DNA from: Candidatus Sericytochromatia bacterium
Lineage (GTDB): Bacteria > Cyanobacteriota > Sericytochromatia > S15B-MN24 > VGJW01
Direction: 5' to 3'
Length of the DNA stretch: 64,000 bases
Assembly: GCA_035285865.1 (NCBI GenBank)
Contig: JAYKHS010000017.1
Location: forward strand, 57,534 to 121,533
Part shown: positions 1-64,000 of the stretch, one piece after another
Layout: each line of letters begins with the position of its first letter
How positions within the stretch are numbered: position 1 is the stretch's first letter
The notes under the pieces: generated by a model
Told to the model about the DNA's origin: nothing
What the model saw: the letters and a program-made list of their open reading frames with translations, nothing else
Database searches by the model: none
Position numbers and translations under genes: made by a program

Positions 1-665
1 TTGACCGAGGCGTTGATCTTGTTCATCAAGGTAGCCGGGTCGAAGGTGGAAGGTGCCAGCTGGGCCGCGATGCAGACGGCCGTCGTCAAGGAGCTGATGC
101 TGATGGTGCCGCCCGAGAGCGACTCCCAGGTCGAGCCGTTCCAGCGGACCAGCGTCCGGAAGCGCACCACCGGGCTACCGGGCATGTGACCGTTGAGCCC
201 CTTGGATGCCTCGAGGTAGTACGCTCTGCCTGTGTCGGGAATGAAGCCGTTCATCGAGAGGGTGAACTGTCCTCGGCCGTTCGATATGGTGCTGGCTGCC
301 GCCGAATTGCTCTCGGCGTCGATGAGCGAGATGGTGGCGAACGAGACCACTTCGGCGACGGACGCCTGGATCTTGCGGCTGACCTCGGCCGTGACGTCCA
401 CGCCGCCTTCCAGATCGGCAATCTTCTGGGACCGCCATTGCTTCAGGAACTCGGCCGACGTCAGTTGTCCCGGTTGGACGGGCTTTGGAGCCAAGGCAGC
501 CGCCTGGACGTCCGGGGCCTCGCCGGCAGTGGTCGGGTTGCCGGTGTTGACGGGTTCGCCCCGCTGGACCATCTGTTGGCAGCCAAGCACCAGCGCGAGC
601 GCACCGGCGACGGCCACCCGCAGGATGCGCGCTGCGCCGTGGGTCGCCTTGGAGGAGTCGTTCAC
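1..665 (-). CDS. Lipoprotein, paralog of 692..1753 (3'-partial, runs off window; absent from ORF track)
   Basis: Manual translation from GTG at 665 (RBS AGGAG upstream): MNDSSKATHGAARILRVAVAGALALVLGC (lipobox)...FATISLIDAESNSAAASTISNGRGQF...YYLEASKGLNGHMPGSPVVRFRT, open to position 1; aligns with the neighbouring protein. Confidence 0.85.
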   Translation of the reverse strand, partial: MNDSSKATHGAARILRVAVAGALALVLGCQQMVQRGEPVNTGNPTTAGEAPDVQAAALAPKPVQPGQLTSAEFLKQWRSQKIADLEGGVDVTAEVSRKIQASVAEVVSFATISLIDAESNSAAASTISNGRGQFTLSMNGFIPDTGRAYYLEASKGLNGHMPGSPVVRFRTLVRWNGSTWESLSGGTISISSLTTAVCIAAQLAPSTFDPATLMNKINASV

Positions 666-691
666 GATGCGGTCTCCTGATTCCTGGGTGG

Positions 692-1753
692 TCAAGGTTC
701 GAAAGCCCCGCCTACGGCGGAAGGCACGTTGCCGGACAGTTGGCCGCCGGGAAGCCGGCTGCCGTCTCCGGTCGGCGTGTTCTGACCGCTCACGGGAGGG
801 ATGATGTTGATGCTCATGGTCGCGTTGCCAGACGCGTTTATGGCGGAAAGGGTCCCCGAGGTGGCTCCGACCGGCACGCGCACCTTGATGCCATTGGCGA
901 CGGTTTCCAGCACTGGAGTCACCAGCGTGCCGAACTTGACTGTCGTCTGGAAGCCGTTTTCCTGCAACTTGGTGCCCAGCAGCGTCACGATGCCGCCTTC
1001 GGGCGCCGGGTTGGGGGACATGGCCAGCAGGCGCAGCTCGTTGATGGCCGAGGCCGCGCCACCCTTGAGCTTGTAGACGCCGGCGTCAAGGATGATCGCT
1101 TCCACCGGGTCCCGGTCTTCGCCCATGGCCTGTCGCGCCAAGGCATTGACCGTGTCGTACTTCGCCTGCGTGACGCCGATGTCGGGGTTCGGGACCAGGA
1201 TCAGGTTGTAGCCGTCGTCCAGGAAGATGTCGATCAGCAGCCGACCGTCGATTCCCTCGAAGCCCGCGATGATGGAAAGGGCCGTCGTGCCGGGGGTGAT
1301 GGCGAGCGCGCCCTGGCTCATGGAGTAGAAGCCTGTGCTTGCCTTCAGGAAGACGGTTCTTACGCGGACGGCAGCCACCCCGGGTGCATTCGAGGAAAGC
1401 CCTTTCACGGCCTCGAGGATGTAGGGCGTTTCGAGGGCCAGCTTGTTGGTGACCTCCGCGGTGAAGTTGAATTCGCCCTGACTGTTCGTCAGCGTGGTGG
1501 CAATCGTTTCGCTGGACCCCATGTCGATGATGGACACGGTGGCGGCCAGTGCCACGTCGCGGATGCCGTATGCCTGAGCTTGTCGCTCCTGAGGGAATCG
1601 AACCTGCCCTGACAAGGCTGTAGAGGCCATGTGGTCACGATCGTTCGCGGATGCTGGCCCGACCGTGGCGCAGGCCGGTTGCAGGAGCGACAGCATCAAC
1701 ACCGCCACCATCGCCAGCATGCGCTGGACGGGGGGCGGGCGAACAGGGGTCAT
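692..1753 (-). CDS. Surface lipoprotein with C-terminal IPT/TIG-like domain
   Basis: Signal peptide ending in Cys (LLQPAC); 'MSPNPAPEGGIVTLLG...VKFG...IKVRVPVGATSG' is IPT/TIG-like. Confidence 0.75.
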   Translation of the reverse strand: MTPVRPPPVQRMLAMVAVLMLSLLQPACATVGPASANDRDHMASTALSGQVRFPQERQAQAYGIRDVALAATVSIIDMGSSETIATTLTNSQGEFNFTAEVTNKLALETPYILEAVKGLSSNAPGVAAVRVRTVFLKASTGFYSMSQGALAITPGTTALSIIAGFEGIDGRLLIDIFLDDGYNLILVPNPDIGVTQAKYDTVNALARQAMGEDRDPVEAIILDAGVYKLKGGAASAINELRLLAMSPNPAPEGGIVTLLGTKLQENGFQTTVKFGTLVTPVLETVANGIKVRVPVGATSGTLSAINASGNATMSINIIPPVSGQNTPTGDGSRLPGGQLSGNVPSAVGGAFEP

Positions 1754-1813
1754 GTTGTAACCGTACCCCCCATGCTGAAATTGTTTCAGTATTTCTCCGA
1801 CTGCTTGGAGAGA

Positions 1814-2809
1814 TCAGGTCGCGGGCGGCGTGCGCGTTCCCATGATCTGGCCGATGCCTCCGAGCGCGCCCAGCATGGCCGTGGCTTCGTAGGGCATGTA
1901 GATGGTCTTGGTGTCGCTGCCGGCGTTCAGTTCGCGGAAGGCGTCGATGTACCGGATGGCCAGCAGGTAGCTGGCAGGATCGCCGCCGGCCACGCGTACG
2001 GCTTCGGCGATGCGCAGGATGGCCTGGCCCTCTGCCTCGGCGACGCGCAATCTGGCCTGCGCCTCGGCTTCGGCGGCCATGATGCGCGCCTGCTTGTCGC
2101 CTTCCGCCTGGTTGATCTGGGCGTCCTTGATGCCTTCGGATTCGAGGATGCGGGCACTCTTCTGGCCTTCGGCCTCGAGAATGGCCGCACGACGGTCCCG
2201 TTCGGCGCGCATCTGCTTCTCCATCGCGCCCTTGATCTCGAGGGGGGGCGTGATGTCCTGAAGTTCGACCCGGGTGACCTTGATGCCCCACTTGTGGGTG
2301 GCTTGGTCCAGGATCGAGCGCAGCTTGCTGTTGATCGTGTCGCGGCTCGTCAGCGTCTCGTCGAGGTCCAGTTCGCCGATGACGTTGCGCAGCGAGGTCT
2401 GCGTCAGCTTCTCGATGGCGTCGGGGAGATTGGCAATCTCGTAGATGACCTTGACGGGTTCCGTGACCTGGAAATAGAGGAGGGCACTGATGTCCACGAC
2501 GACGTTGTCCCGGGTGATGACGTTCTGGCGGGGAAAGTCGAAGACCGTCTCGCGCAGGTCGATGCGCAGGACCCGCTGCTGGATCGTGGTTTGCTTGCCC
2601 TTGCCCGTCTCGACGTTGTAGCGCCACTCGACTTCGCGCGGGATGTCGATGATCGGCCAGATGATGTTGGGACCCGAGCTCAGCGTGCGGTGGTAGGAGC
2701 CGAGACGTTCCACCACGATGGCCTCGCTTTGCTTGACGATGATGATCGCCTTGCTGATGAGGGCGATGGCCAGCAAGGCCAACAGGATCAGGGGCAACAT
2801 GCTTTCCAA
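1814..2809 (-). CDS. SPFH/band 7 (stomatin-like, QmcA-type) protein
   Basis: VVERLG, VITRDNV, LRNVIGELDLDETLTSRD, AMEKQMRAERDRRA motifs; adjacent to NfeD. Confidence 0.95.
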   Translation of the reverse strand: MESMLPLILLALLAIALISKAIIIVKQSEAIVVERLGSYHRTLSSGPNIIWPIIDIPREVEWRYNVETGKGKQTTIQQRVLRIDLRETVFDFPRQNVITRDNVVVDISALLYFQVTEPVKVIYEIANLPDAIEKLTQTSLRNVIGELDLDETLTSRDTINSKLRSILDQATHKWGIKVTRVELQDITPPLEIKGAMEKQMRAERDRRAAILEAEGQKSARILESEGIKDAQINQAEGDKQARIMAAEAEAQARLRVAEAEGQAILRIAEAVRVAGGDPASYLLAIRYIDAFRELNAGSDTKTIYMPYEATAMLGALGGIGQIMGTRTPPAT

Positions 2810-2825
2810 GACAAAGGCTCCTTCC

Positions 2826-3299
2826 CTATGGGGTGGCGAGAGTTGCCGTCGGTTCCTCCGACGGACAGACGGTCAGTTTGCTGCCATCGACGGCCAGGAC
2901 CACGATGCGGACGTCCGCATCGATGGGCTCGCCGTTCGCCGAGATGGCCCACCAATCTTCTCCGCCGACCTGGACGCGTCCTTCGTCGACTTCGGGGCGG
3001 ATGGGGACGACAACCCGGCCTTCCTTGCCGATGATGGCGGCCACGTTGGTGAGCACCTCGCCCGGGGGGCCAAGCATCCGCAGCAGGAAGGGACGCAGGG
3101 CAGCCATCGACAGCACGCTTGCGACGGAAAAGGCAATCAGGGCTTCCGTCCCTGCGTCGCCGAGGGCAATGGATCCGGCGGCCGCAAGGGCACCGATGGC
3201 GAGGCACGCGAGGAAGAATGTCGTGGTCAGGACTTCCGCAAGCAGCAGGACCACGGCGAGGGCAAGCCACGCCTGAGCGTTGTGCAGCCAATCGATCAT
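2826..3299 (-). CDS. NfeD family membrane protein
   Basis: N-terminal TM helices plus OB-fold 'IGKEGRVV...GRVQVGGEDWWA'; canonical pairing with SPFH. Confidence 0.92.
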   Translation of the reverse strand: MIDWLHNAQAWLALAVVLLLAEVLTTTFFLACLAIGALAAAGSIALGDAGTEALIAFSVASVLSMAALRPFLLRMLGPPGEVLTNVAAIIGKEGRVVVPIRPEVDEGRVQVGGEDWWAISANGEPIDADVRIVVLAVDGSKLTVCPSEEPTATLATP

Positions 3300-3452
3300 C
3301 GCGCGGTCGCCTTCATGAATCGGAACATACCCTGCAGTCGCTCAAGGGGAACCTCGGGCCAAGGATATTTTAAACGCGTGTGAAATCAATCTTTGGCATG
3401 CGTGAAGTCGACGATGGTCTCCATGTACCCACATGACATCCGGGAGGTCGCC

Positions 3453-4088
3453 ATGCAGGTCCGCATCGCCAAGGGAGACACGCTCTACAGTCTGGCCCGT
3501 CGTCATGGCACGACGGTCGAACAGTTGCGGGCTGCCAATCCGCAGATTCGGAACCACCACCTCATCCATGCGGGCGACGTACTGAACCTGAGGACGGTGC
3601 CGGGGGTAGCCGGGGCCACGCCGCGGGTTCGGTCCGCAGCCGCTGCAACTGCCGCTGCGTCCGGACAGGCAGCACCCTCTTCGCGTCCGCCCGCGGGCCT
3701 GCGCCCGGCCGTGCGGCGCTGGTGGCCGATGATCGAGAAGGCCGCCCGGGCCACCGGCGTCTCCCCGAAGGTGCTCGGGGCCCTGGTCCAGGCGGAGTCC
3801 GAGGGCAATCCCGGTGCGCGCTCGAGCGTGGGCGCCCGGGGCTTGACGCAACTCATGCCGGCCACCGCCCGATCCGTCGGGGTGACGAACATCCGCGATC
3901 CCTGGCAGCAGCTGCTGGGAGGCGCCCGCTACCTGAAGCAGCAGCTGGATACTTTCGGCGGGGACCTTCGCAAGGCGCTTGCTGCCTACAACGCCGGGCC
4001 CGGTGCGGTTCGCGAGCATCGGGGCGTTCCCCCTTATGCCGAGACCAGACAGTATATCCGCAAGATCATGACCACGTTGCAAGCCTGA
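3453..4088 (+). CDS. LysM + SLT lytic transglycosylase
   Basis: GDTLYSLARRHG...N...I..G LysM; AES, GLTQLMP, ALAAYNAG, ETRQY SLT motifs; RBS GGAGG before ATG 3453. Confidence 0.93.
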   Translation: MQVRIAKGDTLYSLARRHGTTVEQLRAANPQIRNHHLIHAGDVLNLRTVPGVAGATPRVRSAAAATAAASGQAAPSSRPPAGLRPAVRRWWPMIEKAARATGVSPKVLGALVQAESEGNPGARSSVGARGLTQLMPATARSVGVTNIRDPWQQLLGGARYLKQQLDTFGGDLRKALAAYNAGPGAVREHRGVPPYAETRQYIRKIMTTLQA

Positions 4089-4150
4089 AGCAGCAAGAAA
4101 ATCCTTGAACTGGTGATAATCTTTCTGGCTGGTTCTTAACCTCCTGGAAG

Positions 4151-5245
4151 GTGGTCCCCGTGATTCGCTTGTCGTCTCGCTTCCTGCTGTTGGCGGCTGC
4201 CCTGTCGGTGACGGCCTGCGGAGCCTTGGCGCCTTCTGTCCGGACGACCTCCGCAACCGTCGAGGCGGCGGCCCGGGCGCGCGACACCCGCCTGCTGGTC
4301 TGGCCCGAGGCGGGCGTGGCACCGATCCTCGAGGCCATTGCCTCGGCCCGCCGGACCTTGGACGTGCAGGTCTACATCCTGTCGAACGACGACATCATCA
4401 AGGCACTCGCTGCGGCTGCCGACCGGGGCGTCAGGGTGCGCGTGATGCTGGATCCCGCACCTTACAATCCCTCCAACCCCAATAGCCCCCTGCCCATCAA
4501 CAAGGAAACGCTCAAGAAACTCACGGGCAGCAAAGTCATGCTGGCGTGGACCGATCCGAGTTTTCGTTTCACCCACAGCAAGTTCATGATCGTGGACCGC
4601 GCCAAGGCATGGATCCTGACCGCCAACATGTCCAAGTCGGGCATGACGCGCAACCGCGAGTTCGGCGTTGTCGACACCCGACCGGAGGACGTTCGGGACA
4701 TGAACGCGCTCTTCGATGCGGACTGGGCGCACAAGCCCTGGGCGCCGACCTCTCCCCGCCTCGTCGTCAGTCCGGTGAACGCCGAGGCCCGCCTGCAGGA
4801 CCTGATTAGCAGCGCACGGCAGGCCATCGAGGTCTACGACGAAGTCATGTATGACGAGGCCACCTTTGCTGCTCTGGGCGAGCGGGCCAAGGCCGGCGTG
4901 AAGGTCCGGGTGCTGATGGGCGATCCGGAGCACATCCCGGGCAACGCCTCGGCGGCCGCCCGCTTGAAGGAGATGGGCATCGAGTCTCGCTGGATTGCCG
5001 AACCGGTCATCCACGCCAAGATGGTCTCGGCAGACAACCGGTTCTACGTCGGGTCCGTCAATCTGACGACCAACTCGATCAAGAACAACCGCGAAGTCGG
5101 CCTGATCCTGGACGAGGCGGATCTGCTCGGCTCGGTCCGCGGAACCTTCGAGAAGGACTGGGCGGCGTCCACCGCATTCGCGCCCGTGCCTCCCACGACT
5201 GCATGGACGTGGATGCCGCCCGGAGTGTCCTGGATCAGCGACTGA
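4151..5245 (+). CDS. Phospholipase D superfamily lipoprotein (two HKD motifs)
   Basis: HSKFMIVD and HAKMVSAD; lipobox VTAC; start may be GTG 4160. Confidence 0.9.
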   Translation: MVPVIRLSSRFLLLAAALSVTACGALAPSVRTTSATVEAAARARDTRLLVWPEAGVAPILEAIASARRTLDVQVYILSNDDIIKALAAAADRGVRVRVMLDPAPYNPSNPNSPLPINKETLKKLTGSKVMLAWTDPSFRFTHSKFMIVDRAKAWILTANMSKSGMTRNREFGVVDTRPEDVRDMNALFDADWAHKPWAPTSPRLVVSPVNAEARLQDLISSARQAIEVYDEVMYDEATFAALGERAKAGVKVRVLMGDPEHIPGNASAAARLKEMGIESRWIAEPVIHAKMVSADNRFYVGSVNLTTNSIKNNREVGLILDEADLLGSVRGTFEKDWAASTAFAPVPPTTAWTWMPPGVSWISD

Positions 5246-5303
5246 AGATACTAGCGCCCGCCCTGCAACGCAGGACGGGCGCTGACGTCTTGGAAGGTTA
5301 CCG

Positions 5304-6719
5304 TCAGAGGCCGCCCAGGTTGCCGGACACCGTCGCAAAGGCCTTCTGGTCGGCTTCTGTGACGACGTTGTCGCGGGCCTCCTGCAGCGCGCCCTTGTCC
5401 GTGGTCCAGAACGTGCCGCCGCCGATGGCCTTGTAGAGGTTCTCGCGGACGCCCTCGGACGTGGCTTCCGAGGCTGCCTTCACATTGGCAGCGAAGGCCG
5501 TCTGGCCGCGGGCCGTCGCGATGCCGGCGACCGCCTCGGCGTCGGCCGGATTGCGAATCTCCTTGACGGCATCCCGCAGATCCTTGGCCGTGTTGCGGTT
5601 GTCCTCGACGGCCTGCATCAGTTCGTCCCGGACATCCTTGGAGAGGGCGGGGTTGGCGAGCGTGTCCAGCATGCCGGCCAAGGCGGGCTGATCCTTGCGG
5701 ATCTGGTCGGCCAACGCCTTGAACTGCTCGGGCTTGCCGGGGTCCAGCTCGCGGACGGCAGTCTTCACGGCATCCCCGTCTCCTGCCTTGACCTTGAGGC
5801 TCTCGGCCAGCTTGCCCGCCGCATCCTTGTCGAGGACACCCTTGAGTTCCTCGGCCAGATCGTAGTTACCGCTGCGGTTGGCGATGCCCAGCATGTCGTC
5901 CGCCAGCTTGATGGCGTCCTGAGTCGCTTTCAGGCGGTCCTTGGCCGGCTTGGTCTCGTCGTTGGCCACCTTCATCAGGCCGTCGACCTGCGCCTTGACC
6001 GAGTCAAGCACCTGCTTCTGCTCGGTCAGCGTCCATTTGCCGGCTACGCTGGGCTTCTTGAGCGCCGCGTCGACCAAAGCATCGCCCGGTAGACAAACTT
6101 TGGGCTCTTCCTTCTCCTCGGGCTTTTTCGGGTCTTCGCCGGAGACAGGGGGCTTGGGTGCGTCACCAGTGGCAGGTGGCTTATCGGCAGGCTTGTCGGC
6201 AGGCTTCTCGGCGGGCTTGTCCGCGGGGGCGCTGCCCTTCTTGGCGGGCAGCTTTATGCTGTCACCGGGATAGATGAGGCCGCCCGAGGCGGAACGGCGC
6301 TTGCCCGAAGCATCCTTGCCATCTTTGAAGAGGTCAGGGTTCAGTTGCTTCAGGTCTGCCAAGGAAACGCCGTTGGCCTTGGCAATGGCGCCGAGGGTGT
6401 CTCCCTGCTTGACGGTGTAGGAGGCTCCGGCTTCCTGCGTTGTGGATGAGGTGGCCTCGCTGGCTTGGCTGGTCTGATTGGTCTGGTTTGCCCGGGACCG
6501 GTTCAGCAGGCGTTGGACTTCGTTGTCTGTCTCTTGCTTGGCCGTCTTTGCCAGATCCTGAGTCTTGGCGCCACCCGTGGACGTCTCGTCCTGACGGGCC
6601 TTCACCTCCTGCTCGGCGGGCTTGGTTGCTCCGCCGCCTTCGGCCTTGGGGCGGCTCTGAACCGGGGCAGAGATGGAGACAGTGCCGGTACCGAAGCTGG
6701 GGACATTCGACATGGACAT
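5304..6719 (-). CDS. LysM-domain protein with long helical C-terminus
   Basis: YTVKQGDTLGAIAKANGVS...LNP...IYPGD; PADK-type linker repeats. Confidence 0.8.
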   Translation of the reverse strand: MSMSNVPSFGTGTVSISAPVQSRPKAEGGGATKPAEQEVKARQDETSTGGAKTQDLAKTAKQETDNEVQRLLNRSRANQTNQTSQASEATSSTTQEAGASYTVKQGDTLGAIAKANGVSLADLKQLNPDLFKDGKDASGKRRSASGGLIYPGDSIKLPAKKGSAPADKPAEKPADKPADKPPATGDAPKPPVSGEDPKKPEEKEEPKVCLPGDALVDAALKKPSVAGKWTLTEQKQVLDSVKAQVDGLMKVANDETKPAKDRLKATQDAIKLADDMLGIANRSGNYDLAEELKGVLDKDAAGKLAESLKVKAGDGDAVKTAVRELDPGKPEQFKALADQIRKDQPALAGMLDTLANPALSKDVRDELMQAVEDNRNTAKDLRDAVKEIRNPADAEAVAGIATARGQTAFAANVKAASEATSEGVRENLYKAIGGGTFWTTDKGALQEARDNVVTEADQKAFATVSGNLGGL

Positions 6720-6831
6720 CAGACCTCGAAAACTGGAACAGCCCGGACGGGGCCTGCCTTCAACTTACCCAGCAGCCAGCCGCCACCTAACGTTCCGGGA
6801 CATGGCACCCTTCACCGGGTAGAAAAGAGGC

Positions 6832-7566
6832 ATGGCACAGGAAGACGCCTCACAGAAGAAGGGCTTGCTCGGTCGATTGCTGGGCTTGGCGGGCGCTCCC
6901 AAGCCTCAGCCCGAGGCATCGCCGCAACCTGTCGTCCAGAGGCCGGGCACGGGGCCGGTCCGCTCTGGCACGGACGTCTTCAAGCCCTCGGCGCAGGCTG
7001 CGGCCGTACCCCGCCCAAGACCTGCAGCACCTGCGACTCAGCAGCTGGTGGTCCCGCAGGCGCCCAAGCCCCAGATGGGTACCGGCAACGTCTTTCCGGG
7101 CGATGGCCTGCCGCCGGACGAGGCGTCGGAGGAGCGTCTGGCGTTCCTCGATGCGTTCTTCGATGATCCGACGGCCAGCCGTCTCTTTCAGGACGCCACC
7201 TACATGTACAAGGTGGTTTCCGACGAACGGAACCATCAGGTCTCCGTGATCCTCTTGCAGACCGAGGCCCTGCGCTCCCTCGAGGAGTCGATGGATCCCG
7301 AGGAGTTGGCGGATGAGCCCGTGCCCATTCCGGCCTTGCCGCCCGGTCCGGATGGCGAACCGTTGCCGGAGGTGCTCGCCGCGTTGGCCCTGCAGGAGCG
7401 TCGTTCGGCGCGCGTGGCCGAGCGCGAGCGCCTGCGTGACGAGCGCGATCAGGCGCAGGCGCGGGTCAATCTGCTCTTTCGCCTGATGAAGGAACTGACG
7501 GGCAAGAAGGGCCGCACGGGGGGCACCGGGTTCCTTGCCGGCCCGCCTCAGGAGAGCCAGCCGTGA
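6832..7566 (+). CDS. Hypothetical protein (Pro-rich N-terminus, coiled C-terminus)
   Basis: GC-typical codon usage; stop overlaps next start. Confidence 0.7.
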   Translation: MAQEDASQKKGLLGRLLGLAGAPKPQPEASPQPVVQRPGTGPVRSGTDVFKPSAQAAAVPRPRPAAPATQQLVVPQAPKPQMGTGNVFPGDGLPPDEASEERLAFLDAFFDDPTASRLFQDATYMYKVVSDERNHQVSVILLQTEALRSLEESMDPEELADEPVPIPALPPGPDGEPLPEVLAALALQERRSARVAERERLRDERDQAQARVNLLFRLMKELTGKKGRTGGTGFLAGPPQESQP

Positions 7567-8120
7567 GGGGACTTCACACGCGGCTCCCTAAGGCCACTTG
7601 CGCCGGGTTTGCCTTCGGCATCGGCCTGGCGCTCACGGTCGCGGGACCGGCCCGCGCCGAGGAGGCTGCACCCCCGGCGTCGTCCTTGCCTGCGTCGCTG
7701 CCGCCTGACCTCGTCCTGCTGGGTCAGCAGCAGCAGGCCATGGCGCTTACGGCCGGCTGGGGCATCGCCTCGATGGCGACGGGCGCCAGTCTGCTGGTGC
7801 GGCCGACCGATGCCTGGACCCGCGCCTTCGCCACCCAGCAGGTGGTCTGGGGCCTCATCGACGCGGGCATCGGTGCCTGGGCGTGGGACGACTTCGCGAA
7901 GCGCCGGGCCATGCCCGCCGATCCGGGCCAGCGCGGCTGGTTGCATGGCTTGTATGGGATCAACGCGGCGCTCGACCTGGGCTACATGGCGGTGGGTCTG
8001 GCGCTCATGGCCCAACCCGACGACAACCTGCGCGGCCACGGGGCCGGGGTGCTGCTCCAGGGGGCGTGGCTTGCGATCTTCGACGGCGCCAATGCCTGGC
8101 TGACGCGTCAGGAACGCTGA
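7563..8120 (+). CDS. Hypothetical membrane protein with signal peptide
   Basis: AxA signal site, about 4 hydrophobic helices; GTGA overlap with upstream gene. Confidence 0.7.
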   Translation: MRGLHTRLPKATCAGFAFGIGLALTVAGPARAEEAAPPASSLPASLPPDLVLLGQQQQAMALTAGWGIASMATGASLLVRPTDAWTRAFATQQVVWGLIDAGIGAWAWDDFAKRRAMPADPGQRGWLHGLYGINAALDLGYMAVGLALMAQPDDNLRGHGAGVLLQGAWLAIFDGANAWLTRQER

Positions 8121-8129
8121 GTCTGCCGA

Positions 8130-8408
8130 CTACTTCGACTCGACCACGTAGCCCATGTTGGTCTGGATGTACTTGCCCTGCGCGTAGAAGTAGACGTAGC
8201 TGCCCTGGCCGTCCTCGGCGCGGGTGACCTTGCTGCGGCCGATGTCGTAGGTCTTCACCGGTTCACCGCCCATGCTGAAAATGGTCACGGTCTTGGGCGA
8301 GGCGTCCCATTCGCGGGAGAACTGGTTCAGCTTTTCACTGACCTTCGAGCATCCGGGCAGGCCGGCCACCAGGAGAAGCAGGGAGGCGACGGGGACGATG
8401 GCTTTCAT
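8130..8408 (-). CDS. Small lipoprotein
   Basis: MKAIVPVASLLLLVAGLPGC lipobox; GAGG upstream; real start lies inside the longer track ORF. Confidence 0.75.
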   Translation of the reverse strand: MKAIVPVASLLLLVAGLPGCSKVSEKLNQFSREWDASPKTVTIFSMGGEPVKTYDIGRSKVTRAEDGQGSYVYFYAQGKYIQTNMGYVVESK

Positions 8409-8504
8409 GCGGCAACCTCGATCACGGGGGGACGCGGTCATGGTGGCATGGCCCGGGCCCGGGCGTAAGATGGACCGTCGGGACCCGATACGGGAGGAAT
8501 CACG

Positions 8505-8810
8505 ATGCCTGAACGCGACACGCTCGACCATGTGGCCATCCGGGTTGATGACGTGGCCCGGGCCGTGGCCTGGTACCGCGAGACCTTCTCGGTCGACGTG
8601 ACCTATCAGGACGAAACGTGGGCGCTGCTGTCCTTCGCCAACATCCGTCTCGCCCTGGTGGTGCCCGACCAGCATCCTCCGCATCTTGCCGTCGTCCGAC
8701 CGGATGCGGAGGCCTTCGGTCCCCTCAAGACCCATCGCGACGGCACGGCATCGGTCTACATCAAGGATTCCGAGGACAACGTCCTCGAGATCATGGCGCC
8801 CTACGCCTGA
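8505..8810 (+). CDS. VOC/glyoxalase family protein
   Basis: LDHVAIRV.D...AVAWY; HLA; SVYIKDSEDNVLE; RBS GGAGG. Confidence 0.9.
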   Translation: MPERDTLDHVAIRVDDVARAVAWYRETFSVDVTYQDETWALLSFANIRLALVVPDQHPPHLAVVRPDAEAFGPLKTHRDGTASVYIKDSEDNVLEIMAPYA

Positions 8811-10117
8811 TCGAGGCCCATGGCCGTCCGCGACCGTCTGGCCAGGGCCTGGACGGCCACGATGCTGACGGCGGCACACGCGGCCAGGTACCACGCCACG
8901 GCGTAGCCTGAACCGGTCTTTTCGACCAGCCATGTGGCGACGAGGGGGGCTGGTCCGCCGGCCGTCACCGAGGCCAGCTGGAACCCCAGGGAACAACCGG
9001 CATAGCGCAGGCGCGGCGGAAAGGCCTCGGCAATGAGGGCTGCCTGCGGCCCGAACTGCAGGTCATGGACGGGATTGCCCAAGGCCAGCACGAGGAGGAG
9101 CAGTCCGCCCGTCACCCCGGCACCCAGCGCCCCGAAGTAGAGGAAGCCGTATAGCGCCAGCAGAGAGGCGCCGAGGATGGTCAGGAAGCGCCGGCCCAGC
9201 GTGTCCGACAGCCAACCCGAAAGCGGGATGGTCACCATCGATAGGGTCGCCGACAGCATGACGCCCCCGAGGAGCAGTTCCTTGGGCAGGTGGAGCACCT
9301 TGGTACCGTAGGACAGGACGAAGGTCGTGAAGAGATAGAAGGCCGTCATCTGGCTGGTGCGCACGAGGGCCGTCAGGAGAATCTCGGGCCCGTGCAGCCT
9401 GATGACCTCGAGGACAGGCTGTCGCGCGGTCTCGCCCCGCTCCTTCAGGGCCGCGAAGACAGGCGTCTCCTCGACGCCCACGCGAATCCACAGGCCTACC
9501 GCGATGAGCAGGCCGCTCATCAGAAAAGGCAACCGCCAGCCCCACGCGAGGAAGTCCGCCTCGGGCAGGCGCTGGGCAAGGAAAAGGGCACCGTTGGCCA
9601 GCAGCAGGCCGACGGGCACGCCGAATTGGGGCCACGAGGCCACGAAGCCGCGGCGCTTGTCCTTGGCGGCCCACTCGAGGGCAATCAGGACGGAACCGCC
9701 CCACTCTCCACCGACGCCGATGCCCTGCAGGGTCCGCAGGAGGATCAGCGCTACCGCACCCCACGGGCCGATCTGGGCGTGGGTCGGCAGCAGGCCGATC
9801 GCGACGGTCGCGAGGCCCATCAGCAGCAGGGTCGCGACAAGCGAGGCCTTGCGTCCGATCCGATCCCCGAGGTGGCCGAAGATCGCCGCCCCGGCCGGCC
9901 TCGCGAGGAAGCCGACGAAGAAGGTCCCGAACGCCTGCAGTTGGCCGACGAATTCGGTGCTTCCGGGGAAGAACAGCCCCGGAAAGACAAGCGCTGCCGC
10001 CACGCCGTACAGGAAGAAGTCGTACCATTCGATGGCCGTGCCGACGGCCGAGGCCACCACCGCGCGCATCAACTGCGTTCGGCTGCCGCCCGCAGGGAGA
10101 TCTTCCTGCACGCTCAT
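8801..10117 (-). CDS. MFS transporter, metabolite:H+ symporter (ShiA-like)
   Basis: GTAIEWYDF, GDRIGRK, GGEWGG motifs; 12 TM. Confidence 0.93.
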   Translation of the reverse strand: MSVQEDLPAGGSRTQLMRAVVASAVGTAIEWYDFFLYGVAAALVFPGLFFPGSTEFVGQLQAFGTFFVGFLARPAGAAIFGHLGDRIGRKASLVATLLLMGLATVAIGLLPTHAQIGPWGAVALILLRTLQGIGVGGEWGGSVLIALEWAAKDKRRGFVASWPQFGVPVGLLLANGALFLAQRLPEADFLAWGWRLPFLMSGLLIAVGLWIRVGVEETPVFAALKERGETARQPVLEVIRLHGPEILLTALVRTSQMTAFYLFTTFVLSYGTKVLHLPKELLLGGVMLSATLSMVTIPLSGWLSDTLGRRFLTILGASLLALYGFLYFGALGAGVTGGLLLLVLALGNPVHDLQFGPQAALIAEAFPPRLRYAGCSLGFQLASVTAGGPAPLVATWLVEKTGSGYAVAWYLAACAAVSIVAVQALARRSRTAMGLDQA

Positions 10118-10181
10118 CCGTGAATCCTCCCCGGGGTCGACGGGCAAGGCCTACAGGATACCGCTCCCGGGCGGGACGCGT

Positions 10182-10823
10182 TCAGGGACGGCGCATGGTC
10201 GCGGCCACGCCCGCTGTCGGCATCGGCGGCACGGCCAGGCTGTCCATGTCCATCGAAACCGTGTCGGCGGATACGGCCCGAACGCCCTTGAGCCTCCCGA
10301 CCGCCCCCAGGATGAAGGTGGCGAGGAAGGCCACGATCGGCTTGGGTATGGAGATGCGGCTGCGGCTGCCGACCTCGAGGCTCTCGATGCGGAACGCGAA
10401 GGTGCTGGGTGTGGTCCGGGCGTGCTCGAGGCGCGTGCGGAAGGGCAAAGTCAGCCCGAAGAACTTGAGGTTGCCCTCCGCATGGACCTTGCGGTTTTCG
10501 CCGAGATGCACGGCCATGTCCTGAACGAGGTGTCCCCCCTGGACGGCCATCTGCTGGTCTACCTGCGTGCTGAAGATGGCGTACGAGGCCACGCCTTGCA
10601 CCCGCGCCACGTTCGGGCCCGTGAAGGTGAAGCGGAAGTCCCTGCCATGCTTGCCCTCCAGCAAATCGCCCATGTCGATGGCGAGTTTGACCGGGATGAA
10701 GCCCAGGACGCGTTCGTCGACCTGGAGTTTGGCACCCGGATTGATGCTGAGGCCGCCGGCAGCCACCGCCGGCACCCGCGTGGCGGAGGCCACCGGTAGC
10801 CGTGAGGCGGGGAGAGCTTGCAT
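10182..10823 (-). CDS. Hypothetical protein (beta-rich)
   Basis: Clean ORF with GC-typical codons between MFS and GH31. Confidence 0.65.
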   Translation of the reverse strand: MQALPASRLPVASATRVPAVAAGGLSINPGAKLQVDERVLGFIPVKLAIDMGDLLEGKHGRDFRFTFTGPNVARVQGVASYAIFSTQVDQQMAVQGGHLVQDMAVHLGENRKVHAEGNLKFFGLTLPFRTRLEHARTTPSTFAFRIESLEVGSRSRISIPKPIVAFLATFILGAVGRLKGVRAVSADTVSMDMDSLAVPPMPTAGVAATMRRP

Positions 10824-10889
10824 GATGGTCTTGTCCCGGCAGGCACGGGGAGTCTTGTGGTCTCCCGGTGAAGACGAGGCAAAGTTCTG

Positions 10890-13265
10890 GTGAATATCGC
10901 AGAATCACCCCCGCCCATCGCGACGGCATCCGTCGAGGGCGCGGTGTTGCGCGTGCGCGGCGGCGAAGGGGGAACCCGTTTCCTGCTGGATCTCGACAGG
11001 GTCCGGGCGACGTGGGACCCCGTCTCCGCCAGTCAGTTGCTGGGTATCTTCTCGTTCCGTGGCGGGGACCGGGAGTGGCGGGACTTGCCGCGGGCCCCGA
11101 TCCCCTGGTCCGAACCTGGCGTCGCGCCTCTCGCCTGGTGGCCCGTGCCGGGGTCTCCGTGGCGGGGTTTGTCCCTTGAGGTCGCGGGACGCGACGATGG
11201 CGGTCTGGACATGCGGTACCGCTGGGTCGGCGACGGGCCGCCGGCACGCCTTGGCCTCTCCTGGAGCCTCGGGGCCGAGGAGGGGCTTTACGGCCTGGGC
11301 TCCCGCACCAATGCACTGGATCAGCATGGCCGCGTCCTGCCCTGCTGGGTCGAGGAAGGGGGCAACGGCAAGTCCGAGCAACCCCTGCCCGGCGTCGGCA
11401 ACGTGCCGTGGAGTTCCCACGCCCCCGTGCCCTTCCTGCTTTCCTCCGCAGGCTATGGCCTGCTGGCGGGCACCACCGCCCGGTCGGTCTGGGATCTTGG
11501 GGCCACCGATCCCGCGCGGCTCAGGCTGGTCGTGGACGAGGCTTCACCGACGCTGACGGTGTGGACGGGTGCCGGGCCCGAGGAGATCCTGACCCGGGCG
11601 ACGGCCAGCATGGGGCGACCCCGCGTGCCGCCCGCATGGGTCATGGCGCCGGCGGAGTGGGGCAAGGGCGGCCAGGATGCCGTGCTGGCCCGCGCGCGGC
11701 GCCTGCGGGACGCAAGGGTGCCCTTCTCGACGCTCTGGTACGAGGACTGGGTAGGCCTCCAACACGGTCCTCTGCCGGGCCTCACGCACATGCCGTGGGG
11801 CCGCTGGGAGGCCGATGCCGCGCAGTATCCGGATGTCCATACGCTGAACCGGACCCTCTCCGGCATGGGTCTGAAGGCCCTGGGGTACTTCAATCCGTTC
11901 GTGCCCGGGGACCATCCGCAGCGGACTGCGCTGGAGGGCCTGGGGGCCGTCGTCCGCGATCGTTCCGGGCATCCGATGGATTGGCCGGGGCCCTTCGGAT
12001 TGCTGTCCATGCTGGATCTCTGGTCCGAAGGCCTTCGGCCATGGGTGGAGCGGCGACTCGAGGCCTTTGCCGAGGCCGGATTCTCCGGGGCCATGGTCGA
12101 TTTCGGAGAGTGGCTGCCTCACGGTGCGGAGCTCTCCGGTGGGCGCACCGGGGCCACGGCGCACAATGCCTATCCCGTCGCATGGGCCGATCTGCATCGG
12201 CGCTTCTGGGAGCGCGCCCGGCCGGACGGGGACTGGCTGACGTATGTCCGGGCCGGCTATACCGGGATTCCTGCGTCCTGCACCTACATGTGGGCGGCGG
12301 ACCAGGACACCGACTGGGGCGAGGCCGATGGTTTCCCCTCGGCCCTGACGGCGATTCTTACGGCCGGGCTGTCGGGCATTCCCTTCATGACCCATGATGT
12401 CGGCGGTTTCGCGACCCTGGGCGGGCCTGCCCGGTCCCCCGAACTGCTGGCACGCTGGTTGGCCTTCGGGGCCTTCAGCAGCGTGATGCGGACGCATTCG
12501 GGTCAGAAGCCCCTGCTCAATGCCCAGACGGATGGCAGCGAACGCCTGCTGGGTCTGACGCGCAAGTGGGCCGGCTGGTCGATGGCCACCCTGCCCTACA
12601 GGCATGCCCTCGTGGCCGAGGCCGCCCGGACCGGCATGCCCCTGATGCGGCCCCTCTGGCTCACGTGGCCGGCCGACCCCCTATGCCGGGACATGCACGA
12701 CACCTACATGCTGGGCGCCGACCTGCTGGTAGCTCCGGTCTTCCGGCCCGGCGCCACCCGCCGTCGTCTCTACCTGCCGCGCGGGACCTGGTATGACCTC
12801 TGGGAGGGTGCGCCCCGGCAGGGCGGACGTTGGCACGAAGTCGACGCGCCGCTGGATCACTTGCCTGTCTTCGTCCGCGAGGGCGCCATCCTGCCGCTGT
12901 TGCCCGAGGGCGTCGACACCGTCCTCGAGGCGGAGGACCCGGCCATCCGCGACGCAGCGGTCGCCCGTTCCGGCCTGCGCGTGTGGACGTGGCCCGGTCG
13001 GCCCGATCAACAGAGGACCTTGGTGTTGGCAGACGGGACGACGCTGGTCCATCGCTGGGAGCCGTTCCCCCAGGATGCCACGGGCCGCGTGCCCGAGGAG
13101 ACCGACCTCGCCTGGGACGGCCGGCGGCCGATCGAGCGCGTGGTGGTCGACGGCGGGGGACGCTGGACATTGAAGGTCACGCCGCCGCCCGGGGGCCGCT
13201 CGCCCCTTGCCATCGCGTGGTGGCGCCGAGGAGTCAGTCGGACGACCGTCGCCGTTCGGCCCTGA
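10890..13265 (+). CDS. Glycoside hydrolase family 31 (YihQ-like clade, probable alpha-glucosidase)
   Basis: YGLG, PFLLSS.GYG, nucleophile MVDFGE, acid/base WAADQ, HDVGGF, MRTH, P.MRPL motifs. Confidence 0.9.
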   Translation: MNIAESPPPIATASVEGAVLRVRGGEGGTRFLLDLDRVRATWDPVSASQLLGIFSFRGGDREWRDLPRAPIPWSEPGVAPLAWWPVPGSPWRGLSLEVAGRDDGGLDMRYRWVGDGPPARLGLSWSLGAEEGLYGLGSRTNALDQHGRVLPCWVEEGGNGKSEQPLPGVGNVPWSSHAPVPFLLSSAGYGLLAGTTARSVWDLGATDPARLRLVVDEASPTLTVWTGAGPEEILTRATASMGRPRVPPAWVMAPAEWGKGGQDAVLARARRLRDARVPFSTLWYEDWVGLQHGPLPGLTHMPWGRWEADAAQYPDVHTLNRTLSGMGLKALGYFNPFVPGDHPQRTALEGLGAVVRDRSGHPMDWPGPFGLLSMLDLWSEGLRPWVERRLEAFAEAGFSGAMVDFGEWLPHGAELSGGRTGATAHNAYPVAWADLHRRFWERARPDGDWLTYVRAGYTGIPASCTYMWAADQDTDWGEADGFPSALTAILTAGLSGIPFMTHDVGGFATLGGPARSPELLARWLAFGAFSSVMRTHSGQKPLLNAQTDGSERLLGLTRKWAGWSMATLPYRHALVAEAARTGMPLMRPLWLTWPADPLCRDMHDTYMLGADLLVAPVFRPGATRRRLYLPRGTWYDLWEGAPRQGGRWHEVDAPLDHLPVFVREGAILPLLPEGVDTVLEAEDPAIRDAAVARSGLRVWTWPGRPDQQRTLVLADGTTLVHRWEPFPQDATGRVPEETDLAWDGRRPIERVVVDGGGRWTLKVTPPPGGRSPLAIAWWRRGVSRTTVAVRP

Positions 13266-14064
13266 CGAGGTCGCGGGCGGCCCGCGCGAAGGCACCCAGG
13301 CGGCGGTTCGTGGCCTCGAGGGGCGGCATCGCCGTCAGCGCGACCAGCGTGGTGCTCCCATCCGCGTCGAACAGGATGCCGGCATCATGGCTGGTGCGGC
13401 TGGTTTCGCCGGTCTTGTGGGCGAGTCGGTCTTCGGGGGCCAGGTCCCTGCGAAAGCGCGCCGTGTCCTCCTGCCCCAGCAGCACCTCCCGCATCCGGGC
13501 ATCCGCCTCGGGGCCGACGAGGGCGTCCGTGGCCAGCAGGTGCAGCAATCGTGCGATACCCCGAGCCGTGATGCGATTGCCGGGGGGCTGCGCACCGGGC
13601 ATGGGTACCGTGCCGCCCAGCTTGCGACGGACTTCGATGCCTTCGAGGCCACGCCCCGCCAGCCACGCCGCGACATGGTCCGCCCCGAGCAGCCCCAGCA
13701 ACATGTTCGTGGCCACGTTGTCGCTCTTCCGGATCATGAGCCGGTCCAGCTCTTCAAGGGTCACGAACTGACCCGGTATCAGAGCGGGCTTCCACGTGTC
13801 CGTATAGTCGGCCATCGTCACCTCGAGGCTCTGGTCCGGCCGCAGCCTGCCTTCCGCCCAAGCCGCATGCAGGGCAGCCATCACCGGGACCTTGATGATG
13901 GAAGCGGCGGTGAAGGGGGTGTCGCCCAGATGGTAGGCGGCGCGACGTTCATCGTTCAGAACGACCGCAAGACCGGCATCCTCGAGCCCCGTGTCGCGGG
14001 CGATGGCTGTCAGACCCGAGGCGAGGTCGGCATCCTCTGTAAGAGGTCGTTCTTGGAGTGTCAT
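13234..14064 (-). CDS. Serine hydrolase, class A beta-lactamase-like / PBP-A-like
   Basis: SxxK (ASIIK), SDN, HKTG motifs. Confidence 0.88.
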   Translation of the reverse strand: MTLQERPLTEDADLASGLTAIARDTGLEDAGLAVVLNDERRAAYHLGDTPFTAASIIKVPVMAALHAAWAEGRLRPDQSLEVTMADYTDTWKPALIPGQFVTLEELDRLMIRKSDNVATNMLLGLLGADHVAAWLAGRGLEGIEVRRKLGGTVPMPGAQPPGNRITARGIARLLHLLATDALVGPEADARMREVLLGQEDTARFRRDLAPEDRLAHKTGETSRTSHDAGILFDADGSTTLVALTAMPPLEATNRRLGAFARAARDLVRAERRRSSD

Positions 14065-14142
14065 TTAATAGTTTATTTACGGGTTGTTCACGTGCTATGC
14101 ACGAGTCATACCTTTTCCCGACCCCCAAGGATAGTCCATCCC

Positions 14143-15525
14143 ATGGCCCTGTTCCGACCCTTTTCCTTCGCCCTGCTCGGTATTGCCCTCGCTTCATGCG
14201 GGGTGGCCGCCCCGCTCTCTGGCGGTATCGGCGAGGTTCTGGACGCCGACGGCCGCAAGGTCCGCTCGGCCTGGCGCTTCGTCCAGCGCGCCCGACTGCA
14301 GGTTTCCCGTCCGGCCTTCCTGCGCCTGGAACGTCTGCGTCCCTCGGGCCCCGAGTCCCTGTTGGTCAGCACCTTTGGCGTGATGGGCAAGGCCGACGGC
14401 GTGCATGCCTGGCCGGATGCCGCCGCGGTCTTGACGCGCCCGGAGGCTCGGCCCCAGCAGCTGGCACGCGGCGTGGTGTGGCCGAACGAGGCCATCGTGC
14501 TTCCGGCCGGGGCCTTCGGCAAGTACGACATGGTTGTGGCGGGTGGTTTTCTGGTGCCGGGCAAGACCGGAGCCCTGACGCTCATCGACCTGCCTGAGCC
14601 GGGCCAGTCCCTCGAACCCGGGCGCATCCTGCCGGGAACGGTCCGTCCTGATGACCCCTCGGCAGGACCGATGGTGGTCTACGACAACGAGACGAAGATT
14701 ACCCGTGATCGTGCGGGTTGGTTCTACCATCGCACGGTCGTCCGGGACATGGATGGCGACGGACGCCTCGACCTGCTGACGGCCCGGGCCCGCAAAGGCA
14801 TGGGTGGATCCGAAGGCGAACTGGTCTGGCTGCGCCAGCCGGCTGCCCGAAATGCGCGCGGTCCCGTCGGGCCGTGGGCCGAGACCGTCATTGCCAAAGG
14901 CCCCGATGTCCACTTCAGGGTCGAGGACCTCGACGGCGACGGACAGCCCGAAATCCTCGCGACAGAGTTCTTCTCGCGCAAGCTGACGCTGCTCTGGCAG
15001 GTCGGCGGTGCCTGGCAGCGGCGCGTGCTCGACGACACGCTGGGGTCGGCCTTCGACCTGGATCTGGTGGATCTCGACGGCGACGGGAAGCGGGATTTGC
15101 TGGTGACCAACCATGAGGCCGATGCCAAAGCCGCCGTCTTCGCCTACACCGTGCCGGCTGACTTCAGGACGGCCTCGTGGCCCCGGCATGTCCTGCTCTC
15201 GGGCATCAAGACCCGCAATGGCGGCATGAACCAAGCCTCACCCGGTCAGGCCGTGGCCTTCCAGCCCGAGCCGGCGCGTCCGGCCAGCCGGCCGTGGATC
15301 GTGGTCGGCGGGGATGGTTCGCAGCGCGCCCACCTCCTGGAGCCTGTGGATGCCCGTCCGGGGACGTGGTCCTATCGCGAGCGCATTCTGGCGGATGTCG
15401 GGTGCACCGTGGGCCAGTGCGCCGTCGGGGACGTGGACGGCGACGGCCGGTCGGAGATCTTCGTGCCGGCCTACGACAAGGACACGATCCACGTCTTCGG
15501 CGTCGCGGCCGCGACGGGCCGCTAG
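14143..15525 (+). CDS. FG-GAP/VCBS-repeat lipoprotein
   Basis: Lipobox LASC; repeated D[LMV]DGDG motifs (DMDGDGRLD, DLDGDGQPE, DLDGDGKRD, DVDGDGRSE). Confidence 0.85.
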   Translation: MALFRPFSFALLGIALASCGVAAPLSGGIGEVLDADGRKVRSAWRFVQRARLQVSRPAFLRLERLRPSGPESLLVSTFGVMGKADGVHAWPDAAAVLTRPEARPQQLARGVVWPNEAIVLPAGAFGKYDMVVAGGFLVPGKTGALTLIDLPEPGQSLEPGRILPGTVRPDDPSAGPMVVYDNETKITRDRAGWFYHRTVVRDMDGDGRLDLLTARARKGMGGSEGELVWLRQPAARNARGPVGPWAETVIAKGPDVHFRVEDLDGDGQPEILATEFFSRKLTLLWQVGGAWQRRVLDDTLGSAFDLDLVDLDGDGKRDLLVTNHEADAKAAVFAYTVPADFRTASWPRHVLLSGIKTRNGGMNQASPGQAVAFQPEPARPASRPWIVVGGDGSQRAHLLEPVDARPGTWSYRERILADVGCTVGQCAVGDVDGDGRSEIFVPAYDKDTIHVFGVAAATGR

Positions 15526-16148
15526 GCGCTCAGCCGGCGGGTCCGGAAGAGGTTCGCCATGGTCGCCGCGAAACGAGTACCGGCGTAGAGGCGGTTGTCC
15601 TCGAGGTTGATCACCTCGCGGACGCCGCGCTCGAGCATCCGGGCTTCTTCCGGGTCGATCGGGGCCCCCGTCAGCTGGTTCAGGGCCTGCATGAGGCGGT
15701 TGCAACGTTCGAGCAGTTCGGCGACGTGCCGCTCCCGGCCGCGGATGATGCCGCTGTCGGCATCCCGGATCTCCCGGGCACGGCCTACCATTTCCTCGAT
15801 GCCGGCGGCGACGGCCATGCCGGTGGAAGCTGCCGCCATCTCCTCGGCCAACTGCTTGCGGGTGGGGAGTGCCGATTGGCGGATGGCACGGGCTTCACGG
15901 GCCAGCAGGGCCTGAAGCATCCGCCACGACAGCCGTCCTTCCTCGCACGCCGTGGCCGTCTCGAGCAGGCGCCGGGTGCTGACGGATGTCATCAGGCCGC
16001 TCGCGATCAACCGGGCCAGCCGCGCCACGATCTCGATGGCGTAGCGGATCTCGACGGCTCCGATGGCATCGTCGACACGGACCTGCTGGCGCAGCCGGAA
16101 CTGCATGGCCTCGAGGGTCTGGGCGGGTGTGCGAACGATCGTCTGCAT
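15522..16148 (-). CDS. Hypothetical helical protein
   Basis: ATG 16148 with GGAG RBS; GC-typical codons. Confidence 0.65.
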   Translation of the reverse strand: MQTIVRTPAQTLEAMQFRLRQQVRVDDAIGAVEIRYAIEIVARLARLIASGLMTSVSTRRLLETATACEEGRLSWRMLQALLAREARAIRQSALPTRKQLAEEMAAASTGMAVAAGIEEMVGRAREIRDADSGIIRGRERHVAELLERCNRLMQALNQLTGAPIDPEEARMLERGVREVINLEDNRLYAGTRFAATMANLFRTRRLSA

Positions 16149-16360
16149 GGGGTTGCTCCCGTGAAGCTGGAACCGATGCCTTCCTGTCGCCCCGAGGTGG
16201 GCTCGGACGGAAGTCGCGAAACATGAAACCAACGCCAATTCATCAGCCGGGTGGCGTCTGTTAAGGCCGCATTGGAATTGCGTTCGGGCGGGCAAGGCGG
16301 ATGCCCGGCGCGTGCTCGTGGGCACATGCATGGGGGGCGCTCGACGTCCGGGAGGTTCAG

Positions 16361-18043
16361 ATGGATGCATGGCTGTCGCGTCTTGCGCGGCGGACAGGAG
16401 CGGGTGATGCGCTGTCCGAGGCCGTGGCCGGATTTCGATTGCTCGAGATCGATGCCGAGGAATTGGACCGGCTTGCGGTGCGTGCCAATGCCATCGGCCC
16501 GGCCCTCAGGACCCACGATCGCCTCGGCGAACCGATCGGTGAATTGGAGATCGATCCGGCCTATCGGACCCTCGAGGACGTGGCCTACGGGGATCTGTCC
16601 CTCGTCGCACGGCCGCTGTCGCGCATGCTGGAACCCGGGGACAAGCCGTGGGTGCGGTCTGTCTCCTTTGCCCTGGGCGAGGCCTTCAGCCGATTCGAGC
16701 AGGGACTCTACTGCCCGCTCTGCATGACCGATGGTGCCGCCGTGGTGCTGCGTCGTACCGGGGATCCCGCACTTTGGGCGCGGATGGGCGAGCGGTTGGG
16801 CGGGCGGGCCCGGGATCGTTGGACCGGGGCCATGTTCCTGACGGAGCGGCAGGGCGGATCCGACGTCGGGGCGGCCACGGCCGTGGCGGTCCGGGATCCC
16901 GAGGCCGAGGGCGGGTGGCGCCTGCACGGAGAGAAGTGGTTCTGCTCCAATGCGGGAGCCGATGTCTCGCTGGTGCTGGCGCGGCCTGAGGGGGCGCCAG
17001 CCGGTACCCGGGGTCTGGGCCTGTTCGCCCTGCCACGTCTCTGGCCGGACGGTCGGCGCAACCCCTATCGCCTGCGCCGCCTCAAGGACAAACTGGGTAC
17101 CCGGTCCATGGCGACCGCCGAGGTCGAGTTGTCCGGAGCCACGGCCTGGGCCGTCGGGCCCCTGGATCAGGGATTCCAGCAGATGGCCGCGATGATCAAC
17201 ATGTCCCGTCTCTACAACGCCATCGCCTCGTCTGGTGTGATGGGCCGCGCGCTCGCCGAGGCACGCGCCTGGACCTCACGCCGCAAGGCCTTCGGAAGGT
17301 CGTTGGTCGAGCACCCGCTGGTGGCAAGGCAGTTGCGGGATCTCGAAGCCGAACGCGAGGCAGCCGCGTCCCTGCTGTTCATGGTCGTGGGCGCGCTCGA
17401 TCGTCAGGAGGCCGAGGTGGGCGGGGCCGACGACGCCGGCATCGTCCGACTCTTCACGCCGATGCTCAAGATGGCCACGGCGCGTCGGGCCGTCTGGGCC
17501 GCCAGCGAGGCCATCGAACTGCTGGGCGGCAACGGCTATGTCGAGGATTGGGTGACGGCCCGCTTTTATCGTGATGCCCAGGTGCTCCCCGTCTGGGAAG
17601 GTGCCTCCAACATGCAGGTGCATGACGTGGTTCGGGTCCTGACCCGGTCGGATGGCGCCGGCGTGCTCGAACGGTGGGCCCGTCAAGGGCTGGACGAAGT
17701 CACGGGAGCTTCGGATCCACGGCTGGCGGCGCTTGGGGCAGAACTGACCGGCGATTGGGCACGTCTCGTGCGCGAACTGGAGGGTTGGCTGCCCCGAGCC
17801 GCCGAGGACGAAGGCCTTCAGGCCAAGGAGTGGTTGGAGCGCCTGTATCCATGGGCCGGCGCCCTGTCGCTGGCGCGCGATGCGGCAGACGAGGCGAAGA
17901 ACCCGGCCGAGGCCGCGTTGGCGCCCTGTGGCTGGGTCGGCGACGTGCCCGACGATTTGTCCGGCAACCTGATTGATCAGGCCCGGACGATGCGCGCGCG
18001 CATCCGCTGGATGGGTTCCGCCTTGGCCGTCGGCTTGGGCTGA
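16361..18043 (+). CDS. Acyl-CoA dehydrogenase (AidB-like)
   Basis: CPLCMTDG, MFLTERQGGSDVG, GEKWFCS, RLKDKLG, GGNGYVE, VWEGASN. Confidence 0.92.
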   Translation: MDAWLSRLARRTGAGDALSEAVAGFRLLEIDAEELDRLAVRANAIGPALRTHDRLGEPIGELEIDPAYRTLEDVAYGDLSLVARPLSRMLEPGDKPWVRSVSFALGEAFSRFEQGLYCPLCMTDGAAVVLRRTGDPALWARMGERLGGRARDRWTGAMFLTERQGGSDVGAATAVAVRDPEAEGGWRLHGEKWFCSNAGADVSLVLARPEGAPAGTRGLGLFALPRLWPDGRRNPYRLRRLKDKLGTRSMATAEVELSGATAWAVGPLDQGFQQMAAMINMSRLYNAIASSGVMGRALAEARAWTSRRKAFGRSLVEHPLVARQLRDLEAEREAAASLLFMVVGALDRQEAEVGGADDAGIVRLFTPMLKMATARRAVWAASEAIELLGGNGYVEDWVTARFYRDAQVLPVWEGASNMQVHDVVRVLTRSDGAGVLERWARQGLDEVTGASDPRLAALGAELTGDWARLVRELEGWLPRAAEDEGLQAKEWLERLYPWAGALSLARDAADEAKNPAEAALAPCGWVGDVPDDLSGNLIDQARTMRARIRWMGSALAVGLG

Positions 18044-18059
18044 GAAGCCCGGGGCTTCA

Positions 18060-18536
18060 TCAGGGCTTGATGGGCATCGGGGGCAGCGGGATGTAGGGCG
18101 GCGGGGGCGGCGTGGGAATGGCCTGAACCAACGCGACCGTCCGGTGCGTCCGACGGGTGCCGTCCGGGGCCGTTGCCGTCACCTCGAGGCGGGATGAAGC
18201 CGGCCAGTCGAGCCACCAGCGCACTTCCTGACCTTCGCGGCGGTCGAGCATGCCGCCCAGCGCCTGCCACTTGAAGGTCACGCCTTCGGGGGCGTTGGCC
18301 GTCAGGACGGCCTTGACCGTGACGCGGCTGTTCTGCCAAGCAGAGAAGTAGTCCGCAGGGGATCCGTTGACGTGCAGGCGGACCTCCCAGTCTTCCTGAG
18401 GCGTGGTGCGGGCCGCGAGGGCGCCGGTCTGACGGGTGACGCCGGGTTGCGCGACAGGCTGGCCGCATCCGGCCGCCATGGCCAGCACGGCCACGCCCAG
18501 TCCAAGCGGAGAGAAGGAGGTTCGGGTCATCGGCAT
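18060..18536 (-). CDS. Lipoprotein (Ig/PKD-like, poly-Pro tail)
   Basis: Lipobox AAGC; 'TFKWQALGG.L'; C-terminal PTPPPPP. Confidence 0.7.
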   Translation of the reverse strand: MPMTRTSFSPLGLGVAVLAMAAGCGQPVAQPGVTRQTGALAARTTPQEDWEVRLHVNGSPADYFSAWQNSRVTVKAVLTANAPEGVTFKWQALGGMLDRREGQEVRWWLDWPASSRLEVTATAPDGTRRTHRTVALVQAIPTPPPPPYIPLPPMPIKP

Positions 18537-18630
18537 GCCTCTATCAGCGAAAGCTCTGGTCAGAATATTGTTAAGAATAGCTTAATCCGGTTTCCGGGAC
18601 AAGGAGGGGAGGGCGGGGTACGGAAGATCC

Positions 18631-19311
18631 ATGCCCTTGATCGAGGCCATCGACCTGCAGCGTCATCACCGGACGACCGGGGAAACGGTGCGTGCCCTCG
18701 ATGGGGTGAGTCTCGCGCTCGAGGCAGGTGAGCATGTCGCCCTGACAGGGCCCTCGGGGTCGGGCAAGAGCACCCTTCTCAACCTGCTTGGCGGTCTCGA
18801 ACGCCCGACAGGGGGCCGTCTGCTGGTGGCTGGCACGGATCTGGCGACGTTGTCGGCGGATGAACTTGCCGAGTATCGCTGCCGTCGGGTCGGCATGATC
18901 TTCCAGTCCTTCCAGTTGCTGGGCCGCATGTCGGCGCTCGAGAACGTCATCCTGCCGATGCGTCTGGGCGGGGTGCCTCAGGTGGAGCGGACGCGCCGGG
19001 CGATGGATCTTCTGTCTCTTGTCGGTCTCGCGGCCCGTGCGGGCCATCGCCCCAGCGCACTGTCGGGAGGCGAGCAGCAGCGGGTCGCCATCGCCCGGGC
19101 GTTGTCGATGGAGCCCTCGGTGCTGCTGGCGGACGAGCCCACCGGCAATCTGGACAGCGTCCGTGCCGAGGAGATCGTCGAACTGCTCTCGCTCCTGTGC
19201 CGGGAACGTCGGCTGACCCTTGTGGTGGTGACGCACGATTCCGCGATTGCCGCCCGCGCCGGACGCCGGCTCTCGCTGCGGGACGGTCGCTTGCTGGAGG
19301 GTTCGCCGTGA
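18631..19311 (+). CDS. ABC transporter ATP-binding protein (LolD/MacB-type)
   Basis: GPSGSGKS, LSGGEQQRVAIARAL, LADEPTGNLD. Confidence 0.95.
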   Translation: MPLIEAIDLQRHHRTTGETVRALDGVSLALEAGEHVALTGPSGSGKSTLLNLLGGLERPTGGRLLVAGTDLATLSADELAEYRCRRVGMIFQSFQLLGRMSALENVILPMRLGGVPQVERTRRAMDLLSLVGLAARAGHRPSALSGGEQQRVAIARALSMEPSVLLADEPTGNLDSVRAEEIVELLSLLCRERRLTLVVVTHDSAIAARAGRRLSLRDGRLLEGSP

Positions 19312-20606
19312 AACCGCTGGACCTCTGGTCCCTGGCGTGGTCCCAGTGGCGGGCCGCCACCCTGCGCAGCATCCTGACGACCCTTGGGGTCGCCATCGGC
19401 GTGGCGGCATTCACGACGCTCTTCGCGCTGGGCCGAGGCCTTCAGGACAATTTTCGGGATCGCCTGATGCGGGGCGGCTTTCTCGAGGCCGTCACCGTGC
19501 TTCCTTTCCAGGAGGGTGAGGATGGCAGTCAGAAGCGCCTGCCTCTTGATGATGCGGCCTTGGGACGTTTCCGCAGCCTGCCCGGGGTCCGGCGGGTGGA
19601 TCGGGACATTCGGCTGCCGGTCAAGGCAAGGGTCGCGGAGCGTCCGGGAAAGGCTCAGGGCATCGCTGTCGCCATGCCTGTCGACGCCCGTGAGGCCGAG
19701 CTTTTCGACGAGCGGGTGGCCGGGGGCTACTTCAGCGCGGAGCAGGCCGCCGAGGTCATCGTGACGGCTCCCGTGGCACGCAACCTGGGTTGGCGTCCGG
19801 CCGAGGCGATCGGCAAGGCCGTCCGTGTTTCGCCGGGCGGAGCGTTCATGGACCGGGTCCTGCAGGTGGCGTCGCCCTTCGGGCTGTTCTCGGGCGGCGG
19901 CTCGCTCGCCCGGGAGCTGACGATCGTGGGGGTGGTCGAGCGGGAGCGCACGGGCTTCGGGTCCCTGGGTGCCGCCTTCTTCCTGCCCTACGGCACGGCT
20001 CGGTCGATGGAGCAGGCATTGCTTGCCCGCATGCCGGGGGCCAGCCGCCTCGGCACCTCGTACAGTGCTTCCGTCCGACTGACGGAGCCTGCGGTGCTGC
20101 CTGAAGTCGAACGCCAGATCGGCAAGGCCGGCTACCGCACCGTTTCTTTTGCCTCGGTGCTGGAGCGTTCGCGACCTCTGTTCCTGCTGGTGGACGGGCT
20201 GCTGATCCTGATCGGGGGCGTGGCGTTGCTGGTGGCGACTCTTGGCATCGCCAACACGATGATCACGTCGGTGCTCGAGCGGACGCGCGAGATCGGCCTG
20301 CTGAAGGCGCTTGGCGGCAAGGACCGTTCGGTGATGGCCCTGTTTCTTGCGGAGAGCGCGCTGCATGGGGTCTTCGGGGGCGTCCTCGGCATCCTGATGG
20401 CGCTGGGTACCGGTCAGGTCGTCACGTTTGCGGCCGATGCGTGGTTCCGGAGGATGGGCGGCGATCCCCAGCGTGTCTTCTCGTGGTCGCCCGAGCTGCT
20501 CTCCGCGGCGTTGCTGTTGGCGGTTGGCATGTGCCTGCTGGCCGCCATCTACCCGGCGCGCCGCGCGGTCAGACTCGACCCGGCTCGTGCCCTGCGGCAC
20601 GACTAG
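19308..20606 (+). CDS. ABC transporter permease (MacB/FtsX family)
   Basis: RSILTTLGVAIG; GIANTMITSVLERTREIG; YPARRA.RLDP..ALR; GTGA overlap. Confidence 0.93.
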   Translation: MKPLDLWSLAWSQWRAATLRSILTTLGVAIGVAAFTTLFALGRGLQDNFRDRLMRGGFLEAVTVLPFQEGEDGSQKRLPLDDAALGRFRSLPGVRRVDRDIRLPVKARVAERPGKAQGIAVAMPVDAREAELFDERVAGGYFSAEQAAEVIVTAPVARNLGWRPAEAIGKAVRVSPGGAFMDRVLQVASPFGLFSGGGSLARELTIVGVVERERTGFGSLGAAFFLPYGTARSMEQALLARMPGASRLGTSYSASVRLTEPAVLPEVERQIGKAGYRTVSFASVLERSRPLFLLVDGLLILIGGVALLVATLGIANTMITSVLERTREIGLLKALGGKDRSVMALFLAESALHGVFGGVLGILMALGTGQVVTFAADAWFRRMGGDPQRVFSWSPELLSAALLLAVGMCLLAAIYPARRAVRLDPARALRHD

Positions 20607-20619
20607 CTATCATGGGGGC

Positions 20620-21192
20620 GTGAAGGTCACCCATATCGAACGCACTCCCAACCCGCTGGCCCTGATGTTCCGGGTCGACGAGCCCTTGATCGCGTCCGGC
20701 GCAGAGGTCTATGCGTCGACCAACGAGGCACTCAGGGACTCGATGGCGACCGCCATCTTCGCCACCGGTGCCGTGGTCGAGTTGTACGTCACCCCCGAGT
20801 TCGCGACCGTCACCAAGACACCCGACGCGGACTGGCTGCCCTTGCGCCGCCGGGTGCGCGAGGTGCTCGAGGCTACGGAACCTGCCGTGCGTGCCCCCGG
20901 GCCGACGGAGGGCGATCGCCCGCGTCTTCGCCCGGGCAGCCACATTCCGACCGAGGGGCCTGAGGCCGAGATGCTCGGGAGAATCCTGCTGGTGCTTGAA
21001 CAGGCCATCATGCCCTCGCTGGTCGCGGACGGCGGGGGACTCGAGGTCCTCGGTTTCGCGGATCGCGTCCTGACGATCCGTTATCAGGGCGCATGCGGCA
21101 CGTGTCCGAGTTCGGCGGCAGGCACGCTCGATGCCATCCGGCGGATCCTGCGTCAGGGGGTCGATCCGGAGCTCGAGGTCGTGCCGGCCTGA
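20620..21192 (+). CDS. NifU/Nfu Fe-S scaffold (Nfu_N + NifU_C)
   Basis: TPNP..MF N-terminal domain; DGG...YQGACGTCPSS. Confidence 0.9.
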   Translation: MKVTHIERTPNPLALMFRVDEPLIASGAEVYASTNEALRDSMATAIFATGAVVELYVTPEFATVTKTPDADWLPLRRRVREVLEATEPAVRAPGPTEGDRPRLRPGSHIPTEGPEAEMLGRILLVLEQAIMPSLVADGGGLEVLGFADRVLTIRYQGACGTCPSSAAGTLDAIRRILRQGVDPELEVVPA

Positions 21193-21272
21193 GGGACCGC
21201 AGCGGTTCCAGCGGTTGCCCGCCGGTGTCGCAGTCGGTATTCTTGGGCGTCCGCCAGTCCCCGGAGGTCCTC

Positions 21273-22391
21273 GTGAAGGTCGAACTCGCCACCAGTGAAG
21301 TCCAGCGCGAGGCCATCGCGGGCTTCCGGTACGACATCATCGTCGCGCAGCTCAAGCGCCAGCTGGCCTCGGCCGACCACGCACGCCACGTCGTGGTGGA
21401 CGAGGAGGACGCATCCGGCGTGCACGCCTTCGTGGCCCGAGACGGCGAGGTCGTCGGGGCCATCCGCCTTAATCGGCTCTCGGACGGAGCCGTTTCCGAG
21501 GACCTCGTGCGCCTTTATGCGCTCGACCAGTTCGCCGACGTCCCCCCCGAGCACATCGCCGTGGTGTCGCGTCTGGTGGTGCGACCGGGTGTGGCCGGCG
21601 TCGGGGATGTCCTCTCGGATTTCGCGCTCAAGTGGGCCATCGAAAACGGCATACGCCTGGCCTTCAGCTATTGCTCGCCCCATCTCGTGGCCCCCTACGA
21701 GCAACTGGGCTTCCGGCGCTACAAGGACAACTTCCAGGACCCGATGGGTTACCGGGTGCCGATGGTGCTGGTGGTGTACGACCTGGAACACCTGGCGCGC
21801 ATTCACTCTCCGCTGGCGGCCAAGCTCGCGGCCGTGGCCGCGGGACGCAACGACTCGTCGTTCTTCGCGGAGCGGTTCCCCGAGTACGACCTGCCCGCGA
21901 ACCCCGGCATGTACCCCAAGGGTGAGTTCTGGGCGATGCTCGGTGCTCGGATGAACGTGAACCCGCTCGAGGCCATCCCGCTGTTCGCGGGGCTTTCGTC
22001 CGACGAGGCCGGGGCCGTGATGAAGGCCGGCACCATCCTGCCGATCCGTGGCGGGGACAGGTTGCTGTCCGCGGGAGAGACGGGCAAGGAGTTCTACCTG
22101 GTCCTGAAGGGCATGCTGGGCGTGACGCTGCCCGGCCTGACGAAACCCGTGTCGTTGCTGGGCCCCGGCGAGATCGTGGGCGAGATGGCGTTCCTTGCGG
22201 ATGCGCCCCGCAGTGCCGATGTCGAGGTCTTCAAGGAAGGCGAGGTCATGGTGTTGTCGGAGGAGTCCTTCCTGAGGTTGGCTGCCCAGCAGCCGGCTGT
22301 GGCCAGCAAGGTCAGCCTGAATCTGGCACGGATCCTGGGCGAGCGCCTGGCCGTGACCTCCAAGGCCCTTGCCGAGGCTCAGCGGCGCTGA
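21273..22391 (+). CDS. GNAT (FeeM/LuxI-like acyltransferase fold) fused to cNMP-binding domain
   Basis: FRY.I..., VGAIRLN, SRLVV, HLV..YEQLGF in N-half; 'IPLFAGL...GETG..FYLVLKG...LGPGEIVGEMAFL...PRSADV' in C-half. Confidence 0.82.
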   Translation: MKVELATSEVQREAIAGFRYDIIVAQLKRQLASADHARHVVVDEEDASGVHAFVARDGEVVGAIRLNRLSDGAVSEDLVRLYALDQFADVPPEHIAVVSRLVVRPGVAGVGDVLSDFALKWAIENGIRLAFSYCSPHLVAPYEQLGFRRYKDNFQDPMGYRVPMVLVVYDLEHLARIHSPLAAKLAAVAAGRNDSSFFAERFPEYDLPANPGMYPKGEFWAMLGARMNVNPLEAIPLFAGLSSDEAGAVMKAGTILPIRGGDRLLSAGETGKEFYLVLKGMLGVTLPGLTKPVSLLGPGEIVGEMAFLADAPRSADVEVFKEGEVMVLSEESFLRLAAQQPAVASKVSLNLARILGERLAVTSKALAEAQRR

Positions 22392-22397
22392 GACGGG

Positions 22398-22430
22398 AAA
22401 GCCCCGGCGGCGCCTGTGCGCAGCCGGGGC
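22398..22430 (-). terminator. Intrinsic terminator hairpin between convergent genes
   Basis: GCCCCGGC-G-GCGC-CTGT-GCGC-A-GCCGGGGC; AAA at 22398-22400 gives a short U-tract on the minus strand. Confidence 0.65.
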
Positions 22431-22470
22431 CGTACCTTGCGAGGACCGCGCCGGGCGGCTCCCCCCACGC

Positions 22471-22836
22471 TCAGATCAGCGTGAACTTGGTGATCAGCTC
22501 GCGCCCGAAGTTCAGGGCACGTTGCAGCACGTTGCCGGCCACCGGCAGGTCCGACTCCGTCACGGCGAACTGCAGGGCGAAGCCGCGGCTGACCGGTGCC
22601 GGGCGGGCCGGTGCCGGAGCCACGGGCAGATCCGACTCGGTGACGGCGAACTGCGTCACCAGCCTGCCGACGGCGGGCGAACGCTGGAAATTGTCCTGCC
22701 GCACGGGCAAGCCGGACTCCGTGACGGCGAACTGCAGGGCAAACCCGCCGGTCACGGGCTTGGGTGCCGCGGGCTGGGGCGGGACCGGCAAGGCCGACGG
22801 CGTGACGGCGAAGCCTTCGCGAACTCCGAATGACAT
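22471..22836 (-). CDS. Small repeat protein, 4x FAVT(E/P)S(D/G/A)LPV at a 27-aa period
   Basis: FAVT at residues 9, 36, 63, 90; RBS GAGG; synonymous variation among repeats. Confidence 0.8.
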   Translation of the reverse strand: MSFGVREGFAVTPSALPVPPQPAAPKPVTGGFALQFAVTESGLPVRQDNFQRSPAVGRLVTQFAVTESDLPVAPAPARPAPVSRGFALQFAVTESDLPVAGNVLQRALNFGRELITKFTLI

Positions 22837-22854
22837 GCTTGCTTACCTCTGGTC

Positions 22855-23439
22855 CTAGCTGTTGGCCGTGGCCTTCATCTCTTCCGTGATGCGCTCCAGC
22901 ACCTTCATGTTGAGGTTCATGAAGAACTGGTCCATCAAGGAGCGATTCTGGGGTGACTTGGATTCCTCGGACGCCGAGATGTGCTCGCGAACCATCCCGA
23001 GACGTTGCTGGGAAAGGGTCTCGCTCTCGGTGTCAATCGCCGCGATCCGACGCGCCGCATCGCGGCCGAGCTGCTGCTCGAAGAACGCAGGCAAATCCTT
23101 GGGATCGCTGGGGCGCTTGACCGCTTCGGGGATCCGGGCGATCAGCTTGGCGCGCTCGTCGGACAGATCAGCCTTGCGCTCGTCCAGATCGGCAATCTTC
23201 TGGACCTTGTCCTTGCCCATGTACTTCTGATAGAAGCTGTACTCGTCCGCATTCGAGGGCACCGTGCGTCCACCGACGCTGCCGCTATGCCTGGCACGGT
23301 CGGACAACTCGAGCTTGTCGCTGGCGGCGCGCGTCCGGGACTCGGTTGGCGCGGATGCGATGGCTGCGGACGTCTCGGGACGTGCGGCGGTCGCCACCGT
23401 CGCACCGGTGCGCGCTGCTGCGGACAGTTCCAAGCCCAT
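22855..23439 (-). CDS. Hypothetical protein
   Basis: RBS GGAGG; 18 nt upstream of the repeat-peptide gene, likely co-transcribed. Confidence 0.75.
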   Translation of the reverse strand: MGLELSAAARTGATVATAARPETSAAIASAPTESRTRAASDKLELSDRARHSGSVGGRTVPSNADEYSFYQKYMGKDKVQKIADLDERKADLSDERAKLIARIPEAVKRPSDPKDLPAFFEQQLGRDAARRIAAIDTESETLSQQRLGMVREHISASEESKSPQNRSLMDQFFMNLNMKVLERITEEMKATANS

Positions 23440-23527
23440 CTGGTGTCACCTCCGCTAGATTTATCTTCCCTGCGGCGTCGGAGATGACGTCAACAGTTCG
23501 TGAAATCTGTGTTCCGGAAGGGCCGGA

Positions 23528-23923
23528 TCAGGGCATCACGTGGACGTGTGCACGCATCCTGCGGTGGACACGGCACCGGATCTCAAGGTCGCCTGTCGCC
23601 ACCGCCAGCACGGAGGGGCCCGGGCCCGTGGCATGCAGCCCGAGATCGAAGGTCTGCGAACCCGAGGCACAGTAGACGCTGTGGAAGACACCGTCGCGAT
23701 TCGGGAACTGCAACATCGTCCCCTTACGGACCGTCAGCTCCCCCGGTTGGAACATCAGGTTCTCCTGAATGATGACCGCCGTCGGCTGCTTGCCCGTCCC
23801 TGACGATGCCGATTTCTCCGCTGGCTTCCCAGGCGCGTTCGGTTTCGTCGCCGCACCCAGCGGGGCCTTGGCGCCCGCCAGGAGGCTGGCTGCCACCATC
23901 AGGAAGAACACCGTGGGCTTCAT
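23528..23923 (-). CDS. Secreted cupredoxin-like protein
   Basis: Signal peptide; FQP..L.V.KG..L.F.NRD...H; CRVHRRM type-1 copper-like ligands. Confidence 0.8.
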   Translation of the reverse strand: MKPTVFFLMVAASLLAGAKAPLGAATKPNAPGKPAEKSASSGTGKQPTAVIIQENLMFQPGELTVRKGTMLQFPNRDGVFHSVYCASGSQTFDLGLHATGPGPSVLAVATGDLEIRCRVHRRMRAHVHVMP

Positions 23924-24036
23924 GGCGTCATTCTAGCTTCAATGCGCCCCCGCCTGGCCTACTCGGAGGACGATGGCGCGCAAATTGTGCCCCGAGCCAC
24001 AGGGCCCTTGGGCGCAAAGGGGGTATGCTGGGAGCC

Positions 24037-24717
24037 ATGGACGCCGCCGAACGCTTCCTCGACCAGCCCAACTTGCCGATGATTGCGGCATCGGTCCTGG
24101 GTGTCGTGCTTCTGGTCCTCGTCGGCGCACTCCTGTGGCTGGTCAAGACCCGCTCCAAAGGGGATATGGGCCTTGCCAAGAAGGCGAATCGCTTCAAGGA
24201 GCTTGACGGTTACCTGAACGAGGCCAAGAAGTGGTATCGGGCCAACGTCACGCTGCGCGAGTTGTATGCGGTTGCGAGCAAGTCCGGCGTGGCCAAGAAA
24301 TTCGTCAAGGGCATCATCGCCGCTGCTGAAAACGGCGGCCTGTCGGGTTCGGCCGAGGAGTCCGCCCGCTGGCTGGCCCAGGCCATCTCGCTCGAGCCGG
24401 GCAACGCCGAGGCCTACTATCAGCTCGGGTTGGTGTCGGTCCGCCAAGGCAAGGCCACGGGCCAGCAGAAGTGGATGCGGTTGGCCCATCAGGCCTTCAC
24501 CAAGGCCTTCCTGCTCGAGCGCGGGCACATCCCTGCCTTCCAGCAGCTGATCCTGTTGTCGGAGCAGACCGAGAGCTTCTATCTGGAGCGAACCAAGGAA
24601 GGCCTTGCCAAGGGCGCGGCCATGGGACAGAACGACGTCGACCGGATGGTCGCTGCTGCCAAGGCACAGGCCTATGCGGATGCCGAGGCTGCCGAGGCCT
24701 ACCGTCAGCAGGGCTGA
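24037..24717 (+). CDS. Membrane-anchored TPR protein
   Basis: N-terminal TM; 'AISLEPGNAEAYYQLG' TPR. Confidence 0.75.
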   Translation: MDAAERFLDQPNLPMIAASVLGVVLLVLVGALLWLVKTRSKGDMGLAKKANRFKELDGYLNEAKKWYRANVTLRELYAVASKSGVAKKFVKGIIAAAENGGLSGSAEESARWLAQAISLEPGNAEAYYQLGLVSVRQGKATGQQKWMRLAHQAFTKAFLLERGHIPAFQQLILLSEQTESFYLERTKEGLAKGAAMGQNDVDRMVAAAKAQAYADAEAAEAYRQQG

Positions 24718-24737
24718 ACGGCTGCTGCGGAGCGGCC

Positions 24738-25172
24738 TCAGGCCTCGCGGCGCGGTCGGACGGCGACCGTGCCTCTGCTGATGGCCACGAGGCGTCCTTC
24801 GGGGTCGGTGATGCGGATGTCCCAGACCCACGCGGTGCGCCCGCGATGGATGGCCTTGCCCTCGGCCTGGACCCAGCCTTCCCAGACCGTACGCAGCAGC
24901 GAGATGCTGTATTCCTGACCGAACGCCACATGGGTGTCCAGGTCGACCCCGAGCACGGTCCCGAAACTGGATACCTCTTCCGCAAGGGCGGAGAGGGCTC
25001 CGCCGTGGATGGCGCCATAGGGCTGTCGCGTGGGGCCATGGACCGGCATCCGCGCCACGACGTGGCCGGCCTCGTGATGGAGGAACTCGATGCCCATGGC
25101 CCCGGACAGGGTCTCCTCGGGGGGCAGCAGGCCCCGATCACGAAAGGCCTCGGGCGTGAAGGACTGCGTCAT
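24738..25172 (-). CDS. PaaI/hotdog-fold thioesterase
   Basis: MPV...TRQPYGAIHGGA...LAEE; IHRGRTAWVWDIRI. Confidence 0.92.
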   Translation of the reverse strand: MTQSFTPEAFRDRGLLPPEETLSGAMGIEFLHHEAGHVVARMPVHGPTRQPYGAIHGGALSALAEEVSSFGTVLGVDLDTHVAFGQEYSISLLRTVWEGWVQAEGKAIHRGRTAWVWDIRITDPEGRLVAISRGTVAVRPRREA

Positions 25173-25220
25173 GGGCCGATTCTAGGCCTTATACTGGCAT
25201 CAGGAAAAGAGGAGCGGTCC

Positions 25221-26612
25221 ATGCGCGACATCCTCGAGCGGATCGCCGGCGATCACGGCGGCTTCATCGAGCTTCGGTATCACCACAAGACCTCGCGTCG
25301 TTTCGACGTGGAAGGGGGCCGCCTCGAGGCAGCCCTCGTCAAGGAACGTGCGGGCGTGGGCGTGCGCGTGCTCGAAGGGGGCACGTGGGGTGTCGCGGCC
25401 ACCAGCGATACGCGCGAGGCCGCCATTCGCCGGGCCGTCGATCAGGCCGTCTCGGCGGCGCGGGCCTCGGCCGCCTACCGCGCCAAGCGCCTCGATCCTC
25501 TCCCGCCCGTCGCTCTGGCGCGGGGTGTCTTCGAAGAGGCCGGTGTCGCGACCCTGAAGGATCAGCCCCTCGAGGCCAAGATCCAGCTGGCCCTCGAGGC
25601 CGAGGCGCGTGCCCGCGGCGCGTCGGAGCGTATCGAGACGGCGCGCGCGACCTATCAGGAGAATTTCGAGGACAAGGTCATCGTGACCTCGGACGGTGCC
25701 AGCGCCAAACTCAGGCTGGTGCGGCCCGAGTTCCGCGTCAACGCCGTGGTGGCCCGGGGGACCGAGCGGGCGACCTACTCGGAAACGTACGGGGCGACCG
25801 GCGGCTGGGATTGCCTCTTCCGGCACAAGGACGGACTGGGCATGGCCGAGGAAGCGGCGCGCTGGGCGGTGGACCTCGCGGTGGCCCCGCAGGCCCCGGG
25901 TGGCAAGTTCAAGGTCATCCTGGCGCCAAGCATCGTGGGCTTGCTGGTTCATGAGGCCATCGGGCACACCGTCGAGGCCGATTTCGTTCTCTCGGGGTCG
26001 GTGGCTGCCGGACGCATCGGCACCCGGGTCGGCAGCGAGCACGTCACGCTCTGTGATTCCGGTGCCTCGGAGCATGTCGGTGGCGCCGGCGGGACCATTG
26101 CCGTCGACGACGAGGGTGTGCCGGCCGGCCGCACGGTCATCATCGACAAGGGCATCCTGGCCAGCTACCTGCACAACCGCGAGTCGGCAATGCACTATGA
26201 CGTGGCGCCCACGGGCAATGCCCGGGCCTGGGAGTATGCCGACGAGCCGCTCATCCGGATGCGCAACACCTACATCGAACCCGGTGACTGGGAGCTCGAC
26301 GCGATGATCGCCGGAGTCGAGGACGGCTTCCTGCTGGACGGACCGCTCAACGGCCAGGCCGACGCCACGGGTGAGTTCATGTTCGCCGTGGCGCGTGCCC
26401 ATCGCATCCGGGGTGGCAAGCTTGGCGAAGTGCTCAAAGGTGCGACGGTTTCCGGGTCGGCCTTCGAGGTGCTGGCCAGCGTCGACGCCGTGTCGCGGGT
26501 GTTCCGCTGGGATCTGGGGTCGGGGCACTGCGGCAAGGGACAACCCATGAAGGTGGATGCAGGCGGGCCCTACGTGCGTTGCGAGGTCTTGATCGGCGGG
26601 GCAGGCTCATGA
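25221..26612 (+). CDS. tldD: TldD family metalloprotease subunit
   Basis: HEAIGH..EAD zinc motif, DDEG, RMRNT, CGKGQ; RBS GAGGAG. Confidence 0.92.
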   Translation: MRDILERIAGDHGGFIELRYHHKTSRRFDVEGGRLEAALVKERAGVGVRVLEGGTWGVAATSDTREAAIRRAVDQAVSAARASAAYRAKRLDPLPPVALARGVFEEAGVATLKDQPLEAKIQLALEAEARARGASERIETARATYQENFEDKVIVTSDGASAKLRLVRPEFRVNAVVARGTERATYSETYGATGGWDCLFRHKDGLGMAEEAARWAVDLAVAPQAPGGKFKVILAPSIVGLLVHEAIGHTVEADFVLSGSVAAGRIGTRVGSEHVTLCDSGASEHVGGAGGTIAVDDEGVPAGRTVIIDKGILASYLHNRESAMHYDVAPTGNARAWEYADEPLIRMRNTYIEPGDWELDAMIAGVEDGFLLDGPLNGQADATGEFMFAVARAHRIRGGKLGEVLKGATVSGSAFEVLASVDAVSRVFRWDLGSGHCGKGQPMKVDAGGPYVRCEVLIGGAGS

Positions 26613-27952
26613 ACACGTCACTGGTCCAGGAGGTCTGTGCGGCCGGGCTTGCCGCGGCGCGGGCCGCCGGTGCGGACGGGGCCGAGGTCTATGCCGTGTC
26701 GCGTCGCACCCGCGAGGTCGCTTTCGAGAAGAACGATCTCAATCTGGCACGGGCCGATGAGGAACTCACCGTCGGCATCCGCGTGCTGGTGGGGCAGTCC
26801 TTCGGCTTCGTCACGGTGAATGCGCCCGAACGCATCGAAGAGGCCGTGCGCCAGGCCACCGTGATTGCCCGGATCGCACCGCCCGATCCCCATCATCACC
26901 TGCCGGCGCCCGTGGCGCTGGCCCGGGGCGAACACGACCGGGATCCCGAACTGGCCGACTTTGGCCTGGGGCCCATGGCCGAGCTGGCCAGCCAGCTGGC
27001 GGAGCGGGTCAAGGCCAACGATCGGCGCCTCAGCATCGACGGCATCCGGGTCTCCGCCGAGGAGGCCGCCGTGGCCATCGCGTCGACGACGGGCATCGAT
27101 GCGGCGCATGTCACGAGCGAGCTCTCGGGCTTCGTGATGGGCATGGCCATCGAGGGTGACGAGGTCGGCTCCTTCAACTACGACGGAGCGGCCGGCAATC
27201 GACTGGCCACGGTTCGGTCGGAGATGCTCGCCGCCATGGACCGCTTTTCCGAGAAGGCCTTGTGGGCACTCGGTGCGCGCAAGGGCGAGACCTTCAAGGG
27301 GCGTATCCTGCTGACACCCGACGCCGTGGGCGAGATCCTGCTCGATCCGCTGCTCGGGGCGCTGGGTGCCGACAACCTGCGCAAGGGGCGCAGTCCGATG
27401 CAGGGACGGCTTGGCGAAGCCATCGCCGCCAGGTGCGTCACGCTCAGGGACCCGGGACGGGTGCTGGAAGGCATGGCGCTCGCGCCGTTCGACCGCGAGG
27501 GCCATGCCGTGCAGCCCTTGTCGCTGCTGCGTGATGGCGTGCTTGAAGGCTACTTCTACGATGCCTACGAGGCCCGCCGGGCCGGATGCGTGTCGACGGG
27601 GCATGGGCGCGGTGGTGCCAAGGGGCCTCCGGTCCTGACGCCCGGACTCATCGAGATGGTGGCGGGTGACGAGCCGGCTGCCGGGCTTGAGGCCCGAGCG
27701 GGGCGTGCGCTTGTGGTGCCCCGGTTCGCCGGCCGCGTCGAGATGGCCACGGGCGAGTTCTCGGGGGTGGTCAAGGGTGGCTTCATGGTGGGTTCGGGCG
27801 AGCGCATTCCGGTCGAGGAGACCATGATCGCGGGCAATGTGTATGACCTGCTGCGTGCCATCGAGGCCGTCAGCGCCGAGCGCCAGAACATCTTCGGGAC
27901 CGCCTTGCTGCCTTGGGTCCTGGCGGACGGCGTTCAGGTCACGGCGGGTTGA
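26609..27952 (+). CDS. pmbA: PmbA/TldE family subunit
   Basis: PFDREG, TGEFSG, ETMIAGN motifs; lacks HExxxH; ATGA overlap with tldD. Confidence 0.88.
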   Translation: MNTSLVQEVCAAGLAAARAAGADGAEVYAVSRRTREVAFEKNDLNLARADEELTVGIRVLVGQSFGFVTVNAPERIEEAVRQATVIARIAPPDPHHHLPAPVALARGEHDRDPELADFGLGPMAELASQLAERVKANDRRLSIDGIRVSAEEAAVAIASTTGIDAAHVTSELSGFVMGMAIEGDEVGSFNYDGAAGNRLATVRSEMLAAMDRFSEKALWALGARKGETFKGRILLTPDAVGEILLDPLLGALGADNLRKGRSPMQGRLGEAIAARCVTLRDPGRVLEGMALAPFDREGHAVQPLSLLRDGVLEGYFYDAYEARRAGCVSTGHGRGGAKGPPVLTPGLIEMVAGDEPAAGLEARAGRALVVPRFAGRVEMATGEFSGVVKGGFMVGSGERIPVEETMIAGNVYDLLRAIEAVSAERQNIFGTALLPWVLADGVQVTAG

Positions 27953-29733
27953 CGCCACTCGTCGCGGTCTTTCGTTCACGGACGCCGTGGGGCATCCTGC
28001 GAACCCTCATGTGGCGCGAGCGCAGGCCCTATCTGGTCGGGGCACTGTGCCTGCTGGCCTGTGACATCGGACAGGTCGGGGCACCGTTGCTCGTCGGCAA
28101 CGTGATCGATGGGCTGCGCGAGGCCTCGCTGGGGCCTGCGGACTTGCGGCTTCGGGTCGGGGCACTCGTGGTGCTGGCCGTTCTCGTCGCCCTGTGTCGC
28201 TACGGCTGGCGGATGGGCGTCTTCGGTTCGTCCCGCCGGATCGAACGCGACGTGCGGACGGCCCTGCACGACCACGTCATCCGTCTGCCTGCCGAAGCCC
28301 AGCGACGCAGGCCGCCGGGCGAGGTCATGGCGTTGGCCACCAACGACTTGCAGGCGATCCGGGCGGTCACGGGCGAGGGCGTCATGGCGGGTCTCGATGC
28401 CCCGTTCTACCTCCTGTCCGCCCTCGTGCCGATGTTGTGGCTGCACGCCGGCCTGACGGTCTGGGCCGTGCTGCCCCTGCCCTTGCTGGGCCTGGTCTCG
28501 TTTCTGCTGGGCCGGCGGATGCACGGCATGCATCGTGCCGTGCAGGAGGCCTTCGGCCGCCTGTCCGACCACGCGCAGGAGACGATCTCGGGCATCCGCG
28601 TCCTCAAGGGCTTCGCCCGCGAGTCAGGAGCGACGGCGGACTTCGCGGAGCGCAGCCGCGCGCATGCCGAGGCCACGATGCGGATGGTGCGCCTGCAGGG
28701 AGCTTTCGACCCCTTGATCGCTCTACTGTCGGGATCGTCCACGGTGCTGGTGCTGGTGTTCGGCGGCCGTCTGGTGACGGCGGGTGAACTGACCGTCGGT
28801 CAACTGGTCGCATTCCTCGGTTTCATCCAGATGCTCTCGTGGCCGATGATGGCGACGAGCTGGGCCTACAACATGGCCCAGCGCGCCCGGGCCAGCGCGG
28901 GGCGCCTGCAGGAACTTTTCCGCGAGGAGCCGGAGCCGCCTGCCGGCGAGGATTCGGGTTGGTGGCAGGCGAAGCCGCCCGCGCTCGAGGTCCGGAGTCT
29001 CTCCTTCACGTATCCCGGGGCCATCCGGCCGGCCTTGGCCGAGGTGTCCTTCGTTTTGCCCCCGGGCGAGGTCCTCGGCATCACCGGGCGCTCCGGGTCC
29101 GGCAAGAGCACGCTCGTGAGTCTGCTGCTGCGCCAGCTCGAGGTTCCGAGGGGGACGGTCTTCCTGGATGGCCGGGACATTCTGGACATGCCTTTGGCCG
29201 AGCTGCGGCGCGTCTTCGCCTGGGTGCCGCAGGAGGGGTTCCTGTTCGGCCGTTCGTTGGCCGAAAACGTCGCCATGGGCGGCGATACCGCCGGGGTGGA
29301 GCATGCGCTCCTGCAGGCAGGTCTCGGACCTGACCTGGAAGGCTGGCCCGAGCGCGCCGACACTGTCGTGGGCGAGCGGGGCGTCACCTTGTCCGGCGGT
29401 CAGCGGCAGAGGGTCTGTCTGGCGCGTGCCCTGCTGCGCGAAGCCCCGATCCTGCTCGTCGACGACGCGCTGTCTGCGGTCGATGCGGCGACGGAGCACC
29501 GCGTGCTGTCGATGCTCGGCGAGGCGCGCCGGGATCGCTCGGCCCTGGTCGTGGCGCATCGCTTGAGTGTCGTGCGGGCGGCTCCTCGCATCCTGGTGTT
29601 CGAGGAAGGTCGGCTGCACGAGCAGGGCACCCACGCGGAACTCGTGGCGCAAGGGGGCCTCTATGCCCGCATCTGGCACCTGCAGCAACTGGAGCGGGCC
29701 TTGACCGAAGCCACGGCCGGAGCGTCGGCATGA
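27949..29733 (+). CDS. ABC exporter, TMD-NBD half (MdlA-like)
   Basis: GRSGSGKS, LSGGQRQR, degenerate Walker B LVDDALSAVD; TTGA overlap. Confidence 0.92.
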   Translation: MTPLVAVFRSRTPWGILRTLMWRERRPYLVGALCLLACDIGQVGAPLLVGNVIDGLREASLGPADLRLRVGALVVLAVLVALCRYGWRMGVFGSSRRIERDVRTALHDHVIRLPAEAQRRRPPGEVMALATNDLQAIRAVTGEGVMAGLDAPFYLLSALVPMLWLHAGLTVWAVLPLPLLGLVSFLLGRRMHGMHRAVQEAFGRLSDHAQETISGIRVLKGFARESGATADFAERSRAHAEATMRMVRLQGAFDPLIALLSGSSTVLVLVFGGRLVTAGELTVGQLVAFLGFIQMLSWPMMATSWAYNMAQRARASAGRLQELFREEPEPPAGEDSGWWQAKPPALEVRSLSFTYPGAIRPALAEVSFVLPPGEVLGITGRSGSGKSTLVSLLLRQLEVPRGTVFLDGRDILDMPLAELRRVFAWVPQEGFLFGRSLAENVAMGGDTAGVEHALLQAGLGPDLEGWPERADTVVGERGVTLSGGQRQRVCLARALLREAPILLVDDALSAVDAATEHRVLSMLGEARRDRSALVVAHRLSVVRAAPRILVFEEGRLHEQGTHAELVAQGGLYARIWHLQQLERALTEATAGASA

Positions 29734-31631
29734 GCCACGGCGGACACCACGGCCACCTGCTCCGCGAGGACGATCACGAGCGGGCGTTCGACCCGATGCT
29801 GTTCCGCCATGTGCTGCGCTGGACACGTCCGGTTGCCGCCTGGCTGCTGGTCGGACTCGCGCTGCTGGTCCCGCTGAGTGCCGTGCCGGTCGTACTGCCG
29901 TGGATCGTCAAGCAGGCGATCGACGGGCCGCTGGGCGTGCAAGGAACGGTGCCGGTGCCTGCAACCGGACCGCTGGGGCTGGATCCGGGGTCTTGGCCGT
30001 GGCCGTCGGATCTGGTGGGGCTCGCGGTGCTTTATCTGGCGTTGCTGGTGGGCGAGTCCGTGCTGCGCTACGGCCAAGGCCTGATCATCCAGGGAGCCGG
30101 CCAGCGTGTCATCCGCCGGATCCGCGAGGAGACCTACGCGCACCTGTTGCGGCTGGACATGGCGGTATTCGACCGTCAGCCGGTGGGGCGTCTGGTCGCA
30201 CGGGTCACGTCGGACACCGAGAACATCAACGAGATGGTCACGGGCGTCCTCGTCGGACTCTTCCGGGATGTCTTCGTCATCGCGGGTACCGTCTGGGCCC
30301 TGTTCCGCCTCGATTCGACGCTGGCTTGGGTGGCGCTGGCAGCGGCGCCGATCATCGGGGGGCTGACGTTCGGATTCCGCAGGTGGTTGCGGTCTTCCTG
30401 GCGTGGGCTGCGGGTCCGGCAGGCCACGCTGATGTCCGTCATGTCCGAGAACCTGTCCGGGGTGCCCGTGCTGCAAGCCTTCGGGCGTGAAGATGCGGCC
30501 CAGGCGACTTTCCGGGACGAGGCCGACGCCTTCTACCGGACGGCGTGGAACCTTACGCACGTGCAGGGGATTCTCCGGCCTGCCATCGACCTCGCGACGC
30601 AGTTGGCCCTTGCGGCGGTGCTCTGGGCCGGTGGCCAGGCAGTCCTCGGGCACGGACTTGCCCTGGGAACCCTGTACGCCTTCACGGTCTACCTTCGGCA
30701 GCTCTTCAGCCCATTGGGCGAGCTGGCCGAGAAATACAACACGACGCTTGCCGCCTTTGCTTCGGCGGAGCGGTTGGTGCAACTGCAGGAGTCTCGCCCG
30801 ACCGTCTTGGCGCGTGGCGAAGGACCCTCCCTGCCTGAGGCCGAGGCCCTGCGTGCCCAGCCCCTGCGCTTCGAGGGAGTCGGCTTCGCCTATGCGCCAG
30901 ATGGGCCCGACGTGCTGGAAGACGTGACCCTGCTGCTGGCGCCGGGCGAGACCGTCGGGGTGGTGGGGGCGACGGGTGCGGGCAAGAGCAGTCTGCTGGG
31001 GCTGGTCGCCCGCTTTCACGATCCGGTCCGGGGCCGCCTGCTTGTCGGGGACGTGCCGCTGACGCGCTGGGACCCCGAGGCCTGGCGTCGGAATCTCGGC
31101 ATGGTCCTGCAGGAGCCGTTGCTGTTCCGGGGCACCCTGGGCGACAACCTCAGGATGGGCCGCGAGGATCTTCAGGACGAGCAGCTTCGGGCCGTCATGT
31201 CCGACGTGCTTGGCGAGGACCTCGAGCGGCGTTGGCCGGAGGCTCTCGCCACCCCCATGGGTGACCGCGGAGGCCTGCTCTCCACGGGCGAGCGCCAACT
31301 CGTTTGCCTTGCGAGGGCCTTGGCCACCGACCCGCCCCTGCTGGTGCTGGACGAGGCCACGGCAAGTGTCGACAGCGCCACCGAGGAAGCCATGCTGCGA
31401 CAGGTCGAGGCCCGGCGGGGGAAGGGGATGACCCTGGTCGTGGCCCATCGCCTCGCCACGGTGCGGGATGCGGACCGCATCGTCGTGCTGCATGCCGGTC
31501 GCGTCGTGGAGGAGGGCACGCATGCGGCCCTGCTGGCGGCTGGGGGTCGGTATGCGACCATGTGGGCGTTGCAGGCTGGCGAAGGCCAGTTGGCCGTAGC
31601 CGGGGGACAGGAGGCCGTTCTTGGAGACTGA
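29730..31631 (+). CDS. ABC exporter, TMD-NBD half (MdlB-like)
   Basis: GATGAGKS, degenerate signature LSTGERQ, LDEATASVD; His-rich N-terminus; ATGA overlap. Confidence 0.92.
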   Translation: MSHGGHHGHLLREDDHERAFDPMLFRHVLRWTRPVAAWLLVGLALLVPLSAVPVVLPWIVKQAIDGPLGVQGTVPVPATGPLGLDPGSWPWPSDLVGLAVLYLALLVGESVLRYGQGLIIQGAGQRVIRRIREETYAHLLRLDMAVFDRQPVGRLVARVTSDTENINEMVTGVLVGLFRDVFVIAGTVWALFRLDSTLAWVALAAAPIIGGLTFGFRRWLRSSWRGLRVRQATLMSVMSENLSGVPVLQAFGREDAAQATFRDEADAFYRTAWNLTHVQGILRPAIDLATQLALAAVLWAGGQAVLGHGLALGTLYAFTVYLRQLFSPLGELAEKYNTTLAAFASAERLVQLQESRPTVLARGEGPSLPEAEALRAQPLRFEGVGFAYAPDGPDVLEDVTLLLAPGETVGVVGATGAGKSSLLGLVARFHDPVRGRLLVGDVPLTRWDPEAWRRNLGMVLQEPLLFRGTLGDNLRMGREDLQDEQLRAVMSDVLGEDLERRWPEALATPMGDRGGLLSTGERQLVCLARALATDPPLLVLDEATASVDSATEEAMLRQVEARRGKGMTLVVAHRLATVRDADRIVVLHAGRVVEEGTHAALLAAGGRYATMWALQAGEGQLAVAGGQEAVLGD

Positions 31632-32106
31632 AGACCAAACAGAGGCTGCCGTCGTATCCGAACCCGCGCCCGCGACCTGGCGAACGCGCGTGGGGCGCCT
31701 CTTGGACATGGCGGCGTGGGCACTCGTGGCCGTGGTCGTCTGGCGCTTCCTCGGGCCTCAGGCGTCGGCGGATCTCGCCGGGGTGCGGGGTGTGGGCGGG
31801 GTGCTCGAACTGCCACCGGATCGACCGGCCGTGATCGAGGTGTCGTCGCACACCTGACCGGCCTGCGTCGCGATGGTGCCGGTCTGGCACCTGCTCGAAG
31901 CCCGCAGGGGCAGGGATGCGGCGTTCCGGGTGCTGTACCTGGACGAGGCGTCGGAGTCCGCCGCGGCCTTTGCCGTGCTCGAGGCGGCCCGTTCGCGCGT
32001 CACGCCAACCTTCCTGGTTCTGGACCGAAAGGGCCGTCCGGCGGCACGCTTCATGGGTGCCACGTCCTACATGGCGATCAGCGGGGCACTCGACGCGCTG
32101 CCCTGA
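31621..32106 (+). CDS. Membrane-anchored thioredoxin-fold selenoprotein (U-P-A-C; UGA read as Sec)
   Basis: Track ORFs 31621..31857 and 31873..32106 share a frame; TGA 31855-57 gives VIEVSSHT-U-PAC; cis-Pro motif TPTFLVLDRKG; RBS AGGAGG 6 nt before TTG; SECIS-like hairpin downstream. Confidence 0.85.
31858..31891 (+). promoter_or_regulatory. Bacterial SECIS-like element
   Basis: GGTGCC-GGTCT-GGCACC stem-loop (31875-31891) starting 18 nt after UGA; GGUCU apex as in E. coli fdhF SECIS. Confidence 0.75.
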
Positions 32107-32180
32107 GCGTTGCCGTTCCGGCCTGCGCCTGGGCCGATGCACCGCGAACGGAACCGGACCGTTCGGGCAGGTGCCTCAGC

Positions 32181-33620
32181 TCAGGAGCCCAGCCAGGCAC
32201 GCGCTGCCGCAAGCCGGTTGCTGTAGATCTGCAGGACGTCCTTACGCTCGTCGGGTGTCAGGCGGCTCTCGGGGTCGGCGGCTTTGAGGATGCGCTCCCC
32301 CGATCCTCCGGCATCCTTGGCGCCGGCGAGTGCCGTTGCCGCGGTCGTCAGTCTGTCGGCCACCTTGCCATCTGCCACGGCCTCGGCAAGGCCGTCAGCA
32401 TCCATCCAGGCTGCCGCCGCGAGTTCGGCAGGGTCCACCCCGTGCTCGCGGGCAACAGTCTCGAGGATGTCCCGATGCGGCTCCAGCGCAGCGGTTGCCT
32501 CTTCGCGGTCGAAGCCCCAGCCGTCCTCGGCCTGGGGCAAGGGCAGGTTGTCATCGCCCACGGCCTTGGCAGCCTGATCCACGAATTCGGGCATGTCCTC
32601 GCCCAGGCGTTCGAGGGTCGTTTCGTCGAGGCCCATGCGCCGGCCCGCCGCAACGGGATCCTTGCCCTGTCGCGCCGCGCCCAGCAGCTCGGCGGCCTGG
32701 TCCTCGTCCACGCCATAGGCTCGGGCGATGGCCTTGAGCACTTCCTGCAACGCCATGAGGTCCGCGAAGCTGCGGGGTGCCTGGGCCTGTGCCGGTACCC
32801 CGGAAGCCGGTGGTTCCGCCACGCCTCCGCTACGACCGCGCGAGGGCCGATAGGGTACTGGGCCGTCTGGCCGTCCATCCGAGGCGAGGGCGCCGCCCCC
32901 ACCGAGCGGGTTGCTGACGGGCGGCAGATCCGCGGCCGCACCGTCGTCGGCCCCGGCACCCGTCAGGCGGCCGTAGGCCATGATGCTGTTCAGGCGGCCC
33001 TCGTTCATGACGGTCCGATGCGCGGGCTGGCCGAAGCGGTTGCTCTCGAGCATCTCGGTCGGACGCCCCTGGGCGTCGACCTTGGAGACGACGCCGACAT
33101 GGTCGGACTTGCCGTCCTTGTCCCAGTCGAAGAACATGACGTCGCCGACGTGGGCCGGGGAGCGCCGATCGACGAGCTGCTGTTCCTTGCGGAAGTACTG
33201 GATCATCGACGGGCAGTAGTGGGGGTTGTAGCCCTTGGCCTTCATGTCCTTGCCCAGAGCGAAGCCTGCCCGGTCGTAGCTGTCGGCCACGAAGTCGGCG
33301 CAGCAGCCGACCTTGCCCGGGCTGTGGTAGTACCGCGTCGTCAGGTTGGGCGGGTATTTGTAGCCGCCTTCGATCAGGCTGCGGGCACCCTTGACCACGT
33401 CGTTGCCGAAGGTCGCCCGGGGATTGGCTGCCTTGGCGGCGGCTACGGCATCCGACAGCGAGCGAGCTTCAGACATGCGCCCCGTCGTGGACAACTGGTC
33501 CCTGACGGGGCCCGTCGTGCCGAGCGGGGCCGTGGCCCTAGCCGCAGGGAGGCTCCGGGAGAGGGGGGCGGATCCATGAAGGGGGCGTGCGCCGCCCGGG
33601 CGCTGCACGGGGTCTGGCAT
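32181..33620 (-). CDS. CHAP/NlpC-P60-like amidase domain protein
   Basis: CCADFVADSY; GDVMFFDW......DHVGVV; ESN; no signal peptide; start chosen from promoter-motif spacing. Confidence 0.8.
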   Translation of the reverse strand: MPDPVQRPGGARPLHGSAPLSRSLPAARATAPLGTTGPVRDQLSTTGRMSEARSLSDAVAAAKAANPRATFGNDVVKGARSLIEGGYKYPPNLTTRYYHSPGKVGCCADFVADSYDRAGFALGKDMKAKGYNPHYCPSMIQYFRKEQQLVDRRSPAHVGDVMFFDWDKDGKSDHVGVVSKVDAQGRPTEMLESNRFGQPAHRTVMNEGRLNSIMAYGRLTGAGADDGAAADLPPVSNPLGGGGALASDGRPDGPVPYRPSRGRSGGVAEPPASGVPAQAQAPRSFADLMALQEVLKAIARAYGVDEDQAAELLGAARQGKDPVAAGRRMGLDETTLERLGEDMPEFVDQAAKAVGDDNLPLPQAEDGWGFDREEATAALEPHRDILETVAREHGVDPAELAAAAWMDADGLAEAVADGKVADRLTTAATALAGAKDAGGSGERILKAADPESRLTPDERKDVLQIYSNRLAAARAWLGS

Positions 33621-33658
33621 ACGGTGGTCATACCCGGGGGCTGGGGTATCCTTGGGGC

Positions 33659-35524
33659 ATGGGCACCAACATCGTACGCACGTGGAGTGCGTCCGTCTCC
33701 GCACCTCCCGAGTCCGTCTGGACATGGGTGGCCGACACGCGCCGCTTCAACCGGGCGCTGGGTGTGGATTTCCCGCTGACGGGCTACGAAGGATCGCCAG
33801 AGGGCGAGGTCGACCTTTATGGCACGCATGACCTCGGACGCTTCCGCGAGCAGCCGTTCCAGTGGATCGAGCCCGAGTCCTTCGCCTCTTGCCGCGAGTT
33901 CATCGAGGGCCCCCTCGAGGAGCTGCGGACGCAGGTCCGTCTGGCCCCCGGCGTGGATGACTCCGATGGGCCGATGACTCACCTCCAATACACCGTGAAG
34001 TGCGTGGTGCGCGAGGGCGTGCCCGAGGAGGTGACGGGAGCGCTCGACGGCATGCTCACGTCCTTCGGTGGGGGCATCCTCGACCTCTGCGCGGCGATGA
34101 ACGCACGTTATCGTGCAGGCCAGCCGGCGGTGTACGTGCCGCCACCCCCTGAACTGGACGATGCTGCGTTGGCGCGAATCGCGGCCATCGGCGACCGCTT
34201 GCGCCAGAACGGGCGTCTGTCGCCGGTCGCGATCGACCGCCTGCTCGCTCTGGTGCGCACGGGCGGGGATGTCGAGGCCTGGCGGATGCGCCCGATCGCG
34301 CTTGCCAGGGCTTGGGGCATCCCGTCGCACGAGGTCGTGCGCGTGTTCCTGCACGCGACGCAGGCCGGCCTGCTGGATCTGCATTGGGAGATGACCTGCC
34401 CCCATTGCCGGGGCGTGGCCGAGGATCGGGGGCATCTGGCCGAGGTCACGGCTGTTGCGGCCTGTGCGTACTGTGTGGTGGAGGTGACTCCGGATCTGGC
34501 CTCATCGGTCGAGGTGACGTTCCGCCCGAATGCCGCGGTGCGGCGCATCGAGTTCAGGATGTACTGCTCCGGCGGACCCTTGGCCATGCCTCACGTGCTC
34601 TCGCAGGTGGTCGTGCCGCCGCATGACAGTCGAGAACTGCTGCTCGATCTGGGGCACGGTGCGTACCGCGTCCGGGCCCAGTGGCGGCAGCAGGCATGCA
34701 TTGTCGAGATCGCGGAAGCGGCCGGTCCCGGGGCGGGCCAACCCGAACTGGTCGAACTGCGGTGTGGCGATGGCGGCCTCGACAGGGCGCAACTGCAGCA
34801 CGCTTCGGGGCGCTTCCGCCTTGCCGTGGACAATGTCTCGGACAAGCCGATCCGGCTGCTCGTCGAGCGTACGGCGTGGGCGGACGATCGCCTTACGGCG
34901 GCGGCCTTGACCAGCCATCGCGACTTCCGGCACATGTTCGGCCACGAGGTTCTGGCACAGGGTACGCAGGTGACGTTGTCCCGGCAGACCATCCTCTTCA
35001 CGGACCTCAAGAACTCGACCCAGATGTACGAGGACATCGGGGATGCCCTGTCGTTCAGCTTGGTGCGCGACCACTTCGTCGTGATGGACGAGGCCATCGA
35101 CGCCTTCGGGGGGGCCATTGTCAAGACCATCGGGGATGCCGTGATGGCGGTGTTCGACGACCCGGTCGCGGCCGTGCGTTCGGCGTTCCGGATGCAGCGG
35201 GAGCTGCAGGCCTTCAATGCCACTTCGGGACGACCGCCCCTGACGCTCAAAGTAGGGATCCACGCAGGGCCGGGCATTGCCGTGACATTGAATGATCGCC
35301 TCGACTACTTCGGTACGACCGTCAACATGGCTGCGCGCGTCCAGGGCGAGTCGGTCGGGGACGACATCGTCCTCTCCGAGGCCGTTTGTGCCGACCCCGG
35401 CGTTCGCGACCTCCTCGCGGCCGAGGCCGCGCCCCGCGAACCGTACAAGGCCACGCTCAAGGGCCTCGGGGGCCAGCACGAACTGACGCGCCTCTGGCCC
35501 TTGCGCGTCCCGGCCCGGGTCTGA
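33659..35524 (+). CDS. Class III adenylate/guanylate cyclase with SRPBCC-like and DUF5939-like domains
   Basis: ILFTDLKNST.MYE, VKTIGDAVMA, DYFGTTVNMAAR; CPHC...CAYC zinc ribbon. Confidence 0.9.
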   Translation: MGTNIVRTWSASVSAPPESVWTWVADTRRFNRALGVDFPLTGYEGSPEGEVDLYGTHDLGRFREQPFQWIEPESFASCREFIEGPLEELRTQVRLAPGVDDSDGPMTHLQYTVKCVVREGVPEEVTGALDGMLTSFGGGILDLCAAMNARYRAGQPAVYVPPPPELDDAALARIAAIGDRLRQNGRLSPVAIDRLLALVRTGGDVEAWRMRPIALARAWGIPSHEVVRVFLHATQAGLLDLHWEMTCPHCRGVAEDRGHLAEVTAVAACAYCVVEVTPDLASSVEVTFRPNAAVRRIEFRMYCSGGPLAMPHVLSQVVVPPHDSRELLLDLGHGAYRVRAQWRQQACIVEIAEAAGPGAGQPELVELRCGDGGLDRAQLQHASGRFRLAVDNVSDKPIRLLVERTAWADDRLTAAALTSHRDFRHMFGHEVLAQGTQVTLSRQTILFTDLKNSTQMYEDIGDALSFSLVRDHFVVMDEAIDAFGGAIVKTIGDAVMAVFDDPVAAVRSAFRMQRELQAFNATSGRPPLTLKVGIHAGPGIAVTLNDRLDYFGTTVNMAARVQGESVGDDIVLSEAVCADPGVRDLLAAEAAPREPYKATLKGLGGQHELTRLWPLRVPARV

Positions 35525-35531
35525 GGGCGGC

Positions 35532-36914
35532 GTGCGGCAGCCGGCACTCTCACCGCTTGACGGCAGGTACCGGGACAAGGTCACCGGGCTCGCCGTCCTG
35601 CTCTCCGAGGAAGGCCTGAACCGGGGCCGGATCCGGGTCGAGGTGGCATACCTGCGGGCCTTCCTCGAGATCCTCGATGTGCCGGCGGTGCGCACGGTGG
35701 ACGAGGCGTCGTGGTCGACGCTGGTGGCATGCAACGACGCGGACCTCGCCGACCTCGCGGCACGCGAGCGGGTGTTGCGGCATGACGTGAAGGCCGTCGA
35801 ACATCTGCTGCGCGACCGGGTGGCCGCACATCCGGTGCTGGGTCCGTGGGCCGGCCACGTGCACCTCGGCCTGACGAGCGAGGACGTCAACAATCTTGCG
35901 TGGGGCCTCGCCGTGGTCGAGGCTTGGCGCGTCGTGCTGCGTCCGGCCCTCGTGACTCTGGTCGCGGCCTTGGCCGACCTCGCAGAGGCTGCTGCAGACC
36001 AGCCCATGCTGGCTCGGACGCACGGCCAGCCTGCTACGCCCACGACGCTGGGCAAGGAGCTGGCGGTGTTCGTGGTGCGTCTTGCCGACGGCCTCGCCGA
36101 GGCGGATCGTTGCATCCCCGGCGGCAAGCTGACGGGGGCGACGGGGACACATGGAGCGTTGTCCGTCGCCTTTCCGCACATCGACTGGTCGGCCTTCGGC
36201 AGCCGTTTCGTCGCGGGTCTGGGGCTCGAGCCCGTGCGCCTGACGACCCAGGTCGAGCCTCGGGATCGTCTGGCCGCACACCTCGATGCCCTGCGCCGAC
36301 TGGCGGTGGTGGTGCTCGACATGGATCAGGATTTTTGGCGCTACGTCTCCGATGGCTGGTTGCAGCAGCGCAAGGTCGCGGAGGAGGTCGGGTCGAGCGC
36401 CATGCCCCACAAGATCAACCCCATCGACTTCGAGAACAGCGAGGGCAACATGGGCCTCGCCGTCGCCCTGCTGGGCCACATGGCGGTCAAGTTGCCGCAG
36501 AGCCGGCTGCAGCGGGATTTGTCCGACTCGACGGTCTTGCGCAACCTGGGCGTGGCGTTGGGACACTGGCTGCTGGGCGTGACGTCGGCAAGCGCCGGAC
36601 TCGCGCGCGTCGCGCCCGACACGGTGGCCATGGACGCGGCCCTGCAGGACCACCCCGAGGTCCTGGCCGAAGCGTGGCAGGTGGCGCTCCGGGCACATGG
36701 CGTGACCCACGCCTACGAGCGCCTGAAGGACCTCACCCGGGGGCGCACCGCAGACGCGGATGCCCTGCGCACGTTGCTGGACGATCCGGCAATTCCCGAG
36801 GAGCTGCGTGTCCGGCTCGGGGCGATGAGGCCCGCGGACTTCGTTGGCCAGGCTCCGGCGCTTGCACGCGCGGCGGTGGCGGACGTCCGGGCCCGGCTCA
36901 GCCTCCCAGCGTGA
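35532..36914 (+). CDS. purB: Adenylosuccinate lyase
   Basis: LSPLDGRY, HDVKAVE, TSEDVNN, RTHGQPA, GSSAMPHKINPIDFENSEGN. Confidence 0.96.
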   Translation: MRQPALSPLDGRYRDKVTGLAVLLSEEGLNRGRIRVEVAYLRAFLEILDVPAVRTVDEASWSTLVACNDADLADLAARERVLRHDVKAVEHLLRDRVAAHPVLGPWAGHVHLGLTSEDVNNLAWGLAVVEAWRVVLRPALVTLVAALADLAEAAADQPMLARTHGQPATPTTLGKELAVFVVRLADGLAEADRCIPGGKLTGATGTHGALSVAFPHIDWSAFGSRFVAGLGLEPVRLTTQVEPRDRLAAHLDALRRLAVVVLDMDQDFWRYVSDGWLQQRKVAEEVGSSAMPHKINPIDFENSEGNMGLAVALLGHMAVKLPQSRLQRDLSDSTVLRNLGVALGHWLLGVTSASAGLARVAPDTVAMDAALQDHPEVLAEAWQVALRAHGVTHAYERLKDLTRGRTADADALRTLLDDPAIPEELRVRLGAMRPADFVGQAPALARAAVADVRARLSLPA

Positions 36915-38448
36915 AGCGGGCCAGCGCCCGGGATTGCTGCTTCAGTACCGTCTCGGGCTTGCGGTCCATGTCGGCCGCCGAGTAGCGCGGCACCCCCCGG
37001 ACCGTGACGGTCAGACGCGGGCCCGCCACGGCGAACTCGGTCCACGTGTAGCCGTGCCCAAGGCCCCAGGTGCCATGCTCGAGCCGGCCAAGTTCCGGTG
37101 GGAGGCCGATGGGGTCGAGGCCCTGGACCCGCAGTTGCGTGTCGATGAGTTGCAGCATCAGTCGGTCCCGGTCGGCCATGCCGGCCTTGGCATAGCGGGC
37201 ACGGACCTGTTGGCCCAGGATAGGTGAAGTCGCACGGATCAGGCGCTCGCCCAGGATGAAGTCCACCCCGGTCGGACCGGTCAGGATCTCGATGGGGGTC
37301 CGGTCCGGCGGCAGCACGCCGAGGGTCCGGCTGCCGTCGACCTCGTTCACCAGGGTTCCGTGGTGGTCGGCACCGATGAAGACGACGTGCCGGATGCCGT
37401 CGTCGCGCAAGAAGCGCAGCAGCTCCATGCGTTCCTCCGGCCAGCCCTCGTACCGATCGCCTGCGCCGGCAAGGCCCAGGTTCTGGACGGGGACGGGCAC
37501 GAGCACGAACTTCCAGTGGACGCCGTCCCGCTCGGCCGCGCGCAGCTCGCCCTTGAGCCAGTTCATCTGCGCCGTGCCGAGCATGCGCCGGCCAGGCCGA
37601 TTGGCCTGCAGGAGGTATCCTGCCCAGCCCAGCGGGTCGAAGGTCTTGACCTTGGCCACGGGCGCGGTGCGGAACGAGCGCCCGTCCACCATCGCCAGCA
37701 TCGCGTCACGCCCGAGGCGTCGCGCGCGGCAGAGCCGCGGCAGGCCGCCGATGCTCCCGGGCGCGCCCGCCTCCCAGCGCTCCGCCGCGATTGGCATCAT
37801 GGCTTCGAAGGCCCCTACGCCGGCCCGATAGCGTGGACCGCGGGCGAAGGGTACTCCGCCGACACGCGCCATGCCGGCAAAGTCGTTGACCACCTCATGG
37901 TCGTCGATCATGGCGAAGAGCCCGGTGGCGGCGCGGGCCCGTTGCCATGTGTCGAGGCCGTGGCGCGGCGTCAGGCCCTCGCGATGCCGGCCCAGATAGT
38001 CCGCGTAGGTGACGGCATCGGCCTTGGCCTGCAGCGAGGGTTCGTCCCCGTATATCGTGTCGCCCAGGGCCACCATGAAATCGAGGTCGCGGTCCGGGAC
38101 GTCCGCGATGGCCGTATAGGGCTGCAGGTCCTGGCTCCAGTCGCCCGTGACCCCGAAGCGAACCGGTACGGCGGCATTCCGGTGGGGCAGGGTGCGGAAG
38201 CGACCCGTGCTGGCCCGGCCATCTGCGGTCACGATTCGGACGGTGTGGTTCGTGCCCGGCGCGAGGCCAGCGATGTGCCACTTGGCCGGTCCGACGCCGG
38301 CGCGTCCTTCGAGGATGGCCACGGGGGGTGCCGAGTCGGTCGTGCGCACCTCCACCCGGACCGGTCCTGCCTTGTCGACCCAGGCCCAGAGGACGGCACT
38401 CGCGTCCGTCAGATCGCCGGTGGCGAGGCCGTGCAGCAGGTCCAGCAT
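36898..38448 (-). CDS. phoD: Alkaline phosphatase D (PhoD) family
   Basis: HG.ATGD, LGDTIYGD, DDHEVVND, MLG..Q..WL, DRYEG, GADHH. Confidence 0.85.
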   Translation of the reverse strand: MLDLLHGLATGDLTDASAVLWAWVDKAGPVRVEVRTTDSAPPVAILEGRAGVGPAKWHIAGLAPGTNHTVRIVTADGRASTGRFRTLPHRNAAVPVRFGVTGDWSQDLQPYTAIADVPDRDLDFMVALGDTIYGDEPSLQAKADAVTYADYLGRHREGLTPRHGLDTWQRARAATGLFAMIDDHEVVNDFAGMARVGGVPFARGPRYRAGVGAFEAMMPIAAERWEAGAPGSIGGLPRLCRARRLGRDAMLAMVDGRSFRTAPVAKVKTFDPLGWAGYLLQANRPGRRMLGTAQMNWLKGELRAAERDGVHWKFVLVPVPVQNLGLAGAGDRYEGWPEERMELLRFLRDDGIRHVVFIGADHHGTLVNEVDGSRTLGVLPPDRTPIEILTGPTGVDFILGERLIRATSPILGQQVRARYAKAGMADRDRLMLQLIDTQLRVQGLDPIGLPPELGRLEHGTWGLGHGYTWTEFAVAGPRLTVTVRGVPRYSAADMDRKPETVLKQQSRALARFTLGG

Positions 38449-38489
38449 GGTTAGGAGACTCCTTCCTCCCATGGTAGCCTTGCCCAGCC

Positions 38490-39188
38490 ATGTGCGGTCG
38501 CTATGTCCTCCTGGCCCCGCCCCGCCGTCTGGCCGAGGTCTTCGGGGTGACGGTGCCAGACGACATGGGGCCGCGCTGGAACATCGCGCCGACGCAGCGG
38601 GTGGGGCTGGTGCGGCAGACCGGAGCGACGCGGCTGTGGGACGAGGCCGGCTGGGGCCTGGTGCCGGGGTGGGCACGGAGCTTTCGTCCCGGGCCCGTCA
38701 ATGCGCGGATCGAGTCGGTCGCGGAAAAGCCGACCTTCCGCGAGGCCCTGCGCCGTCGGCGCTGCCTGGTCCCGGCCTCGGCCTGGTACGAGTGGACCGG
38801 CGGAGGCAAGACCAAGCAAGCGTGGGCCATGGAGCCGATTTCCGGTGAGCCCGTCGCCTTTGCGGGGCTGTGGGAGGACTGGGGAACGGGCGACGCGATG
38901 CAGCGAACGGTGGCCTTCCTGACGACCGAAGCCACGGGGCGGTTGGCCGAGGTCCATCATCGGATGCCCGTGCTGCTCGGGCGCGCGACGTGGGAGCGCT
39001 GGCTCGATCCCGGGCTGACGGACGCGTCGGCGGCCCTCGCCTGCGTGGCGGACCTGCCGGACGGCAGCGTGGTGCCGCGCAGGGTCGGCCGGGCCGTGCA
39101 TCGCGCAGGCTTAGAGGGTCCCGAATGCCTGGCCTCTCCCGAAGCCGCGGAGGACGCGCCGACAGGCGGGCAGCTGGGGCTCTTCTGA
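38490..39188 (+). CDS. SOS response-associated peptidase (SRAP/YedK)
   Basis: MCGRY N-terminus, NIAPTQ, NARIE, YEW, HHRMP. Confidence 0.95.
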   Translation: MCGRYVLLAPPRRLAEVFGVTVPDDMGPRWNIAPTQRVGLVRQTGATRLWDEAGWGLVPGWARSFRPGPVNARIESVAEKPTFREALRRRRCLVPASAWYEWTGGGKTKQAWAMEPISGEPVAFAGLWEDWGTGDAMQRTVAFLTTEATGRLAEVHHRMPVLLGRATWERWLDPGLTDASAALACVADLPDGSVVPRRVGRAVHRAGLEGPECLASPEAAEDAPTGGQLGLF

Positions 39189-39222
39189 CTGCGCCGGGCT
39201 CCCGGGAGCTGGCGCGTCGTGT

Positions 39223-39897
39223 TCAGTCCAGAGCGAGCTCGCGTGTCGCCGGTGCCTTGGGGCCCAGAACCCGAGCGTGGAATTCGTGCAACTCCCGTCG
39301 ATAGATTTCGGCCAGACGGTTGGGGCGTCCTTCGCTGTCCTTGGGCGCGAAGGGACCAAGCTGGAGACAGACCTGCCGCAGATACCACAGGGTGTCGTAC
39401 CGGCCGCCGTTGAACCGACCCCAGCTGCGCTCGCCCAGGACGAGGAAGTCCTCGCGTATCGACCGCAGGTTGGACAGCTTGTCCGCCAGCACGACCCGGA
39501 CCAACTGGCCGGGCTTGGCGTGGTGCAGCGCGCCTTCCCCGCGCGCCAGTTCGACCAGGTGGGCGATGTGCTTCTCCTTGCGTGGCCGCCAGGCAGGCTT
39601 GGGCTTTTCGAAGGTGTCCGAGCAGGCCTCGACGATCTCGGCCACGAGGGGGCCGAACTTGTCCCCGATGGTCGCCAGCGTTTCTTCTCCGCCCTGGTCC
39701 TCCGGACCGTCGTGAAGCAGGGCTGCAATCGCCTCATCCTTGGATCCGCCGTCCTCGAGGACCAGCGCCGAGACCGCCAGCAGGTGGCTGATGTAGGGCA
39801 CGGTGGTGCCCTTGCGCATCTGGTCCTTGTGGAGTTCGGCCGCGTAGATGAGGGCTGCGCGGAAGCGCTGGGTGGCGGAGTCGACGGTGGTGGTCAT
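39223..39897 (-). CDS. HD-domain protein, small alarmone hydrolase-like
   Basis: H..Q.RKG..PYISH; LLHD..ED; ADKLSN. Confidence 0.85.
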   Translation of the reverse strand: MTTTVDSATQRFRAALIYAAELHKDQMRKGTTVPYISHLLAVSALVLEDGGSKDEAIAALLHDGPEDQGGEETLATIGDKFGPLVAEIVEACSDTFEKPKPAWRPRKEKHIAHLVELARGEGALHHAKPGQLVRVVLADKLSNLRSIREDFLVLGERSWGRFNGGRYDTLWYLRQVCLQLGPFAPKDSEGRPNRLAEIYRRELHEFHARVLGPKAPATRELALD

Positions 39898-39958
39898 GGG
39901 GGCGATGTACCCGCGGGCGCGCGCTCGGTCACGGGAGAGGCGGGTACATGGCCCGTGG

Positions 39959-41875
39959 ATGAAGCCTCCCCGACCCCTGCTGCTGCTCCCGACCGCGTGG
40001 CGCGCCGGGGTGTTGGCGTTGATTTTGGGTGGCGGTTGTGCCGATGCCCCCACCGCGAGGGTCCAGACGGTCCTCGGGGGAGGAGCCACCACGGCTGGGG
40101 TGTCGGCTCCCGCCGGTTCCGGACAGGGTACGGCACCAAACAGCCTGCAGCTTGCCTCGATCGCCAGCCTCGAAGGGGCGGTTCGGGGGCCGGTCGGTCT
40201 CGTGGCCAACAATTCGGCGTCGCTGGTCGGCAATGGTGCTGCCGGTCTCGTGGCAAATGGCGCAGGGGGGCTGGTGGCGAACGGTGCCGGCGGTCTGGTG
40301 TTTCGGCGTCGTGTTCAGAGCGCCTTCCCCGAAGAGGCCGTGAGCGGGGCACTGGTGTACCTTGCGACGCCGGCAGGACAGTTCGTCACGGATGCTTCGG
40401 GCCGTATTCTCTCCGCCGTCACGGACGCCCAGGGGCGATTCTCGCTGGCCGAGGTGCCCAGTCAAGGGTTGGCGCTCGTTCAGGTGATGCTCTCGCGCCA
40501 ACGGCGGCTGGTGGGGTACCTGCGTCTCGCGGCAGGTCGGCAGGTCGTCGAGGTGGACATGGCCACGACGTTGGTCACGGAGACCTTGCGTGAGCACGCG
40601 CGCCTGCGTGGAGTGGACTTTGCCGACCTCGCGCCACCCCGCGTCGATGATCTGGTTGCGCGCACCCGGGTCTTGCTGGCCGAGGGGCGCTTCGGGGCCA
40701 TCAATATCGGTCGCGATGATCCGGACCTATCCATTCCGGGTATTCCGGCGCTCGTGAACCGGTACCTCGCCATGGCGGCGCGTGACTCCGCGCTGGCAGG
40801 GGCGTGGGCCGGGGTGTTGGGCTATGTGCCGCTGGCGCTGGACCCGGCGCCAGGGGACTTCCTGGCCGATGCCCGGGTCAAGGGTTACCAGCCCCACGCG
40901 CTGGCGTGGGATGCCGCCGGGGGACGCATGGCCCTGGGGTTGCGGGGGCAGGCCGATACGCGCATCGTCGTCTGGCAACCGGGCGCGGACACGCCGCCGC
41001 GCACGGTCGAGGCTGCGACCCTGCACGGGGATGGTGGCGTTGGCTTGCGTCTCTCGAACCCGGATGCCATGGTCTGGATGGCCTCGGGTTCACTTTGGGT
41101 GGCGGACGGAAACCAGGCCATCTTCCGCCCCGAAGGCCTGCCGACCTATCTGTTGCGCGTCGATGGCCCCGACAGGGTCTTTCGTCTGTTTCTGCAGGCA
41201 CCCGAAGGTGGGCATGTGGGCGAGATCTGGGGGGCTGCCCTGGCACCGGACGGCAGCCTGTGGATATCCGATGCCACGCGAGGGGTCCTCCGGCGCATCG
41301 CGGCAGTCGACCTGTTTCCGGCCGTCACGTCCGACGGGGTCGGGATCGCCTCGGCACCGGCGATGGTCGGGCAGCTCGACACGTCAGGGCTTGCCGAAGG
41401 ATCGCCCGCCGAGGCTCGCTTCGACTTTCCCATGGGACTGGTCTTCTCCGGCTCGGACCTGCTGGTGGCTGATCGCCAGAACCATCGGGTCCGGCGGGTC
41501 GTCGGGGCGGGCAGCGGTGCACCCGTCCGCGTCGTGACCGAGGTCGGCGGAGGAGCGTCGGGGAGCGGCCGCGGCAGCCTGGGGCTGTTTGCCGACGAGG
41601 GCCTGTCACCTGATCAGGCCGTGCTCCGCCATCCCGACCAACTGGCGCTCGGGCCGGACGGCCGTCTGGTGGTCTCGATGGAAGATCGTGTGGTGGCCGT
41701 CGTCGACGGTCGCGTCCGGACCCTGGTGACCTCGGCGTGGGGAGCGTTTCCGAGCGGCGAAGCCCGCCGGGTCTTCACGGACGAGCGACTCGGCCTGGTG
41801 TTCGCGGGAACCGGGCTGTGGCTCTCAGCGACGGACGGTCCCGGTGTCAGTCGGCTGACGGGAGTCTGGCCATGA
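39959..41875 (+). CDS. Lipoprotein with 8-aa Gly/Asn repeats and NHL beta-propeller
   Basis: Lipobox GGGC; LVANNSAS/LVGNGAAG/LVANGAGG repeats; 'ARFDFPMGL...VADRQNHRVRRV' NHL. Confidence 0.8.
   Translation: MKPPRPLLLLPTAWRAGVLALILGGGCADAPTARVQTVLGGGATTAGVSAPAGSGQGTAPNSLQLASIASLEGAVRGPVGLVANNSASLVGNGAAGLVANGAGGLVANGAGGLVFRRRVQSAFPEEAVSGALVYLATPAGQFVTDASGRILSAVTDAQGRFSLAEVPSQGLALVQVMLSRQRRLVGYLRLAAGRQVVEVDMATTLVTETLREHARLRGVDFADLAPPRVDDLVARTRVLLAEGRFGAINIGRDDPDLSIPGIPALVNRYLAMAARDSALAGAWAGVLGYVPLALDPAPGDFLADARVKGYQPHALAWDAAGGRMALGLRGQADTRIVVWQPGADTPPRTVEAATLHGDGGVGLRLSNPDAMVWMASGSLWVADGNQAIFRPEGLPTYLLRVDGPDRVFRLFLQAPEGGHVGEIWGAALAPDGSLWISDATRGVLRRIAAVDLFPAVTSDGVGIASAPAMVGQLDTSGLAEGSPAEARFDFPMGLVFSGSDLLVADRQNHRVRRVVGAGSGAPVRVVTEVGGGASGSGRGSLGLFADEGLSPDQAVLRHPDQLALGPDGRLVVSMEDRVVAVVDGRVRTLVTSAWGAFPSGEARRVFTDERLGLVFAGTGLWLSATDGPGVSRLTGVWP
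40199..40300 (+). repeat. Tandem 24-nt (8-aa) L-V-x-N-x-A-x-[GS] repeat, 4 copies
   Basis: LVANNSAS LVGNGAAG LVANGAGG LVANGAGG LV. Confidence 0.9.
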
Positions 41876-43719
41876 CCGGGCGACCGACCAGTTTCGGCGT
41901 GCATGCCGTCGGCAATCGCTTGATGGCTGCTTGCCTCGTGCTGGTTTCGGCTTGTGCCGCGCCGACCGCAAACCGCAGTCCGTCGAGCAGTTTCGAGGGG
42001 ACGCGCGTGACAGCTTCCCCTGTTCTGGAACAGCCTGCTCCCGGTGCGCCTGCGGCCCTTTTGTCCGGTGCCCTGCGCATCCCCGTGACAGATCCGTCCC
42101 GTACCGTGGCGGCAGGTGTTCCTGTCGCTGCCGCGCAACCCGAACTGGCAGCGGTCGGTAGCCGTCCCAAGGACGAAGTTGCCGGTCGCGAGGCCTTGAT
42201 CTACCTGACGGACCCGGAGGGTCGGCTGGTTTCTTTCGAGGGCCAGGCCCGCATCGCCACGACCGTGGATGCCGAGGGGCAGTTCCGCTTCGACGAGCGC
42301 CTTCCGGTCGGTCGGCCGTTGTTCCTGACGGCCCTTTTGCCGGGCGATCGTCGCCTGGTCGGCTTCGTCGTCACCCGACCCGGTGAAAACACGATTACCG
42401 TCAGTCTGGCGAGTACTTGCGTCGCACATCTCCTCGCACGCATGGCTCGGGAGTCGGGTCGGGATCTTGCGGGCTACGCCGCGGAGAGCCTGCTGGATCT
42501 CACGGCCCGCACGCGTGCGCTGATGCTGGCCGGGCGGCTGCCGGTGCCGGATCTCACGATCGGTCAGGATCTTGAGGTCATGCATGCCTACGTCGTGGCG
42601 ATGGCCGAGGAACCGGATCTGCGTCGGGCTTGGGGCCGCCTGCTCGGCGCACCTCTGGTGCCTGCCGTGACGGCGTTTCGAGCGGACGACTATGTCTATG
42701 GGGCCGCTGCCAGCCCCGGATGGCTCTACTGGGTCACGAACAATCAGATCTTCGCGGTTCCCGAAGCCGGGGGAGAGCGACGCCTGCTTGTCGGAGACGG
42801 GGAAGACACGTCCATCATGGAGCCCGTGCCGCCGGACGGGACGGAGGCGGCAAGGGCCAAGTTCGGCAACATGCGCTTCGTGTCGACGTCACAGGGCGAC
42901 TTGCTGGTGTTCCTGTTCCTGCGTGGCACCGTCGGGATCGTGCCGGCTGCTTCGGGAACCCGTTTCGGACAGGCGGTGACGGCAGGTCGCTGGACCCGGC
43001 TCGTCGGCGATGGCGTGCAAGGCAATACCGGAGACGGCGGGGACGGTCGACAGGCCCGCCTGATCGAGGTGGACGGCATGGTTCCTGACGATCGGGGTGG
43101 GCTCTACTTGCTTGATCCGATCGCCGGAGTCGTCCGGTACTTGAGCGGGACGGACGGCGTGATCACGCGGGTTCACGATCTGGCCGCGACGGCAGCGGCC
43201 TCGGGCAGCGCCTGGACAGCTCCGGCCACTGGTTCGGCAGGCTTCTCGGGACTGGCGTGGCGTCGTCTGCCCGACGGGCGCGAACAACTTTTCACGGCGT
43301 CGATCCAGCACCAGCGGCTTGGAGTCCTGACGCAGCCGGCTACGGGATCATGGCAGGATGCTCGGCTCGAGTCCTTTGCCGGGACAGGCGAGCGGGGCTT
43401 TGCCGGAGATGGCGGACCAGCCGATGGGGCGCAGTTCGATTTCCCGGCTCGCATCGATGCCGTACCCTTGGTTCTGGATGGCCTTCGTCAGCAGTTGTAT
43501 GTCGCGGACATCGGCAACCTGAGAGTCCGAGGCATTGACCTCGCCACGGGGCGCATCCGGACGGTGGTCGGTGGTGGCGTCCGGGTCGCGGACGGGGAGG
43601 CCGCGTCCTTGCGACTTGCTTTCCAGGACCCGGACGGGATGGCCGTGGGGGCGGACGGCAGTCTGTACCTGCCCCTCGGTTCGCGAGGCACGGGATTGCG
43701 CGTGCATCCGGCCGACTGA
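41872..43719 (+). CDS. Paralogous lipoprotein with NHL repeats
   Basis: Lipobox VSAC; GDGG.A..AQFDFP, YVADIGNLRVR; N-domain aligns with upstream gene; ATGA overlap. Confidence 0.8.
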   Translation: MTGRPTSFGVHAVGNRLMAACLVLVSACAAPTANRSPSSSFEGTRVTASPVLEQPAPGAPAALLSGALRIPVTDPSRTVAAGVPVAAAQPELAAVGSRPKDEVAGREALIYLTDPEGRLVSFEGQARIATTVDAEGQFRFDERLPVGRPLFLTALLPGDRRLVGFVVTRPGENTITVSLASTCVAHLLARMARESGRDLAGYAAESLLDLTARTRALMLAGRLPVPDLTIGQDLEVMHAYVVAMAEEPDLRRAWGRLLGAPLVPAVTAFRADDYVYGAAASPGWLYWVTNNQIFAVPEAGGERRLLVGDGEDTSIMEPVPPDGTEAARAKFGNMRFVSTSQGDLLVFLFLRGTVGIVPAASGTRFGQAVTAGRWTRLVGDGVQGNTGDGGDGRQARLIEVDGMVPDDRGGLYLLDPIAGVVRYLSGTDGVITRVHDLAATAAASGSAWTAPATGSAGFSGLAWRRLPDGREQLFTASIQHQRLGVLTQPATGSWQDARLESFAGTGERGFAGDGGPADGAQFDFPARIDAVPLVLDGLRQQLYVADIGNLRVRGIDLATGRIRTVVGGGVRVADGEAASLRLAFQDPDGMAVGADGSLYLPLGSRGTGLRVHPAD

Positions 43720-43749
43720 CGTCCTGACACCTTCAGGCTGCGTCCGGTC

Positions 43750-44532
43750 TCAGGTCGGCATGCCCATCCGGATCCGAATGGCGCGGAAGGCCTCGCTGCG
43801 GCTGCCGTCCCGCAAGCGCAGGGTCAGCGGATCCTCCGACAGGTCGTGCCCGGCTTCGGATGGCTCCGCGTTGCGGCTCCAGGCACCCAGCACGAGCAGG
43901 GGCGGATCGCCCTCACGGGCGTGGACGGGCAGCAGGCGCACGGGGGCGAGCGCGCGGGTGGCCTGTTCCAGACGGTCCATCTGGCGACCGTCGTAGACCA
44001 TCACCAGCAGGCCCCTCGGACCGAGCAGCTCCGGCACGACCGCAGCATAGGACTCGAGCGAGCCGATGAGGTCGAAGCGGCAGCGGGCCTTGTCGTCGTC
44101 GCGATGGGTGCCGGATGCGACCGGCCAGTAGGGCGGCGTGGCCGTCACGAGGGGCCAGCCGTCCCGAGGGGCACCGGCCTCGTGCAGGATGCGGGCCGTG
44201 TCCCGAATGTCTCCTGCCAGCAACAGGCTGCGGTCCCGGATGCCGTTGCGCGCTGCCGACTGCCGGGCCAATGCAAGCCGATGCGCTTGTTTTTCGATGC
44301 CGGTGACGTGCAGGTCCGGAAGGGCCCATGCCAGCATCATCGCCACCGATCCCAAGCCTGTCCCGAGGTCCAAGGCGCGGTCTGGCCGCATGCCGAGGCG
44401 GTCCAGCGTCTCCAGCGCGAACCACGCGCAGAGCAGGTCATCGGTCGACCAGCGGTGGCCGTCCCGCGGTTGCAGGATGCGCCAGTCCCCGACGAGCGCG
44501 TCGTCGGTGTGGGCGGCTTCCTGTTCCGGCAC
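43750..44532 (-). CDS. SAM-dependent methyltransferase, tRNA1(Val) m6A37 (YfiC/TrmN6)-like
   Basis: ILQPRDGHRWSTDD; LDLGTGLG; TPPY. Confidence 0.82.
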   Translation of the reverse strand: MPEQEAAHTDDALVGDWRILQPRDGHRWSTDDLLCAWFALETLDRLGMRPDRALDLGTGLGSVAMMLAWALPDLHVTGIEKQAHRLALARQSAARNGIRDRSLLLAGDIRDTARILHEAGAPRDGWPLVTATPPYWPVASGTHRDDDKARCRFDLIGSLESYAAVVPELLGPRGLLVMVYDGRQMDRLEQATRALAPVRLLPVHAREGDPPLLVLGAWSRNAEPSEAGHDLSEDPLTLRLRDGSRSEAFRAIRIRMGMPT

Positions 44533-44579
44533 GGCGCATCATGCTAGCACCGTGGATTCCGGCTACCATGCCCTTTGCA

Positions 44580-45242
44580 ATGGTTGTATCCTTGTCCCGC
44601 CGGCTCATGGCTGAAGCCATGGGGACCTGCATGCTGGTGGTGACGGTCGTGGGCTCGGGCATCATGGCCGAGCGCCTTTCCGCCGGGCAGCAGGCCCTCG
44701 CGCTGTTGGCCAACGCCCTCGCGACGGGTGCCGGGCTGTTCGTCTGGATTGTGACGCTGGCACCGTTGAGCGGGGCTCACTTCAATCCGCTGGTGTCCGG
44801 GCTGGGGCCGGGATCTCGCGACATCCCTCGGCCGGAGCGCGTGGGGTACGGCGTGGCACAGACCGCCGGTGCCCTCGTGGCAATTTTGATGGTCCATGCC
44901 ATGTTCGGGTTGCCGCTGGTGCAGGTGTCGGACACCGTGCGGACCGGTCCCGGGACCTGGCTGGCCGAGGGCTTGGCGACCATGGCCCTGCTGTCGGTGC
45001 TGCACGGCGCCCGCAGGGCCGGACATGGATTGGTCTTGACGGCGGCCAGCGTCGCGCTCGTCATCGTCGCCGGCTACTGGGCGACGGCATCGACGTCCTT
45101 CGCCAACCCGGCCGTGACGCTCGCCCGGGCGTTCACGGACACGTTCACCGGCATCCGGCCTGTCGATGTGCCGGCCTTCGTGGCGGCGCAGCTTGCCGGC
45201 GCGTGGCTGGCCGGGCTTGTCTGGCGCGGCGTGGAGGATTGA
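44580..45242 (+). CDS. MIP/aquaglyceroporin (AqpS-like arsenite channel)
   Basis: SGAHFNPL and STSFANPAVT; VVGSGIMAE; adjacent to ArsC. Confidence 0.88.
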   Translation: MVVSLSRRLMAEAMGTCMLVVTVVGSGIMAERLSAGQQALALLANALATGAGLFVWIVTLAPLSGAHFNPLVSGLGPGSRDIPRPERVGYGVAQTAGALVAILMVHAMFGLPLVQVSDTVRTGPGTWLAEGLATMALLSVLHGARRAGHGLVLTAASVALVIVAGYWATASTSFANPAVTLARAFTDTFTGIRPVDVPAFVAAQLAGAWLAGLVWRGVED

Positions 45243-45245
45243 CTG

Positions 45246-45674
45246 GTGGACGTCGCGCGCGTGGTCTTTGCCTGTGTCCACAATGCGGGCCGTTCCCAGA
45301 TGGCTGCGGCCTGGTTCAACCTGCTGGCTGATCCTGCCCGCGCCGTCGCGACGTCGGCGGGCACGGAGCCGGCTGTCCGCGTCCACCCCGAAGTTGCGGT
45401 CGTGATGCAGGAGGTCGGCGTGGATTTGTCCGGGGCCGAGCCGGCCTTGCTCGATGTCGCACGGATGCAGGGCGCAGCCTGCGTCGTCACGATGGGCTGT
45501 GGCGAGGCCTGTCCCGTGGTGCCGGGCGTTCCGTTGCTGGATTGGCCGTTGCCGGATCCGAAGGGGCAGGATGTCGAGGCTGTCCGGGCCATCCGCGACG
45601 CCATAGCCGAGCGGGTTGCCGCCTTCGTGGTGGAGCACGGCTGGGGCAAGTCCGGGCCAACAGGTACCATGTAG
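45246..45674 (+). CDS. arsC: Arsenate reductase, LMW-PTP (thioredoxin-type) family
   Basis: CVHNAGRSQM; TMGCGEACP; DWPLPDP. Confidence 0.9.
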   Translation: MDVARVVFACVHNAGRSQMAAAWFNLLADPARAVATSAGTEPAVRVHPEVAVVMQEVGVDLSGAEPALLDVARMQGAACVVTMGCGEACPVVPGVPLLDWPLPDPKGQDVEAVRAIRDAIAERVAAFVVEHGWGKSGPTGTM

Positions 45675-45691
45675 GCGGAGGACACGCATCC

Positions 45692-46075
45692 ATGCCCCAA
45701 GCCCCTTCGTCCACCCAGTTGAACGTGCTGGGCCAGCCCCTGGAGTCCTGCAGCACCGATCCGTTGACGGGCTGGACTCGGACTGGCTGCTGCGAGGTCA
45801 ATGGTGACGATTTCGGGGTGCATGCCGTTTGTGCCGTCATGACCGATGACTTTCTGGCTTTCTCGAAGGCCGCGGGCAACGACCTGAGCACGCCCCGCCC
45901 CGAGCACATGTTCCCGGGCCTCAAGGCGGGTGATGCCTGGTGCCTGTGCGCTCCGCGCTGGCAGGAGGCTTTCGAGGCCGGCATGGCGCCGCGCGTGCGC
46001 CTCGCCGCGACGCACCTGGCCGCGCTCGAGTTCTGCAATCTTGCTGACCTGCGCCGCTTCGCGGTGGACGGCTGA
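45692..46075 (+). CDS. DUF2237 family protein
   Basis: NVLG.PLE.C..DPLTG..R.GCC; GNDLSTP; WCLCA.RW. Confidence 0.92.
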   Translation: MPQAPSSTQLNVLGQPLESCSTDPLTGWTRTGCCEVNGDDFGVHAVCAVMTDDFLAFSKAAGNDLSTPRPEHMFPGLKAGDAWCLCAPRWQEAFEAGMAPRVRLAATHLAALEFCNLADLRRFAVDG

Positions 46076-46579
46076 TTGCCTGAGCCGGGACTGTCCTTTC
46101 GTACGTCTGCCGAGGGTGTGCTGATCGACGTACGGGTCCAGCCGCGGGCGGATCGTGATGCCATTCGTGGTCTCGTGCACCTTGCCATCGTGTGCGGGCT
46201 GCTGCTTGTGCAGGTCTGGGCCTGCGTCCCACGGGCGCTTGCGGCCGAACCGGGTCTGCTCGGCAGCTGGCGGCATCCTGAGGAGGATGTGGTCGTCCAG
46301 GTCGTCCGGACGGGCGAGGGCTACCGTGGCGTCGTGACCTCCGGGGATGCGCGAATGGTCGGGAAAGTCCTCTTCCGGGACGTGCGGGCCGATGGTGGCT
46401 CCGGCCGTTGGCGCGGGCAGATTTTTGCCCCGAGGCGCGGGTCGTGGCTGGATGCCGACTTTGCCCTTGATGCGGAGGCGCGCCTCGCCATGACCGTGCG
46501 TGTCGGGATGTTCTCCAAGGTCATCGCGTGGACGCGCGTGCCGGCTGGTGGACCCGCGACCCGCAGCGCGACGCCTTGA
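46076..46579 (+). CDS. DUF2147-like secreted protein preceded in frame by a DUF167 (YggU) N-terminal remnant
   Basis: 'GVLIDVRVQPRADRDAIRG' then a signal-like segment then 'G.W...; WRGQIFAPRRG...; WTRV'. Confidence 0.65.
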   Translation: MPEPGLSFRTSAEGVLIDVRVQPRADRDAIRGLVHLAIVCGLLLVQVWACVPRALAAEPGLLGSWRHPEEDVVVQVVRTGEGYRGVVTSGDARMVGKVLFRDVRADGGSGRWRGQIFAPRRGSWLDADFALDAEARLAMTVRVGMFSKVIAWTRVPAGGPATRSATP

Positions 46580-46591
46580 GAGGAGGGGGAC

Positions 46592-47185
46592 ATGTCCGTA
46601 GCCGAGCCAGTGTACGAGGTGGTGCTCCGGGCACTCGAGTTCGAGGTGCGGCGTTACGCGCCGTATGTGGTGGCCGAGGTCGAGGTCGAGGCTGCATTCC
46701 CTGACGCGGGCAGCGTCGGTTTTCGGCCGCTGGTCCGCTATATCGGGGGGCAGAATCGTCATCAGGATGGCGGTGCACGTGAGCTGCCGATGACGGCACC
46801 CGTTCTGCAGGGGGCCGGAAAAAGTGAGGCCTTGCCGATGACGGCCCCTGTCCTCCAGGGGGAGGCAGCGGGCCGGACCGGTCGTCACGTGGTGCAGTTC
46901 GTCATGCCCGCCGGGATGGGACTCGCACAGTTGCCGCGTCCCACGGACGCACGGGTGGCCCTGCGCGAGGTGCCCGGCCGGGACGTGGCGGTGTTGCGCT
47001 ACAGCGGCTTCTGGACCGAAGAGGCCTTTCGCGAGCAGGAGAAGCGCTTGCGCACGGCGGTGGCCTCGGCCGGCCTCGAAGTGACGGGGGCAGCCAGTTG
47101 GGCGCGCTACAACCAGCCCTTCAGCATCTGGTTCATGCGCCGCAATGAGGTCTGGTTGCGTCTGGCAGCGCCGTTGGCCCGCTGA
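46592..47185 (+). CDS. SOUL heme-binding family protein
   Basis: EP.YEV, EVRRY, GFR.L..YI.G.N, MTAPV, RYN.PF...RRNEV. Confidence 0.92.
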   Translation: MSVAEPVYEVVLRALEFEVRRYAPYVVAEVEVEAAFPDAGSVGFRPLVRYIGGQNRHQDGGARELPMTAPVLQGAGKSEALPMTAPVLQGEAAGRTGRHVVQFVMPAGMGLAQLPRPTDARVALREVPGRDVAVLRYSGFWTEEAFREQEKRLRTAVASAGLEVTGAASWARYNQPFSIWFMRRNEVWLRLAAPLAR

Positions 47186-47235
47186 CGCAAAGTGGCGCAT
47201 CCGCCCGTTCGGGGTAGGAATTCGCTGGTAGGCAG

Positions 47236-48402
47236 ATGACACAGCGTGTGACGGGCAAGATCAGCGCCGTCTCCGCGCCGCTGCAGGCGAAGGTGCCTGC
47301 GGGTGGTCGGGGCGGCGAATCCGCGCGCATGGCGTCCGACAGCCTCGCGATCTCCGCTCGGTCCGTCGAGGACGAGGATGTCGTGGCCATGACGGCCGAG
47401 GGTGCCAAGGCGCTCAAGGAGAAAGTGGAGGCCATCGAGGCGGTCCGGCGGTCCGGATCCGGCGTCGTGGCGGCGGGCTTGGGCGCGTCTGCCGTGGCGG
47501 CTTGGGCAGGGCTTACGGAGAGCGCGCGTCTGGCCGAGCTGGCCAAGGCGGTCGAGGCAGCGACGGGCGGGGTCCAGAGCGGCAAGGACCTCTTCAATGG
47601 TCAGAAGGACTTGCGGCGTCACCTCGAGGCCATGCGAGCGGCTCAGGCCCAGGGGTTGCATTATCGCCCGGGCGTCGATGCATTGGATTCGCTCAGTCGC
47701 CTGGGCAGGATCACGGCCACGCTCGACGTGGTCAGGGGTGGCGTCGGGGCGGTCCAGGTCGGCCGTGTCGTGGCGAATCTGGCACGCGACCCCGAGCTGT
47801 TCACGCAAAAGGCCACGTGGGATCGGTTAGGTGCCGGGGTTCTGGATACGCTGACCGGGGCCGGGGCGGCCTTGCGCCTGGCGGGTGTGGGATCGGTGTT
47901 CGTGGCCCGATTGAATCCGGTCGCGGGCATCGCGGCCGATGGCGTCGGGTTGTCGCGGCTTGCCTCCGAGATCGGGGACGAAGGCTTCTCCGTGGGCAAG
48001 GCCGTGGGCCTCGCGCGCCACGCCGTGTCCATCTCGGGCCATACGCTGATGCTGGTGCCCGGGGGGCAAGTGTGGGCCGTCGGCCTCAAGACCGCCGCGC
48101 TGGGGCTGGACCTGATCCAGTTCGGCACCGAGAACCATCAGGCCTTGGTCGCCGGCGGCAAGGCCGCCGTCGATCTGGCGGGTCACGTGGCCCATCGGGC
48201 GCATGACTTCATCGAGGATCCGGGGCCCGTCTCGCGCGAGCTGGCCGTCAGCATGCTGGCGGATGCCCGCAAGGTCGTCCGGTTGACCGGCGACAAGGCC
48301 GAAGGCGTCCTGCGCGTGGCCCGGCGGATGAAGGATTTGATGCTGGATGCCGTGATGCCTTCCGGTGCCGCCTCAGATGCACGCTTGGCCGCACCGGGCT
48401 GA
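47236..48402 (+). CDS. Hypothetical Gly/Ala-rich amphipathic helical protein
   Basis: 388-aa ORF with GC-typical codons; no signal peptide. Confidence 0.7.
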   Translation: MTQRVTGKISAVSAPLQAKVPAGGRGGESARMASDSLAISARSVEDEDVVAMTAEGAKALKEKVEAIEAVRRSGSGVVAAGLGASAVAAWAGLTESARLAELAKAVEAATGGVQSGKDLFNGQKDLRRHLEAMRAAQAQGLHYRPGVDALDSLSRLGRITATLDVVRGGVGAVQVGRVVANLARDPELFTQKATWDRLGAGVLDTLTGAGAALRLAGVGSVFVARLNPVAGIAADGVGLSRLASEIGDEGFSVGKAVGLARHAVSISGHTLMLVPGGQVWAVGLKTAALGLDLIQFGTENHQALVAGGKAAVDLAGHVAHRAHDFIEDPGPVSRELAVSMLADARKVVRLTGDKAEGVLRVARRMKDLMLDAVMPSGAASDARLAAPG

Positions 48403-48486
48403 AGCCCGGGCTGCGTCAGCAGCCGCTCGGCCCTCGTGCGAAGTATGTTGATTGATTTAGTAAGTTTCGCAAAATTTTATTTTTGT

Positions 48487-49899
48487 TTAATACAAGGGTT
48501 TTTGTAGGTTTTTACGATATGACTTGTCGGTTATCGTGCCGATAACCATGGCGACTGCTCCAGCGGGGAGCCCTATGTATAGCGGTTGGTCTAACGGGAA
48601 TAGTGTCGGATTAAAGCTGGCTATCAAGGTGGTTGCGCCACCTGCCGTCATGCTCCAGATTGCCCCACGTTTTGTGGCATCTTTCCAGTAGAGTGCGGCT
48701 ATTGTTGGGAAGAAAAGTCCCGCAACCATGAATGTGTAAGCCAAGAGCATGCTTTCGAGGATGCTCGGTGCGTGCAGGGCAAAGGCGACGGAACTCAGGC
48801 CCAATACCAGGATGATCTCTCTGGACATGCGAATCAAATGGCGATCATCTGATAGAGGGTTGATGACCTTGTGGTAGAGGTCATTGACCAGATGACCGGT
48901 TGCTGCAAGCAGACAGCTATCGGCCGTGGAGAGAACCGCTGCCAGGTATGCAGCAAGGACGATTCCGGCGGCGCCGGTTGGCAGGACGTTTGCCACGAAC
49001 TGCGGGATGGCCATCTCCGGTTCGATGGAGGGGAAGAGTACTCGTGAGAACATGCCGAGCGCTACACCCAGAAAGGCCATTGCAGGCCACTCCAGCAGCC
49101 CTGCAAGAAGCCAGGCGCGCTTCGCGGTTTCTTCGTCTCGCGAGGCGTATAGGCGCTGGTATAGTGTCATGCCTACGAACCAAACCGGAATGATTGAAAC
49201 GGCCCACTTTGTCATCAGTGATGGTGCGATGGCCCAAGGGTCGAGATGGGCCGTCGGTAGCGCGTGCCGCAGGCCTTCGATTCCACCGACGGCAAGGTAT
49301 CCGAGGGGCAGGGCGACAAGAGCAAGGCCCACCAGCAGAATGCCCCATTGGATGGTGTCCGTGAGGATGACTGCTCTAAGGCCACCCATTGCCGTGTAGA
49401 GGATGACGACCCCAGCCATGGCGCATACAGCAGGCGCGAGCGGCCAACCGAAGGCGGAAGCGGCCAGCTTGCCGCCGGCGAGTAGTTGCGACCCAGTGAA
49501 GCCGATGTACGCAAGGGCTGAAATGCTTGCGGCCAGGGCTGCTACGGTAGGACCGAAGCGGTGGCTTAGGAAGTCGGGAAATGTCAGGAATCGGTGACGA
49601 TCGGCGAGTGGCTTGACAACAGGAATCAGGAAGACCGCAGTCAGCCAGGCTCCAATGAGGCCCGTCAACAGGAGCCAGGCTCCCGACAGTCCCATGGTGA
49701 AGCCGAGCCCACCAAGTCCGATGGAAAATCCCCCTCCAACGTCCGTGGCGACTATGGAAAGTCCGATGTGCGTCGCGCCCATGGTGCGGTCACTGACAAA
49801 GTAGCCAGCGACTGTCGTCTGTCGATCCTTGAGCCAGAATCCGAAGAATACAAGCCCCAGGAAACTCAGGAGCACGATGGCGATGTCAACTAGGTGCAT
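48487..49899 (-). CDS. Sodium:solute symporter (SSS family)
   Basis: ATDVGGGF, YTAMGGLRAVILTD.IQ, AAVLSTADS; about 13 TM. Confidence 0.92.
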   Translation of the reverse strand: MHLVDIAIVLLSFLGLVFFGFWLKDRQTTVAGYFVSDRTMGATHIGLSIVATDVGGGFSIGLGGLGFTMGLSGAWLLLTGLIGAWLTAVFLIPVVKPLADRHRFLTFPDFLSHRFGPTVAALAASISALAYIGFTGSQLLAGGKLAASAFGWPLAPAVCAMAGVVILYTAMGGLRAVILTDTIQWGILLVGLALVALPLGYLAVGGIEGLRHALPTAHLDPWAIAPSLMTKWAVSIIPVWFVGMTLYQRLYASRDEETAKRAWLLAGLLEWPAMAFLGVALGMFSRVLFPSIEPEMAIPQFVANVLPTGAAGIVLAAYLAAVLSTADSCLLAATGHLVNDLYHKVINPLSDDRHLIRMSREIILVLGLSSVAFALHAPSILESMLLAYTFMVAGLFFPTIAALYWKDATKRGAIWSMTAGGATTLIASFNPTLFPLDQPLYIGLPAGAVAMVIGTITDKSYRKNLQKPLY

Positions 49900-49909
49900 C
49901 TCTTATGCA

Positions 49910-50941
49910 TCAACTGAGAGACTTGACCCAAAGGTTTATGTCCTCGAAGTCGCCCGAGATGTCGCAGTTATTTATAAGCCTTCCGTGATGTTCATAGCCC
50001 AGATTCAGGAAGACTCGGTTCATCCCTGGCTCCAGAGCTCTGGCCATCGAAAAGGCACAGGAAATTTCGAGGCTCTGGACTACGGATTCAAGATGGCTCA
50101 GGAGGAGAACCATGAGGCCCTTGCCTCGCTCGCTCGGTAAGGTTGCGCAGTCCGTCATTTCTGCATTTTTGTTCTTGAAGTCTATTTCGGCAGATGCTGC
50201 GCTTACAACCTGACCTTTTTCGTTGCGTAACACGGCATAGCGAACATGGCTCTTCATGGTTGCCAAAATATAGTCGGGTGAAGACAGCGGTGTTGGATAG
50301 GTTTTGAAGGTGTTTTCATAAAGCGCGATAAGTTCGGATATGTCGGATTGTGTCGCGATGGATAGGGTGTATCCATTAGGTAGCGTGTTTGCCGTCTTTC
50401 GCTGTGGCCTTGAGGCAACTTGCCGCAGCAATTCGCTCTCTTCGGTGAATCGTTGGAAGGAAAAGCGTTCCGATGACAAGAATCGACTGACCAGATAGGC
50501 GTCCTGGCCGAGGAAGAACTTGGGGATCAGACCTTCAAGCTTGTAGCCGTGTGCCAGGAACGGGCCGAGCTGCTCTCTTTCTACTTTGAGCGTTATTTTG
50601 TCGAAAGCATTGGCGACTGCGAGACGCTCGAGTTTGGCGCAGACAAGGTTGGGGTTACCATCGATCTCCGTGACCTTCAGCCGGCGGTTGTAATGGTCGA
50701 CCGTGAGCTTGAATCGGAAGTCGGGTTCATGGATCGTATGGTCGACGCTGTAGATTGATCCATACGCATCAACGGTGACGTTGTCGTCCAGGACGAGTCG
50801 CACGATGCCCAGGGCCTTTCCTGTGGGCACCTTTGCCGAATGTGCCGGCAATCGCGTCATCGCGTCCGGGGGCGAGACCAGAGCAAGCGCCGCGCGTGGG
50901 GTGGCTGGAACCGGACGGTAATGCAGTCGGTCATGGCTCAT
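49910..50941 (-). CDS. Putative beta-lysine N-acetyltransferase (AblB/YodP-like GNAT)
   Basis: YN.RLK, GY..EG.I..FF.G.DA, F.TYP.P, AEMTDCATLP..RGKG, ARA...GMN, G.L.NNC.I; RBS GAGGAG before ATG 50941 (ORF open to 51079). Confidence 0.82.
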   Translation of the reverse strand: MSHDRLHYRPVPATPRAALALVSPPDAMTRLPAHSAKVPTGKALGIVRLVLDDNVTVDAYGSIYSVDHTIHEPDFRFKLTVDHYNRRLKVTEIDGNPNLVCAKLERLAVANAFDKITLKVEREQLGPFLAHGYKLEGLIPKFFLGQDAYLVSRFLSSERFSFQRFTEESELLRQVASRPQRKTANTLPNGYTLSIATQSDISELIALYENTFKTYPTPLSSPDYILATMKSHVRYAVLRNEKGQVVSAASAEIDFKNKNAEMTDCATLPSERGKGLMVLLLSHLESVVQSLEISCAFSMARALEPGMNRVFLNLGYEHHGRLINNCDISGDFEDINLWVKSLS

Positions 50942-51102
50942 CGGAGAACTCTCCTCTCGAGTGCAGTTGGTTCTCGACCTACTGGCGGTGCTCAACCCGG
51001 GATTCCGGATCGTCCGCAGAAGATGAGAGCCACTTTGATCCTCGATTTCGAGCATAGTTGCGGTCTCTGTATTGGTCAATGGTTATTCAAAAATCGTAAT
51101 CG

Positions 51103-51117
51103 ATAATCATTGGTGAT
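51103..51117. promoter_or_regulatory. Possible LysR recognition box (ATAA-N7-TGAT)
   Basis: T-N11-A dyad in the AT-rich gap between divergent ablB-like and LysR genes. Confidence 0.35.
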
Positions 51118-51172
51118 TGACGGCGCCGCCTTGGGTTGACTTCCTGGTCCTCTCGCGTGTCTGCTGGCGTTC

Positions 51173-52084
51173 GTGCATATCGAGTACCTGAAGACCTTCA
51201 TCGTTGCGGCAGAGTGCATGTCCTTCACTCGAGCGTCGGAATACTTGAAGATCAGCCAACCTGCCGTGAGCATGCAGATTCGCGATCTGGAGGTGTATCT
51301 CGGTACCGAACTCTTCGAGCGCCATGGACGCAGCCTGTCTTTGACCCCTGCTGGCCATCGCTTTCGGTTCAGGGCAGCGCGTCTCGTGAATGACCTGAGT
51401 GTTGCGAAGGATGAAGCCCTCGAGTTGATGGGACAGGCGGGGGGTAACCTGTGCGTCGGGGCAACCGACACGCTCGGTAACTATTACTTGCCGAGCCTAC
51501 TGGGCTCATTCCTGCCTGAGGCTCCCTACCTTCGGACCTCTGTCATTACTGCTGACGAGGCATTGCTGGCCAGAATGCTTCTTGATGGGGCTTTGGAGGC
51601 CTGTCTGTGGGAGGGGGAAGTTCCTGAGCGATTGCGCGACTCATTTGACGTTTTTCTGCTCGATCAGGATCGGATTGAGCTTGTCGTGGGACCAGCGCAT
51701 CCGAAGTATCGTGAGGCCACACTCGCCGTGCGGGAATTGGTTGGAGCTCCGCTCGTGATGCGGCAGCCCGAGGCCTCCATCCGGCAATACGTGCTAAGAG
51801 CACTGGATGAGGTCGGCATCACCATGGACTCACTGGACATAAGGCTCGAAGTGTCTCAGACAGAGGCACTGAAGCGGGTACTGCGCACGTTGCCCGCATA
51901 TGGGTTCGCCTCACGTCTCGCGATTGGGGATGAAGTCTCTGCCGGTGTACTCAAGATTCTTGAAGTGCCTGAACTTGATTTGAGGCGGTCTTTGTGGTTC
52001 CTGTGTGCGGCGGATGGTCCAAGGCCCCAGCGGATCAGGGCTTTACTTGCATTCGTTCAGAAGCTTGCTGCTGAGCGACATTGA
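51173..52084 (+). CDS. LysR family transcriptional regulator (CysL-like)
   Basis: SFTRA...L.ISQPAVS.QIRDLE..LG..LFER HTH; substrate-binding domain. Confidence 0.93.
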   Translation: MHIEYLKTFIVAAECMSFTRASEYLKISQPAVSMQIRDLEVYLGTELFERHGRSLSLTPAGHRFRFRAARLVNDLSVAKDEALELMGQAGGNLCVGATDTLGNYYLPSLLGSFLPEAPYLRTSVITADEALLARMLLDGALEACLWEGEVPERLRDSFDVFLLDQDRIELVVGPAHPKYREATLAVRELVGAPLVMRQPEASIRQYVLRALDEVGITMDSLDIRLEVSQTEALKRVLRTLPAYGFASRLAIGDEVSAGVLKILEVPELDLRRSLWFLCAADGPRPQRIRALLAFVQKLAAERH

Positions 52085-52144
52085 TGGGGCTTCCAGATTC
52101 AGTTCTCGTGAGCTTGATCGTCGGGTTGGCGTCATGTACGGAGG

Positions 52145-52903
52145 TCAACAGCAGTCCTTGCCGTGCCAGGCCTCTCGGCCCTCGTGCGCGACCAGTGCGG
52201 ATATGACGAGGGCCGCCGCCGGATCCGCCCACCACCAGCCCAGGGCCCCGTTCAGGCTGACGCCGACCAGTGCGGCCATGGAAAGCCAGAAGCAGGCCGT
52301 GGTCTGGACCGCATCGGCGGCCATGGCCTGGCTGCCCAGGGCCGTCGCGAGGCGTCGCTTGGCCCGGGCCAGCCACAGCATCACCGCGATCGAGATGACG
52401 AGCAGGGTCACGCCGACCGGACTGAACTCAGGCCGTTCGCCGGTCCAGAGCGTCCGGGCCGCGTCCGCGCCCACATAGGCGGCCAGCAGGAAGAGCGACG
52501 CGGCGATGAGGCGTCGCGCCCGATGCTCGAGGCGCTCGAGTTCGGGCCCTGTAAATCTGTGGCGACGTTCGGCCCGCAGGCGCCAGAGCATGACAAGGGC
52601 CGAGGCGCACTCGACGAAGCTGTCGATCCCGAAGCCCATGATGGCGACGCTGCCGGCCTTGAGGGCTGCCGTCAAGGCAATGGCACCCTCCAGCAGGTTC
52701 CACGCCACCGTCAGCGCTTCAAGATGGACGGCTCGTGCGAGGTCGGTCTCCCGGTTGTCCGTGTCTGTCGTCGACGTGGCCATGAATGCGTTGGCGTCCA
52801 CGTGGTCGCAGCCACAGACATGGTCGGCAACAGCCAATGGGCCGGGGTCGGTGGCGACCTCGGTGCCCGACAGCCAAGGCTGCTCCGGATCCACCATGGT
52901 CAT
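52145..52903 (-). CDS. Cation efflux (CDF-related) membrane protein
   Basis: WN..EG, GFGIDSFVE, M.ADA.QT..C, GWWWADP; start uncertain (alternative 52783). Confidence 0.82.
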   Translation of the reverse strand: MTMVDPEQPWLSGTEVATDPGPLAVADHVCGCDHVDANAFMATSTTDTDNRETDLARAVHLEALTVAWNLLEGAIALTAALKAGSVAIMGFGIDSFVECASALVMLWRLRAERRHRFTGPELERLEHRARRLIAASLFLLAAYVGADAARTLWTGERPEFSPVGVTLLVISIAVMLWLARAKRRLATALGSQAMAADAVQTTACFWLSMAALVGVSLNGALGWWWADPAAALVISALVAHEGREAWHGKDCC

Positions 52904-52948
52904 GGCATGCCCTGCGCGACGGGAAGATGAATCGCCACCCCGGTCGCT

Positions 52949-54502
52949 TCAGCGGGCTGCCAGTGCGTGGTCCTCGAAGGCTGCAAGCGCAACCTTGGCT
53001 CCCTCGCCCATCGCGATGACGATCTGCTTGTAGGGCATGGTCGTCACGTCGCCCGCTGCGTAGATGCCCGTCTCGCTCGTGCGTCCCCTCGTGTCCACGA
53101 CGATCTCGCCACGACCGTTGCGTTCGACGAGATCGCCCAGAAAGCCGCTATTGGGCACGAGGCCAATCTGCACGAACACGCCGTCCAGAGCGAGCACTTG
53201 CCGAGCTTCGCTGGCATGGTCCTCATAGGCGAGGGCCGTGACCTTCTGGCCGTCGCCCAGGATGGCCGTGGTCCGGACGCCCGTCAGGATCGTGACGTTG
53301 GGGCGCTGGCGGACCTGTTCGACCAGCACGGCGTCGGCACGGAGCGTGTCCGCATATTCGAGCACCGTCACATGGGCCACGATGCCCGCGAGGTCCAGGG
53401 CAGCCTCGACTCCCGAGTTGCCCCCGCCGACCACGGCAACCAGCTTGCCCTTGTAGAAGGGTCCGTCGCAGTGCGGGCAGAAGGCGACGCCGCGCCCGAG
53501 GTATTCTCGTTCGCCGGGGACCTCCAGTTCGCGCCACTTGGCGCCGGTCGCCACGATGACCGAGGTGGCCTGCAGGTGCTCGCCACCCTCCAGCAGGATC
53601 TCCTTGCGGGCACCGCGGGAGATGGAGGCGACGCGGCGGTGCTCGAGCATCGTGACCTCCGCGGCCCGCATGTGGCCCTCGAGGTCGGCGGACAGGCGCT
53701 TGCCCTCGGTGTAGGTCGTGCCGATGAGGTTCTCGATGCCCAGCGTCTCGTGGACCTGGCCGCCGATGCGATCGGCCACGAGGGCGACCTTCAGGCCCTT
53801 GCGGGCGCTGTAGATGGCGGCCGAGGCTCCGGCCGGGCCGCCGCCGATGACGACGACGTCGAAGTCCCGGACAGCCGCGGAGGGCGCGCTGACTTCGGCG
53901 GTGGCTCCGAGGCGCGCTTCCAGCTTGGCCAGCAGTTCGAGGAAGGTCGCGCGGCCGGAGTGGACGAGCTGGTCCCCGATGAACACGGCAGGCACGCCCT
54001 GAATGCCCAGGCGAGCCACCTCGTCGGGTACGAGGGCCCCGTCGATCATCTCGTGGGCCGTGTCCGGGTGCAGCGTGGCCACCACGTTCAGGGCCTGCAC
54101 GACATCAGGACAGCTGGTGCAGTCGAGCGAGACGTAGGTCCTGATCCGGGCCCCGGGCGCGAGGGTGCGGATGCGGGCCGCCAGGGCCTCGTCGGGCAGG
54201 CGCCCCATGCCGGCCGCGTTCAGCATCGCGAGCACGAGCGAGGTGAACTCGTGGCCGCCCGGCACGCCGCGGAAGGTGATGCCGGTGGCCACGCTGTCCC
54301 GCAGGATCTCGAGGGTGGGGACAGCAGCGGCCTCGCCGTCGATCCGGGTGTCGATCGCCGGAGCCACGCCCGCCAGTTGTCTGGCGAGCGTGACCAGCTC
54401 GGGTTGCCGTTCGTGGGTGGATGGCCGCAGGACCAGTGTCAGTGACACGGGCAGGTCGGCGAACAACGGCCGGAGCTGCCCCAGGATGGCATCGTCGAGC
54501 AT
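52949..54502 (-). CDS. ahpF: Alkyl hydroperoxide reductase subunit F
   Basis: GHEFTSLVLA, CTSCPDVVQALN, GGGPAG, CPHCDG, GGGNSG. Confidence 0.96.
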   Translation of the reverse strand: MLDDAILGQLRPLFADLPVSLTLVLRPSTHERQPELVTLARQLAGVAPAIDTRIDGEAAAVPTLEILRDSVATGITFRGVPGGHEFTSLVLAMLNAAGMGRLPDEALAARIRTLAPGARIRTYVSLDCTSCPDVVQALNVVATLHPDTAHEMIDGALVPDEVARLGIQGVPAVFIGDQLVHSGRATFLELLAKLEARLGATAEVSAPSAAVRDFDVVVIGGGPAGASAAIYSARKGLKVALVADRIGGQVHETLGIENLIGTTYTEGKRLSADLEGHMRAAEVTMLEHRRVASISRGARKEILLEGGEHLQATSVIVATGAKWRELEVPGEREYLGRGVAFCPHCDGPFYKGKLVAVVGGGNSGVEAALDLAGIVAHVTVLEYADTLRADAVLVEQVRQRPNVTILTGVRTTAILGDGQKVTALAYEDHASEARQVLALDGVFVQIGLVPNSGFLGDLVERNGRGEIVVDTRGRTSETGIYAAGDVTTMPYKQIVIAMGEGAKVALAAFEDHALAAR

Positions 54503-54515
54503 GGCGGTGGTTCTC

Positions 54516-55076
54516 CTAGATCTTGCCGACGAGGTCTAGACCGGGCTTGAGGGTCTGGGCTCCGGGCGTCCACTTGGCGGGACAGACCTGACCGGGATGG
54601 GCGGCCACGAACTGCGCGGCCTGGATCTTGCGCACCAGCTCGGCGGCGTTGCGACCGATGCCATCGTCCGTGACCTCGATGATCTTCACGAGGCCCTCGG
54701 GGTTGACGACGAAGGTCCCGCGCCGCGACAGGCCTTCTTCCTCGACATACGTCCCAAAGGCACGCGACAGGCGGCCCGTCGGGTCGGCCAGCATCGGGTA
54801 GGTCAGTTTGCCGATGGTCTCGGACGTGTCGTGCCACGCCTTGTGGGTGAAGTGCGTGTCCGTGCTGACGGCGTAGACCTCGACCCCCATGCCCTGCAGC
54901 TCGGCGTAGCGATCGTTCAGGTCGGCGAGCTCGGTCGGGCAGACGAAGGTGAAGTCGGCAGGATAGAAGAACAGCACGGACCACTTGCCGAGCAGGTCTT
55001 CGTGGGTGACGGTCCGGAAAGCGTCCTGGTGATAGGCCTGGGCCTTGAAGTCGGGGATGCGCTGGTTGATGAGCAT
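54516..55076 (-). CDS. ahpC: Alkyl hydroperoxide reductase subunit C
   Basis: YPADFTFVCPTEL; VCPAKW; RBS AAGGAG. Confidence 0.97.
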   Translation of the reverse strand: MLINQRIPDFKAQAYHQDAFRTVTHEDLLGKWSVLFFYPADFTFVCPTELADLNDRYAELQGMGVEVYAVSTDTHFTHKAWHDTSETIGKLTYPMLADPTGRLSRAFGTYVEEEGLSRRGTFVVNPEGLVKIIEVTDDGIGRNAAELVRKIQAAQFVAAHPGQVCPAKWTPGAQTLKPGLDLVGKI

Positions 55077-55149
55077 CGATCTCTCCTTGTTTCTTCGGGG
55101 TGCATGGACCCCGTGAGAGGAGCATCGGCCCGGACCGGTGATTCGTCCA

Positions 55150-55186
55150 AGATATCTTTCGTATGTCGCTGATAGTCTTTGGCGAT
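55150..55186. promoter_or_regulatory. OxyR-like binding box
   Basis: AGAT-N7-GTAT-N7-ATAG-N7-CGAT vs consensus ATAG-N7-CTAT-N7-ATAG-N7-CTAT (12/16), upstream of ahpC. Confidence 0.55.
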
Positions 55187-55272
55187 GGATTTGTCCGGGC
55201 AGGAGGCGCACGGGGTGCGCTGCGGATGGTATACATGATCTAGACAAAGCTTCTTGCAAGGGGGGTCGGCGT

Positions 55273-55860
55273 ATGCTCGTCCAGCGGTTGTCACGTGTTG
55301 TCCGTGGTGTTGGCATCGGGACCCTGGTCCTCATCGGGCTTTCCTCGCTGTCCGGGCCCGCCGCGGCATCCGGAGGCGTCCGCGCCGAACCCGGGACCGA
55401 GGCACCCTGGAACATTGCGCTCCGGTCACTTGCCGGCAAGCCCGCGACGTTGGCCCCTTACAAGGGCAAGGTGATGCTGCTCGTGAACACCGCCAGCCAG
55501 TGCGGCTACACGCCCCAGTACGAGGGCCTGCAGCAGTTGCACGAGCGCTTCGGTGCCCGCGGCCTTGCCGTGCTGGGTTTCCCGTGCAACCAGTTCGGGG
55601 GGCAGGAGCCGGGCTCCGCGGCCGAGATCTCGAAGTTCTGCTCCCGCGAGTACGGCGTGACTTTCCCGATGTTCGCCAAGATCGACGTCAATGGTCCGGG
55701 CACTCACCCGCTGTACGTCTGGCTGAAGCAGGCCAAGCCCGGGGACATCAGCTGGAACTTCGGCAAGTTCCTGGTGGATCGCAAGGGTCGGGTGGTGGCG
55801 CGCTACGGCTCGTCGAGCGAGCCGGCTACTCTCGCGAAGGACATCGAGGCGCTGTTGTAG
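55273..55860 (+). CDS. Glutathione peroxidase family (Cys-type), with signal peptide-like N-terminus
   Basis: VNTASQCG, GFPCNQFG.QEPG, WNFGKFLV; start uncertain. Confidence 0.92.
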   Translation: MLVQRLSRVVRGVGIGTLVLIGLSSLSGPAAASGGVRAEPGTEAPWNIALRSLAGKPATLAPYKGKVMLLVNTASQCGYTPQYEGLQQLHERFGARGLAVLGFPCNQFGGQEPGSAAEISKFCSREYGVTFPMFAKIDVNGPGTHPLYVWLKQAKPGDISWNFGKFLVDRKGRVVARYGSSSEPATLAKDIEALL

Positions 55861-55961
55861 CGTCAGCAGGGGCGGTAGCTCGCGACGCTCCCGGAGGAGC
55901 TTCCGGGCCTTGCCCCGATGATCACTTGCGCACCATCCCCCCCTCGGCCACGATGGGGGGG

Positions 55962-57509
55962 ATGAGCCGCAGCAAACTGCCCATCGGCATCCAGACCTTC
56001 CGCGAGATCCGCGAAGAAGGGGCCTATTACGTCGACAAGACGGGTTTGGCGGTGGATCTGGTGGGGGCTGGAAAGACCGTTTTCCTGTCTCGTCCGCGTC
56101 GCTTCGGCAAGAGCCTGTTCGTCGACACGCTGAAAGAGCTTTTCGAGGGCAACCGCGACCTGTTCTCGGGCCTTGCTGCGGAGGATCGCTGGGACTGGTC
56201 GGTCCGGTATCCCGTCATTCGCATCGACTTTGCGTCGATGGACATCCGGACTCCCGAGGATCTGGTGGCCGGCGTGGAGGATCAGCTGTTGCCCCTCGAG
56301 TCGAGGGTTCCGGGCCATGTTCCGCGCGGCCAGATGGGTCGGCGTCTGCGCCACTTGATCCAGGCGTTGCGTGCGCATGCCGGCCAGCGTGTGGTGGTGC
56401 TGGTGGATGAATACGACAAGCCCATCCTCGACCAGTTGGAGCGGCCGGAGCTGGCCCGGGAGATGCGTGAGGCCCTGCGAGGCCTGTTTGGCGTGCTCAA
56501 GGGGGCCGATGCCGACCTGAAGTTCGTATTCCTGACGGGCGTCAGCAAGTTCAGCAAGGTGAGCCTGTTCTCGGGCCTGAACCAGTTGCGGGACATCACG
56601 CTGGAACCCCGGTGGTCGGCGCTTTGCGGCTACACGCAGCATGACCTCGAGACGGTCTTCGCACCTGAACTGGAGGGGGTGGATCTGGAAGCGGTCCGTC
56701 TCTGGTACAACGGCTACAACTGGGGCGGTACGGCCGTCTACAATCCTTTCGACGTGTTGCTGTTCCTCGAGAGCCGGCAGTTCCGGCCTTATTGGTTCGA
56801 GACGGGCACGCCCACGTTCCTGGTCGACCTGCTGGCTCGTCGGGGATTCTTCACGCCGGATCTGGTTGCGCGTCGCGCCCGGGCAGAGATCCTGTCGGCG
56901 TTCGATGTCGAGAACATCGAACCCGAGGCATTGCTCTGGCAGACCGGATACCTGACCATCCACGATACGCGCGAGATTGCGACGGGTAGCTGGCTCTACA
57001 CCCTGGGCTACCCCAACCGCGAGGTCGAGGCCAGCCTCAATCTCAGTCTGCTGCCTGCGCTCGGGCAGACGCAGGGTGTCGCGAGTGACCTTACGGTCCA
57101 GCTGACCGAGTCCTTGCTTGCGGGCGACTCGGATGCCCTGCAGGCGGCGACTCGTCGTCTCTTCGCCAGCATCCCCCACGACTGGATGCGCAACAACCCC
57201 TTCGCCCGCTTCGAGGGGTACTACGCCAGCGTCTTCTACAGCCACCTCGCGGCCCTGGGCTTGGACCTGCGGGTCGAGGATGCCACCAACAGGGGGCGCA
57301 TCGATCTGACGTTGCGGGTGCCGGGACGGGTGTACGTCTTCGAATTCAAGGTCGTGGACGGCCAGCCCGAGGGCAAGGCAATGGCACAGATCCGGGCCAA
57401 GGGCTATGGCGACAAGTACAAGCAATCCGGAACGAACGTGATGCTTGTCGCCATTGAGTTCAGCCGGGTCGAGCGGAACGTGGTGGCCTTCGAGGTGGCC
57501 GCCGGCTGA
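55962..57509 (+). CDS. AAA-ATPase-like + C-terminal PD-(D/E)XK nuclease protein
   Basis: LPIGIQTF, YYVDKT, RPRRFGKSL, DEYDKP, WYNGY, GRIDL...FEFK. Confidence 0.92.
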   Translation: MSRSKLPIGIQTFREIREEGAYYVDKTGLAVDLVGAGKTVFLSRPRRFGKSLFVDTLKELFEGNRDLFSGLAAEDRWDWSVRYPVIRIDFASMDIRTPEDLVAGVEDQLLPLESRVPGHVPRGQMGRRLRHLIQALRAHAGQRVVVLVDEYDKPILDQLERPELAREMREALRGLFGVLKGADADLKFVFLTGVSKFSKVSLFSGLNQLRDITLEPRWSALCGYTQHDLETVFAPELEGVDLEAVRLWYNGYNWGGTAVYNPFDVLLFLESRQFRPYWFETGTPTFLVDLLARRGFFTPDLVARRARAEILSAFDVENIEPEALLWQTGYLTIHDTREIATGSWLYTLGYPNREVEASLNLSLLPALGQTQGVASDLTVQLTESLLAGDSDALQAATRRLFASIPHDWMRNNPFARFEGYYASVFYSHLAALGLDLRVEDATNRGRIDLTLRVPGRVYVFEFKVVDGQPEGKAMAQIRAKGYGDKYKQSGTNVMLVAIEFSRVERNVVAFEVAAG

Positions 57510-57608
57510 GGTCCTTGGCCCGGGGGCGCGCGACGCTTTCAGGTCGAATGGACACTCGAGGTGCCGGTTGGCCGGTCAGTACGCGGGAGCGCGTGGAGCG
57601 TGGCAACG

Positions 57609-57641
57609 AAAAGGGCGGGGAGCCACGCCGGCTCCCCACCC
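57609..57641 (-). terminator. Intrinsic terminator
   Basis: GGGGAGCC/GGCTCCCC stem followed by a T-run on the minus strand, just after the Bor-like gene. Confidence 0.7.
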
Positions 57642-57657
57642 TCGGGTTGATTCAGGG

Positions 57658-58020
57658 CTACTGGACGATTTCGCCCGTATAGTTGACGGTGCGCTGCTGG
57701 TAGATGCCCAGCGTGAGGCCGCTGAGAACGGCGTCCATCACGGACACTTGCGTCTTGATGACGAGGTTCTGGATGCGCTGGCCAGCCTTGAGCCTGGGTG
57801 CGAGGGCCTGAGAGGCATCCGGTTGGCCGATGGGAGTCAGCCCCCAGAAGAACCAGCTGGCCGTCTGCGATTCGTCCAGCGTGCCGACGACTTTAGCACC
57901 CTTGATGGGCGTGAAGAACACCTTTTCTTCGGGGATCTCGTCTGCCTTGAGCGTCAGCCTGTTGCATCCGCCAAGAACGAGGGTGGCCGACACGGCGGCA
58001 AGCAGGGCAAGGCGGTTCAC
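57658..58020 (-). CDS. Bor/Iss-like lipoprotein
   Basis: Lipobox LGGC; WFFWGL; T..S..D..L...TLGIY..RTV. Confidence 0.78.
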   Translation of the reverse strand: MNRLALLAAVSATLVLGGCNRLTLKADEIPEEKVFFTPIKGAKVVGTLDESQTASWFFWGLTPIGQPDASQALAPRLKAGQRIQNLVIKTQVSVMDAVLSGLTLGIYQQRTVNYTGEIVQ

Positions 58021-58424
58021 TTGTTGGCCTCCGTGTTGGTGGTCGTGGTCAGGGTCAGCAAGGCCTGGGAGAGGCCGCCGGTCAGGGGAGATGCGGCTCC
58101 GACAAGGAAGTTGATGCCGATGTCCGTCGGGGACCATTCCTCCTGGATGGCGGTGACCCGGATGCCCTTGGTGCCTTCGGACTTCCGCGTGGTCCTCGCT
58201 ACGGCGGCAGGGATGGGCTGACTCAGGGAACCGATGAAATCGTTCCACGTCAACAGCGCTGCTGCGCCGAAGTAGTGGCGATTCTCGGTGGTGACCTTGC
58301 CCGTCATGGCCGGGCGCGAGAGGCTCACGGGCACATCCGAATCCTCGAGGGCATAACGGATGCTGGTGCATCCCGTCATGCCCGCGCAGATCACGCCTAG
58401 CATCAGCAACTTGGACAAGCGCAT
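58017..58424 (-). CDS. Lipoprotein (Bor-like paralog)
   Basis: Lipobox MTGC; GTGA overlap with the Bor-like gene. Confidence 0.65.
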   Translation of the reverse strand: MRLSKLLMLGVICAGMTGCTSIRYALEDSDVPVSLSRPAMTGKVTTENRHYFGAAALLTWNDFIGSLSQPIPAAVARTTRKSEGTKGIRVTAIQEEWSPTDIGINFLVGAASPLTGGLSQALLTLTTTTNTEANK

Positions 58425-58557
58425 CCAGCGACTCCTCTCCGGAAGGGGTTACGGTGTCAGGATAGAGCGCTTGCCGTCGAGCGAAATTCGGATTCTTCCC
58501 GCCGGGTTTCAGGGGGTTGTCGGCTGTGGGTTTCGGGCGTCCGGGTACAACGCAACG

Positions 58558-59490
58558 GTGTCCGCCAACATTGAATTGAGCGACTTGCTCCAGCGCCTAC
58601 ATGCGGAAGCCGCAGCCGATCGTTCCGGTCACGTCGCGACCTACATCCCCGAGTTGGCCAAGGCGGATTCCGAGGCCTTCGGTGTGGCCTACTGCACGGC
58701 CGATGGCCGAGTGGGCGTGGTGGGCGATGCCGAGATTCCGTTCACGATCCAGTCGGTCTCCAAGCCCTTCCTGTACGGCTTGGCCCTCGATGCCCACGGG
58801 CGCGACGCCGTGGCCCGGCGCGTAGGCGTCGAGCCGACGGGGGACGCTTTCAACGCCATCATCACGCTCGAGCAGCAGACCAAGCGCCCCCATAACCCAA
58901 TGGTCAATGCCGGGGCGATCGCGGTGGCGTCCATGGTGCCCGGGGCGGCTCCGGCCGATCGCCTGAACCATCTGCTCGAGGGCCTGGGGCGTTACGCCGG
59001 GCGACGCTTGCATGTGGACACGGCCATCTACCTGTCCGAGCGCGCGACGGGGCATCGGAACCGCGCCATGGCACACCTGATGCTCAACTTCGGCATGCTC
59101 GAGGGTGCGGTCGAGGACGTGCTGGACCTCTATTTCCAGCAGTGCTCGGTCGTGGTGACGGCTCGGGATCTGGCGGTGATGGCGGCTTGCCTCGCCAACG
59201 GCGGCATCCATCCCCTGACGGGCGAGCGGGCGCTGGACCAGGGCCACGTGCGCGACGTGTTGAGCGTGATGTTCTCGTGCGGCATGTACGACGCATCCGG
59301 GCGATGGATGCACGAGGTGGGCCTGCCGGCCAAGAGCGGCGTGGGCGGGGGCATCCTGGCCGTGGTGCCCGGGCGCATGGGCCTTGCGGCCTTCTCGCCA
59401 CGGCTCGACGACCACGGGCACAGCGTGAGGGGCATGGCTGTCATCCGGGCGATTTCAGGCGCGCTGGGGCTGCACGTCTTCGGAGGGTAG
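58558..59490 (+). CDS. glsA: Glutaminase
   Basis: VATYIPELA, FTIQSVSK, EPTG..FN, NPMVNAGAI, GMYD.SG, PAKSGVGGG. Confidence 0.95.
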   Translation: MSANIELSDLLQRLHAEAAADRSGHVATYIPELAKADSEAFGVAYCTADGRVGVVGDAEIPFTIQSVSKPFLYGLALDAHGRDAVARRVGVEPTGDAFNAIITLEQQTKRPHNPMVNAGAIAVASMVPGAAPADRLNHLLEGLGRYAGRRLHVDTAIYLSERATGHRNRAMAHLMLNFGMLEGAVEDVLDLYFQQCSVVVTARDLAVMAACLANGGIHPLTGERALDQGHVRDVLSVMFSCGMYDASGRWMHEVGLPAKSGVGGGILAVVPGRMGLAAFSPRLDDHGHSVRGMAVIRAISGALGLHVFGG

Positions 59491-59581
59491 TGCCGCGGGA
59501 GGCTCGAAGGACTACCTGTGCCCACGCAGGCCTGTGCCCACGCCGGGCAAGTCGTGGCGTCTCCTCGGGGACAACCCAAAC

Positions 59582-60268
59582 ATGCCGCGTTCCATCGACC
59601 CTTCGGCGAGAGCCGTTTCCGTGAGGTCTGTCCGCGGCCTGCGCAACGAAGCCCAGGACGTGTCGCCTCCGCAGGCTCCCGATCGCCTGATGCGCTCTTC
59701 GGCCACCCCGGGTCAGCGCTTGCTGGCGGCGATGCAGCCGTGGGTGGATCGGCCCGAGACCTTGCCGCGCTATCTGGCCGGCCATCATCCGGACTGGAAG
59801 GACGACACCGACCACTGCTACAGCCTGGTGTTCCGGGGCGCCATCCGGGCTGGCCTGATTCCCGAACGGGAGGCCGAGGCGCTCATGGCCCGCATCCCGG
59901 TGGGCAACGAGGCCGGCTTCCGAGCCGTCATGTTCCCCAAGGGCTTTGCCCGCGCGTCCATCCTTGTCGAAGGCGAGCGGGTCCGCCTCGGGGGTGGACC
60001 GTGGCCGGCAGGGGCCTTGGTGTCCTTCGACGGCGGGTCCCACGTCATGGTGGCCACCGGACGCACCGACGCCATGGGGCGTCACGAAGTGCTGTCCTTC
60101 AAGGGGGGGCAGGCCGTCACCCCGGTCTGGGGAGATTCCATGGCACAGGATGATCGGCCCCGGTTGCACGTGCTGACGGCGGAGGAAGAGTTGGAGAACC
60201 TGCTGCGCGACGGGCAGGATGTGGCGGGAGTCGTGGTGGCGGTGGGCGAACCGCCATGGGCGCCATAA
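59582..60268 (+). CDS. Hypothetical protein, possible papain-like Cys-His fold
   Basis: DHCYSLV...GALVSFD..SHVMVATG. Confidence 0.6.
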   Translation: MPRSIDPSARAVSVRSVRGLRNEAQDVSPPQAPDRLMRSSATPGQRLLAAMQPWVDRPETLPRYLAGHHPDWKDDTDHCYSLVFRGAIRAGLIPEREAEALMARIPVGNEAGFRAVMFPKGFARASILVEGERVRLGGGPWPAGALVSFDGGSHVMVATGRTDAMGRHEVLSFKGGQAVTPVWGDSMAQDDRPRLHVLTAEEELENLLRDGQDVAGVVVAVGEPPWAP

Positions 60269-60388
60269 GCATCGCCAACGCTCTGGCTCTCGGAGTCAGG
60301 GGGCCGATGGCCTTGTCTGGATTGGGTCTGGCACAACCGTCACGCGCCGTCGGCTTGCCGGATGCGTTCCGGGCGACTCGTTCGGCCC

Positions 60389-61123
60389 TTACGCAGCGGG
60401 ACCCCGATCAGCCTGGACTTCCCCACTCTTCAGGGCGTGGCGCAAGCCCAAGGGTATGGTCACCTGGCTGACGCCATCGAAGAATTCCTTTGCGGGCACC
60501 GTCTTCTCGCCTTGCATGGGGTCCATGTAGGTCACGGTCATCCGACCTTGCGAACCGTCCGGCTGGACCACGGCGCCCATCTAGAGAATCTGGACGGCGT
60601 GTCCCATCGAGGCGTCGGACGTCCGGATGGCAGCGGGGACAGAGCCTGAATCCAGAGCCTCCCGGACTACGCCGGACAAGCGTCGCCGTTCGCTGCCCGA
60701 GGTGATTTGGGCGTTGCCCAGATTGCCGTCCATGATCGATTTCATCAACTGGCCGTACTGGTGGGTGGTCAGCGTATTGCCGGCACCGTCGAGGTCGACA
60801 CTAAGGCTGTGTCCGGATCGGGTCTTCGCTTCTCCCCTTGTGGCTAAGTCAATCGCGAGCCTGGCATATTCGCCGGGTTGCTGCCGCGCGATGACGCCCT
60901 GGGCGGTGGCCGGACCGCAATCGAAGGTGTCCACGCCCTGACGGATGCGCCGAGGCCGGGCGAGGTCGAAGACGAGATGCTTGCGAACTTCAGCCAGCGA
61001 GATGTCCTGGCCACTCAGACCTTCAGCGGCTGGACGGAACGATTCGGGCACGCGAACGTTCTCGCCACGCTTCTGGGCGACAATCAGCTTGCCGAGCCGG
61101 TCCAGATGGTCCCGGACAGACAC
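60389..61123 (-). pseudogene. C39/papain-like cysteine peptidase interrupted by in-frame TAG
   Basis: IRQG...DCGPAT...GHAVQIL-TAG(60581-83)-MGAV...TYMDP; TAA in frame just upstream of 61123. Confidence 0.65.
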
Positions 61124-61357
61124 GCCCTGCGCTTCACGCCGTGGAGGTTACTCACCCGTCGGCCTGATTAGAGGCCCCGGACTCAGGGGGCAGGCTTCGG
61201 TTTCGTCGTGTTGGCTATCGTCTTGACCTCTTGGGACACCGGAGGCTTCAGGCTGCTTGGCACCGGAGCGCACGGGAGCCTTGTTGACAGATTCTGAACA
61301 TTCAGCGAATCTTGGGCCTGTTCATTGCGGGAACGCATCACGGCTGAGGAGAAGAGC

Positions 61358-61963
61358 TTGAGCAAGGGGATCGTTGCCACTTTGATGGCACTTTGTATGG
61401 GGTCAGCAGTATTTGCGGGTTGCAGTCAGTCTGTTCGCAGTGAAGCTCCCGCAGCTCCGAGCATCGTGGGCAAGTGGAAGTCCGCAGTCACCCCATTCGA
61501 TGCAGAGCGGGCATTTCAACTTGACTTCGACATCAAGGCCGATACATGGGATGTAGACTACACGGTCTTTGGCGATCTGAAGGGGCGGAATCCGTTCGTC
61601 ACGGTGCATATCAGCGGGCCCTATTCCATCGGAGCGCCCTCCGGCAGCGTTCCGGGTGCCTACGATGCGGTATTCGGGATCACCCGCAAGACCGTCACGG
61701 CCCATTCGGCCGGAGCCGCTGGCTATCTGGACAGCGTCGGGGGCGCCGTGAAGGGCTTCAAGGCCGGCGTGCCGCTGGATATCACCCAGTCTGGATTCCC
61801 TGCACTGGGTCAGTACCCGGTCTCCATGGTCAGCGCGGATTATGACCTCATGAAGCTGGATGGTGACAAGCTGTATTTCGGGGATCGTCCAAAGGACAAC
61901 AACATGGGTTCTCCCGACAAGCGACCGACAAGCTTGGCAAGTTACTACTCCGTCAAGTATTGA
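61358..61963 (+). CDS. APCDD1-like domain lipoprotein
   Basis: Lipobox FAGC; G.W.S, GPY.IG.PS..VPGA, DIT..G..ALG, DYDL.K, LYFG.RP.D, RPTSL; RBS GAGGAG. Confidence 0.75.
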   Translation: MSKGIVATLMALCMGSAVFAGCSQSVRSEAPAAPSIVGKWKSAVTPFDAERAFQLDFDIKADTWDVDYTVFGDLKGRNPFVTVHISGPYSIGAPSGSVPGAYDAVFGITRKTVTAHSAGAAGYLDSVGGAVKGFKAGVPLDITQSGFPALGQYPVSMVSADYDLMKLDGDKLYFGDRPKDNNMGSPDKRPTSLASYYSVKY

Positions 61964-61971
61964 CAAGCGCG

Positions 61972-61997
61972 TGGGCCGGGTCGGCAGACCCGGCCCA
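61972..61997 (+). terminator. Hairpin after APCDD1-like gene
   Basis: TGGGCCGGGTC-GGCA-GACCCGGCCCA perfect 11-bp stem; no U-tract. Confidence 0.55.
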
Positions 61998-62373
61998 TGA
62001 AGTATCCCGGATCGGTTGCGGGTTCTGGGGCAGAGCCTCGTGCCTTTAAGATGGCTGAATCGTCGGAGCAATCCCGGCGGACACTCGAGCGACAAGGCGC
62101 GCCGAGGACGCGTCCGGTGTGGGTCGCGTCGGTACATGATCATTCGTTTGCCCGCTTTGGTTCTGCGGCCGGATAAGCCCTGCAGGGGAGAGTGGGGCGG
62201 GATCAGGAAGCGCCAATGAAGGCGTGAGGGGCCCTGTTCCGAATCTGCAGGCCACCTCGGGTACCATGTTTGCCGGGGATGCGGGGACGATGCGCCATCT
62301 TGAGGGCGTGAGCGGGATACTGCCGTCTTCGTTCGGGTGGGGCGATGACGTTTCACGTGAAGGGAGCCCTGTC

Positions 62374-63321
62374 TTGAAAGCACCATTGGGCAAGCTGGAA
62401 CGCCTCTCGCTCAGGAAGGCCTGGGCCCACGAGGCCAGCGACTTCACCCCGTGGCTCGCGTTGCCCGAGAACCTGGCGGTGTTGGCCGAGGCTCTGGGCC
62501 TGGATGACCTGGAGCTCGTCGGTACGGAGCATCCGGTCGGGGACTTCAAGATTGACATCCTGTGCTCGGGGGATGGGGGCAAGGTCATCATCGAGAACCA
62601 ACTCGAGCGCACCAACCATACGCATCTCGGTCAGATCCTGACCTATGCGGCGGGTGTCGGGGCCTCGAGGGTCATCTGGATCGCCGAGCGGTTCAGGACC
62701 GAGCATGTGGCGGCCCTCGAGTTTCTGAACCAGCACACGACGGAGGAGCTGGATTTCTTCGCGGTCGAGGTCGAACTGTGGCGCATCGGAGATTCCCCGA
62801 TGGCCCCGGCCTTCAAGCCGGTGGTCCGGCCCAACGACTGGGCGAAGGTCGGGCAGCAGAGTGCACGCCTGGCCTCTTCCATGACCACGACCAAGCAGCT
62901 GCAGCTGAGATTCTGGGCGGAGTGGGCGGAGTGGCTGAAGGCAAAGGGTTCGAAGCTGCGTCCGAACAAGGGGCGGCCGCAGGCTTGGTTGATCATCCCT
63001 CTGGGACGCAGCGGCATATGGCTAGCGGCCGTGCTGGGTGTGCGGGACAAGCTGATCAGCATGGAGGTCTATATCGACGACGCGGATCCCAAGGAGTCCT
63101 TCCGGCGCCTGAAGGAACACAAGCAGGCCATCGAGGAGCAGTTGGGCATGGCGCTCGAGTGGCAGGAGTTGCCGGACAAGCGGGCAAGCAGAATCCGTGT
63201 TCAGCGCAAGAACTCGCCGGTGGACCCGCACGAGGCCTGGCCCGAGTGCTTTGCGTGGCTCGAGCAGACGGGGGTGGCCATGGACAGGGTCTTCCGGCCG
63301 TTGCTCAAGGAGTTGGATTGA
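62374..63321 (+). CDS. DUF4268-domain protein with N-terminal PD-(D/E)XK-like fold
   Basis: W.HEA.DFTPWL, E..VG.F.IDIL, IIENQL..T.H.HLGQ; C-terminal 'IEEQLG..LEW.ELP'. Confidence 0.85.
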   Translation: MKAPLGKLERLSLRKAWAHEASDFTPWLALPENLAVLAEALGLDDLELVGTEHPVGDFKIDILCSGDGGKVIIENQLERTNHTHLGQILTYAAGVGASRVIWIAERFRTEHVAALEFLNQHTTEELDFFAVEVELWRIGDSPMAPAFKPVVRPNDWAKVGQQSARLASSMTTTKQLQLRFWAEWAEWLKAKGSKLRPNKGRPQAWLIIPLGRSGIWLAAVLGVRDKLISMEVYIDDADPKESFRRLKEHKQAIEEQLGMALEWQELPDKRASRIRVQRKNSPVDPHEAWPECFAWLEQTGVAMDRVFRPLLKELD

Positions 63322-63468
63322 GGGTGGCCGGTTGAGGTCCGCTCGAGCCGGGGAGCGTCCGAGAGGTGACCGTCCCCCACAAACGTGGTGCCCCCAGACG
63401 GTTCGTTTGTCTGGAGGAGAGTCCATTCAGCCGGGAACACAGCCTACGAGGACTGGGAGTTCCTGCTG

Positions 63469-63873
63469 ATGCCCAAGCCAATTTAATCTATCACCAGAGG
63501 TTCTCTCATCCGCCTGAAGGCACGGCCGGAAGTCACGGGCGCGGTCGTGGATGTCTTGGCTGGAGACCCTGAAACGCGCTTCGTCGTCTTTCACGGGGGC
63601 GAGATGGCGACGTATTACGCATCTCAGGTGGAGCCGTTAGAGGATGCTCCTTCTCGTTCCATTCTTGATGCGGAGGCCTTGCATGCTGTACTGACGGCCT
63701 TGCAACTTCGTCACCCCAGCACCCAGCACCTTTATTCCCTTCACGCTTCGCGCATCAATTTCGTCCCCTATCAGTACCGTCCGGTCCTGAAGCTGCTCCG
63801 GGCAGACCGACCGCGCTTGCTGGTTGCGGATGAGGTCGGCGTCGGCAAGACCATCGAAGCTGGGCTCATCCTG
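63469..63873 (+). pseudogene. SNF2-family helicase N-terminal fragment
   Basis: Manual translation: MPKPI*(TAA 63484-86)SITRG...RINFVPYQYRPVLKLL...RLLVADEVGVGKTIEAGLIL, then homology ends. Confidence 0.85.
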
Positions 63874-64000
63874 ACTTCCGCTCCGTCCGACACGCCCGGG
63901 ACCTCATCGAGGCCTGGCGCATGGACTACAACGGACAACGCCCCCACAGCTCCCTCGGCAACCTCACGCCCGAGGAGTTTGCAACACGTCACCGACAGGT
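63873..64000 (+). mobile_element. IS3-family transposase C-terminal fragment
   Basis: Different frame: FRSVRHARDLIEAWRMDYNGQRPHSSLGNLTPEEFA. Confidence 0.88.

Follow-up and report, generated by a model that had tools for sequence, protein, structure and literature searches.

The thioredoxin-like (Trx-like) UxxC selenoproteins of bacteria named in PMC1794560 include "Thioredoxin (Trx)", "Prx-like thiol:disulfide oxidoreductase", "DsbA-like" and "thiol:disulfide interchange protein", and many Trx-like selenoprotein families are tabulated in PMC13188914. The gene described here lies on the forward strand at 31621..32106 of the 64,000-nucleotide stretch of DNA analysed (the window), and very probably specifies one selenoprotein of 161 residues, composed of an N-terminal membrane helix and a minimal thioredoxin-fold domain in which the nucleophile is selenocysteine (Sec; U79-P-A-C82). 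With the bacterial proteins named in these two sources, as far as they describe them, it shares the Trx fold, Sec at the N-terminal nucleophilic position of UxxC, Cys orthologs in relatives and a SECIS located within the coding region just past the UGA; it, too, comes to light only when a split gene call is read through. Trx-fold UxxC proteins whose orthologs have Cys make up the largest class of bacterial selenoproteins, so that there is no novelty in the principle. Weight is given to the case by a gene which is invisible in current annotation and belongs to no curated family, and by its unexpected host lineage, the Sericytochromatia, non-photosynthetic relatives of the cyanobacteria.

The same architecture, a single N-terminal anchor followed by a Trx-fold CxxC domain, is characteristic of the membrane-anchored extracytoplasmic thiol-disulfide reductases TlpA, ResA, CcmG/DsbE, StoA and the cyanobacterial/plastid HCF164/TxlA type. 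We know of no family of the TlpA/ResA/CcmG/StoA/HCF164 type with Sec at the nucleophile position. In contrast to the TlpA, ResA and CcmG types the domain of the window protein is smaller and nearest to the classical thioredoxins, rather than to the larger Redoxin-type domain. From a classical thioredoxin it differs in that an N-terminal membrane helix has been added and the first beta-alpha unit is missing, and whereas the thioredoxin motif has a G-P centre, the motif of this family is U-P-A/S-C. The iodothyronine deiodinases, whose active-site motif is T-U-P, are also N-terminally anchored selenoenzymes of the Trx fold with the same T-U-P arrangement, but the window family, like the thioredoxins, has its resolving Cys at +3 (UxxC).

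Two open reading frames, 31621..31857 (78 aa) and 31873..32106 (77 aa), lie in a common frame, and TGA 31855..31857 is the sole in-frame stop between 31621 and 32103, just as the sequence-only reading had it. Read through, the complete gene has 161 codons plus a TGA stop and a single internal TGA, and its product reads ...VIEVSSHT-U-P-A-C-VAMVP..., with U79 and C82, and with RVTPTFLVLDRKG further downstream. A Shine-Dalgarno-like GGAGG (31610..31614), read directly from the sequence, is situated 6 nt before the TTG start at 31621. In the alignment it pairs with the initiator ATG of G002, the closest ortholog (LETEDQ versus MEREDK), and from this TTG on the gene shares 11 nt with the 3' end of the ABC exporter gene upstream. 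The true stop codon (32104..32106) is also TGA, and since 17 of the 18 orthologs likewise terminate with TGA, this is the normal stop in these genomes. The prediction that gene callers would split such a gene was correct: the eight database representatives (77–97 aa) start at a Met just past U-P-A-C-x-A, and the public gene calls retain only the C-terminal half, without the active site. A homolog search with the read-through protein returned none of 861 candidates at E <= 1e-3, because of these truncated gene calls and low identity.

In the AlphaFold2 model (pLDDT 90.8) a helix at residues 21–44 (31681..31752), the predicted membrane helix or signal anchor, is followed by a beta-alpha-beta-alpha-beta-beta-alpha domain. 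The helix has a 12-residue uncharged core with RTRVGR on its N side and a conserved R-x-x-x-P on its C side, P46 being invariant among the orthologs, and it agrees with the one N-terminal transmembrane helix proposed earlier. The redox motif U-P-A-C (U79, P80, A81, C82; 31855..31866) is at the N-terminus of helix alpha-1, which begins at residue 80 in the model; C/U79, P80 and C82 are invariant in the 18 sequences. So is T128-P129-T130 (32002..32010), which directly precedes the modelled strand E130-134 and would form the cis-Pro loop before strand beta-3, so that the fold is indeed completed in frame downstream of the TGA, where RVTPTFLVLDRKG is present. In Foldseek the top matches were thioredoxins, at an E of about 5e-7, a probability of 1.00 and a target TM of 0.67–0.72. 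Together the model and the invariant residues, namely the CxxC that opens alpha-1 and the presumed cis-Pro loop ahead of beta-3, define a domain predicted to be a minimal classical thioredoxin fold of approximately 100 residues.

Against Pfam the window protein scored 17.4 with PF00085 (Thioredoxin; gathering score 23.5) and 18.0 with PF13098 (gathering score 27); four of the eight full-length Cys-form family members scanned (P0002, P0004, P0005 and P0007) exceeded the gathering score of PF00085, and two that of PF13098. It matched no NCBIfam family at E <= 0.01. For 14 of the 18 members the best NCBIfam match was the generic thioredoxin model TIGR01068, at weak scores, while SaoT (NF040730) matched two members at E = 0.0021 and TsoB (NF045694) one at E = 0.0073. 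The window protein itself matched none of the named Trx-like selenoprotein family models (SaoT, TsoB and others) and, judged from these profiles, no curated selenoprotein family covers it. Pfam Redoxin (PF08534) was found in one of eight family homologs scanned, at E = 0.004 and under the gathering score, and the NCBIfam models TlpA and DsbE in two and three of the 18 members, respectively, all far under their cut-offs. The protein had been described from its sequence as TlpA-like, which is apt for the combination of anchor and Trx-fold domain but not for the domain itself, modelled as a classical thioredoxin and not as a Redoxin/TlpA type. The top Pfam match of the window protein was deiodinase (PF00837; E = 2.8e-4, residues 66–114), with 20.7 bits where the gathering score is 27, and none of ten homologs scanned matched this model at E <= 0.01; kinship with the deiodinases was rejected. 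In a protein atlas the natural Cys homolog P0002 brought up generic thioredoxin clusters only, most often of Melainabacteria, which we record as a lead and not as evidence.

Orthologs are present in 18 of 61 related genomes, one in each. The codon aligned with 31855..31857 is TGA in 11, TGC in five and TGT in two of these, a single alignment column in which codon 79 is Cys or Sec without exception. The stop therefore sits at the nucleophilic position of the CxxC motif, as had been proposed, and the 18 orthologs display the conserved in-frame UGA aligned with Cys by which bacterial selenoproteins are recognized. Outside the genus identity to the window protein is 28–42%, and both halves remain in frame. 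Since the 61 genomes are kin, the 11 TGA forms perhaps go back to two or three separate lineages; on the tree the Sec and Cys forms are interleaved. The metagenome contigs X2 and X4 (DNA, from different studies) and X13 (RNA-library contigs, whose spanning of the UGA proves neither transcription nor translation) cover 31855..31857 with no difference there; compared with the window they show 0 differences in 31802..32006 and 6–7 in 32007..32067. Independent assemblies (two DNA runs and one RNA library), like ten other genomes, thus have TGA, and the TGA at 31855..31857 is real.

The hairpin downstream of the UGA (31875..31891) consists of GGTGCC (31875..31880), the loop GGTCT (31881..31885) and GGCACC (31886..31891), and it is as the sequence-only reading described it: a perfect GGUGCC/GGCACC stem of 6 bp, starting at the 18th nt past the UGA and closing a GGUCU loop. 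The UGA-to-loop spacing is 23 nt and the predicted energy -10.1 kcal/mol. The bSECIS criteria published in PMC13188914 are a loop of 3–9 nt, a stem of 4–16 bp, G in the first two loop positions, a spacing of 16–37 nt and an energy of <= -7.5 kcal/mol, and the window hairpin lies within all the limits given there. So do all 11 Sec forms (-10.0 to -10.7 kcal/mol, GGUC apex), as opposed to one of the seven Cys forms. The loop is not at a constant offset, since the orthologs of family f4 have G-GUC-C at 18–19 nt after the UGA and the window has GGUCU at 23 nt. Its apex had been called fdhF-like. We checked E. coli K-12 fdhF, in which the TGA is codon 140 and the GGUC apex of a likewise intra-coding hairpin begins 18 nt past the UGA. 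The fdhF SECIS has a bulged U which has no evident counterpart in the window hairpin, a short perfect 6-bp helix for which recognition by SelB is predicted.

Conservation around the hairpin was scored at degenerate positions where the amino acid is invariant. Among the four genomes of the genus the hairpin 31875..31891 is identical, and nine of ten synonymous codons are frozen in codons +1 to +13 versus 14 of 73 elsewhere; the corresponding counts of identical codons are 4/8 versus 1/16 in family f4 and 1/3 versus 1/32 in the Cys forms, the Fisher tests on these counts treating codons as independent. All seven f4 genes use the rare Gly codon GGT, which is the source of the loop U. For the stem in f4 all 56 cells are paired (slid controls, 41–57%), with covariation limited to one compensatory pair (GC in five genes and CG in two, probably from sister genomes), a score reached by 19 of 500 shuffles. 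In the host genome (66.9% GC) 96 of 61,466 TGA triplets (0.16%) are followed by a hairpin of the narrow type, defined after the hairpin had been seen as at least 6 contiguous pairs and a 5-nt loop GGUNN located 12–36 nt after the TGA. The looser bSECIS limits, applied at <= -10 kcal/mol, are passed by 232 of 6,089 sampled TGA sites (3.8%). The 61-nt segment following the UGA folds with z = -0.42 relative to shuffles, 52 of 200 of which fold at least as well; here the hairpin is a feature of the centroid structure only and is absent from the MFE structure, of which it forms part in a 75-nt segment. Because of these background rates and the lack of excess stability over shuffles, the hairpin alone is moderate evidence for Sec, and it is the comparison of sequences, not the hairpin alone, which makes the case for a selenoprotein. 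An Rfam scan of 31700..32100 gave no SECIS family and only the chance-level matches nhaA-II (E = 4.9) and mir-9186 (E = 7.7), a null result that is uninformative since few bacterial SECIS models exist. The genome scan for the narrow hairpin returned 28 long read-through frames, of which by eye only selD and the window gene resemble real proteins; as it missed a peroxiredoxin candidate it is not a survey of the selenoproteome.

The host is a metagenome-assembled genome, 82.7% complete, and it carries a tRNA-Sec (70.5 bits, anticodon tca), adjacent selA (532 bits) and selB (323 bits) genes, and selD (341 bits), all four exceeding the curated cut-offs. The implication that this lineage encodes SelA, SelB, SelC and SelD was therefore borne out. 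The selD gene contains an active-site TGA of its own (...SGG-U-AAK...), that is, it is itself a selenoprotein gene, and its hairpin (9 bp, apex G-GUU-C) is comparable to that of the window. Among the orthologs, selA above the cut-off is found in 11 of 11 genomes with the TGA form versus two of seven with the Cys form, and the five Cys-form genomes without selA are 85–100% complete. The sequence-only reading had named three results that would contradict it, concerning the Sec machinery, the TGA in independent sequence data and the residue at codon 79 in homologs; each was looked into, and none spoke against it.

Upstream, at 27913..31631 of the forward strand, a heterodimeric ABC exporter is encoded by a pair of genes (products of 606 and 633 aa) which overlap each other and are probably co-transcribed with the selenoprotein gene. 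Their NCBIfam matches are under the equivalog cut-offs, with 414 and 333 bits for SmdA/MsbA-like and 258 and 238 bits for CydD/CydC-like models. A thiol exporter of the CydDC type is not supported, the latter values being below the cut-offs of 435 and 329 as well as below the SmdA/MsbA-like scores. Linkage to the exporter and to a downstream gene of 514 aa is confined to the genus, with synteny in G001–G003 (loci L020–L022; L037 is the G002 locus). The neighbours in family f3 are a rhodanese (three loci), SCO1/SenC (one locus, adjoining a Cys ortholog), or an MMPL protein with a GTPase, and those in family f4 are ArAE_1 and a holin-like protein. No conserved gene neighbour was found across the three families, and the context therefore gives no substrate. 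A promoter and terminator scan of 27600..32400 yielded nothing on the forward strand.

In translation the UGA at 31855..31857 would be read as Sec, the hairpin 31875..31891 recruiting SelB with Sec-tRNA(Sec), and the host's own selA, selB, selC and selD would supply all that decoding needs. Were the TGA a true stop, the locus would be a pseudogene or else comprise two independent small genes, one for a membrane peptide of 78 aa and one for a fragment of 77 aa, with no Sec. The public gene calls, with their eight truncated representatives of 77–97 aa, agree with such an arrangement, TGA is the usual stop here (17 of 18 orthologs), and the regional folding energy is unremarkable. We nonetheless regard this reading as exceedingly improbable: one stop codon is kept in 11 genomes of two families at 28–42% identity, with the halves in frame and no other lesion, and the other seven have Cys at exactly that codon; the downstream fragment by itself would have neither the CxxC motif nor the first strand of the fold, TGA forms occur solely where selA is present (11/11), and past the TGA there are synonymous-site constraint and a conserved hairpin. 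Read-through could also proceed without Sec, by a near-cognate tRNA inserting Cys or Trp or by local reassignment, and the product would then be a CxxC or WxxC thioredoxin. Low-level insertion of Cys or Trp at UGA is known in bacteria under selenium limitation, and the sequence is compatible with some such product, but we consider this a very unlikely account of a host that keeps a complete and specific Sec apparatus, places after the UGA a SECIS-type hairpin common to selD and fdhF, and has relatives in which lineages without selA show TGC or TGT in place of TGA. Since TGA is also the ordinary stop of the window gene and its neighbours there is no global reassignment.

As a selenoprotein the product would, by analogy with thioredoxin chemistry, act as a thiol/selenol-disulfide oxidoreductase: the U79 selenolate would attack a substrate disulfide, C82 would resolve the resulting selenenylsulfide, and a partner would re-reduce the U79-C82 bond. 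On balance we lean towards an N-in/C-out topology, in which the helix is a signal anchor and the redox domain is extracytoplasmic. The N flank contains more K+R than the C flank, 3 versus 1 in three of the four genus sequences and 3 versus 2 in the fourth, and 49 versus 36 over 24 sequences, the bias being small outside the genus. An uncharged core of 12–15 residues, a positive N side and a Pro a few residues on also have the look of a signal anchor or signal peptide, and soluble thioredoxins need no anchor, anchored Trx-fold proteins being typically extracytoplasmic. The same selenoprotein might instead have its Trx domain in the cytoplasm (N-out/C-in, or a re-entrant anchor), be recycled by thioredoxin reductase, and perhaps assist, from the inside, the co-transcribed ABC exporter or some other membrane protein. 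We regard this as possible though rather doubtful. In its favour are the conserved Arg or Lys right after the hydrophobic core in 24 of 24 sequences, the f4 C flanks whose charge often equals or exceeds that of the N flank, the closeness of the domain to classical cytoplasmic thioredoxins rather than to the periplasmic TlpA/ResA type, and, in the genus, the overlap with the 3' end of a gene for an ABC exporter, a protein with its ATPase domains in the cytoplasm; that linkage is, however, limited to one genus. With the domain outside the cytoplasm, re-reduction might proceed via the host's CcdA-type membrane electron carrier, and the protein would resemble the anchored reductases active in the assembly of cytochrome c and of copper centres. 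The host genome has a DsbD_TM/CcdA gene and also encodes ResB, which belongs to system II of cytochrome c maturation.

To our knowledge the Cyanobacteria are usually described as not using selenocysteine. Among the genomes searched selA is present in 23 of 47 Sericytochromatia versus none of 354 from the rest of the phylum, and the selenoprotein family occurs in one order of Sericytochromatia. Papers connecting Sec with Sericytochromatia, Melainabacteria or Cyanobacteriota did not come up in a literature search. The family constitutes a compact natural experiment on Sec/Cys exchange: the SECIS lies at two offsets within one and the same coding helix, and one sees from this how such an element can originate or shift where the reading frame is constrained. 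We advance as a tentative and speculative proposal that these genes form a selenoprotein family not described before; that within a single order of Sericytochromatia its catalytic Cys gave way to Sec, or Sec to Cys, on two or more occasions, each SECIS having been carved from different codons of the same helix; that the product is an extracytoplasmic, anchored Sec-thioredoxin feeding cytochrome or copper-centre assembly; and that Sec decoding is common in the non-photosynthetic sister class and missing from the oxygenic lineage. If true, the view of Cyanobacteria as lacking selenocysteine would need revision, and the loss of Sec, or the failure to acquire it, would be placed in time relative to the origin of oxygenic photosynthesis.

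In all likelihood, positions 31621-32106 (+) are a genuine selenoprotein gene for a membrane-anchored, minimal thioredoxin-fold oxidoreductase with a U-P-A-C redox motif. As the sequence-only reading had it, two ORFs sharing one frame, 31621-31857 (+, 78 aa) and 31873-32106 (+, 77 aa), are split by a TGA, which is apparent from the sequence, the ORF list and the translation. With this TGA (31855-57), the sole internal one, translated as selenocysteine (Sec, U), the product has 161 residues; the surrounding context is ...PAVIEVSSHT-U-P-A-C-VAMVP... and further downstream reads ...RVTPTFLVLDRKG.... A GGAGG (31610-14, +) is located 6 nt upstream of the TTG start, which overlaps the stop codon of the upstream gene (31629-31). 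The case for UGA decoding is built on the Sec machinery of the genome, the pairing of Sec with Cys among homologs, co-occurrence with selA, the SECIS hairpin and the reality of the TGA itself.

The expectation that this lineage encodes SelA, SelB, SelC and SelD is borne out, since tRNA-Sec, selA, selB and selD were all found in the genome carrying the window (G000; 2.82 Mb in 32 contigs, 82.7% complete, the window lying on contig C17). The tRNA-Sec scores 70.5 bits against a gathering score of 47, and ARAGORN calls it tRNA-SeC with the anticodon tca. It occupies positions 1501-1594 of locus L001 (G000:C12) and is followed, after 45 nt and on the same strand, by a tRNA-Asp(gtc) at 1640-1714. 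The selA (532 bits) and selB (323 bits) genes are directly adjacent. The selD gene (341 bits; G000:C11:100243-101169 (-), locus L017) is itself a selenoprotein gene, its active site (...TSGG-U-AAK...) containing the single in-frame TGA; 32-33 nt downstream of this UGA is a hairpin with a 9-bp stem and the apex G-GUU-C. About 6 kb from selB-selA is a gene for a Redoxin/BCP-type peroxiredoxin (G000:C7:117955-118335 (-), locus L042) with one in-frame TGA, at approximately C7:118218, in the peroxidatic position (...AFTPG-U-EAEMK...); this is probably a second selenoprotein of the thioredoxin fold. Its hairpin failed the contiguous-stem criteria and is nearer to its UGA, with the loop approximately 13 nt downstream.

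Contigs from public sequencing runs were aligned to 31300-32400 as a check of the TGA. Positions 31855-57 are covered by contigs of X2 and X4 (DNA runs from separate studies) and X13 (a metatranscriptomic library), all of which show TGA without any difference. These contigs are identical to the window across 31802-32006 but differ at 6-7 positions in 32007-32067, and therefore represent strain variants that have retained the TGA and the hairpin. With a TGA also present in ten further genomes, the codon is not a sequencing or assembly error. The X13 contig can do no more than hint at transcription, since contigs of RNA libraries can contain DNA. In a contig of a further run, X6, 66 other letters replace the 71-nt intergenic stretch after the stop of the gene (window 32108-32180), indicating that the spacer between the convergent genes is strain-variable, whereas the coding parts are preserved.

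Searched in six frames, 18 of 61 related genomes yielded one ortholog each; 11 of these carry exactly one in-frame TGA and seven carry none. A profile run against every one of the 47 genomes in the class (E ≤ 1e-12) recovered these 18 without adding any. When these were extracted and aligned, the column of codon 79 proved to pair Sec with Cys, as had been anticipated: TGA in 11, TGC in five and TGT in two. The TGA forms are found throughout the window's genus (family f1, four genomes) and in seven genomes of family f4; the seven Cys forms all come from family f3. The window protein is 69-82% identical to its orthologs inside the genus and 28-42% identical to those outside it. Invariant across the 18 are U/C79, P80, C82, P87, D108, T128-P129-T130, G138, G146 and L157. 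Since 17 of the 18 orthologous genes terminate with TGA, this codon doubles as an ordinary stop in these genomes. The selA gene, which exceeds its curated cut-off in 23 of 61 relatives, is present in every one of the 11 TGA-form genomes (the copy in G020 being a contig-end fragment of 338 bits) and in two of the seven Cys-form genomes (G015 and G017). Among the other five Cys-form genomes (completeness 85-100%), there was no selA match in G009, G011 and G021, and matches of only about 20 bits in G019 and G025. Because the genomes are kin, this co-occurrence is a consistent pattern rather than a statistical test.

The predicted hairpin GGTGCC/GGTCT/GGCACC is present precisely as described, at 31875-80, 31881-85 and 31886-91. 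According to the Fig. 2 legend of PMC13188914, the bacterial SECIS consensus comprises an apical loop of 3-9 nt with a G within its first two positions, a stem of 4-16 bp, a UGA-loop spacing of 16-37 nt, and an energy of -7.5 kcal/mol or lower. All four genes of the genus pass, with the loop GGUCU, a 6-bp stem, a spacing of 23 nt and -10.1 kcal/mol, as do all seven f4 genes, with the loop GUC closed by G-C (that is, GGUCC), an 8-bp stem, a spacing of 19 nt and -10.0 to -10.7 kcal/mol; only one of the seven f3 Cys forms passes, at -8.5 kcal/mol. The likeness to the fdhF apex drawn in the sequence-only reading proved correct: in the annotated record of E. coli K-12 fdhF, the TGA is codon 140 and an apical GGUC lies 18 nt downstream. 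At degenerate codons whose amino acid is invariant, we set the first 13 codons past the UGA against the remainder of the gene. Identical codons numbered 9/10 against 14/73 in the genus (Fisher p 2e-5), 4/8 against 1/16 in f4 (p 0.03), and 1/3 against 1/32 in the f3 Cys forms (not significant). The Gly codon giving the loop U is GGT in all seven f4 genes. Pairing in the f4 stem holds in 56 of 56 cells, as against 41-57% with the partner slid; one pair is altered on both sides (GC in five, CG in two) and another shows a compatible single change (GU in six, AU in one). This covariation, whose score was reached by 19 of 500 shuffles, lends modest support to the stem and probably reflects a single evolutionary event. 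The 61-nt stretch after the UGA is not more stable than shuffles (z = -0.42), and the hairpin region matched no Rfam family. Of random TGA sites in this genome, 3.8% satisfy the general criteria with an energy of -10 kcal/mol or below, and 0.16% of TGA sites pass a narrower criterion set post hoc.

The Pfam matches of the window protein are all sub-threshold (T4_deiodinase 20.7 bits, Thioredoxin_2 18.0, Thioredoxin 17.4), which led us to reject a deiodinase, and NCBIfam gave no match at all. AlphaFold2, run with the 18-sequence alignment, returned a confident model (pLDDT 90.8, pTM 0.77) with a helix at 21-44, strands at 70-75, 101-106, 130-134 and 140-145, and domain helices at 80-96, 110-122 and 150-158. 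The Foldseek matches in the PDB are classical thioredoxins (E ~5e-7, probability 1.00, target TM 0.67-0.72) over about 93 aligned columns at 20-22% identity. Fold and motif place the protein in the thioredoxin superfamily. The proposal of a thioredoxin/TlpA-like U-x-x-C protein with an N-terminal helix thus stands as to fold and helix but not as to the TlpA/Redoxin group, given these structural neighbours and the merely generic, weak thioredoxin matches of the 18 members in NCBIfam (TIGR01068 in 14/18). A curated selenoprotein family was likewise rejected, the named thioredoxin-like selenoprotein models being marginal among the members (SaoT 2/18, TsoB 1/18) and unmatched by the window protein.

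Run against 1.84 billion representatives, the profile matched 8,993 at E ≤ 1e-3 (generic thioredoxins), of which 189 reached E ≤ 1e-10 and seven E ≤ 1e-30. Of the 150 matches listed, 18 were examined. Close relatives of full length among them (143-157 aa, one of 312 aa) carry CPSC, CPGC, CLAC or CPAC, and four of eight such Cys relatives reach the gathering score of Pfam Thioredoxin. Eight others are representatives of 77-97 aa that start at profile position 65, the Met directly after U-P-A-C-x-A, and one of these is near-identical to the C-terminal ORF of the window. All eight are gene calls of Sec forms that were cut short, in keeping with the suspicion that gene callers would split such genes.

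The catalytic chemistry of thioredoxins is established, and on this basis U79 would be the attacking selenolate and C82 the resolving thiol; the U79-C82 selenenylsulfide would then be re-reduced by a partner. The membrane helix has an uncharged core (12-15 residues in most members) that comes after Arg/Lys-rich residues and before a conserved [RK]-x-x-x-P. Over 24 sequences the N flank has 49 Lys and Arg and the C flank 36; of the four genus sequences, three have 3 vs 1 and one has 3 vs 2. Such a bias modestly favours an N-in/C-out topology, in which the helix is a signal anchor and the redox domain lies outside; this arrangement appears somewhat the likelier. One DsbD_TM/CcdA gene, one ResB gene and six Redoxin-family genes in G000 are consistent with an outside location, though not decisive. 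One of the Redoxin-family genes (PF08534, 52.6 bits), without an in-frame stop, lies in the window at 54663-55067 (-), that is G000:C17:112196-112600. The database protein P0008 (312 aa), a fused form of the family, consists of a DUF547 domain (49 bits) followed by the membrane helix and a CPAC thioredoxin domain, and may offer clues to both topology and function; were its N-terminus complete and without a signal peptide, the thioredoxin domain would be outside.

Upstream are the mutually overlapping genes of a heterodimeric ABC exporter, 27913-29733 (+, 606 aa) and 29730-31631 (+, 633 aa), SmdA/MsbA-like but under all equivalog cut-offs of NCBIfam. The second shares 11 nt with the start of the selenoprotein gene, suggesting translational coupling. 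This linkage is restricted to the genus, the neighbours being different in f3 and f4, so gene context points to no substrate. The convergent 514-aa ORF at 32181-33725 (-) is conserved beside the selenoprotein gene in the genus at 77-82% identity and matched no NCBIfam family at E ≤ 0.01. Residues 467-630 of a 645-aa ORF at 33587-35524 (+) are weakly adenylate-cyclase-like (LipJ model, 44 bits, far under the cut-off).

A maximum-likelihood tree was computed from 27 rows (18 orthologs, seven database Cys forms and two outgroup thioredoxins), with P0008 entered as its C-terminal domain only and P0002, another database protein, omitted as a duplicate of the G019 protein. The Sec clade of the genus is nested in a well-supported group (96/95) containing Cys forms, and the f4 Sec forms, interspersed with one Cys form, fall in another part of the tree. 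At least two Sec/Cys changes are forced by the starred branches and three are needed by the tree. Considered alongside the differing SECIS offsets (23 vs 19 nt), the tree would fit repeated conversion as well as an ancient Sec state followed by losses and drift; being unrooted and built from short sequences, it does not fix the direction of change.

Though new and unannotated, the window selenoprotein belongs to a very well known kind; the supplementary tables of selenoproteome surveys (PMC13188914, PMC12013277) might already include the family or the lineage. NCBI taxonomy places the class Sericytochromatia within the Cyanobacteriota/Melainabacteria group. Published passages describe the Sec trait as absent from Cyanobacteria, and those of PMC5029168 mention an orphan SelD in some Prochlorococcus and nothing more on the topic; a literature search, judged by titles and the beginnings of abstracts, found no paper on selenocysteine or selenoproteins in Sericytochromatia, Melainabacteria or Cyanobacteriota. 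In our sample of the phylum selA is above its cut-off in 23 of 401 genomes, namely 23 of the 47 of the window's class and none of the remaining 354 searched. Within the class it occurs in families f1, f3, f4, f5 and f7 and in none of the 13 genomes of f6. The most interesting by-product of this analysis is that Sec decoding, not found in the other genomes of the phylum sample, is common in Sericytochromatia.
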